A DNA stretch of 64,000 bases. Source: a plasmid. Position 1 is the stretch's first letter; the number at the start of each line of letters is the position of its first letter. The stretch lies in sequence record CP113993.1; one strand, given 5' to 3'. The translations under genes were made by a program, and so were the position numbers. The notes beneath the pieces are model-generated. The model was not told where the DNA came from. It was given only the letters and a program-made list of their open reading frames with translations, and searched no databases. Shown piece by piece: positions 1 to 64,000 of this stretch.

Positions 1-3
1 CCG

Positions 4-3000
4 TTGGGCGACGCGATTGAAATTGAAGCGTTACGCAACGTCTATGCGCCTCGCCCGCAGGATGAGCGCTGTGCGCTCGGTTCCGTGAAAAGTAATATGG
101 GGCATCTGGATACCGCGGCGGGCATTGCCGGACTGCTAAAAACCGTTCTGGCAGTCAGCCGCGGACAAATTCCACCCTTACTGAATTTTCACACCCCCAA
201 CCCGGCGCTGAAACTTGAAGAGAGCCCCTTTACCATACCGGTGTCAGCGCAGGCGTGGCAGGACGAAATGCGTTATGCTGGCGTCTCCTCCTTTGGTATT
301 GGCGGCACCAACTGCCATATGATCGTCGCCTCGCTGCCCGACGCGCTCAACGCGCGCCTCCCCAACACGGATGGCGGCAGAAAAAGTACCGCGTTGCTGC
401 TCAGCGCCGCCAGCGACAGCGCGTTGCGGCGGCTGGCGACGGATTATGCCGGAGCGCTAAGGGATAATGCGGATGCCAGCTCTCTGGCCTTCACGGCCCT
501 GCACGCGCGCCGTCTCGATCTTCCCTTCCGCCTGGCAGCGCCATTAAACCGTGAAACCGCTGCGGCGCTCAGTGCCTGGGCCGGTGAGAAATCGGGGGAG
601 CTGGTTTACAGCGGCCACGGTGCCAGCGGCAAGCAGGTGTGGCTGTTTACCGGCCAGGGCTCGCACTGGCGCACTATGGGTCAGACAATGTACCGGCACT
701 CAACGGCGTTTGCCGACACGCTGGATCGCTGTTTTTCCGCCTGTAGCGAAATGCTCACGCCGTCACTGCGCGAAGCGATGTTTAACCCCGATTCGGCGCA
801 GCTGGACAATATGGCCTGGGCGCAGCCAGCGATTGTCGCGTTTGAAATCGCGATGGCGGCGCACTGGCGCGCTGAAGGACTGAAGCCAGATTTCGCCATT
901 GGGCATTCCGTCGGTGAATTTGCCGCTGCCGTCGTCTGCGGACACTATACGATTGAACAGGTCATGCCACTGGTTTGTCGACGCGGAGCACTGATGCAGC
1001 AGTGCGCAAGCGGCGCAATGGTGGCGGTATTTGCAGACGAAGACACGCTGATGCCGCTGGCTCGTCAGTTTGAGCTGGATCTCGCCGCCAACAACGGTAC
1101 GCAACATACGGTATTTTCCGGGCCGGAAGCCCGTCTCGCGATATTTTGCGCCACGCTCTCGCAGCATGACATTGACTATCGTCGCCTGAGCGTAACCGGC
1201 GCGGCGCACTCCGCTTTACTGGAACCGATACTCGATCGGTTCCAGGCCGCCTGCGCGGGGCTGCACGCAGAGCCGGGGCAAATACCGATTATTTCCACGC
1301 TCACCGCCGACGTCATTGATGAGTCAACGCTCAACCAGGCGGATTACTGGCGCCGACACATGCGCCAGCCGGTGCGTTTTATCCAGAGTATCCAGATGGC
1401 GCATCAGCTCGGCGCCCGCGTTTTTCTGGAGATGGGACCTGATGCCCAGTTGGTTGCTTCCGGGCAGCGCGAATACCGCGATAACGCATACTGGATAGCC
1501 AGCGCCCGGCGTAACAAAGAGGCGAACGATGTCCTCAATCAGGCCCTGCTCCAGCTTTACGCTGCCGGCGTCGCCCTACCGTGGGCCAACCTACTGGCGG
1601 GCGATGGACAACGTATCGCTGCGCCATGTTATCCGTTTGATACTGAGCGTTACTGGAAAGAGCGCGTTTCCCCGGCCTGCGAGCCTGCCGATGCAGCACT
1701 GTCTGCCGGGCTGGAGGTGGCGAGTCGCGCCGCGGCAGCGCTCGACCACCCCCGTCTGGAAGCGCTTAAACAGTGCGCCACGCGACTGCACGCCATCTAC
1801 GTCGATCAACTGGTACAACGCTGTACCGGCGATGCCATTGAAAACGGTGTGGACGCCATGACCATCATGCGCCGTGGACGTCTGCTGCCCCGCTACCAGC
1901 AGCTACTCCAGCGCCTGCTGAATAACTGCGTGGTCGACGGCGATTACCGCTGCACCGACGGGCGATACGCTCGCGCCCGCCCCATTGAACATCAACAGCG
2001 GGAATCACTGCTGACGGAACTTGCCGGTTATTGTGAAGGTTTTCAGGCTATTCCCGACACCATCGCCCGTGCCGGCGATCGGTTATATGAAATGATGAGC
2101 GGCGCGGAAGAACCGGTGGCGATTATCTTCCCGCAAAGCGCCTCCGACGGCGTGGAGGTGTTGTATCAGGAATTCAGCTTTGGTCGCTATTTCAACCAAA
2201 TCGCCGCCGGGGTATTACGCGGCATTGTCCAGACGCGTCAGCCCCGCCAGCCATTGCGTATTCTTGAAGTTGGCGGCGGAACCGGCGGCACCACCGCGTG
2301 GCTGCTGCCGGAACTCAGCGGCGTTCCGGCGCTGGAGTACCATTTCACCGATATCTCGGCGCTGTTCACCCGCCGCGCCCAGCAGAAATTCGCCGACTAT
2401 GATTTTGTGAAGTATAGCGAGCTGGATCTCGAAAAAGAGGCGCAATCGCAGGGTTTCCTGGCACAGTCTTACGATCTCATTGTGGCGGCGAACGTGATTC
2501 ACGCCACCCGCCATATTGGCCGCACGCTCGATAATCTGCGCCCCCTGCTCAAGCCGGGCGGGCGTCTGCTGATGCGCGAAATTACCCAGCCAATGCGTCT
2601 GTTTGATTTCGTTTTCGGCCCGCTGGTTCTTCCGCTACAGGATCTCGACGCCCGCGAAGGTGAGTTATTCCTCACCACCGCTCAGTGGCAGCAACAGTGC
2701 CGCCACGCCGGATTCAGCAAAGTGGCGTGGCTACCGCAGGACGACAGCCCGACCGCCGGGATGAGCGAACATATCATTCTCGCCACGCTGCCCGGTCAGG
2801 CGGTTAGTGCCGTAACATTCACCGCACCATCAGAACCCGTGTTGGGGCAGGCGCTGACGGATAACGGTGACTATCTTGCCGACTGGTCTGATTGCGCAGG
2901 TCAGCCTGAACAGTTTAACGCCCGCTGTCAGGAGGCCTGGCGTCTGCTCTCACAGCGTCATGGCGACGCTCTGCCTGTGGAACCGCCCCTCGCCGCGGCC

Positions 3001-6000
3001 CCGGAGTGGCTGGGGGAGGTTCGCTTAAGCTGGCAAAACGAAGCCTTTTCCCGCGGTCAGATGCGCGTTGAAGCCCGTCATCCTGATGGTAAGTGGCTGC
3101 CGCTATCGCCCGCCGCGCCTCTTCCTGCACCGCAAACGCATTATCAATGGCGCTGGACGCCCCTCAACATCGCCAGCGCTGACCATCCGCTTACCTTCAA
3201 CTTCAGCGCCGGTATGCTTGCGCGCCGCGACGAGCTGGCGCAATACGGCATTATTCACGATCCGCACGCCTCTTCGCGACTGATGATTGTTGAGGAGAGC
3301 GAGGATACGCTGGCCTTAGCGGAGAAAGTGATAGCAGCGCTCACCGCCAGCGCAGCCGGATTGATTGTGGTCACTCGCCGCGCGTGGCGAGTCGAGGAAA
3401 ATGAAGCGCTCTCTGCGTCCCATCACGCGCTATGGGCCTTGCTTCGCGTCGCGGCCAACGAACAGCCGGAACGGTTGATTGCCGCCATCGATCTCGCCGA
3501 AAACACCCCGTGGGAAACGCTACATCAAGGGTTGAGCGCAGTCTCACTATCACAGCGCTGGCTTGCCGCGCGGGGTAACACCCTCTGGCTCCCTTCACTG
3601 GCGCCCAATACGGGATGCGCCGCCGAATTACCGGCAAACGTGTTTACCGGCGATAACCGCTGGCATCTGGTGACCGGAGCGTTTGGCGGATTAGGCCGTC
3701 TTGCCGTGAACTGGCTCAGAGAAAAAGGGGCGCGACGCATCGCCCTGCTGGCACCGCGCGTGGATGAGTCATGGCTACGCGATGTGGAGGGCGGGCAGAC
3801 GCGCGTCTGCCGTTGTGATGTGGGCGATACCGGGCAAATGACCACGGTTCTTGACGATCTGGCGGCCAACGGCGGCATTGCCGGAGCGATTCATGCCGCT
3901 GGCGTATTGGCTGACGCGCCCTTGCAGGAGCTTGATGACCACCAGCGGGCCGCCGTTTTTGCGGTAAAAGCGCAGGCGGCAAACCAACTGTTGCAAACCC
4001 TGCGCAACCACGACGGACGCTATCTTATTCTCTACTCTTCCGCTGCCGCCACCCTCGGCGCGCCGGGTCAGAGCGCCCATGCGCTGGCCTGCGGCTACCT
4101 GGACGGGCTGGCCCAGCAGTTTTCCACCCTTGATGCGCCGAAAACGCTCTCTGTCGCCTGGGGCGCATGGGGAGAAAGCGGTCGGGCGGCCACGCCGGAA
4201 ATGCTGGCGACGCTCGCCAACCGTGGTATGGGCGCGTTAAGCGATGCCGAAGGCTGCTGGCACCTGGAACAGGCGGTGATGCGCGGCACCCCGTGGCGAC
4301 TGGCGATGCGCGTTTTTACCGACAAAATGCCCCCGTTACAACAGGCTCTGTTTAACATCAGCGCCACAGAAAAAGCCGCCACGCCTGTCATTCCTCCTGC
4401 TGATGACAACGCCTTTAACGGCAGCCTGAGCGATGAAACGGCGGTGATGGCATGGCTGAAAAAGCGGATTGCGGTTCAGCTAAGGCTGAGCAATCCGGCA
4501 TCACTGCGCCCAAACCAGGATCTGTTACAACTCGGCATGGACTCGCTGCTCTTCCTTGAACTCAGTAGTGATATTCAGCACTACCTGGGCGTACGCATCA
4601 ATGCGGAACGGGCGTGGCAGGATCTGTCTCCTCATGGACTCACGCAGCTTATCTGTTCTAAGCCAGAGACGACGCCTGCCGCTTCGCAGCCGGAAGTGTT
4701 GCGGCACGACGCCGACGAGCGTTATGCGCCCTTCCCTTTGACGCCAATTCAGCACGCCTACTGGCTGGGGCGAACCCACCTCATTGGCTATGGCGGCGTC
4801 GCCTGTCACGTCCTGTTTGAGTGGGATAAACGCCACGATGAGTTTGATCTCGCTATACTGGAGAAAGCATGGAACCAGCTCATCGCTCGCCACGATATGT
4901 TGCGTATGGTGGTTGATGCCGACGGGCAGCAGCGAGTCCTGGCGACAACGCCTGAGTATCACATCCCTCGCGACGATCTGCGCGCGCTTTCCCCGGAAGA
5001 ACAGCGTATAGCGCTGGAAAAACGGCGGCATGAACTGAGCTATCGCGTTTTGCCTGCCGACCAGTGGCCTCTTTTTGAGCTGGTGGTCAGCAAAATCGAT
5101 GATTGCCATTACCGCCTGCACATGAACCTCGACCTTTTGCAGTTTGATGTGCAGAGTTTTAAAGTCATGATGGACGATCTGGCGCAAGTCTGGCGCGGCG
5201 AAACACTGGCGCCGCTCGATATCACCTTCCGTGATTATGTGATGGCTGAACAGGCACGCCGACAGACATCGGCATGGCACGATGCCTGGGATTACTGGCA
5301 GGAAAAACTGCCGCAACTGCCCTTAGCGCCAGAGCTGCCGGTGGTTGAAACACCCCCGGAAACGCCACACTTCACCACTTTCAAATCGACGATCGGCAAG
5401 AAAGAATGGCAGGCCGTGAAACAGCGCTGGCAGCAGCAAGGCGTCACACCGTCTGCCGCGCTGCTCACGTTGTTTGCCGCCACCCTTGAGCGCTGGAGCC
5501 GCACCACGGCATTTACGCTGAACCTGACGTTCTTCAATCGTCAGCCGATCCATCCGCAAATCAACCAGTTGATTGGTGATTTTACCTCCGTCACGCTGGT
5601 TGATTTTAACTTCTCAACGCCGGTGACGTTGCAAGAGCAGATGCAACAGACCCAACAGCGCCTCTGGCAAAACATGGCGCACAGTGAAATGAACGGTGTT
5701 GAGGTGATCCGTGAGCTGGGCCGCCTGCGCGGGTCACAACGTCAACCGCTGATGCCGGTGGTGTTTACCAGTATGCTGGGGATGACGCTGGAAGGCATGA
5801 CTATCGATCAGGCAATGAGCCATCTGTTCGGCGAACCCTGCTATGTGTTCACGCAAACGCCGCAGGTCTGGCTGGATCATCAGGTCATGGAGAGCGACGG
5901 CGAGTTGATGTTTAGCTGGTACTGCATGGACAACGTGCTGGAACCCGGCGCTGCCGAGGCAATGTTTAATGACTATTGCGCTATCCTGCAAGCCGTCATT

Positions 6001-8484
6001 GCCGCTCCTGAAAGCCTGAAGACTCTCGCCAGCGGCATCGCCGGGCACATTCCCCGTCGACGCTGGCCGCTGAACGCACAGACAGACTACGACCTGCGGG
6101 ATATTGAGCAGGCGACGCTCGAATACCCCGGCATCCGGCAGACCAGAGCGGAAATAGCCGAACAAGGTGCGTTGACGCTGGATATCGTGATGGTCGATGA
6201 TCCGTCGCCATCAGCGGCGACGCCCGATGAGCACGATCTCGCCCAGCTGGCGCTGGCGCTGCCGTTGCCTGCGCAGGTGCAGCTTGATGAACTGGAGGCG
6301 ACCTGGCGCTGGCTGGAGGCGCGTGCGCTACAGGGGATCGCGGCTACGCTAAATCGTCACGGCCTGTTTACCACGCCGGAGATCGCCCATCGCTTTAGCG
6401 CAATAGTACAGGCGCTGTCCGCGCAAGCATCTCACCAGCGTCTGCTGCGCCAGTGGCTACAGTGTCTGACGGAAAGAGAGTGGTTAATCCGCGAGGGTGA
6501 AAGCTGGCGCTGCCGCGTTCCGCTCAGCGAGATTCCTGAGCCTCAGGAAGCGTGCCCGCAAAGCCAATGGAGCCAGGCGCTGGCGCAGTATCTGGAAACC
6601 TGCATCGCCCGGCACGACGCCCTCTTCTCCGGGCAGTGTTCACCGCTGGAATTGCTGTTCAACGAGCAGCATCGCGTGACCGACGCGCTGTATCGCGACA
6701 ACCCCGCCAGCGCCTGTCTGAATCGCTATATCGCGCAGATTGCCGCCTTGTGCGGCGCAGAACGGATTCTGGAGGTTGGCGCCGGAACCGCAGCCACTAC
6801 CGCGCCGGTACTGCAGGCCACGCGGAACACGCGGCAGTCGTACCACTTCACGGACGTCTCCGCACAGTTCCTCAATGACGCCAGAGCCCGTTTCCATGAT
6901 GAATCGCGGGTGTCTTATGCCTTATTCGACATCAACCAGCCGCTGGATTTCACCGCCCACCCGGAGGCGGGTTACGACCTGATCGTTGCCGTCAATGTGC
7001 TCCACGACGCCAGCCATGTCGTCCAGACGTTGCGCAGATTAAAACTGTTGCTGAAAGCCGGCGGACGTTTGCTGATCGTTGAAGCGACGGAGCGAAACAG
7101 CGTATTCCAGCTGGCGAGCGTGGGCTTTATTGAGGGATTAAGCGGATACCGCGATTTCCGCCGCCGGGATGAGAAACCGATGCTCACCCGCTCCGCATGG
7201 CAGGAGGTTCTCGTTCAGGCCGGGTTTACAAACGAGCTGGCGTGGCCCACGCAGGAATCGTCGCCGCTGCGCCAGCATCTGCTGCTGGCGCGTTCGCCTG
7301 GCGTAAATCGCCCGAATAAAGAAGCCGTGAGCCGCTATTTACAGCAGCGCTTTGGCACCGGTCTGCCCGTTTTACAGATCCGGCAAAGAGAAACGTTATT
7401 TACGCCGCAGCATGCCCCGTCTGATGCGCTGATTGAGCCACCCAAACCCACGCCAGTTGCCGGGGGGAATCCGGCGCTGGAAAAACAGGTGGCTGAACTC
7501 TGGCAATCGCTGCTGTCTCGCCCCGTGGCAAGGCATCACGACTTTTTCGAACTGGGCGGCGACAGCCTGATGGCGACAAGGATGGTCGCGCAGCTAAACC
7601 GGAGAGGGATTGCCAGGGCTAACCTTCAGGATCTGTTCAGCCATTCGACGCTGAGCGACTTCTGCGCCCATCTACAGGCGGCTACGTCAGGAGAGGACAA
7701 CCCGGTTCCCCTTTGTCAGGGCGACGGCGAGGAAACCCTGTTTGTCTTCCACGCTTCGGACGGCGATATCAGCGCCTGGCTACCGCTCGCCAGCGCGCTG
7801 AACAGGCGCGTTTTCGGCCTGCAAGCAAAATCGCCGCTGCGCTTTGCCACGCTTGACCAGATGATCGATGAGTATGTCGGGTGCATCCGTCGCCAGCAGC
7901 CTCACGGCCCTTATGTGCTGGCGGGTTGGTCGTATGGCGCGTTTCTCGCGGCGGGTGCCGCACAGCGCCTGTACGCCAAAGGCGAGCAGGTTCGCATGGT
8001 GTTAATCGATCCCGTGTGCCGACAGGATTTCTGTTGCGACAACCGGGCGGCCCTGCTGCGCCTGTTAGCCGAAGAACAAACGCCTCTGGCGCTACCCGAA
8101 CATTTCGACCAGCAGACGCCCGACAGCCAGCTTGCTGACTTTATCGGTCTCGCTAAAACGGCCGGTATGGTGTCGCAAAACCTGACGCTGCAAGCGGCAG
8201 AAACGTGGCTCGACAACATCGCGCATCTGCTGCGTTTACTGACTGAGCATACGCCGGGCGAAAGCGTTCCGGTCCCCTGTCTCATGGTGTATGCCGCCGG
8301 GAGACCCGCGCGCTGGACGCCAGCAGAAACCGAGTGGCAGGGCTGGATAAACAACGCCGACGGCTATGTGATTGAAGCCAGCCACTGGCAAATCATGATG
8401 GAAGCTCCCCACGTTCAGGCTTGTGCGCAACACATTACGCGCTGGCTTTGCGCAACCTCAACGCAATTGGAGAACACGTTATGA
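4..8484 (+). CDS. irp1: HMWP1 / Irp1 yersiniabactin PKS-NRPS, 5'-truncated by the window edge (C-terminal 2826 aa)
   Basis: Continuous 2826-aa ORF in frame from the window start. Recognisable C-terminal ketosynthase and acyltransferase (GHSVGE), SAM methyltransferase (LEVGGGTGG), ketoreductase, carrier protein (LGMDSL), cyclization/condensation region, second methyltransferase (LEVGAGTAATT), peptidyl carrier protein (GGDSL) and thioesterase (GWSYG). Gene order irp1-ybtU-ybtT-ybtE-fyuA follows. Confidence 0.95.
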   Translation: MGDAIEIEALRNVYAPRPQDERCALGSVKSNMGHLDTAAGIAGLLKTVLAVSRGQIPPLLNFHTPNPALKLEESPFTIPVSAQAWQDEMRYAGVSSFGIGGTNCHMIVASLPDALNARLPNTDGGRKSTALLLSAASDSALRRLATDYAGALRDNADASSLAFTALHARRLDLPFRLAAPLNRETAAALSAWAGEKSGELVYSGHGASGKQVWLFTGQGSHWRTMGQTMYRHSTAFADTLDRCFSACSEMLTPSLREAMFNPDSAQLDNMAWAQPAIVAFEIAMAAHWRAEGLKPDFAIGHSVGEFAAAVVCGHYTIEQVMPLVCRRGALMQQCASGAMVAVFADEDTLMPLARQFELDLAANNGTQHTVFSGPEARLAIFCATLSQHDIDYRRLSVTGAAHSALLEPILDRFQAACAGLHAEPGQIPIISTLTADVIDESTLNQADYWRRHMRQPVRFIQSIQMAHQLGARVFLEMGPDAQLVASGQREYRDNAYWIASARRNKEANDVLNQALLQLYAAGVALPWANLLAGDGQRIAAPCYPFDTERYWKERVSPACEPADAALSAGLEVASRAAAALDHPRLEALKQCATRLHAIYVDQLVQRCTGDAIENGVDAMTIMRRGRLLPRYQQLLQRLLNNCVVDGDYRCTDGRYARARPIEHQQRESLLTELAGYCEGFQAIPDTIARAGDRLYEMMSGAEEPVAIIFPQSASDGVEVLYQEFSFGRYFNQIAAGVLRGIVQTRQPRQPLRILEVGGGTGGTTAWLLPELSGVPALEYHFTDISALFTRRAQQKFADYDFVKYSELDLEKEAQSQGFLAQSYDLIVAANVIHATRHIGRTLDNLRPLLKPGGRLLMREITQPMRLFDFVFGPLVLPLQDLDAREGELFLTTAQWQQQCRHAGFSKVAWLPQDDSPTAGMSEHIILATLPGQAVSAVTFTAPSEPVLGQALTDNGDYLADWSDCAGQPEQFNARCQEAWRLLSQRHGDALPVEPPLAAAPEWLGEVRLSWQNEAFSRGQMRVEARHPDGKWLPLSPAAPLPAPQTHYQWRWTPLNIASADHPLTFNFSAGMLARRDELAQYGIIHDPHASSRLMIVEESEDTLALAEKVIAALTASAAGLIVVTRRAWRVEENEALSASHHALWALLRVAANEQPERLIAAIDLAENTPWETLHQGLSAVSLSQRWLAARGNTLWLPSLAPNTGCAAELPANVFTGDNRWHLVTGAFGGLGRLAVNWLREKGARRIALLAPRVDESWLRDVEGGQTRVCRCDVGDTGQMTTVLDDLAANGGIAGAIHAAGVLADAPLQELDDHQRAAVFAVKAQAANQLLQTLRNHDGRYLILYSSAAATLGAPGQSAHALACGYLDGLAQQFSTLDAPKTLSVAWGAWGESGRAATPEMLATLANRGMGALSDAEGCWHLEQAVMRGTPWRLAMRVFTDKMPPLQQALFNISATEKAATPVIPPADDNAFNGSLSDETAVMAWLKKRIAVQLRLSNPASLRPNQDLLQLGMDSLLFLELSSDIQHYLGVRINAERAWQDLSPHGLTQLICSKPETTPAASQPEVLRHDADERYAPFPLTPIQHAYWLGRTHLIGYGGVACHVLFEWDKRHDEFDLAILEKAWNQLIARHDMLRMVVDADGQQRVLATTPEYHIPRDDLRALSPEEQRIALEKRRHELSYRVLPADQWPLFELVVSKIDDCHYRLHMNLDLLQFDVQSFKVMMDDLAQVWRGETLAPLDITFRDYVMAEQARRQTSAWHDAWDYWQEKLPQLPLAPELPVVETPPETPHFTTFKSTIGKKEWQAVKQRWQQQGVTPSAALLTLFAATLERWSRTTAFTLNLTFFNRQPIHPQINQLIGDFTSVTLVDFNFSTPVTLQEQMQQTQQRLWQNMAHSEMNGVEVIRELGRLRGSQRQPLMPVVFTSMLGMTLEGMTIDQAMSHLFGEPCYVFTQTPQVWLDHQVMESDGELMFSWYCMDNVLEPGAAEAMFNDYCAILQAVIAAPESLKTLASGIAGHIPRRRWPLNAQTDYDLRDIEQATLEYPGIRQTRAEIAEQGALTLDIVMVDDPSPSAATPDEHDLAQLALALPLPAQVQLDELEATWRWLEARALQGIAATLNRHGLFTTPEIAHRFSAIVQALSAQASHQRLLRQWLQCLTEREWLIREGESWRCRVPLSEIPEPQEACPQSQWSQALAQYLETCIARHDALFSGQCSPLELLFNEQHRVTDALYRDNPASACLNRYIAQIAALCGAERILEVGAGTAATTAPVLQATRNTRQSYHFTDVSAQFLNDARARFHDESRVSYALFDINQPLDFTAHPEAGYDLIVAVNVLHDASHVVQTLRRLKLLLKAGGRLLIVEATERNSVFQLASVGFIEGLSGYRDFRRRDEKPMLTRSAWQEVLVQAGFTNELAWPTQESSPLRQHLLLARSPGVNRPNKEAVSRYLQQRFGTGLPVLQIRQRETLFTPQHAPSDALIEPPKPTPVAGGNPALEKQVAELWQSLLSRPVARHHDFFELGGDSLMATRMVAQLNRRGIARANLQDLFSHSTLSDFCAHLQAATSGEDNPVPLCQGDGEETLFVFHASDGDISAWLPLASALNRRVFGLQAKSPLRFATLDQMIDEYVGCIRRQQPHGPYVLAGWSYGAFLAAGAAQRLYAKGEQVRMVLIDPVCRQDFCCDNRAALLRLLAEEQTPLALPEHFDQQTPDSQLADFIGLAKTAGMVSQNLTLQAAETWLDNIAHLLRLLTEHTPGESVPVPCLMVYAAGRPARWTPAETEWQGWINNADGYVIEASHWQIMMEAPHVQACAQHITRWLCATSTQLENTL

Positions 8485-9581
8485 TGCCGTCCGCCTCCCC
8501 AAAACAACGCGTACTGATTGTGGGCGCCAAATTTGGCGAAATGTACCTGAATGCCTTTATGCAGCCCCCGGAGGGGCTGGAACTGGTTGGCCTGCTGGCG
8601 CAAGGAAGCGCCCGTTCAAGAGAGCTGGCCCATGCGTTTGGCATTCCGCTGTATACCTCGCCGGAACAGATAACCAGAATGCCGGATATCGCCTGTATTG
8701 TCGTGCGTTCGACCGTCGCCGGAGGAACCGGTACGCAGCTTGCCAGACACTTTCTGGCGCGCGGCGTACACGTCATTCAGGAGCATCCTCTCCACCCGGA
8801 TGACATCAGTTCCTTACAAACGCTGGCGCAGGAACAGGGCTGCTGCTACTGGGTAAACACATTTTATCCGCATACGCGCGCGGGACGCACATGGCTTCGC
8901 GATGCGCAGCAACTGCGTCGCTGCCTGGCTAAAACGCCGCCGGTAGTCCACGCCACTACCAGCCGTCAGTTGCTCTACTCCACGCTGGATTTGTTGTTGC
9001 TGGCTCTGGGCGTTGATGCCGTCGCCGTGGAGTGCGACGTGGTTGGCAGCTTTGGCGATTTTCACTGTCTGAGACTCTTCTGGCCGAAGGGAGAAGCCTG
9101 CCTGCTGCTTCAGCGCTATCTCGATCCTGACGATCCAGATATGCATAGCCTTATCATGCACCGCCTGCTGCTGGGCTGGCCGGAAGGTCATCTTTCGCTG
9201 GAGGCGAGCTACGGCCCCGTCATCTGGTCATCCAGCCTGTTTGTCGCAGACCATCAGGAGAACGCTCACAGTCTCTATCGCAGACCGGAAATCCTGCGCG
9301 ATCCGCCGGGTCTGACGCGCAGCGCGGCCCCCCTGAGCTGGCATGACTGCTGCGAAACCGTCGGGCCGGAGGGTGTCAGCTGGTTGCTACACCAGTTGCG
9401 CAGCCATCTGGCGGGCGAACATCCACCAGCGGCCTGCCAAAGCGTACATCAGATCGCGTTATCACGTTTATGGCAGCAGATTCTACGTCAGACCGGCAAT
9501 GCGGAGATCAGACGCCTGACGCCGCCGCACCACGACCGGTTAGCCGGTTTCTACAACGATGATGATAAGGAGGCGCTGTGA
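8481..9581 (+). CDS. ybtU: Thiazolinyl reductase YbtU (Irp3), 366 aa
   Basis: Translation starts MMPSASPKQRVLIVGAKFGEMY. Its ATGATG start overlaps the irp1 TGA stop, implying translational coupling. The 366-aa length matches YbtU. Confidence 0.93.
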   Translation: MMPSASPKQRVLIVGAKFGEMYLNAFMQPPEGLELVGLLAQGSARSRELAHAFGIPLYTSPEQITRMPDIACIVVRSTVAGGTGTQLARHFLARGVHVIQEHPLHPDDISSLQTLAQEQGCCYWVNTFYPHTRAGRTWLRDAQQLRRCLAKTPPVVHATTSRQLLYSTLDLLLLALGVDAVAVECDVVGSFGDFHCLRLFWPKGEACLLLQRYLDPDDPDMHSLIMHRLLLGWPEGHLSLEASYGPVIWSSSLFVADHQENAHSLYRRPEILRDPPGLTRSAAPLSWHDCCETVGPEGVSWLLHQLRSHLAGEHPPAACQSVHQIALSRLWQQILRQTGNAEIRRLTPPHHDRLAGFYNDDDKEAL

Positions 9582-10381
9582 CGCAATCTGCAATGTGCAT
9601 CCCGCTGTGGCCCGCCCGGAACGGCAATACTGCGCATCTGGTCATGTGCCCTTTCGCTGGCGGCAGCAGTAGCGCGTTTCGCCACTGGCAAGCTGAGCAA
9701 CTGGCTGATTGCGCGCTTTCTCTGGTGATCTGGCCGGGGCGCGATCGCCTTCGCCATCTGGAACCGCTCAGAAGCATTACCCAACTGGCGGCACTGCTGA
9801 CGAACGAGCTGGAAGCATCCGTATCGCCTGACACGCCGCTTTTACTCGCCGGGCACAGCATGGGGGCGCAGGTGGCGTTTGAAACCTGCCGACTTCTGGA
9901 GCAACAGGGGCATGCGCCGCAAGGACTGATTATTTCCGGGTGCCATGCCCCGCATCTGCATTCTGAACGCCAGCTCAGCCATCGCGATGATGCCGACTTT
10001 ATCGCTGAACTGATAGACATTGGCGGATGTTCTCCTGAACTGCGGGAAAACCAGGAATTAATGTCGCTGTTTCTTCCTCTTCTGCGCGCTGATTTTGACG
10101 CCACCGAGAGCTATCACTACGACTCGCCCGACGTCTGCCCGCCGCTGCGCACGCCTGCGCTGTTATTGTGCGGTAGCCACGATCGCGAAGCCTCCTGGCA
10201 GCAGGTCGATGCCTGGCGTCAGTGGCTGAGCCACGTTACAGGCCCGGTGGTGATTGACGGCGATCATTTCTATCCCATTCAACAAGCCCGGTCCTTTTTT
10301 ACGCAGATTGTCCGCCATTTTCCCCATGCATTTTCTGCAATGACCGCTTTGCAAAAACAGCCCAGCACTTCAGAAAGGTGA
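9578..10381 (+). CDS. ybtT: Type II thioesterase YbtT (Irp4), 267 aa
   Basis: GTG start overlaps the ybtU stop. Contains the GHSMG alpha/beta-hydrolase motif. Length and sequence match YbtT. Confidence 0.93.
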   Translation: MTQSAMCIPLWPARNGNTAHLVMCPFAGGSSSAFRHWQAEQLADCALSLVIWPGRDRLRHLEPLRSITQLAALLTNELEASVSPDTPLLLAGHSMGAQVAFETCRLLEQQGHAPQGLIISGCHAPHLHSERQLSHRDDADFIAELIDIGGCSPELRENQELMSLFLPLLRADFDATESYHYDSPDVCPPLRTPALLLCGSHDREASWQQVDAWRQWLSHVTGPVVIDGDHFYPIQQARSFFTQIVRHFPHAFSAMTALQKQPSTSER

Positions 10382-10384
10382 CGC

Positions 10385-11962
10385 ATGAATTCTTCCTTTG
10401 AATCTCTGATTGAACAGTATCCCTTACCCATTGCCGAACAGTTGCGCCACTGGGCGGCCCGTTATGCCTCGCGAATTGCCGTCGTTGATGCAAAGGGGTC
10501 GTTAACCTACAGCGCGCTTGATGCACGGGTCGACGAACTTGCCGCAGGTCTGTCATCACTGGGTTTACGTTCGGGGGAGCATGTGATTGTGCAGCTTCCC
10601 AACGACAACGCGTTTGTTACCCTGCTGTTCGCCTTGTTAAGACTGGGCGTTATCCCCGTGCTGGCGATGCCCTCCCAACGGGCGCTGGATATCGACGCGC
10701 TGGTTGAGCTGGCGCAACCCGTCGCTTACGTTATTCACGGGGAAAACCACGCAGAGCTGGCCCGACAGATGGCGCACAAACACGCCTGCTTGCGTCATGT
10801 TCTGGTCGCTGGAGAGACCGTGAGCAACGATTTTACGCCGCTCTTCTCCCTTCACGGTGAGCAGCAGGCGTGGCCGCAGCCTGATGTTTCCGCCACCGCG
10901 TTGCTGCTACTTTCTGGCGGCACAACCGGCACGCCCAAACTCATCCCTCGCCGACACGCCGACTATAGCTATAACTTCAGCGCTTCTGCTGAACTGTGCG
11001 GCATCAGTCAACAGAGCGTATATCTCGCCGTCCTCCCGGTGGCGCATAACTTTCCGCTGGCCTGCCCCGGCATTCTGGGTACGCTTGCCTGCGGCGGAAA
11101 AGTGGTGCTGACCGACAGCGCCAGCTGTGATGAGGTGATGCCGTTAATCGCGCGGGAAGGAGTGACTCATGTCGCCCTGGTTCCGGCGCTGGCGCAATTA
11201 TGGGTACAGGCCAGGGAGTGGGAAGACAGCGACCTCTCGTCGCTGCGCGTCATTCAGGCAGGCGGCGCCCGGCTCGACCCGGCGCTTGCTGAGCAGGCTA
11301 TCGCCACCTTTGACTGTACCCTGCAACAGGTCTTCGGTATGGCGGAAGGCCTGCTCTGCTTTACCCGGCTGGACGATCCGCATACCACTATTCTCCACAG
11401 CCAGGGGCGCCCGTTGTCCCCTCTGGATGAAATCCGCATCGTTGATCAAAACGAGAACGACGTCGCGCCGGGCGAAACAGGGCAATTGTTAACGCGCGGC
11501 CCTTATACCATTTCAGGTTATTACCGCGCCCCTGCCCACAACGCGCAGGCCTTTACCACGCAAGGGTTTTACCGCACAGGCGACAATGTCAGGCTGGATG
11601 AGGCGGGGAACCTGCACGTTGAGGGGCGCATAAAAGAGCAGATCAACCGCGCCGGAGAAAAAATAGCCGCGGCTGAAGTGGAGTCGGCACTGATGCGTTT
11701 AGCGGAAGTGCAAGATTGCGCGGTGGTCGCCGCGCCGGACACGCTGCTTGGTGAGCGGATTTGCGCGTTTATCATCGCGCAGCAGGTGCCAACTGACTAT
11801 CAGCAGTTGCGTCAACAACTGACCCGTATGGGGCTCAGCGCGTGGAAAATTCCTGACCAAATCGAGTTTCTGGCCCACTGGCCACTCACCGCCGTCGGCA
11901 AGATAGACAAAAAACGCCTGACGGCTCTCGCCATCGACCGTTATCGCCATTCTGCCCAATAA
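10385..11962 (+). CDS. ybtE: Salicyl-AMP ligase YbtE (Irp5), 525 aa
   Basis: Adenylate-forming enzyme motifs (SGGTTGTPK, YRTGD). Position and length match YbtE. Confidence 0.94.
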   Translation: MNSSFESLIEQYPLPIAEQLRHWAARYASRIAVVDAKGSLTYSALDARVDELAAGLSSLGLRSGEHVIVQLPNDNAFVTLLFALLRLGVIPVLAMPSQRALDIDALVELAQPVAYVIHGENHAELARQMAHKHACLRHVLVAGETVSNDFTPLFSLHGEQQAWPQPDVSATALLLLSGGTTGTPKLIPRRHADYSYNFSASAELCGISQQSVYLAVLPVAHNFPLACPGILGTLACGGKVVLTDSASCDEVMPLIAREGVTHVALVPALAQLWVQAREWEDSDLSSLRVIQAGGARLDPALAEQAIATFDCTLQQVFGMAEGLLCFTRLDDPHTTILHSQGRPLSPLDEIRIVDQNENDVAPGETGQLLTRGPYTISGYYRAPAHNAQAFTTQGFYRTGDNVRLDEAGNLHVEGRIKEQINRAGEKIAAAEVESALMRLAEVQDCAVVAAPDTLLGERICAFIIAQQVPTDYQQLRQQLTRMGLSAWKIPDQIEFLAHWPLTAVGKIDKKRLTALAIDRYRHSAQ

Positions 11963-12019
11963 GCGCAAACCGACCCGAAACAGGTTGAAATAAACCCGTT
12001 TCGGGTAGCACCACCATTA

Positions 12020-12038
12020 GAAATAGTTATCATTTTCA
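12020..12038 (+). promoter_or_regulatory. Fur-box-like site (GAAATAGTTATCATTTTCA) in the fyuA promoter region
   Basis: Close match to the Fur consensus GATAATGATAATCATTATC, 55 bp upstream of the fyuA start. Preceded by the inverted repeat cccgaaac...gtttcggg (about 11973-12006), which lies 3' of ybtE and may be a terminator or a YbtA site. Confidence 0.6.
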
Positions 12039-12092
12039 ATTCACCATTGTCGGTATTTTTGGCGTTTCGCCGTCTTACAGGGACTCACAACA

Positions 12093-14114
12093 ATGAAAAT
12101 GACACGGCTTTATCCTCTGGCCTTGGGGGGATTATTGCTCCCCGCCATTGCTAATGCCCAGACTTCACAGCAAGACGAAAGCACGCTGGTGGTTACCGCC
12201 AGTAAACAATCTTCCCGCTCGGCATCAGCCAACAATGTCTCGTTTACCGTTGTCAGCGCGCCGGAGTTAAGCGACGCCGGCGTTACCGCCAGCGACAAAC
12301 TCCCCAAAGTCTTGCCTGGGCTCAATATTGAAAATAGCGGCAACATGCTTTTTTCGACAATCTCGCTACGCGGCGTCTCTTCGGCGCAGGACTTCTATAA
12401 CCCCGCCGTCACCCTGTATGTCGATGGCGTCCCTCAGCTTTCTACCAACACCATCCAGGCGCTTACCGATGTGCAAAGCGTGGAGTTGCTGCGTGGCCCA
12501 CAGGGAACGTTATATGGCAAAAGCGCTCAGGGCGGGATCATCAACATCGTCACCCGGCAGCCGGACAACACGCCGCGCGGCTATATTGAAGGCGGCGTCA
12601 GCAGCCGCGACAGTTATCGAAGTAAACTCAACCTGAGCGGCCCCATTCAGGATGGCCTGCTGTACGGCAGCGTCACCCTGTTACGCCAGGTTGATGACGG
12701 CGACATGATTAACCCCGCGACAGGAAGCGATGATTTAGGCGGCACCCGCGCCAGCATAGGGAATGTGAAACTGCGTCTGGCGCCGGACGATCAGCCCTGG
12801 GAAATAGGCTTTGCCGCCTCACGCGAATGTACCCGTGCCACCCAGGACGCCTATGTGGGATGGAATGATATTAAGGGCCGTAAGCTGTCGATCAGCGATG
12901 GTTTACCAGACCCGTACATGCGGCGCTGCACTGACAGTCAGACCCTGAGTGGGAAATACACCACCGACGACTGGGTTTTCAACCTGATCAGCGCCTGGCA
13001 GCAGCAGCATTATTCGCGCACCTTCCCTTCCGGTTCGTTAATCGTCAATATGCCTCAGCGCTGGAATCAGGATGTCCAGGAGCTGCGCGCCGCAACCCTG
13101 GGCGATGCGCGTACCGTTGATATGGTGTTTGGCCTCTATCGCCAGAACACGCGCGAGCAAATGCAGGCAACTTACGACATGCCTACCATGCGTTATCTGA
13201 CCAGCGCCGGCTATACCACCGCTGAAACGCTGGCCGCATACAGTGACCTGACCTGGCATTTAACCGATCGTTTTGATATCGGCGGCGGCGTGCGCTTCTC
13301 GCATGATAAATCCAGTACACAATATCACGGCAGCATGCGCGGCAATCCGTTTGGCGACCAGGGTAAGAGCAATGACGATCAGGTGCTCGGACAGCTATCC
13401 GCAGGCTATATGCTGACCGACGACTGGAGAGTGTATACCCGTGTGGCCCAGGGATATAAACCTTCCGGGTACAACATCGTGCCTACTGCGGGTCTTGATG
13501 CCAAACCGTTCGTCGCCGAGAAATCCATCAACTATGAACTTGGCACTCGCTACGAAACCGCTGACGTCACGCTGCAAGCCGCGACGTTTTATACCCACAC
13601 CAAAGACATGCAGCTCTACTCTGGTCCGGTCGGGATGCAGACATTAAGCAATGCGGGTAAAGCCGACGCCACCGGCGTTGAGCTTGAAGCGAAATGGCGG
13701 TTTGCGCCAGGCTGGTCATGGGATATCAATGGCAACGTGATCCGTTCCGAATTCACCAATGACAGTGAGTTGTATCACGGCAACCGGGTGCCGTTCGTAC
13801 CTCGTTATGGCGCGGGAAGCAGCGTGAACGGCGTGATTGATACGCGCTATGGCGCACTGATGCCCCGACTGGCGGTTAATCTGGTCGGGCCGCATTATTT
13901 CGATGGCGACAACCAGTTACGGCAAGGCACCTATGCCACCCTGGACAGCAGCCTGGGCTGGCAGGCGACTGAACGGATGAACATTTCCGTCTATGTCGAT
14001 AACCTGTTCGACCGTCGTTACCGTACCTATGGCTACATGAACGGCAGCAGCGCCGTCGCGCAGGTCAATATGGGGCGCACCGTCGGTATCAATACGCGAA
14101 TTGATTTCTTCTGA
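12093..14114 (+). CDS. fyuA: TonB-dependent yersiniabactin/pesticin outer-membrane receptor FyuA/Psn, 673 aa
   Basis: Signal peptide MKMTRLYPLALGGLLLPAIANA, TonB box, and a C-terminal beta-barrel ending in F. The 673-aa length matches FyuA. Confidence 0.95.
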   Translation: MKMTRLYPLALGGLLLPAIANAQTSQQDESTLVVTASKQSSRSASANNVSFTVVSAPELSDAGVTASDKLPKVLPGLNIENSGNMLFSTISLRGVSSAQDFYNPAVTLYVDGVPQLSTNTIQALTDVQSVELLRGPQGTLYGKSAQGGIINIVTRQPDNTPRGYIEGGVSSRDSYRSKLNLSGPIQDGLLYGSVTLLRQVDDGDMINPATGSDDLGGTRASIGNVKLRLAPDDQPWEIGFAASRECTRATQDAYVGWNDIKGRKLSISDGLPDPYMRRCTDSQTLSGKYTTDDWVFNLISAWQQQHYSRTFPSGSLIVNMPQRWNQDVQELRAATLGDARTVDMVFGLYRQNTREQMQATYDMPTMRYLTSAGYTTAETLAAYSDLTWHLTDRFDIGGGVRFSHDKSSTQYHGSMRGNPFGDQGKSNDDQVLGQLSAGYMLTDDWRVYTRVAQGYKPSGYNIVPTAGLDAKPFVAEKSINYELGTRYETADVTLQAATFYTHTKDMQLYSGPVGMQTLSNAGKADATGVELEAKWRFAPGWSWDINGNVIRSEFTNDSELYHGNRVPFVPRYGAGSSVNGVIDTRYGALMPRLAVNLVGPHYFDGDNQLRQGTYATLDSSLGWQATERMNISVYVDNLFDRRYRTYGYMNGSSAVAQVNMGRTVGINTRIDFF

Positions 14115-14401
14115 CTCTTTAATAAATATCCTCCGTTGATGCCTGAGAATATTTATTTCCAGACCCGGGCCCCCATAAAGGACTCTGAAGTGTCTGTTAA
14201 CCCCGTGGTGATTCACTTCTGGCTTTTCTGCCTTATATCCCCGCCCGCACTGGGCGAGGGTTTACGGCGGTTTTTGCTAAAAGCCGGTTTAGCTGGTGGC
14301 ATTCGCCAGATATCAGACCTGCTATTCAATAAATTCCGGCCTAACGTGTACCATTCCGGATATGGTTCTGGATCCCCCGTGGAAAGCTCTACGGAAGTGA
14401 G

Positions 14402-14449
14402 GCAGGCCACAGGTGGAAAAATTCCGTAATTTATTCACCTGTGGCCTGC
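14402..14449. terminator. Perfect 14-bp inverted repeat (gcaggccacaggtg / cacctgtggcctgc) immediately 3' of the amidase stop codon
   Basis: Stem-loop directly abuts the TAA stop of the minus-strand amidase. It lies between the convergent fyuA and amidase genes. Confidence 0.55.
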
Positions 14450-15238
14450 TTAAATTGCAGGAATATAATTACTTCCCGGGAAATATTTATCCACTAACGC
14501 ATAAAGAATTGCCGTTGTTTCAGCGTCAACGACACCATCATAATTCTTTTGTCGGAAGTGAAGCTGAAATGTACGGATTAAATTCTTGTATCCGATTTCT
14601 GTTCCAGCATCTGAGATGTCGTATCCGTACGCTTTTAACTTAGCAACAATATCTGCTTTAGATGGTAAAGACTTGCTGAACTGCGTCAGATAGTGTTGCA
14701 TGATCGATTCCTCATACCATGCACCGATACCAGCGTCGTAAAGTTCTTTCCACGGGAAAGCCGCTCCAGGATCACTTTTTCTTCCCGGGGCAATATCGCT
14801 GTGTCCGACAACATTCACAGGCGTAATATCAGGATATCGTTGCAGAATATTGGCGGCCAGCTCCTTGATTGCATCAATCTGGACCGGGTTATAGGGAGGA
14901 AAGACAAACACGCCGTTGTTATCACAGGCCAGGTTAACCGTCTCAATCCCAATGGCAGTATCATTCAGGTTGCTGCGTCCGGCCCATGAACTTACTCCAG
15001 CATGCCAGGCTCGCTCATTTTCATCAACCAGGTTGAATATACGCATATCCTTAAAACCTGCATCAATATACGTTTTTTCTGATGGATCAGGAATAAGATA
15101 GTGAGCGCTTACCGAAGGCCCGGTCAAAGCGGTAATTGACGCCTTAAAATCAAGAGCAGTATAGTGCATAACAAGGAAGCGAACACGATGATTGAAACCT
15201 TTTATCGCGCGATAGCTATTATAATCAACAGTATACAT
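14450..15238 (-). CDS. N-acetylmuramoyl-L-alanine amidase (Amidase_2 / PGRP fold) with a C-terminal peptidoglycan-binding domain; AmiD-like or endolysin-like
   Basis: MHYTA...AHYLIP...AWHAG...GHSDIAPGRKSDPG is typical of AmpD/AmiD/T7-lysozyme-type zinc amidases. The C-terminal LKAYGYDISDAGTEIGYKNLIRTFQLHFRQKNYDGVVDAETTAILYAL matches the PG_binding_1 pattern. No obvious signal peptide. Confidence 0.8.
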   Translation of the reverse strand: MYTVDYNSYRAIKGFNHRVRFLVMHYTALDFKASITALTGPSVSAHYLIPDPSEKTYIDAGFKDMRIFNLVDENERAWHAGVSSWAGRSNLNDTAIGIETVNLACDNNGVFVFPPYNPVQIDAIKELAANILQRYPDITPVNVVGHSDIAPGRKSDPGAAFPWKELYDAGIGAWYEESIMQHYLTQFSKSLPSKADIVAKLKAYGYDISDAGTEIGYKNLIRTFQLHFRQKNYDGVVDAETTAILYALVDKYFPGSNYIPAI

Positions 15239-15736
15239 TGAAACCTCCTTATGTTGTTAAACTATCAATACCGGGATGTATGACAACAAGATGTATACAA
15301 AGAAGAGACACGCGTAGCTCTGAAAATTTTTGTTGAAGTGATTCATAATTGTTGTTCAGGTGAAAATCACTGCGCATCTACGGTTACAGTTGACCACCCT
15401 GCCCGTTACTGTTTTACCTTAAGATTTTCATTTTCAATTATTGTAGTTTTGTGAAAATGACAGTATCAGTTCTTCAATCATGGCATACAGATCGAGTTCT
15501 TTTTCAGAATAAAAATGCCATCAGGCTATGGGAGACATTCGCCTGAGTGGGGGCAGCCTCCTGGTATTAACAGTTTCGGAAACCACGACAGCAAGGTGAA
15601 GTGACTAATAATGCTGAGCAGTCGCCCACACTGATTTCTAATTTCCGGCTCAATATGGATCTGGCCTGTCAGCTCTTTTTTCCATCAACAACGCAGGGGA
15701 TTATCGTTAACCGACATCCCCTGATAACTTTAGTTA

Positions 15737-15994
15737 TTAGAATGAAGGACCATGCCATTCCGTCATAGGTTGATTCCAGTTTGGTTTTGGAATTAATGGC
15801 TCACTGATATTGTGTGCTTTAGGGTCGAGTTTACTTGGGTCTTTACCATTATTATGACCACAGGCAGGGACGCCCAAAATAGAGTCTATTGCACATCCTG
15901 CTTTTGCTCCTAGCTCTCCACTTGTATAGCCACCATAGTCACCGAATCCCGCACCACTGACATTAATAATTTCATTTTCAGATAATGATTTCAT
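15737..15994 (-). CDS. Class-II-microcin-like precursor with a double-glycine-type leader (85 aa; predicted 70-aa Gly-rich mature peptide with 2 Cys)
   Basis: Leader MKSLSENEIINVSGA fits the consensus L(-12), E(-8), I(-7), V(-4), G(-2), A(-1). Mature part GFGDYGGYTSGELGAKAGCAIDSILGVPACG... is Gly-rich with a Cys-x10-Cys pair. Confidence 0.65.
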   Translation of the reverse strand: MKSLSENEIINVSGAGFGDYGGYTSGELGAKAGCAIDSILGVPACGHNNGKDPSKLDPKAHNISEPLIPKPNWNQPMTEWHGPSF

Positions 15995-16439
15995 ATTCCA
16001 ATACCTTTAAGAGATGTTTTCGATCTTCATTGAAGTCCCGGCTAATATTAGCCTTTTTAAATGGGATGAAAAGCTTTATTTCATAAACAATAACACACTA
16101 AAAGTAAAAATATCTTCTGGAAGTAATTATATTCTTTTATATTCACTGTACTATTTTTAATATATGTTTATTTTTTAAAAGCAAAGCTCTAAACCACCAT
16201 AGTGGAATTTAACTAAGTAAATCTGGTAGTTAACCCCTGCTGGATAATTATCCTAATTGTTTATCATACCATCATTAAAGTAACTGTATTTTCTTTCATA
16301 ATATTACATAGTCTTACAATCAGTGCTAACATTGATAGAGAGGTTGTTAGCGGGTACCTCCAAATTTTTACGATACTTATTATACGACTGGTGTAAGGCT
16401 TATAACTGCGTCAGCCCTTCAATCATGGTGTCAGAATCA

Positions 16440-16683
16440 ACTTTTCCCGTTCCGGAAAACCAACAGATAATCCATATATTGAGTCATTTAACGGCAGTCT
16501 GCGGGATGAATGCCTGAACCTGCACTGGTTCCTGTCGCTGAAAGATGTACAGGACAAACCCGATAAGTGGCGCAGGGAATATCATCATGAGAGGACGTAT
16601 TCATCCCTGAATAACATGACTCCGGCTGAATTCATCCAAAGTCTCCGAAACCTTTCCGGAAGTAGAAAAAGAAAAATCCTGTA
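16440..16683 (+). pseudogene. Remnant of an IS3-family (IS407-group) orfB C-terminus
   Basis: Frame encodes [57 protein letters not shown]. This is nearly identical to the C-terminus of the intact orfB at 29368-30177. Confidence 0.8.
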
Positions 16684-16821
16684 AACACACAGACGGGCTG
16701 TTACGCGTATGGAAGCTTTTTTGTGCTGTCAATCTGGAAAGTTTGTTGCCAGTTGGTAATTTTCCTGACGCACTGAAAGTACAGTATTACATAACTGAAT
16801 GATATATCTGTTTTATTTTTC

Positions 16822-16836
16822 TGGCACAACAATTGC
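16822..16836 (+). promoter_or_regulatory. Sigma-54 (-24/-12) promoter TGGCAC-N5-TTGCT upstream of megL
   Basis: Exact GG-N10-GC spacing. It sits about 43 bp upstream of the megL ATG, with the RBS AGGAG in between. A sigma-54 enhancer-binding protein gene lies at the 3' end of the operon. Confidence 0.7.
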
Positions 16837-16848
16837 TACGTTTCATGA

Positions 16849-18075
<1,227 letters not shown>

Positions 18076-18188
18076 CGATGTGGCGGTGAACTGCTGTTAC
18101 CGGTTCACCACATCAGGTATCCAGACTACGCCTGGCTACAGGCGTAATACATCATCGAAAAGCTTCGCTTATTTTTGCAGGGGGCTCT

Positions 18189-19487
18189 ATGCAGGACGAC
18201 ACATTACAATTAAATAACAGTAAAGCAACGACCACACCGCTTTCAACGAGATTACCGTTTACAAAATATGATTTTGGCTGGGTGCTCTTGTGTATCGGTA
18301 TGGCGATCGGCGCCGGTACCGTATTAATGCCTGTGCAAATCGGTCTCAAGGGGATCTGGGTATTTATTACCGCTTTTATCATCGCCTATCCCGCTACCTA
18401 TATTGTGCAGGATATTTATCTAAAAACGTTGTCTGAAAGCGAAACCTGTGACGATTATACAGATATTATCAGTCACTACCTGGGCAAAAACTGGGGCGTT
18501 TTCCTCGGTGTAATCTATTTTCTTATGATTATCCACGGGGTGTTTATTTACTCCCTGTCGGTTGTGTTTGATAGCGCCTCCTATATAAAAACCTTCGGCC
18601 TTACTGAGGCCGATCTTTCGCAGTCTATTATCTATAAAGTCGCGATTTTCGCCGTGCTGGTCGCGATTGCCTCCGGCGGGGAAAAGCTATTATTTAAAAT
18701 TTCAGGCCCGATGGTAGTGGTGAAAGTCGGGATCATTCTGATATTCGGTTTTGCGATGATCCCACACTGGAACCTTGATAATATTTCCGCCTTTCCCGCC
18801 GCATCGGTTTTCTTTCGCGACGTACTGCTCACTATCCCATTCTGCTTCTTTTCTGCGGTCTTCATTCAGGTGCTAAACCCAATGAACATCGCCTATCGTA
18901 AGCGCGAGCCTGACCGTGTGCTGGCCACCCGGATGGCGATTCGCACGCACCGCATTAGCTATATTACGCTGATTGCCATTATTCTCTTTTTCTCGTTCTC
19001 GTTTACCTTTTCGATTAGCCATGAAGAAGCGGTATCAGCGTTCGAGCAGAATATTTCCGCCCTTGCGCTGGCAGCTCAGGTGATTCCTGGCCAGATAATC
19101 CACATTACCTCTACCATTCTCAATATTTTTGCCGTACTTACCGCGTTCTTTGGTATTTATTTAGGATTTCACGAAGCGCTTAAAGGTATTGTACTGAATG
19201 TATTGAGTCGTATTATGGATGTCAAAAACGTCAACTCACTGCTACTGACATCTGGAATCTGTGTCTTTATCGTGGTTACTCTGGTCATTTGGGTTTCGTT
19301 TCGCGTCTCTGTGCTGGTCTTTTTCCAGTTAGGCAGTCCGCTTTATGGCATTGTCGCGTGTATTATTCCCTTTTTCCTGATTTATAAAGTAACGCAACTG
19401 GAAAAATTACGTGGCCTGAAAACCTGGTTAATACTGCTGTACGGGATTCTGCTGTGCCTCTCACCGTTATTAAAACTGATTGAATAA
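18189..19487 (+). CDS. Amino-acid permease of the HAAAP (SdaC/TdcC/Mtr-like) family, probable methionine importer paired with MegL
   Basis: 432 aa and polytopic. N-terminal [18 protein letters not shown] parallels the SdaC motif WMLGLYGTAIGAGVLFLP. Co-directional, 113 bp after megL. Confidence 0.75.
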
Positions 19488-19515
19488 CCACGGTGTACGC
19501 CGAAACCTATGGCTT

Positions 19516-20730
19516 TCAACACGATGTCATAATCTTATAGCGCCGTATTTTATTCAGAACAGTGGTATGTGATACACCTAGCGCTTTAGCAATACGGCGC
19601 GATGATATTTTATCCTCCACCATCTGCTTGATCATTCGCCGCTCAGCATATTGAGCCAGTTCTCTAAAAGGATACCCGGCATTGTCCTGAATAACCGGGA
19701 ATGTCTCAGCGGCTGGTATCAGCAGCCCCAACTCATCCGCCGTAATTACATCGCTTTCGGACATCAGCATAAGACGAATGATCATATTTTCCAGCTCACG
19801 GACGTTTCCCGGCCAGGAATAGTAGTACAATATCTCAAAACATATTTTATCCAAAATCAAACGTCGATTAAATTCTTTTGCATATTTTTGGATAAAATAG
19901 CGGATCAACAACGTAACATCTTGTGGTCGTTCCCGCAATGGTGGAATCATCAGAGTAAGCACATTAATACGATAATAGAGATCGGCGCGAAGCAGGCGTT
20001 GTTCAAGCAGCTCTTCCAGGCTGGCGTTTGTCGCTACAATAATCCGTGTATTAACAGGGATAATCTGCGAACCTCCAACCCGGCGAATGCCGTCATCCTG
20101 CAAGACACGTAATAACTTAGCCTGAACATTCAGTGGTATTTCGCCAAATTCATCAAGAAACAGAGTGCCGTTATCTGCCATCTCAAATAAGCCTTTTTTT
20201 CCTTTACCATCCGCGCCGCTGAATGTGCCTTTTTCATAGCCAAAGAGCTCACTCTCTATAAGCGATTCCGGTAACGCTGAACAGTTTACCGGAATAAAAG
20301 GATATAATCGTCGAGCTCCGGCATTATGGATGGCACGTGCCAACAGCTCTTTTCCTGTCCCGGTTTCGCCGCGGATTAGCACCGTATATTTACTGTCTGC
20401 AATCTTTACCGCTTTTTCTGTGAGCGATTGCATACTTCGGCTGCTGTAGACGATATCAGAAAATGAACGTGACTCCGTGAATGCCGGGGGCGACATATTA
20501 CTCATGTCTTCAGTTAGATAAAAAACATCAGAAATATCCGCATGACGATGTAATTTCAGATACACAGAAGATATATCATGTAAATGTTGACACCATGATT
20601 TAATCAAAACTCGCCCCGTCGCCACTTTCATTGAGATGATATTCATATTACATTCTGAGAATTCCTTCAGAACATCCTCAACCATTGATATTCGATCAAT
20701 TGTTTTAATATCCCAGCGTATAGTGGCCAC
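19516..20730 (-). CDS. Sigma-54-dependent transcriptional activator (ACT-like N-terminus, AAA+ sigma-54 interaction domain, C-terminal HTH)
   Basis: GETGTGKE Walker A and [15 protein letters not shown] (GAFTGA-like). C-terminal [24 protein letters not shown]. Convergent with the permease. Confidence 0.85.
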
Positions 20731-21099
20731 ATCTGCTCCATTATGTTCGACAACTGTGAGATGGATAATTTTGTGACATTTACGTTACAGCATACATTAT
20801 AATCAGGATGGCCGAATATTCTGCTGCCAGCTTCACACTGTGCAATAAAAATGGAAATGTGCCAGTGAAGAACTGCATTACAGATCAAGGGGACACAATC
20901 ATACGTCTGAGCTAAAAACTCAGCCTGATCTATGGTCTGGCAGAGCCGGTATTTATATGTACGCATGTACGCGTCATATTTCACATGATAGTGAATTAAT
21001 ACCAGCCTAACACTGTCTCACCGGTCTAACCCAATGATTTCCTGAAAAATTCTGCCAATCGGCTTATTGAACGGAACAGGGTACAGTTTAACGCTGACT

Positions 21100-21775
21100 T
21101 ATTATGCCCAGTACGGTGTTTTATCCCTACATGAACACCACTTCCTATGGAGGTGGTCAGCAATAAGTTGGCTCTGCCAATAATGCTACTCATGGGAAAA
21201 TCCGAATCTGTTATCCCCATAACTGATAAGGATTTAACCATGAGTAGATTCCAGAAAGCATCTCATGTGCTCTGGTGTTGTCAATATCATATTGTATGGA
21301 CACCCAGGTACCGATTTCGCATCCTTAGGAACAATGTTGGCAAAGAGGTCTACAAGCAGATAAGGATCTCAAGTGAGCAGCCAGGGATAGAAGTGGTAGA
21401 GCTGAATGTTCAGATAGATCATGTCCATTTACTGGTAAAAGTCCCGCCACGCCTTTCTATTTCACATGTGATCGGTCATTCGAAAGGTAAAACAGCCCTT
21501 AGGCTGTTCAGCAAATTTCCCTACCTGCGGAAGAACAAGTTGTGGGGAAATCACTTTTGGGCACGGGTTACTGCGTAGATACCGTAGGTATAAATGAAGA
21601 AATGATAAGAAAGTATGTGAAGTATCAGGAAAAGCATGAAGTTGAAGATAGCCAGCTTCCACTAAAAGAGGTGTGAAGGGAAGGCTCTCAGAGTCTGGAC
21701 TTAGTACGCCCCTATGGGGCGCTATCAATGCCACCTGCTATGCAGGTGGTTTTTTACCCGTATAGATTTTAACGT
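21100..21775 (+). mobile_element. IS200/IS605-family element (tnpA-only) with end hairpins
   Basis: Y1 transposase ORF present. 3' hairpin gccacctgc-tat-gcaggtggttttt at about 21731-21755. Similar imperfect hairpin (accacttcc tat ggaggtggt) near 21135-21158. Confidence 0.7.
21240..21690 (+). pseudogene. tnpA: IS200-family Y1 transposase TnpA, interrupted by a 1-nt frameshift near 21575
   Basis: HIVWTPRYR and HVHLLV (HuH) motifs. The listed ORF stops at ARVTA*, but the +2 frame continues GYCVDTVGINEEMIRKYVKYQEKHEVEDSQLPLKEV. Confidence 0.75.
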
Positions 21776-21836
21776 CAATTTACGCACGTATCAGTATTAT
21801 AAAAGTTATAGGTAACGGCTTTTATTGCTCTGTTAC

Positions 21837-21875
21837 GGGTCAGTTTGGATATCGAAAATTATTGTACGTCAAGGC
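21837..21875. repeat. Solo copy of the IS285-like terminal inverted repeat (gggtcagtttggatatcgaaaattattgtacgtcaaggc)
   Basis: Reverse-complement match (37 of 39) to 26879-26917, the outer end of the IS256-family element. With that copy it brackets the resolvase fragment and the aph(6)-like gene. Confidence 0.75.
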
Positions 21876-21965
21876 TATTTTTTGACCTTTCGACTTTAGC
21901 TGGTCTCAGCCGACGAAACTTACCGGAAGCCGGTATCCGGTTGCTTTTCCATATATAATCGCCTG

Positions 21966-22270
21966 TCAGATAAAGACCCCTCGCAGGCTGCCCCAATCAC
22001 CCGCGCCGTGATAACCGCCATCAATAACATGCTTATCGACCTGATGGCTGCGATGTCGCATAAAGACTGGCTGAGCCGCCGCCAGCGGCAGAAACAGGGA
22101 ATTGAACGGGCCCATACGCTGGGGAAATACCGGGAAAAACAGGCCGATCATGAACGGAATCAGAAAGTCCTGTACTACCGCCAGGTAAAAAAACTAAGTA
22201 TCAGAGAAACAGCGGAAGCTACAGGTATAGCCCATCCCAGATATTCCGTATACAGTCCCTTTACCGACAA
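21966..22270 (+). pseudogene. Serine-recombinase (resolvase/invertase) fragment lacking the catalytic N-terminus
   Basis: MLIDLMAAMSHKDWLSRRQRQKQGIERAHTLGKY aligns with the resolvase core MxxxLAAFAEFERxLIxERTxAGLxxARxxG. The N-terminus is absent and the C-terminus has decayed. Confidence 0.55.
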
Positions 22271-22287
22271 GGTTATAAGGAAGCAAC

Positions 22288-23115
22288 ATGAATCAATACG
22301 CGTACAGACCCTGGTTAAGCCGCTGGAATCTGATTCCGGATGGTCCTCCCTTCATGACTCATTCCTCACAACTTATCCCGGTCAAAACAGCAACTGATGG
22401 CATTAAAGCCATGCTAAAAATTACACATGATAAGGATGAGCAAACCGGCAACGCCCTTATGGCGTGGTGGGATGGAAACGGTGCTGCGCCGGTTATTGCC
22501 CATGAAAATGAGGCAATTCTTCTGGAGAGGGCGACGGGGCTCAGGTCTCTGTCCTCTATGTCCGGGGAAGGTCAGGACATAGAGGCCTGCGGTATTCTGT
22601 GCTTTACAGCAGGCCGGTTGCATGCATTTAAGAAAAAAAGTGAACTTCAGCTTACGCCTCTCCATGTCTGGTTTGCCGCATTAAAACCAGCCGCTGATAA
22701 ATATGGCGGAATTCTTACTCATTGCTGTGAAATTTCAGAAGAATTGCTGTCCACACAACAAGATATGGTCACTCTGCATGGCGACTTACATCATGGTAAC
22801 GTTCTTGATTTTGGGGCATTAGGCTGGTTAGCCATTGATCCAAAAGGCCTGAAAGGTGAACGGGGGTTCGACTATGCCAATATTTTTACAAATCCAGATC
22901 TGAGTAATCCGGTTCCCGGAATAGCCGTTGTGCCGGAAATGTTTAAACAGCGACTTAAAATTGTGACCGAAACTGCGGGTCTGGACAGAAAGCGGCTCCT
23001 GATGTGGATCATCGCATGGTGTGGACTTTCAGCGGCATGGTCACTGGAAAGTAACGATACTGCATCTGTGGCAACGAAAATTGCAGAGCTGGCACTCTTT
23101 GAACTGCATAAGTAA
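22288..23115 (+). CDS. Aminoglycoside O-phosphotransferase of the APH(6)-I (streptomycin kinase, StrB-like) family, divergent
   Basis: LHGDLHHGNVLDFGALGWLAIDPKGLKGERGFDYANIFTNPD matches the StrB core LHGDLHHENIMFSSRGWLVIDPVGLVGEVGF. The N-terminus is also alignable to StrB. Confidence 0.75.
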   Translation: MNQYAYRPWLSRWNLIPDGPPFMTHSSQLIPVKTATDGIKAMLKITHDKDEQTGNALMAWWDGNGAAPVIAHENEAILLERATGLRSLSSMSGEGQDIEACGILCFTAGRLHAFKKKSELQLTPLHVWFAALKPAADKYGGILTHCCEISEELLSTQQDMVTLHGDLHHGNVLDFGALGWLAIDPKGLKGERGFDYANIFTNPDLSNPVPGIAVVPEMFKQRLKIVTETAGLDRKRLLMWIIAWCGLSAAWSLESNDTASVATKIAELALFELHK

Positions 23116-26100
23116 GCAGGAAGGTAAGGTTAAGCTTTGCGATTGAAATTCAGCCTTAACGAGCCTGTCAGTAATTCTGTGTAACTGCCCACTCATTAAA
23201 GGTGATCGCTCAGGCGGTCACCGAACTCGATAATAAAACGGCTCATCGCCAGCCGCCAGTTCTGGATCGGCATACTCCATTTTTTCGACGCATCTTTGAT
23301 CGCCAGATAAATTACCTTTCGTACCGAGTCATCCGTCGGGAACACATTGCGTTTCTTAATCGCAGCCCGGATCACACTATTAAGCGATTCGATTGCGTTC
23401 CTGGTGTAGATGGCTTTGCGGATATCCGGCGGATAACTGAAGAGCGTATTGAGGTTTTCCCAGTGCGCACGCCAGCTTTTGCTGATTTGCGGGTTATGAG
23501 ACGACAATAAGTCAGTCCGCCTGGTGCTGATTATTCTGGCCGGTTTTGTAATCTGAGAGTCATGTACATGATCCAACAGGAAATGGTGTGACGCTCAATA
23601 CTTCTCAGGTCAGTTATTACATGACTCAGCGTAAAAAAGGTGTAACCCAGCATATCTCGGCCATGAAGGCCGGTATCTCTGTCCGCTCCGGTCGCCGGAT
23701 AGAAAAAGATCAATGGTCAAAAGCCGGGGTTCGTCACTGGCGGACGCGTAAAGATCCTCTTGAAGCCGTATGGGACAGCATGCTTGTTCTCCCTGCTGAA
23801 AGAGAGACCTGCGCTGATGCCAACTACCTTGCTGGAAATGCTGCAGGATAAATATCCCGGTCAGTACCCCAACAGCCTTCGCAGGACAATGCAACGGCGG
23901 GTCCGCGAATGGAAGTTGCAGTACGGTGCTGAGCAGGAGGTCATGTTCCGCCAGCGGCATCAGCCCGGGCTGCGTGGCCTGTCGGACTTTACCGAACTGA
24001 AAGGTGTAGTTGTCACCATCGCCGGTAAGTTGTTAGCGCATAAGCTGTATCACTTCCGCCTTGAGTGGAGCCACTGGAGCTGGATGCGGGTGGTGCTGGG
24101 CGGGGAAAGCTTCACTGCTTTAGCTGAAGGTCTGCAGGAAGCGCTCGGTCAGTTAGGTGGCGTACCGGCAGAGCACAAAACTGACAGCCTGCGGGCGGCA
24201 TGGAAACAACAGGGTGAAGACGGACGACGCGAACTGACAGAGCGTTATGCAGCGCTCTGCCGGCACTACGGCATGCAGGGTGTGCACAACAATGCTGGTC
24301 GGGACCACGAAAATGGTTCGGTAGAAAGCGCTCACGGCCATCTGAAAAGACGTATCCGTCAGGCGCTGATCCTACGAGGCAGTAACGACTTCAGTACGCT
24401 GGAAGAATACCAAGCCTTCATCACTCAGCAGGTTATGCGGCACAACCGCAATAATCAGGATCTGGTGAAGGAAGAACGTCCCCATCTGAAGCCGCTGCCC
24501 CCTTCGCCGCAGCGCCGACTACGACGAACTGACGGTGAGGGTCAGTAGCAGCAGTACCATCAACGTGAGGCACGTCATCTACAGCGTGCCTTCCCGGCTG
24601 GTTGGCCAGTTGCTACGGGTCCGCTTATGGGACGATCGCCTGAGTTGTTACGTGGGCAGCAATGAGGTCATGAGCTGTCCCCGGGTCAGGCCTGAAAAAG
24701 GGAAGACGCGGGCCCGACGTATCGACTTCCGGCATGTGATCGACAGTCTGGCGAAAAAGTCCGGTGCGTTCTGTCATGTAACACTGCGAAATGACATCCT
24801 GCCGGACGATGAATGGCGGAGGCTCTGGCGGTCGCCTGTGTAACCATCTGGAGCCTGATATGGCGGGCAGGCTGATGGTGCACGCCCTGAAACTGGCGGC
24901 AGGATATGACGATATCTCGGTTGTGGCAAAAGGTATGGAGCAGATGCTGAACACCCCGGGAGACGTGGATCTGCACCGGCTGATGCGCTTCCTGGGGATA
25001 AAGGAAAAGGAGTTGCCGCCGGTCAGCGTGGTACAGCACAACCTGAGCAGTTATGAGCAACTGCTGCGTGGCAAGGGAGGTCTGCAGTGAGCAATATCCA
25101 TCACCTTGAACGCAGCCTGCGTAAACTACGCCTGACACGTGTTGGTGCGGAATGGCATGCGCTGGAAAAACGGGCGCTGGCGGAAGGCTGGACCCTGTCG
25201 CGTTATCTGCTGACGTTATGCAATGAAGAGCTACTGTGGCGCGAGAGCGAAAAGCTGCGTCGCTATAAAAAGGAGGCGCGGTTGCCGGTGGCCAAAACGT
25301 TGAACGAATACGACTTCAGCCAGGTGCCGGAACTGAACGGCGCTCAGTTCCGGCAGCTCTGCGAAACGACAGACTGGGTTGATGCGGGTGAAAACGTCCT
25401 GCTGTTCGGCGCCAGCGGGCTGGGAAAAAGCCATCTGGCGGCAGCGATCGTGGATGGCGTTGTAGCCCAGGTACCGGGCCCGGTTCTACAGCGCCGGAGA
25501 GTTGCTGCAGGAGCTGCGCAAAGCCAGAGCGCAGCTGAAACTGAATGAGCTGTTACTGAAACTGGATCGCTACCGGGTGATAGTGGTGGATGACCTTGGT
25601 TATGTCAAACGCGACAACGCTGAAACGGGGGGGTTGTTCGAGTTAATCGCACATCGCTACGAACGCGGGAGCCTGGTGATCACCAGTAACCATCCGTTCA
25701 GCACGTGGGGCAGCATCTTCGTGGATGAGACGATGGCAGTGGCGGCAGCAGACCGGTTGATCCATCACGGATATATGTTCGAACTGAAGGGAGAAAGCTA
25801 CAGGAAAAAGACGGCGAAGGCAGTAACCAGCGCGGCTTAACGCCGCACTAAAGGATGCGGCCAGCATAGTGGCGCCAGTCGGCAAAACTAGTTGACGTCT
25901 AATAGCGGGTATTTGTCGTCCCACTCGCCCGCGAACGCATCCAGCGCCATCAGCGCTGCCTCTTCGGAACCGCCTTCAGTCCGCTGGTGACGGCTTTGTA
26001 GTCCTTCCAGGCCACGTATCTCAGGCTGTTACGCACCATGTGGATGATGCACAGCTGGATATGGGTCTGCGGGAAGACGCTGTTTATCGCATCCGGGAAG

Positions 26101-26917
26101 CCCTTAAGACCGTCCATGCAGGCTATCAGGATGTCCTGGAGGCCACGGTTTTTCAGCTCCGTCAGCACACTCAGCCAGAACTTTGCGCCTTCGTTTTCGG
26201 CCAGCCACATGCCCAGCAACTCTTTCTGGCCTTCGGTATTGATCCCCAGCGCCAGGAAGACGGCCTTGTTTATCACACTCCCGTTCTGACGGACCTTTAC
26301 GACGATACAGTCCATGTAAACAATGGGATACAGCGCATCCAGCTGTCGGTTTTGCCACTCAGTAACCTGTTCTTTTACCGCGTCGGTGACCTTAGATATC
26401 AGCGTGGGTGACACATCGGCGTCGTACATTTCTTTGAAGGTGGCGACGATTTCGCGGGTAGTCATGCCTTTGGCGTATAGGGATAAAATCTGGCTGTCCA
26501 TCTGCGTAATGCGCGTCTGGTGCCTCTTAATCAGCTGCGGCTCGAAGGAGTTTTCACGGTCACGCGGCGTGTTCAGTTCGATCTCGCCATCATCGCATAA
26601 CACCGTTTTTGACGAGTAGCCATTGCGGGGGTTTGAACCTGTTTTGGGCGCATTTTTCTCATGCCCGGGGTGGTCAGTTAGTTCCGCATTGAGCGCTGTT
26701 TCGACGGTTAATTTCGTCAGCATACGGGAAAACTGATTGAGGTCGGCTTCGGTTTTAAGGCCCTTAGCCAGTTCAGCCGCCAGTGCTTTGCGTTTCTTTT
26801 CATCCATAATTTGCCTGTCTCCGTTGTTGGAGTGAACATATCAAAAACAGGCAATTACACAATTTTAATTACAGTCTCGCCTTAACGTACAATAATTTTC
26901 GATATCCAAACTGATCC
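23108..26917 (-). mobile_element. IS256-family element (IS285-like) whose transposase gene is split by a nested IS21-family insertion
   Basis: Transposase N-terminal part 25950-26807 (MDEKKRKALAAELAKGLKTEADLNQFSR...) and C-terminal part about 23196-23492 (...PQISKSWRAHWENLNTLFSYPPDIRKAIYTRNAIESLNSVIRAAIKKR...MSRFIIEFGDRLSDHL). Outer inverted repeat at 26879-26917. Degenerate inner inverted repeat at about 23108-23190. Confidence 0.8.
23496..25965 (+). mobile_element. IS21-family element (istA and istB both broken by frameshifts) nested inside the IS285-like transposase gene
   Basis: istA fragments at 23588-23851, 23760-24548, 24535-24843 and 24791-25090. istB fragments at 25087-25548 (Walker A GASGLGKSHLA) and 25502-25840 (VVDDLGY, ITSNHPFSTWG). 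Junctions are inferred from where IS285-like homology stops. Confidence 0.75.
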
Positions 26918-27394
26918 TTGTTAGTCCAGTATGTTGCGGTAATTCCGCTTCACCTTGTCTGTATTCTTCAGGACTTCTGCCGGCAGTAGCGGGCGGCGGC
27001 CTCAATAATGGCAAGGGCACTATCGTTTCGCTGAGCCGGGCGGCCCATTACGGTGCTTCACGGATACCATTCCTGTCTTTACACCACTCAGCCTGATAGT
27101 CAGCAGCGAGATCTTCTTCCGGGTACCGGTGGTACCGGAAAAAGTATGCCAAAGCCTGCTTCACAGATGATTCATCCGACATCACTGCTGTCTCTTGATA
27201 ATACATGCGTACATTAAAATGGAACGGCTTCACGGTTCCGTCTCAGGATTTCTGCGTTATTCATACAGTCAGTTATGTAATATGACTCAGTCATAAAGGA
27301 CATCCTGTCACGTTTTAATGTTTATTTATTAATTTGTTTGTTATGTTTGTTAATGTATGATTTATGCCTACTTCACCATGGCAGAGGTAAATTC

Positions 27395-28510
27395 ATGCGA
27401 CCGGCAACATTCGAACCAGAGCAGATTATAGAAGCAGGACGGGCCTTACAGGCCGAAGGGAGGAATATCACCGGATTCGCGCTGCGTAACCGGATTGGGG
27501 GCGGTAATCCGACGCGTCTTCGTCAGATATGGGACGAGTACCAGGCATCACAACACGCGGCTGAGTCACTTCCTGTCACGGAGCTCCCTGCAGAAATAGC
27601 TGAAGAAGTAAAGGCCGTTTCCACCGCGCTGGCTGAACGTCTCACCCACCTTGTAACAAAACTGAATGATAAAGCTGTCCGGGCAGCAGAATATCGCGTC
27701 ACAGAAATCACCCGTACCGCCGCTGAACAGGCCGCACAGGCGGAAAAGGAATTCGCTGATGCCGCCCGTACGGTGGAGTGTCTGGAAGGAAAACTGGATG
27801 AACTTCAGGCCGGAAATGAACAGTTGACGCAGACACTCAGGGAAGAGCGGTTACTTCGCAGACAGCAGGAGGTGGAGCTGGCCCGGTTGAAAGAACGTCT
27901 TGTGGCCGCTGAACAGACAGCCCGACAAAATGAAGAACGATATCAGGAACAGAAGACAACCCTGCAGGAGGCGCTTGATACTGAGCAACAACAGCTTAAA
28001 TCCATGCGGGAAGATCTTCTGAAGCGTCTTGAGCAGGCATCGGCTGAAGCTAATGAACATGCAGAAGAACTTAAATCTGAACGTGATAAAGTGAATACCC
28101 TGCTTTCACGCCTGGAAACCCGGGAAAATGCGCTGGCCCAGGAACGACAGCATCATCAGGCCACCCGAGATACACTTCAGCAACAACTGGAACAGGTTGG
28201 CGCTGATTTACATGACCGGACCAGTGAGATCGCGATTGAGCGAGACAGGGTCAGCACCCTCACCTCCCGACTTGAGTCGCAGGAAAAAACATCTATATTG
28301 CAACAACAGAGAATGGAGCGAGAAATTGAGAAGCTGGCTGACCGGTGTACCCGGCTGGAGAAACAGCGTGATGACGCTCTGCTGGAGGTAACGAGGGAGA
28401 AAGAAGCCATTGCAGCATTGCGTGGCGAAACGGATGCTCTTCAGCGCCAGAACCAGTCGCTGATGGCCGCGCTGGCAGGCAACAAACAGACCGGTGGACA
28501 AAATGCGTGA
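27395..28510 (+). CDS. KfrA-like DNA-binding protein (N-terminal KfrA_N-type HTH followed by a long coiled coil)
   Basis: MRPATFEPEQIIEAGRALQAEGRNITGFALRNRIGGGNPTRLRQIWDEY, followed by about 300 aa of heptad-rich Q/E/L/R sequence. RBS GAGGT precedes the ATG at 27395. Confidence 0.6.
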   Translation: MRPATFEPEQIIEAGRALQAEGRNITGFALRNRIGGGNPTRLRQIWDEYQASQHAAESLPVTELPAEIAEEVKAVSTALAERLTHLVTKLNDKAVRAAEYRVTEITRTAAEQAAQAEKEFADAARTVECLEGKLDELQAGNEQLTQTLREERLLRRQQEVELARLKERLVAAEQTARQNEERYQEQKTTLQEALDTEQQQLKSMREDLLKRLEQASAEANEHAEELKSERDKVNTLLSRLETRENALAQERQHHQATRDTLQQQLEQVGADLHDRTSEIAIERDRVSTLTSRLESQEKTSILQQQRMEREIEKLADRCTRLEKQRDDALLEVTREKEAIAALRGETDALQRQNQSLMAALAGNKQTGGQNA

Positions 28511-28619
28511 TGATGATCCAGAAACATCTCGCTTCATCCTGCCAGTCCTACGGGAGTGTAAGAAATTCTGTGGTGCGACACGAGGTTGTTTCTGTGATTG
28601 TTTCAGCCAGTGTGTAGTA

Positions 28620-29250
28620 AGTAGTGCGAAGAAATCTGCTGTCTCACCAGCAGTTCCCTACCCGACTGAGCGTTGAGAGTAATTTCAGGGTGCAAAGCGT
28701 CGGGGCAACGTAGCCACGGATGATCCGTAAGGACGAGCCATGGGACTCAATCCGAAACTACCAGGCGGTGAAGGAATAAGGGATGAGGGTATGGTCAGTA
28801 TAAGCTCCCCCGGTAAGCATCGTAATGCTAAAGGAGCCAAAGCAGCTGTCAGGCTTCAGCCAAAAGGCACGCGGGCTGGTATGCCCTCTCACAGATGGGG
28901 CATCATGAGTGTTATATCGCCGGTGTTAACGGGAGGCCAGTCCCCTCAGGTCACAGGAACGGAACGTGGTAACTCCGTACAACACCACAAGGTAGTGAGT
29001 TCGTGAGGACAAACAATGGTTGTGCGGGATACTTACAAGTCGACTGGCGACAGGTTGAGGATGAGGTATCTCGCCTTCAGATGCGTATCGCTAAGGCAAC
29101 CAAAGCACAGCGCCGGAATAAAGTATGAATGCCCCAGCGGCTTCTTACCCGATCTTATCAGGCAAAACTACTTGCTGTCAGGCGCGTGCCCTCCCCCCGG
29201 AGTCGGCTGTAACGGAGTGTCTGTTGGCTACCTGTCCGGGGGATAGTAAA
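28620..29250 (+). mobile_element. 5' fragment of a group II intron (ribozyme domains plus a decayed N-terminus of the intron-encoded reverse transcriptase), truncated
   Basis: Frame encodes VDWRQVEDEVSRLQMRIAKATKAQRRNKV, then after a frameshift QRLLTRSYQAKLLAVRRV. This is the canonical N-terminus of a group II intron reverse transcriptase. Upstream is structured RNA-like sequence. The fragment lies just 5' of the IS3-family insertion. Confidence 0.55.
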
Positions 29251-29327
29251 AATTATGCCATTCGCCGGGATTATGCTGCTTTTACAGTGCTTGCCCCCCT
29301 GGCAGTACCGCACGGGTGGAAACCGAC

Positions 29328-30539
29328 GTTACCGGTGACCCTGGCCCAAATTCAGTACAGTGCTAAATCAGAGATCTTCGTCTTTCCGGAGACTTCGGAT
29401 AAATTCAGCCGGAGTCATGTCATTTAATGATGAATGCGTTCTCTCATGATTGTATTCCCTGCGCCAGTTGTCGAGTTTTTCCTGCGCATCTTCCAGTGAC
29501 AGGAACCAGTGAATGTTCAGGCATTCATCCCGCAGGCTGCCGTTAAATGATTCAATAAACGGGTTATCTGTCGGCTTTCCGGGGCGCGAGAAGTCCATTG
29601 TGACGCCGTGTTCATACGCCCATTTATCCAGACTTTTTGAGATAAATTCGCTGCCGTTATCCGCCTGGATTCGTACCGGCAGCCGCTTATCCAGCACCCG
29701 CAGTGCCTCCATTATTCTGACCACATCCTCGCCTTTTAACGATTTTCCGGCATGGATCGCCAGGCATTCCCGACTAAAATTATCCACTACAGTCAGCGCC
29801 CGAAAACGCCGCCCGTTAAACAGATTATCTGACACAAAATCCATACTCCAGCACTGATCGACATGCGTCAGGACCGGGCGCTGCTGACGGCGTGCTGCAC
29901 TGACATGTCTGCGGGGACGTTTTCTGCGCAGGTTCAGGCCTTCCAGGCAATAAATCCGGTGGGTTTTCTTGTGGTTAACAGGCCATCCCTCCCGGCGCAA
30001 CTGAATATGAATACGCGGGCAACCGTAGCGTATCCGGGTTTCCGCTATTTCCCGGATACGCAGGGTTATCGCCCGATCGTCACGCCGGCTCTGCCAGTGG
30101 TAAACGGTTCTGCTCTGCATCAGCAACCCGCATCCCCGCCGGACGCTGATACGATAAGCCTCCAGCAAAAATGTCACCGCCTGGCGCTTATGAGCCGGCC
30201 TCAGAACTTTTGCTTCAGTACCTCCTGCAGCATCTCCTTGTCCAGACTCAGCTCAGCGACCAGCTTCTTCAGCCGCTGATTCTCATCCTCCAGTTGCCGC
30301 AGACGCCGCAGCTCCGTCACGCCCAGCCCGGCAAATTTTTTCTTCCAGTTGTAAAATGTGGCCTCAGAAATTCCCATCTTTCTGCAGACTTCCCCGACGC
30401 GGGTGCCGGTTTCAGCCTGTTTCAGGGCAAATGCAATCTGTTCTTCGGTATAACGGGTCTTTTTCATGGCAATGCGCCTCTCTGTGAGATGGAAGAAAGA
30501 CCGGAAACTTCAGTTTAGACTGGCACTGTTTACAGGGGG
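29328..30539 (-). mobile_element. IS3-family (IS407-group-like) insertion sequence with orfA (30201-30467) and orfB (29368-30177)
   Basis: Orf[85 protein letters not shown]. OrfB has a DDE core (DNGSEF...[10 protein letters not shown]). Imperfect terminal inverted repeats both start tgacc (29328 and the reverse complement at 30539). Confidence 0.85.
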
Positions 30540-30780
30540 AAGGTCACCGGACATCAGCAAGCGAGGGAACAGTATATTGAGAAGTTTGCTTGTTCAGTAC
30601 ACCTGACCTTTTATGCGACTGCTGGAATGTCATCCGGGACGTCAGCCTGAATGGGTTAAAAAGAAGCCTGACAACCATCATTCGAACGTTGTGGCATGCG
30701 CTCTGGCAAACAAGCGGGTACGTATGGCAACTGAGCGGGCTGATGTTGATTATATCGCTGCTTTCCAGGCTCATGGTCAA

Positions 30781-31539
30781 TCAGAAGTTTTCTATAAATT
30801 CATTAATTGATACAGGTCGCCCAAAAACATAACCCTGGAGATAATGGATACCAACGTCTTTTAAATAGTCAGCTTGCTCGAATGTCTCAACGCCTTCTGC
30901 TATAAATTTTAATTTTAATTTCCTTCCTAGGGATATTATATTACTGATAATAAATTCCGTATTTTCATCAATGCCAATCTTGTGTACAAATATCTGGTCA
31001 ATTTTAATGAAATCCACAGGGAACTGCTGCAGATATACATAAGATGAATATCCCGTTCCAAAATCGTCGAGAGATATTTTTATACCATGGGCTCGCAATC
31101 TCTTTATGTTTTCTTCTTCATTCTTACTATAGAGCACTTTTTCTCTTTCTGTAATTTCCAGAATAAGAATCATTTTCTTTTCAGGAAATCCGTTCATAAA
31201 ATTGATACATTTGCTTATAAAAGCACTATTGTTTAAAAGGCCGGGATTAATGTTAATAGCAATGTGGAATTTATAACATATTTTCTTATTAATGAATAAA
31301 GGTAACATTTTATCCATAATGTCTTCCAGTAAATCACACGTCATTCTGATAATAAGACCAGTGCACTCTGCTTCCTGAAGAAATTTTTCTGGTGTCAGAA
31401 TTTCCTTATCACTTTTCCTCCATCGCATTAATACCTCCCCACCAATAAGCCGTTCCGTTTCAGCATCAACAACAGGTTGTATATAGGGTATAAACTGTTT
31501 TTCCATTATCCCCTGCAAGATATTTACTTGAGAGTTCAT
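30781..31539 (-). CDS. Stand-alone EAL-domain protein (predicted c-di-GMP phosphodiesterase)
   Basis: EIT(E)R in the EAL position, DDFGTGYSS, EGVETFEQ and QGYVFGRP motifs. 252 aa with no GGDEF or sensor domain. Lies directly downstream of the autotransporter on the same strand. Confidence 0.8.
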   Translation of the reverse strand: MNSQVNILQGIMEKQFIPYIQPVVDAETERLIGGEVLMRWRKSDKEILTPEKFLQEAECTGLIIRMTCDLLEDIMDKMLPLFINKKICYKFHIAININPGLLNNSAFISKCINFMNGFPEKKMILILEITEREKVLYSKNEEENIKRLRAHGIKISLDDFGTGYSSYVYLQQFPVDFIKIDQIFVHKIGIDENTEFIISNIISLGRKLKLKFIAEGVETFEQADYLKDVGIHYLQGYVFGRPVSINEFIENF

Positions 31540-31655
31540 AATTCAACCTTATCATTAAACATACCGTTCATTATCTGTTAAAAATGATTATAGACGCCTC
31601 CTGTACATTTAGTCCGCATACGTACAGGAGGCGACTAATTTAATGAAATCGTCAG

Positions 31656-34600
31656 TTAGAAACTGTAACGAATTCCAATATTAAAATCTTGTCCATCAAA
31701 GCCAAAACCATTAATTCTTTGATAAGACGAGAGTTCACCATACAGCGAAAGATCTGGACTTAACATTCCACTGGCTCCGATTACAGTATTAAATTTCCCA
31801 CCATTTTTCCCTGTTTTAAAACTGACCCCTTCAATTTTCACATTTTTCGAATTACTGAAATCATTAATAACATCCGCTCTGAAATACGGCTTCCAGCTTT
31901 CTGTACCAGGCACAAGATAAGACAATTTAAATCCTGCTCGTCCTATAATTGGATGTTGGTTATTGATGTCCACACTAAGATCATTATCATCAACAACCTT
32001 ATTTATATATAAGTTTCTGGATATAAGCTGAACTTGTGGCTCAATTTCTAATGAGTTAACAAGATCAAACCTCTTACCAAACTCTATAGATAAATCAAAA
32101 CTATCAGCTTTAACCCGAGAAATTTTTTCTCGATTATTGTAGATATGTCCATTATATAGCCCATATGATAACACTCCGTCAATATAATAATCATTTACAT
32201 TAATTAGCGTACCAGTCAACGAAAAAGTATTGGCATTGACAACCATATAACTGGATTCTTGACTGGAATTTGTAACGTTAGTTCTACTGTCTCCAAATGT
32301 ATAATTCGCTCCTAAAAATACCTTATTATTACCATAATCAAATGCCGTCCAGTTTGTACCTATAGACATGGCATTATTTTTTTGCTTAAAATCATATCCA
32401 TAGTTATCTAAATCCAGATTACTTTTGTAACTGTCTGAACTCGTAATAAATCTATAATAGAAATCAAAATCTTTGATCTGCTTATTATTATTTTTAGAAT
32501 AAATATCCCCCAGTCGGCGATCTATATTGTCCAGAACAAAGTTACTGTAATTGCTAAGTGCTGCTGGTAAACTTAAATATGAGCTTGCTTGCCTGACTAT
32601 GAGCGGGCGTGATTTCCTCTCCCCCGTATTTCCATTCCCTGTACCATTCCCTGTACCATTTCCTGTACCATTTCCTGTACCATTTCCTGTACCATTTCCT
32701 GTACCATTTCCTGTACCATTTCCTGTACCATTTCCTGTACCATTTCCCGTACCATTTCCATTCCCTGTACCATTATCATTCCCTGTGCCATTACCGTTTT
32801 CATTGTTTGAATTATTATAATCAGGATCAACTCCTGGCACCACATTTCCAGAGCTATCCAGATATGCGGTTTGTAGTCTAAAATCTACATTTACAGGCTT
32901 ATCCCCCAGAAAATTACTTTGTTGATCGACCTGATCGCCTCTATATGTAAAAAGCCTGTACTGATAAGGGCTTTTAGTCCCGGTGGATATATACTCACGA
33001 TCTAACTTAAATGCATTATCTGCTGCATCGCCCCCAACCTGAACTAAAGAAATACCATCCCTGCTGCTAAAAATATTACCAGGAGCAGATGCTGTATTAT
33101 CTCCGTTACCTTGCGGAACTACTTTGAGTACAGTTTCACCAGAGACATTACCCTTAATAAGAACTTTATCACTGAGCTGCTGATCTTTATCTCCGCCCTT
33201 ATTCAGAACAGTATTTAAAGTTATAGTACCATTTCCTCCACTATAATCACCTTTAATATTTAAGTTATTAAATTCACTTTTATTAAGTGGTGAAAAAATA
33301 ATATTCCCGCTATTTCTAACATTGTCAACATCTGTACGTTGAGATATCACCCAATTACTGGAGTTATTCATCAGGTTTAAGTTAATAGTAGATTCGTCAG
33401 ATTTATGCATGTTACTGGCTAACGTCGTATTGTCGCCTGCATTGATATTAAGAATACTATTCTTACCCTCAACAAGAATTGGCATATCGGTGTACTGATT
33501 TCTTAACGACAAAGTTGATTGAACATTGTCAGACAATCTCATACCATTGCCTGAGGATTTAATACTTACATTGTCCAGATTTATCGTACTATCCCCAGTG
33601 ATATAGATTAAATCATTTTTTGCAGAAACGTCCCCTCCAATTATGTTTAATACGCCATTATTAACATTCAACAAGGCATCTTGCTTTTCCGAGTTCATAT
33701 TCAAATTGATAAGTGTTAATGCGCCATTCATTAAACTTATCTCACTTGCATCACCGCCATTCCTAACAATCAACTCACCCTCTCCACTCTTGGTAAATTT
33801 GTAATCCCCGGTGTGAATTTTATTCCAAGAAGAACTCATGTCCTTATCGACAGAGATGTCACCATCAGCATTAAAATATACATCCCTGTCTGATGCAAAT
33901 GAACCAAATATTTTTAGCCCTCCTCCATTCATTATTAAGTCAGAATTGTTTTTATTCCCCCCCCCGAGACTTTGGTCTGAATTAATCCGCAGATTCCCCT
34001 GATCAATCCGAGTGATTCCCTGGTATGAATTAATACCATCCAAAGTCATATCACCTTGTCCTTTCTTTATTAAAGAACCGTTACCACTAATTTCACCGGA
34101 AAAAACAGAGTCGGCCAGGCTGTTCACTGTCAGGAGCCGGTCACCGAGCACAACGTGGCTTCCTTCGTCACCCGTAAGATTGTTTACCATGGTGCCGTTG
34201 GTCGTCGCACTGATGTCTAACGTTGCATCCCTGTTAAGTCTGACATTTCCGCTTTTCTCAATGTTACTGTCACCAGACAGGGACAATTTACCGGCAGAAA
34301 CAGTTGTGTCGCCCGTGTAATTGTTCTGGCCTGCCAGTGTGAATGAGGCCGCCCCTGTCTTTAGCAGGCCTCCTGTTTCACCTTCAGCGCCGAATTCACC
34401 GGAAAAAACAGAGTCGGCCAGGCTGTTCACTGTCAGGAACCGGTCACCGAGCACAACGTGGCTTCCTTCGTCACCCGTAAGATTGTTTACCATGGTGCCG
34501 TTGGTCGTCGCACTGATGTCTAACGTTGCATCCCTGTTAAGTCTGACATTTCCGCTTTTCTCAATGTTACTGTCACCAGACAGGGACAATTTACCGGCAG

Positions 34601-44601: not shown

Positions 44602-45891
44602 CTACTTATTATCCTTAAAAAACTTAATTAATGGCTCAAGTAACCAAGTTATAAGCATTTTTCTGTCAAGAAGGATGTCAGCATGCACATGACTTCCTGA
44701 TGGTATTAAGTATAAATGTTGAGCATATACTACATCATTGCTGTCTGGCTGAATGGTGATTCGGTACATGGGTGAGCTGTATTTAAGACCATAACTTGAC
44801 TCTATTACACTGGGGTCTATCGGATACCTGCCAATATCCTTAATAATCCCTTGATAAACACCATATTTCTGAAATGGATAGCTATCATATTTTAAGGTCA
44901 CTCTTCCTCCACAAGTAACATCGGCTATAGATGAGCTATCCAGAAAGAGGTAAACAACCATTTCTCGTGTGTCAGGTATAATTGTTAAGATTTTTTCATG
45001 TGGAGAAACACTATCGCCATTCGTTTTAGTCAGGCCGGATACATATCCCTCCACAGGGGAAGTAATTACGTAGTACTGACTGTCAGACTCTGCACTTATT
45101 TTCTGGTTTAAATCATAAATTTGTTTTTTATATTGAGTCTGAGTCTGATTATAATCATCATATATTTTTAACTTTTTATTCAAAAGCAATAATATACTTT
45201 GCTCCTCTTCATTAATATTTTTTTTATAGTTTTCAGCCTGAATGGCAAGGTTAAAGTGATTTCTTGCTATATTATTCACCTCCATATCAGAAACAGCCCC
45301 CCCTGGATGTAATTTAATTATTTTATCATAAAACGGTTTTTCACGACGGATTTCATTCTCTGTTAATAAAAGAGTTCTTTCCAAAATAACAAGAGACTCC
45401 CGCCTCTTATTAAGCTCTTTATCAAGAATTAAAAGTTGTTCTTTTGTTGATTTATACTTAGACGATAACTCCTTCTCCAGGGCTTTTTTCTCTTTATTAA
45501 GTAACCCGATACCAATCTCTGTATACTGAATCCCAGAACTGTCTTTCATTACAGAGTTAATTGAAAATAATGCCTGATCTTTGTGTACATAGTCACCGTG
45601 GTGTACGTTAAGATTACTGATAACGCCCCCAGAAGCGGCATTTACTGTGGCCACTCCTTTTAATGGTATCGTAACACCAGTGACACTTACTCTTTCGGTG
45701 TACTTTAGCGTCATCATTATAAAAATGATTAGCAAGCATATTATTGCACACACAACAAACGCTACATGTGTTGATGGAACAGAAACCGGAGATATCGATT
45801 GTTGTTTATTTTTATACGCAACCGCCTCTTCCCTAAAAATACCCTTATACACTTGTAAATTCCTCATCATACTTGTAGCTTTTTGTTTCAT
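44602..45891 (-). CDS. HlyD-family membrane fusion protein (CvaA/MchE-like), 429 aa
   Basis: N-terminal single TM (FVVCAIICLLIIFIMMTL), a long coiled-coil middle and a C-terminal beta domain. Its stop lies 2 nt before the ABC exporter start (operon). Confidence 0.88.
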   Translation of the reverse strand: MKQKATSMMRNLQVYKGIFREEAVAYKNKQQSISPVSVPSTHVAFVVCAIICLLIIFIMMTLKYTERVSVTGVTIPLKGVATVNAASGGVISNLNVHHGDYVHKDQALFSINSVMKDSSGIQYTEIGIGLLNKEKKALEKELSSKYKSTKEQLLILDKELNKRRESLVILERTLLLTENEIRREKPFYDKIIKLHPGGAVSDMEVNNIARNHFNLAIQAENYKKNINEEEQSILLLLNKKLKIYDDYNQTQTQYKKQIYDLNQKISAESDSQYYVITSPVEGYVSGLTKTNGDSVSPHEKILTIIPDTREMVVYLFLDSSSIADVTCGGRVTLKYDSYPFQKYGVYQGIIKDIGRYPIDPSVIESSYGLKYSSPMYRITIQPDSNDVVYAQHLYLIPSGSHVHADILLDRKMLITWLLEPLIKFFKDNK

Positions 45892-45974
45892 TTATACATT
45901 AAAAATAATTATGCATTCGAACTAAACGTTAAGCTATTTTAAAAGCTCAAATAGTACAAATGGAGTCGATATAT

Positions 45975-46535
45975 ATGAAAAAATTAACCTCAATGGAATT
46001 AGATTTAATTGCAGGATCTGGTATCGGTCTTGGTGAAGCACTGGAAGATGTTGCTGAAGCAATTATTGAAATTGCACATGGCGGAGATGGTGGCGTAGCT
46101 CTTGGAGAAGCCTTGGATCATGCTCCAGCTGAACATGTAACTCACTCAGGAGTCACACATGATAAAGACATTTTAAATATTGACATGATATCTGCGAATA
46201 TGGATATGCATGATATTCTTTTCCATCACGGCAATTCAGTGGGTTTGCAGAAAGATTTGAATGCCCTTACTTCAGATCAACGTGTTCATTATGATGTTCA
46301 TCTGGGAGGATATCTGGCTGGCCCAGGAACATTATTTCATGATGATGTCCAGATAAAAAGAGACCCTGAAGTTTTAAATATTGATACTTATTCTGCAAAC
46401 CTTGATCGCAGCGAAATTTTATCCGGACATGCAACACCATCTGATCAGACTGACATTAATCAACTGGTTCATGATCACAGAACTCATTATGATGTCAAGG
46501 AGGGTAAATTTGTTGCCGGGCCTGGAGAAAGATAA
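45975..46535 (+). CDS. Double-glycine-leader secreted cargo protein (186 aa): 15-aa leader plus acidic, His-rich mature domain with two about 55-aa tandem repeats
   Basis: RBS GGAG sits 9 nt before the ATG at 45975. Leader MKKLTSMELDLIAGS fits L(-12), E(-8), L(-7), I(-4), G(-2), S(-1). Repeats ILNIDMISANMDMHDILFHHGNSVGLQKDLNALTSDQRVHYDVHLGGYLAGPG and VLNIDTYSANLDRSEILSGHATPSDQTDINQLVHDHRTHYDVKEGKFVAGPG. Divergent from the membrane-fusion-protein and ABC exporter operon, as in cvaAB versus cvaC. Confidence 0.75.
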   Translation: MKKLTSMELDLIAGSGIGLGEALEDVAEAIIEIAHGGDGGVALGEALDHAPAEHVTHSGVTHDKDILNIDMISANMDMHDILFHHGNSVGLQKDLNALTSDQRVHYDVHLGGYLAGPGTLFHDDVQIKRDPEVLNIDTYSANLDRSEILSGHATPSDQTDINQLVHDHRTHYDVKEGKFVAGPGER

Positions 46536-46564
46536 TAGTCGTATAAAATAAAGTAGTTTTAGTT

Positions 46565-46597
46565 AAAACTGACATTCACGAATGTCAGTTTTTCTTC
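46565..46597. terminator. Rho-independent terminator (aaaactgacatt-cacg-aatgtcagtttttcttc), bidirectional in form
   Basis: 12-bp stem, A-run upstream and T-run downstream. Lies 30 nt after the cargo gene stop. Confidence 0.7.
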
Positions 46598-46969
46598 ATA
46601 ACGTGTGCCTTCCCGGATGTGAAAATCATTATGCAGGCGAGTATAAAAGTATTTAAATACCATATAGATCATTAAACTTACAGTGAAAAATAATAAGGTG
46701 CGCCTCAGGTAAATAGAAAAAACTTTGCATGCAATGACAACCAGCCTTAATAAAATAGCCGCTTCTACTCTGACCATCTGATATACTTTTACTGGTGATA
46801 GCCACTGAATGTATACGTGACACCAACAATAAATACCGGTACATATTTACTCTGTACACTTTCAGAATCAGTATACGCTCTTTATGAAACCGAAAAATAT
46901 AACCGTAAAAGATATGAAAGAATTTTTACGGGACATAAGTCTCATAATTTATTTGTTAAAGGGCTCCTT

Positions 46970-47689
46970 TCAGATGACATTCTTCAGAGAAGAATCATCC
47001 GATAAGCTTATTGCTGTCCGTTGCAATTCATCACGCAGACAAATCCCTCTATATAATGCCACACGTGAGGGTGGCATATCCAACCCCTTCATGGCCTGCC
47101 TCCAGTACAGACTGACCGCATTTTCACTGAGCCGCCATTGTCTTGCAACAGAAGTACCGGAAAGACCTGTAGAGAGTAAAACTAACAGCGCATATTTTTC
47201 TATGGACACGCCAACAGGCAGCTGATGCCACATATACTGCTTTAGCGTCAACAACAGTTTCTCAGAACCAGCCGCTCCCACAGGAAATCGGCACGCTACG
47301 CTGTCCGTTTTCCTGAAGCGATACCATGCTTCAGGTTCACCACTCAAATGCTCTCCAGGCTGAATAAGTGGCGTAAGCCTATCCCGCTGTAGATAATCTG
47401 TCAGCCTGAAATATTGCATGACACACCGGTCTGTAAAATATAATCGATCCACTACAATCAGCACTTTCCGGCTCGTCAGCCAGGGCTGCAGATGATAAAA
47501 TAAAAAAACATGCTCATGGGGACGCAGACATAAAACCAGCCCAGCGTCAGGGTATCGGGATAAAAACACTATCAGCTCAGTAATATTACTGCACAGCGTG
47601 GTATCGATGCCAGTGTATCGGTTCTGGATTATGGCTATTACAGCCCTGCAGTCTGCCCAGAAATCGCCATAAATAATAATGTGTTTCAT
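46970..47689 (-). CDS. LuxR/FixJ-type HTH regulator with a degenerate receiver-like N-terminus (239 aa)
   Basis: C-terminal ALLVLLSTGLSGTSVARQWRLSENAVSLYWRQAMKGL fits the LuxR-family HTH pattern. Its start overlaps the GrlA-like paralog 2 stop (ATGA), implying translational coupling. Confidence 0.55.
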   Translation of the reverse strand: MKHIIIYGDFWADCRAVIAIIQNRYTGIDTTLCSNITELIVFLSRYPDAGLVLCLRPHEHVFLFYHLQPWLTSRKVLIVVDRLYFTDRCVMQYFRLTDYLQRDRLTPLIQPGEHLSGEPEAWYRFRKTDSVACRFPVGAAGSEKLLLTLKQYMWHQLPVGVSIEKYALLVLLSTGLSGTSVARQWRLSENAVSLYWRQAMKGLDMPPSRVALYRGICLRDELQRTAISLSDDSSLKNVI

Positions 47690-48111
47690 GCTTTCACCTT
47701 TCTGGATTTAACCGGCCATAGTTCCCTCAGCAATACCCTCTCCTCGTGCGATGCATTTCCAACCTGGTGCCGTCTGTTTCCTGCGATACGTACAAAAGAA
47801 CGGTATTTTTGTGAAGATGATTGCGGCAGGCGGACATTAATAATCCGAACCTCATAGCAGGTTGTCAGCGAACCTTCACTTCGGGTCTTACGGATTTCAC
47901 TATCAATAATATGCTTTTTATTCATAAGATATGACAGCTGAAACGAGGCCTTCCTGTCACTCAGTTTAAAAGCTCTGGCAATATCATTCCTGTTCACCCA
48001 TGTATTTCTGTGAAGACACCATAAAGCTACGATGATAAAAAATGGCCAGTTAGCATAGATCTCCATACCCTCCGGGAGATAACGTCCCTCGTGATTATTT
48101 TGTTTTGTCAT
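47686..48111 (-). CDS. CaiF/GrlA-family transcriptional regulator (paralog 2)
   Basis: About 60% identical to 38059-38496, with the same WPFFIIVALWCLHRNTWVNRNDIARAFKLSDRKASFQLSYL core. Confidence 0.75.
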   Translation of the reverse strand: MTKQNNHEGRYLPEGMEIYANWPFFIIVALWCLHRNTWVNRNDIARAFKLSDRKASFQLSYLMNKKHIIDSEIRKTRSEGSLTTCYEVRIINVRLPQSSSQKYRSFVRIAGNRRHQVGNASHEERVLLRELWPVKSRKVKA

Positions 48112-49305
48112 ATTATTCTCTTATCATCAGTCAGTCACTTATTTATCTGTTTCCGGTCAGCTGAATTACATGCTAACGTTAATTAACAATACCGGGACGA
48201 TACATTGATATGTACAGGCTCCAGAATGAATTAATATGAAACATCTGTTTAAACTATAAATCAAGACTAATAAAACTACAGTGGCATAATATCTGTAGTC
48301 AACTGTCTCCCATTAAAAATGTATGACCTCTTTTCCTGAGTCATTACAACGTTATTATTTCCACATATTATTCCACAGCGATAACTAATCTTTCATTTGT
48401 CCTCCTCTCCGGGGAGAGACCGGACTACTGACCAGGCATCTTTTTTCTCTTTTTAAGATTAGCCATTGTACTGCCGTGACTGTTTGACTATTTTAACCTG
48501 CACTATAAAATTTCCTGCCATAAAAAAGGATACGCATCCATGCCTCCGGCAGACCCGTTCCGACAGGATCATGAAGAATATGTCTCAACAGGTATACTCA
48601 GTAAAAGGTCATAATAACCGGTATAGTTCACTGCTAATTATTGGTAATAATATACCCTATGCCTTACATTTATTTCAGTTGCCTTCCGAGAACTTACTCT
48701 TAAAGTAACCCCCACTTATTTCGTTCTCCCGGAAATATTCTCAACAAAATCAAGACTAGGGTTAGGAGATTCAAAAGTTGAAGTGAAAATATCTTATCAT
48801 GACGATAAAAAAAACAAGCCACATTTATTTATGTTTATATCCAACAAAAAAACAACAAAAAACACACATATATGAAATGTTTTCAGGACACTTTATGACA
48901 GAGACTCAACCTCTTGGGTAAACTAAAAAATAGATAAAAAACAACAAAATACATATAATCCAGCACAACCAGACGGTACGACTATCAGTCGGATAAGGGA
49001 ATGACGATCAGACAAGTACGGAGGTTTCTTTTATTAAGAAAGGAGAGAATAATATATTACTTATAATTAAAAGTTATAAATTTATAACTTTTAAAACTTA
49101 TTCGGTATCGAAAGAAAGACTCACCGCTTAGGAGATCTGGCGATGACAATAATACTGTCCGATTATTACTGGTTATTCTGACCGTTTTTATCAGGGCCCG
49201 TCATTCAGGGCAGGGGTTTACGGCGCGGTTTTCCGACTAACTTGGTGTTTGCTGCCCGATATATTGCCGAATGTCTGAACGACTCGTCGTGTTGACATAC
49301 AGTCT

Positions 49306-49680
49306 TTATAAATGGCTCCGAGATATTAAGCCTGATAACACGGGACAGCAGACACAGGGTTTACTGGATGCCAGAACAGAAATCCTGAGGCTAAAAGCAT
49401 AGCTTAAACGCACTGAGGAAGAACGGGATATTCTGAAAAAGGCAGCGCGATACTTTGCAAGGGAGCCCGACTGAAGTATCGCTTTATTAACGATCACCGT
49501 AAAATCTGGTCGCTCGTTACAATGTGTCGGGTTCTCAGGGTTCCCCGGGCCGGATTTGATGTCTGGCTCCAATACGCTGAATCTTCCGGAGAAAAGGATA
49601 ACCAGCGGCTGCTGGAGCTCATCCGTGGTTCCTGGTCACTGAGTGGAGAAGTTTACGGTTATCGCTAATCGCGTGCAGCG
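49306..49680 (+). pseudogene. IS3-family remnant (orfA C-terminus / orfB N-terminus junction)
   Basis: Frames encode ...EERDILKKAARYFAREPD and KYRFINDHRKIWSLVTMCRVLRVSRAGFYVWLQY. Truncated where the tnpB-only element begins. Confidence 0.7.
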
Positions 49681-49802
49681 TGAATTTACCAATTTGCGCG
49701 TAAAGCCTCACCCAATGCGGGCAGGGATATAAGCGCGGTAACTGCGTAACATTTTTTGCCCCTCGTCAATATGTCTTGTAAATTTTTGCGTATTTTTAAG
49801 CC

Positions 49803-50465
49803 ATGAAACGCGCATATAAATACAGATTCTATCCAACACCCAATCAGGTTGAATTTCGTGTCCTGCCTTTGTGAATCTGAGCCTGCATCACTGCCGGTCA
49901 CCACTAAAACGGTCGGCACTGATGTGGGTTTAAAAAATTTGTTCGTCACCGATACCGGATTCAAAACAGGCAATCCCCGCCACACCGCTAAATATGCGAA
50001 GCGACTGGCATTGTTACAGCGCCGTTTGAGCAGGACACAAAAAGGCTCAAAAAACCGCGCCAGAGGCCGCTTAAAGGTGGCCCGGCTCCACGCAAAAATT
50101 GCCGGCTGCCGGATGGACAACCGGCACAGGTTGTCCCGCAAACGGATTAACGGGAACCAGGTTGTTTGCGTCGAATCCCTTAAGGTGAAAAACATGTTCC
50201 GCAACCAGAATCTGTCCAAAGCGATAGCAGACGCGAGCCGGGGTGAACGGGTCGCCAGCTACAGTACAAAGGCGAACGGGCGGGGCGCAGCGTGGTCGCA
50301 ATCGACCAGTTTTTCCCGTCTTCCAGACGCTGTGGTTGTTGCGGCTTCACCATGAAGAAAATGCCTCCTGATGTTCGTAACCGGACTTGTCCTGAGTGTG
50401 GAGAAGCCCATGATGGTGACATTAATGCTGCCAGAAATATCAACGCTGTCGGGCTGGCAGTGTGA
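49803..50465 (+). pseudogene. tnpB: TnpB (IS605 OrfB-family RNA-guided nuclease) copy 1, with internal deletion and frameshifts
   Basis: MKRAYKYRFYPTPNQVEF then a stop. Later ...VGTDVGLKNLFVTDTGF...RLALLQRRLSRTQKGSKNRARGRLKVARLHAKIAGCRMD...VESLKVKNMF. C-terminal zinc finger CCGFTMKK...CPECGEAHDGDINAARNI in another frame. Conserved left end at 49690-49800. Confidence 0.8.
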
Positions 50466-50469
50466 GCCC

Positions 50470-52850
50470 ACGGAGAGCCTGTAAATCCTGAATCGCATAA
50501 AGCGGCTTAGGTTCGGCTTCGTGAAGTGGGGATCCCCGCCCTTCAGGGCGAGGAGCAGTCAATGTTGTGAAGCCCAATCAGGTGTGGGTAACCGATATTA
50601 TCTACAGTATACCCGGAGTTCGGGGCAGGTATGGAGGTTCAAATGAACCACGAGTCTGTCTGGTATATTGAACCGGTAACTCATGACGAGCGACCCGACA
50701 ATCCCACCGGGTATGACGGTGGTGAACCTGAACGGCAGCATGCCCGCAGGGTAATGTAACCCGCTGACAACGGGGATTGAGACGAGATCACTAAGCCGGG
50801 ATGATCCTCAGGCTTAATCACCGAAAGGCTGAAAAACATGCCCCCGTTAATCCGGCACTGTGGCTTGTAAACGTCACCACGACCTACGTGATCTGAAGAA
50901 GGAACAGGTAGCGATACGTATGCTCTGACAGTCGAAGGTGTTCTGACATGTAAGCAACACACCGGGGCAGCAACATCCATCGCATTCGGGCTGCTGACTT
51001 CTGCCAACCTGCAGCAAGCAAGACAAAGAGTGCGACGGGCAGTCTCCTCAGTATGTCTGAGTCCAGACAGGTAAAGCGGGCAAGGTCAGCGAGGGATGTT
51101 AAGGGGGGCATGGCACCGATGACGCGCTGGCTGGCGGAGCTTCCGTAGTAGCCCGCGATGGGGAAAGCCCATTACATGGCGAAGGGAAGCAGTTTAAATG
51201 TACCTGCAACGTGAATTAACTGACTCAATGAGGTGAAGGCCTTTGATAATCAGCGAAATGCAACGCAAGCCTGACACATGGGCAGCAACCGATCCGTCCC
51301 GACGGACCGAACGGCTGCGGCGTCTGATGACACGACCAGAATGGCTGGCTGAAGCGGCGCGGCTCATCCTTTCATCAAAAGGAGCACATACTCCCGGCGT
51401 GGATGGTGTGAACAAAGCAAAGCCACAGGCCGGACTGCCTGCTGAGTTGCAAAGACCCAGAGAAAATCTTCTCCCGGGTCATTACCAGCCCCTGCCAGCC
51501 AGACGGGTTTATATCCCGAAAACAACGGCAAACTGCGACCACTGGGGATCCCGCGTTGCGGGATCGTATTGTTCAGCGGTCCATGCTGATGGCGATGGAG
51601 CCTGTCCGGGAGAGTGATTTTCATACGCTCTCGTATGGCTTCCGGCCTGAACGCAGTGTCCATCACGCGAGCCGCACGGTGAAATTACAGCTCACCGACA
51701 GTGGGGAACGCGGGGCTCCGGGTTATTGAAGGTGATCAGGTCAGCTACTTCGACACAGCTCATCACCGGCTGCTGATGAAAGCCGCCCACCGCAGGATCA
51801 GTGACACACGCCTTATGAGCCTGCTGTGGAAAAATCAGGGCCGGGCATGTTGATGCCGGTCTCTTCCGGGTGGCCAGTGAAGATGTACCACACGACGTGT
51901 TATCCCGCCTTTACTGTCGAACATCATTCTGAATGGATTCGTCATTATCTGCATAAACGTTACCTGGGCGGACAAGCCCGTAAGGATCTCTGGTACTGGA
52001 ATCACAGTATCCGGCGGGGCCGAAGTACTGCGGTCAGAGAAAACGGGTAATGGAAACCCGTTGTGGCGTACTGTCGGTATACCGATGACTTCGTGCTTAT
52101 CGTCAAAGTCACCAAAGCGCAGGCGGAAACCCTCAGAGAAGAATGCTGAAACGTATCTGAAGGCCGTCTGAAACTCAGGCTGAACATGGACAAGACCAGG
52201 ATCACCCATATTAATGCCGGTCTTATCTTTCTGGGCCACAGGATCATCCGTAAACGCGGTCGTTACGGCGGTATGCGGGTAGTCCTGGCGATCCCGAAGA
52301 AGAAAGCCAGAAACTTCCCTGCGTCACTAACGGTTTTGTTATCAGGCAATTACAGTGAAAGCAAAATCGATATGGTTGAGAGACTCAACCGGAAACTGAA
52401 AGGCTGGACCGCGTTCTATCAGTTCGTTAATTTTAAGGCCAAAGTCTTCAGTTATATCGATCGTGTCGTGTTCTGGAAACTGGCTCACTGGCTGGCCCGA
52501 AAATATCGTAAAGGTATCGCATCCCTGATGAGGTGGTGGTGTAAATCACAGAAACCGGGACAAGGTAAAACGTGGGTTTTATTTGGTGAAATCAACCACG
52601 AGAAGCTCAACGGTGAAGTACTTTATCGGTTGGTAGGACAAGGTAAGAAGCTGTTCCGCTGGCGCTTACCAGAAGGTAACCCTTACCAGAGGACAGAAGC
52701 CAGGAATACATATACATCGCGTTTCGCTGAAGTGGCAATGGTGTTCGCCAGCGTTTAAATGAAGAGCCGGATGTGCTGAAAGGTACATGTCCGGTTCGTA
52801 GAGGAGAGGCAGGGAAATAGTCCGACTACGCCCTGTCTCTTACTCTACTA
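50470..52850 (+). mobile_element. Degenerate group II intron inserted immediately 3' of tnpB copy 1; intron-encoded reverse transcriptase/maturase ORF broken into several frames
   Basis: Reverse-transcriptase pieces LILSSKGAHTPGVDGV (51243-51617), YIPK...LGIP...LSYGFRPERSVHHA and ...RRVIPPLLSNIILNGF across frames. Maturase/X domain at 52186-52758 (LKGWTAFYQFVNF...). Domain V GAGCCGGATGTGCTGAAAGGTACATGTCCGGTTC at about 52757-52790, followed by a domain VI-like stem. Confidence 0.8.
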
Positions 52851-52859
52851 CTTCGTACC

Positions 52860-53110
52860 TGGCAGGGCTGATTGTATCTGGTAGTGGTTATTGATCTTTT
52901 TGCCCGTAATGTGGTGGGCCGGTCGATGAAACCAACACTCTCACGCGAGCTGGCGCTGGATACACTGCTGATGGCGGTCTGGCGGCGTAAGCCGCAGAAA
53001 ACGTCATTGTGCACAACGTAAGGCAGTCAGTATGGTAGTGATGACCGGCAACGGTCTTACCGGGCCAATAATCTGGCACCGGGCATGAGCCATCATGGTA
53101 ACTGCTGGGA
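52860..53110 (+). pseudogene. IS3-family orfB internal fragment
   Basis: [42 protein letters not shown] is typical of the IS3/IS150 integrase core N-terminus. The downstream part is frameshifted. Confidence 0.65.
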
Positions 53111-53322
53111 TACTCATTCTAATATACTTTTAAATACCCGATCGGACTGGCCCGTGCTGGGATTGGCTCAGATGCTTTTGTACTGACCTGTCGTCCAATT
53201 CTGGTATTTCCCTGCTATATCCGGGCACAGCGTTTGTGACCTGACAGAAACTTTGTGCTGCATCCCGAGAGTCCTGTTCTGGAATAGGGATGGTTGTGCT
53301 ACCAGTAATTTGGAGGTAAACC

Positions 53323-53560
53323 ATGCAAAATGACGTTCAATCTTCTGAAATCGTTATTCTGGGGGTAGATACCCATCTTGATATTCATGTTGGTGCTGTT
53401 AGCAGCCTGACAGGAAAGTTGCTGGATACTCACGTTATTCAAACCAATCAAAATGAATAACTGGACCTGCTTGATTGGGCCCGATCTTTTGGGACTCTTG
53501 AACAAGCAGGCATCGAAGGAGCGGAACCGATGGTACTGCACTGACACGCCTTCTCATTAA
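53323..53560 (+). pseudogene. IS110-family transposase N-terminal fragment
   Basis: MQNDVQSSEIVILGVDTHLDIHVGAVSSLTGKLLDTHVIQTN matches the IS110/IS902 N-terminal motif (IGIDVSK-LDV-like). Interrupted by a stop. Confidence 0.5.
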
Positions 53561-54240
53561 GAATGGCCTTAACATTGCTTAAGTTAACCGGGCAGACTGG
53601 CAGGTCACAAGATGGATATCGTATTTCAGGATGTTGCTCTGGATAAAAATATCTTTCAGATCTACGGCATCAACTAAGCCAAGCAGTTTACTCTAAATTT
53701 AACTGACCAGCATACAATTAAATATGCTTACTTCAAACAATATCGTTAGCACTATTAAAAACTGGATTATTCTCTGTGCTGATTTCATTTTCGAAATACC
53801 ATTTTAAAACCAAATATTTTTTGATAGCTGTACTATATAATTTTACAGGAGTGATAGATTTATTATGAATAAAGGTTGTTAGATATGTAAAGTCATAATT
53901 TACGACGACGTTTCAGCTGAGGTCTTATTAGTTCTTACTAAGAAAAACACCCCCATGTTATTTTGATCAAGATCACAATTAATAATATACAACATTGACC
54001 TGACATATTGCATAAAATTAGAGTAATGACAATCCATTGTTAATGGTATATTTATATATAAAGTTCAGAATGTACTGATGAACAATCAAACACACAAAAA
54101 AGATTGCTAATAAAAAGATTGACCATACGAAAATTCCAAAAACTTACTTACACTGAAACCACAAGGAGATTGTACTAAATCATATAAAAGAGTATTTTTT
54201 GAATCTAAAAGTTTATTTGTTAACAACAAGGGATTATTTT

Positions 54241-54528
54241 ATGATAGTTATTAGCGAGCTAGATTGTTCATATATTAATGGTGCTGGTGGCGGGGTGAGC
54301 GAAGCTTTACATGGCGTAGCTCATGCTGTTGAAGGAGCCGCACATGTATATAATGCAGCAACTGGAGATAATGTAGGTGAAGGACTAGGTGGAAGGTGGG
54401 GGAGTGGAGGTGCAAGTGATTATTGTACAAAATATGCCACTCAAACAGATGATATGGATAAACAAATGTATGATAATTGTATGAAAAATCCTACTCGCTT
54501 TGGTTATAAAGATCCAGGTCCATGGTGA
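54241..54528 (+). CDS. Class-II-microcin-like precursor with a double-glycine-type leader (95 aa), Gly-rich mature part with 2 Cys
   Basis: RBS AAGGGA sits 7 nt before the ATG. Leader MIVISELDCSYINGAG(GG) contains the ELD...I.G.G pattern seen in the 45975 gene. Mature part GGVSEALHGVAHAVEGAAHVYNAATGDNVGEGLGGRWGSGGASDYCTKYATQTDDMDKQMYDNCMKNP... contains C...C. The GEAL..VA.A motif is shared with the 186-aa cargo protein. Confidence 0.6.
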   Translation: MIVISELDCSYINGAGGGVSEALHGVAHAVEGAAHVYNAATGDNVGEGLGGRWGSGGASDYCTKYATQTDDMDKQMYDNCMKNPTRFGYKDPGPW

Positions 54529-54600
54529 TAGTTTTAGGTTTATTATAGCCGAATGTGTTATTTAACAGTAACGGAAGCTTAAAAAGCCCGTTCAGCTGCG

Positions 54601-54636
54601 ATGCCAATTCATTTGTTTGAATTGGCATTTTTTATT
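54601..54636. terminator. Rho-independent terminator (atgccaattcatttgtttgaattggcattttttatt)
   Basis: 12-bp perfect stem plus T-run, 73 nt after the stop of the 54241 gene. Confidence 0.7.

Positions 54637-64000: not shown

Follow-up and report, generated by a model that had tools for sequence, protein, structure and literature searches.

[quoted passage not shown] Colicins are released by small lipoproteins whose genes follow the toxin gene and are transcribed together with it, and phage endolysins are located in holin/spanin cassettes. Among the amidases, E. coli AmiD and P. aeruginosa AmpDh2 are lipoproteins of the outer membrane, made with a lipoprotein signal peptide, that work in the periplasm. 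P. aeruginosa AmpDh3 is reported to occur mainly in the cytoplasmic fraction, to be redundant with AmpD, and to be active on anhMurNAc-peptides and peptidoglycan (PG) fragments (PMC9998450).

The amidase gene and the microcin-like peptide gene considered here lie side by side next to fyuA, in a window of 64 kb (the whole stretch of DNA that was analysed) that is part of a pESI-like Salmonella megaplasmid (Table 1). pESI is the plasmid behind the worldwide spread of multidrug-resistant S. Infantis. The original prediction had both open reading frames right; its view of the surrounding DNA as an island of the integrative-element type did not hold, since the DNA is that of a pESI-like plasmid. 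The DNA matches the high-pathogenicity island of E. coli exactly as far as the fyuA stop codon (14114), and it is there that mosaic, scarred DNA of the megaplasmid starts. The adjoining junction holds short elements (about 14173–14280) that recur in hundreds of enterobacterial plasmids. Beyond it, DNA homology resolves two separate modules, 14433–15459 and 15749–16110, with filler between them that includes a relic, whose counterpart on a Xenorhabdus plasmid adjoins a Tn3-family transposase gene. As predicted, none of the ORFs in the 498 bp between the two genes reaches 60 aa. We consider it likely that these are two independent single-gene cassettes that have come to lie side by side by chance in mosaic DNA, the amidase of a cytoplasmic type and the peptide a PCAT-exported, microcin-like product.

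Table 1. Features of the fyuA-proximal segment and of the exporter region, in window coordinates.
Feature	Coordinates	Strand	Remarks
fyuA	12093..14114	+	Last gene of the ybt locus; yersiniabactin receptor
Junction DNA	14115..14432		By homology neither ybt nor amidase cassette
AmpDh3-type N-acetylmuramoyl-L-alanine amidase, 262 aa	14450..15238	-	Without signal peptide or lipobox; HYTA and GHSDIAPGRKSDPG kept
Promoter/operator-like block of the amidase	15260..15302	-	TTTGTATACAT..TTGxCATACAT..GGTAT
Filler DNA	15540..15690		Up to 87% identical to Xenorhabdus plasmid DNA; marks cassette junction
Hairpin	15693..15722		CAGGGGAT...ATCCCCTG; z -2.3; 15 nt beyond the stop codon of the peptide gene
Microcin-like precursor, 85 aa	15737..15994	-	Leader MKSLSENEIINVSGA (15950-15994), predicted cut before G
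Predicted mature peptide, 70 aa	15740-15949	-	7.35 kDa, two Cys; N-terminus GFGDY
Upstream region of the peptide gene	15995..16110	-	Alignable with the chromosomal allele; TTTTCA-16-TAATAT (16072 to 16045)
IS3-family transposase remnant	16445..16684	+	Bounds the mosaic segment
PCAT	42497..44599	-	C39, catalytic Cys in SECGQAC; ABC_membrane, ABC_tran
HlyD-type MFP, partner of the PCAT	44602..45891	-	Within the exporter pair 42497-45891
186-aa ORF with MccV-like leader	45975..46535	+	Leader MKKLTSMELDLIAGS; divergent from the MFP gene

The amidase matches Amidase_2 in Pfam (E 2e-26); the PG_binding_1 domain called together with it stays below threshold (E 0.005; 17.4 bits against a Pfam cut-off of 23). 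Judged by its sequence, the enzyme is an ortholog of AmpDh3 and not of AmiD. It aligns with P. aeruginosa AmpDh3 (PA0807; PDB 4bxd) over its full length from residue 1 at 60% identity (E 9e-101), and the alignment extends to residue 252, covering the C-terminal PG-binding-like domain, whereas AmiD (1e-56) and AmpDh2 (4e-48), of the same two-domain fold family, and also AmpD match more weakly. The two proteins share size, the lack of a signal peptide and the combination of Amidase_2 with the C-terminal domain, and the zinc-site motifs are conserved, HYTA and GHSDIA.GRKSDPG being identical in the alignment. It has neither signal peptide nor lipobox: the ATG is preceded by an AAGGAGG Shine–Dalgarno sequence, the frame cannot be extended upstream, and the N-terminal 20 residues have a mean hydropathy of -0.88. 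The amidase thus differs from AmiD and AmpDh2 in having no lipoprotein signal peptide, and is clearly closer to AmpDh3. Such a zinc enzyme, made without an export signal, would by analogy with the P. aeruginosa enzyme most likely stay in the cytoplasm and remove peptide stems from PG fragments. It differs from AmpDh3 in being plasmid-borne, in Salmonella and E. coli, in showing no sign of an AlpA-type antitermination leader, and in an upstream block that is specific to Enterobacterales.

This amidase occurs in 80 species-representative genomes, and at those 80 loci the peptide, PCAT, MFP, fyuA and ybtE are all absent within 6 kb; among 88 loci, no neighbour gene is conserved across genera. An AmiD ortholog conserved in genomes that lack the peptide, at this same locus, had been named beforehand as evidence against a pairing of the two genes. 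A conserved amidase without the peptide is in substance what was found, albeit as an AmpDh3 ortholog and at other loci. The promoter/operator-like block is kept in four genera, represented by Salmonella subspecies, Enterobacter, Erwinia and Edwardsiella, and in some of these the cassette homology reaches 15459. Transcription would probably be driven from this conserved region, and on sequence comparison the amidase is a stand-alone single-gene cassette with its own upstream block. The predicted likeness to endolysins dissolved on inspection: close relatives are absent from 50,697 phage records, in which the best genuine matches are 43–46% identical and the lone match of 94% comes from a Salmonella houtenae contig of 691 kb that is listed with the phages. 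Neither the ORFs at the locus nor the neighbours at the 88 loci include one that resembles a holin gene. AmpDh3 was once proposed to be a T6SS effector, a claim that is disputed (reference 20 in PMC9998450); for that reason, and because no candidate immunity-partner neighbour is conserved across genera, this reading was set aside here.

The peptide, for its part, has a 15-residue MccV-like leader, MKSLSENEIINVSGA, that ends in Gly-Ala, shares 7 of its 15 residues with the leader of MccV and conforms to M-[KEQI]-x-[IL]-x9-G-[GAS], the published signal pattern of class II microcins. The strict double-glycine-leader pattern is found in two ORFs of the window and in none of 30 shuffles. In predicted size (70 aa, 7.35 kDa) as in leader, the peptide is what the class II definition describes. 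It differs in the immunity gene: no small transmembrane-helix protein flanks it, and no transmembrane immunity ORF was found beside the peptide gene on pESI, in its chromosomal cluster or by its Sec-type relatives. The match to Pfam MccV (E 0.06; 14.3 bits, where the cut-off is 27) spans the first 50 residues of the precursor, the leader among them. It is owed to the leader and not to the mature part, which alone matches no Pfam family and shows no detectable sequence similarity to class IIa microcins. AlphaFold2, run on 14 sequences of the peptide family, gave an unusable model (mean pLDDT 48). The sequence was not found in the literature searched, nor in the supplements of the cinful paper, and a search for pESI together with microcin or bacteriocin returned nothing relevant.

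A chromosomal allele in Salmonella is 82% identical to the peptide. Compared with it, the pESI peptide has evolved under purifying selection (dN/dS 0.107, and 0.078 for the mature part). Among the matches listed, the order peptide, YdcK-like protein, MFP, PCAT recurs in all eight places, besides which there are 18 similar ones. This position directly upstream of MFP and PCAT, as in class IIa microcins, bears out the microcin-like label together with the leader pattern. The amidase is absent from the cluster and, among the matches listed, is never seen beside peptide homologs. The gene in the position expected of an immunity gene encodes a YdcK-like beta-solenoid that is soluble rather than membrane-bound (maximum KD19 1.13); no relative of this gene was found in the 64-kb window. 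Promoter matches upstream of the peptide gene are weak (8/12), and one is kept in position in the chromosomal allele.

The original prediction knew of no local exporter, but the window does contain PCAT and MFP genes (42497–45891), at a distance of 26.5 kb. The PCAT is intact and the sole candidate exporter there. Beside the pair lies the only other double-glycine-leader ORF of the window, whose 18-kDa product has a leader that likewise equals that of MccV at 7 of 15 positions. Unlike the exporters of class IIa microcins, this one is remote from the peptide gene and of another lineage than the cognate type: the PCAT is 33% and the MFP 21–22% identical to those linked with the chromosomal allele. 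With identities this low, cross-recognition of the peptide has to be assumed. PCATs such as CvaAB accept heterologous cargo bearing a suitable leader. The C39-peptidase transporter would recognise the 15-residue Gly-Ala leader and cut after Ala15, and the 70-aa one-disulfide product would leave through MFP and TolC; on pESI, the resident PCAT/MFP pair would perform this export besides that of its own 186-aa cargo. Outside the cell, the mature peptide would most likely act as a competitor toxin in the manner of class IIa microcins, with the cleavage site, the disulfide and the antibacterial activity all being predicted. On pESI there is thus a microcin-like gene that had gone unannotated, along with an exporter of the PCAT/MFP kind and another double-glycine cargo; none of the three was found mentioned in the pESI literature searched. 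If active, the system would add interbacterial competition to the known fitness traits of pESI, and a PCAT-exported peptide could help emergent S. Infantis to compete successfully in poultry.

The more distant relatives of the mature peptide have Sec signal peptides in place of the double-glycine leader, with predicted cleavage 0–2 residues from the same mature N-terminus. They sit at the ends of pap/sfa-type fimbrial operons in E. coli, near fimbrial genes of an IncF plasmid and, in one case, behind a MacAB-like pump, adjoining a SPATE autotransporter. A Sec-type E. coli homolog appears in 2 of 5426 complete genomes by megablast, a count that is uninformative for prevalence. Salmonella members pair a double-glycine leader with a PCAT, and E. 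coli and metagenomic members carry a Sec signal peptide. A tentative reading of these sequences is that the mature peptide may represent an undescribed family of secreted, one-disulfide peptides of about 70 residues, with swapped export signals, on islands and plasmids of Enterobacteriaceae. The same split is seen among Gram-positive class II bacteriocins, where one family uses double-glycine/ABC or Sec export and Sec-dependent members such as enterocin P have proven activity. Unlike these, Sec-type members in Gram-negative bacteria would need an extra outer-membrane step, and one of them does adjoin a MacAB-like pump. Were the family antibacterial, its Sec-type members would form a group of microcin-like toxins that depend on Sec; to our knowledge, no such class has been described in Gram-negative bacteria. 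A peptide family in which Sec and double-glycine leaders have been swapped also offers a natural experiment on how modular export signals are.

Conceivably, the peptide is exported and is no bacteriocin at all. It would then be one of a group of small secreted peptides with a single disulfide, found on virulence islands and plasmids, whose role could be in signalling, be related to adhesion or be directed at the host. The company kept by the Sec-type relatives, none of which has an adjacent immunity-like ORF, argues for this, as does the beta-solenoid that the chromosomal cluster encodes where an immunity protein would be expected. Yet class IIa microcin clusters such as those of MccL and MccPDI have the same order of peptide, small protein, MFP and PCAT, an N-terminal half that is glycine-rich and amphipathic recalls the same class, as do the two Cys, and positive evidence for an alternative activity is absent. 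A role outside competition is a minority option, though one to be kept in mind beside the preferred reading of an exported microcin-like peptide.

Less probable still is that the pESI gene is an orphan relic of the four-gene chromosomal cluster, passively carried and not productively exported. Its homology to the chromosomal locus goes no further than the CDS and the roughly 115 bp in front of it, the window has none of the partner genes of that cluster (YdcK-like, MFP and PCAT), transposon and IS scars lie on both sides, and the resident PCAT is a distant one. The PCAT/MFP cluster is found in 107 plasmid records, all from Salmonella, against 129 for the peptide/amidase stretch; about 22 plasmids, E. 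coli pH222-1 among them, have the peptide gene without any PCAT cluster. Against decay stand the intact ORF, Shine–Dalgarno region and promoter-like element, and the presence of the exact 85-aa sequence on at least 1000 contigs, although intactness is little proof of current selection because pESI plasmids are near-clonal. The leader, moreover, is as MccV-like as that of the cargo next to the PCAT, and PCATs take heterologous cargo.

The proposal that the amidase opens the producer's wall for a colicin-like lysis release, or aids the peptide's attack on target peptidoglycan, is very unlikely. In its favour, the two genes are close together on one strand with no canonical terminator between them. 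In P. aeruginosa, moreover, AlpA induces ampDh3 along with alpBCDE, the genes for self-lysis (PMC9998450), which makes a link between AmpDh3-type enzymes and lysis conceivable. Against it, the two genes co-occur on pESI-type plasmids only, as distinct modules that each have an upstream region and are parted by filler DNA. Being without a signal, the amidase has neither a holin nor another path to the wall, nor has it a neighbour conserved across genera or close phage relatives, and the peptide leader calls for a C39 peptidase, which the plasmid supplies. Likeness to colicin lysis genes and phage endolysins is in idea only, a wall-active function near a toxin gene. Neither arrangement is present, the downstream gene encoding a non-lipoprotein amidase of 262 aa from a family that phage genomes essentially lack. 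Release of a microcin by lysis would have been a new mechanism; on this evidence the claim is to be dropped.

Counts from the sigma-70 and terminator scans do not rise above those of shuffles, and the best Fur-box score in 14100–16400 (13/19) is seen 30 times in the window, giving no sign of iron regulation. The predicted hairpin does exist just 3′ of the peptide gene; it lacks a U tract, was not called in the terminator scan and is not conserved in the chromosomal allele. The two genes share a strand, with no canonical terminator in the form of this hairpin to part them, and a degree of read-through from one to the other may occur.

The 85-aa ORF beside the amidase gene is best read as encoding a substrate of a peptidase-containing ABC exporter (PCAT), of the class IIa-microcin type. 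The precursor begins with MKSLSENEIINVSGA, followed after the predicted double-glycine cut by GFGDY. A strict double-glycine-leader pattern matched exactly two Met-started ORFs in the 64-kb window and none in 30 shuffles, so the leader, which along with the ORF itself had been correctly described in the original prediction, is no chance match. It also fits a published signal pattern that was applied in a 2021-22 UniProt screen (PMC12219008). The weak match of the precursor to MccV is attributable to this leader; the mature part alone matched no Pfam family, and structure prediction gave no usable model (pLDDT 48). The peptide is a new, unvalidated addition to the PCAT-exported peptides that resemble class II microcins. 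A word-indexed search with it returned Salmonella sequences only, and at least 1000 contigs carry the exact 85-aa protein. Many of the database entries for the pESI version are labeled "partial" (61-84 aa) where draft contigs end in or beside the gene, which suggests an assembly break point near 15994-16450, probably at a repeat.

An 84-aa allele, 82% identical, is chromosomal and common across subspecies houtenae, arizonae, diarizonae, and enterica. Wherever its surroundings were read (8 places shown, with 18 similar ones not shown), it is the first of four genes in a row, followed by those for a YdcK-like beta-solenoid protein of 208/211 aa, a membrane-fusion partner (MFP) of 424 aa, and a PCAT of 699 aa; the amidase is absent from all of these places. 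Between the pESI and chromosomal alleles, dS is ~1 and dN/dS is 0.107 (0.078 in the mature part, 0.30 in the leader), which marks the ORF as a genuine gene kept by purifying selection. DNA similarity extends over the coding sequence (82% over 15749-15997) and, more weakly, over ~115 bp upstream; a TTxxCA-16-TAATAT element upstream of the peptide gene is conserved in position in the chromosomal locus, and downstream of the coding sequence the two loci share no similarity. The YdcK-like protein, which is soluble and lacks a transmembrane segment, is encoded between peptide gene and MFP, in the "immunity position" (10493-11128 in homologous locus L002; 6493-7128 in L105-L110).

Contrary to the proposal that the peptide has no local exporter, the window encodes both a PCAT and an HlyD-type MFP, flanked by a divergent second ORF with a double-glycine leader. 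The first 15 residues of this second cargo, MKKLTSMELDLIAGS, share 7 of 15 positions with the MccV leader, MRTLTLNELDSVSGG, equal to the score of the peptide leader, and no other ORF in the window has a double-glycine leader. Its predicted mature part (171 aa, 18.4 kDa) is acidic (pI 4.8), contains 15 His and two ~55-aa repeats, matches no Pfam family, and exceeds microcin size. The plasmid PCAT is only 33% identical to that of the chromosomal cluster (MFPs, 21-22%), and export of the 85-aa peptide by the pESI PCAT is therefore inferred, from the leader similarity and from the tolerance of PCAT-type exporters for heterologous cargo. The exporter cluster (42497-46535) was found only in Salmonella plasmids, with 105 plasmid records at ≥99% identity and 107 with ≥80% covered, as compared to 129 for the peptide/amidase stretch; it is absent from Escherichia coli pH222-1.

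Features of the plasmid region and their coordinates
Feature	Position	Strand	Length	Remarks
fyuA	12093-14114	+		last gene of the yersiniabactin locus
Short elements	14173-14280		~45-65 bp each	just past fyuA
Amidase	14450-15238	-	262 aa	AmpDh3-like
Conserved block	15260-15302		43 nt	just upstream of amidase Shine-Dalgarno; nearly invariant in nine sequences from four genera
Probable mobile-element relic	15540-15690		~150 bp
Hairpin	15693-15722			z -2.3
Peptide	15737-15994	-	85 aa	double-glycine leader
megL block	16858-20730			small metabolic block
EAL-domain gene	30781-31539
Autotransporter-like ORF and regulators	31656-39038		1781 aa (ORF)
PCAT	42497-44599		700 aa	Peptidase_C39 (E 2e-36; catalytic Cys in SECGQAC), ABC_membrane, ABC_tran
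HlyD-type MFP	44602-45891		429 aa
Second double-glycine-leader ORF	45975-46535		186 aa	divergent

Exhaustive HMMER and profile searches for distant relatives of the peptide recovered ~15 further clusters (proteins P0126-P0138; loci L093-L097, L100, and L102), 37-53% identical in the mature part. All carry a typical Sec signal peptide in place of the double-glycine leader, for example MKKTLCLLSIALYLNSGQTYA before the cut and GFSSYPGYTSGEIG after it. Their predicted signal-peptidase sites fall 0-2 residues from the predicted double-glycine cut, independently supporting cleavage of the peptide after Ala15. Conserved in the family are GYTSGE-G, two Cys 11 residues apart, and a C-terminal WHGG[YF]. 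E. coli members either lie past the papX-like and EAL genes with which pap/sfa-type fimbrial operons end or are close to the fimbrial genes of an IncF plasmid; a metagenomic member directly follows MacA/MacB-like pump genes, with a SPATE autotransporter adjoining. None of the Sec-type relatives has a transmembrane immunity-like ORF beside it. The lack of immunity genes in these relatives, together with their location beside adhesin loci, makes a secreted but non-bactericidal role a serious alternative to a microcin. What is of interest here is the leader-swap family, along with the possibility that a plasmid of epidemiological importance carries a competition module.

The amidase ORF stands as originally described. 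Of its proposed architecture, Amidase_2 is confirmed (E 2e-26) but PG_binding_1 falls below threshold (E 0.005). The reported lack of an evident signal peptide holds: upstream extension is impossible, AAGGAGG precedes the start, and the N-terminus is hydrophilic. The best solved-structure match is Pseudomonas aeruginosa AmpDh3 (4bxd; E 9e-101, 60% identity, residues 1-252 against 1-253), with AmiD (1e-56), AmpDh2 (4e-48), and AmpD (7e-14) far weaker; AmpDh3 is the signal-less paralog. In P. aeruginosa, AmpDh3 is found mainly in the cytoplasmic fraction, is redundant with AmpD on anhMurNAc-peptides, and is induced by the antiterminator AlpA along with the alpBCDE self-lysis genes (2023 study, PMC9998450); an earlier claim that it is a T6SS effector is disputed by a study cited therein. 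The plasmid protein is a new plasmid-borne member of this known enzyme family and, by analogy, is most plausibly an additional cytoplasmic muropeptide amidase of the AmpDh3 type. An endolysin-like identity finds no backing in the phage genomes searched, from which close relatives are absent.

Homologs of ~256 aa, 75-93% identical, occur in Salmonella subspecies salamae, diarizonae, arizonae, and houtenae, and in Enterobacter, Erwinia, Edwardsiella, Yersinia pestis, Y. pseudotuberculosis, Serratia, Xenorhabdus, Pseudomonas, and Bartonella, the last often with multiple copies. The proposed pairing with the peptide does not recur: within 6 kb of the amidase gene, all 80 loci taken from species-representative genomes lack a peptide homolog, PCAT, MFP, fyuA, and ybtE. 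No adjoining ORF is kept across genera, and contexts range from T3SS effector genes (S. salamae) to cheZ and a YadA-like adhesin (Yersinia) and chorismate mutase (Edwardsiella). In subspecies salamae (L004-L007, 6753-13316), the gene has an OspF/SpvC-family gene on one side and an NleG-family T3SS effector gene on the other, and the region bears prophage scars. DNA homology to other loci spans at most 14433-15459. It includes the 43-nt block, shared by Salmonella, Enterobacter, Erwinia, and Edwardsiella (homologous positions in L004, L012-L017, and L062) and containing the palindrome TGTATACA and a TTGACA-like hexamer; its near invariance indicates that the amidase gene moves together with a control region of its own.

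The gap between the two genes indeed lacks any ORF of at least 60 aa. The hairpin predicted there is real; it is followed by CGUUGUUGAUGG, with no U tract, and was not called by the terminator scan. Within the 290 bp separating the two homology modules, ~150 bp are up to 87% similar to Xenorhabdus nematophila plasmid II, where the match adjoins a Tn3-family transposase gene, and are probably a relic of another mobile element. Peptide and amidase are thus separate cassettes joined by scar DNA. Their neighborhood is a juxtaposition specific to pESI: both occur many times on their own, both have an upstream region to themselves, and a transposition scar lies between them. Lysis-mediated release by the amidase has no positive support and would also leave the leader uncut; the new release mechanism proposed is unsupported.

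The 14100-16900 stretch shares 100% identity with E. coli plasmid pH222-1 and with >120 Salmonella enterica plasmids (140-390 kb; poultry and humans), which are the pESI-type megaplasmid family. The yersiniabactin locus is therefore plasmid-borne and not, as supposed, within an integrative element. At the right junction, the match to the high-pathogenicity island of E. coli, 99% across the final 415 bp of fyuA, ends exactly at the fyuA stop codon, and all DNA to its right is unrelated mosaic. RefSeq annotates there, in order, the amidase, a "hypothetical protein" (the peptide), an IS3 remnant, megL, and more IS fragments. The short elements past fyuA recur at 83-97% identity in many of ~1100 matching enterobacterial plasmid records and in E. 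coli chromosomes, one copy lying between an HTH gene and spvD on a Salmonella virulence plasmid. Directly after the IS3 remnant, megL (methionine gamma-lyase) is accompanied by genes for an aromatic amino-acid transporter and a sigma-54-interaction-domain regulator. Farther along, beyond an EAL-domain gene, a plasmid-borne NusG paralog and genes for two regulators of the CaiF/GrlA family come after the autotransporter-like ORF.
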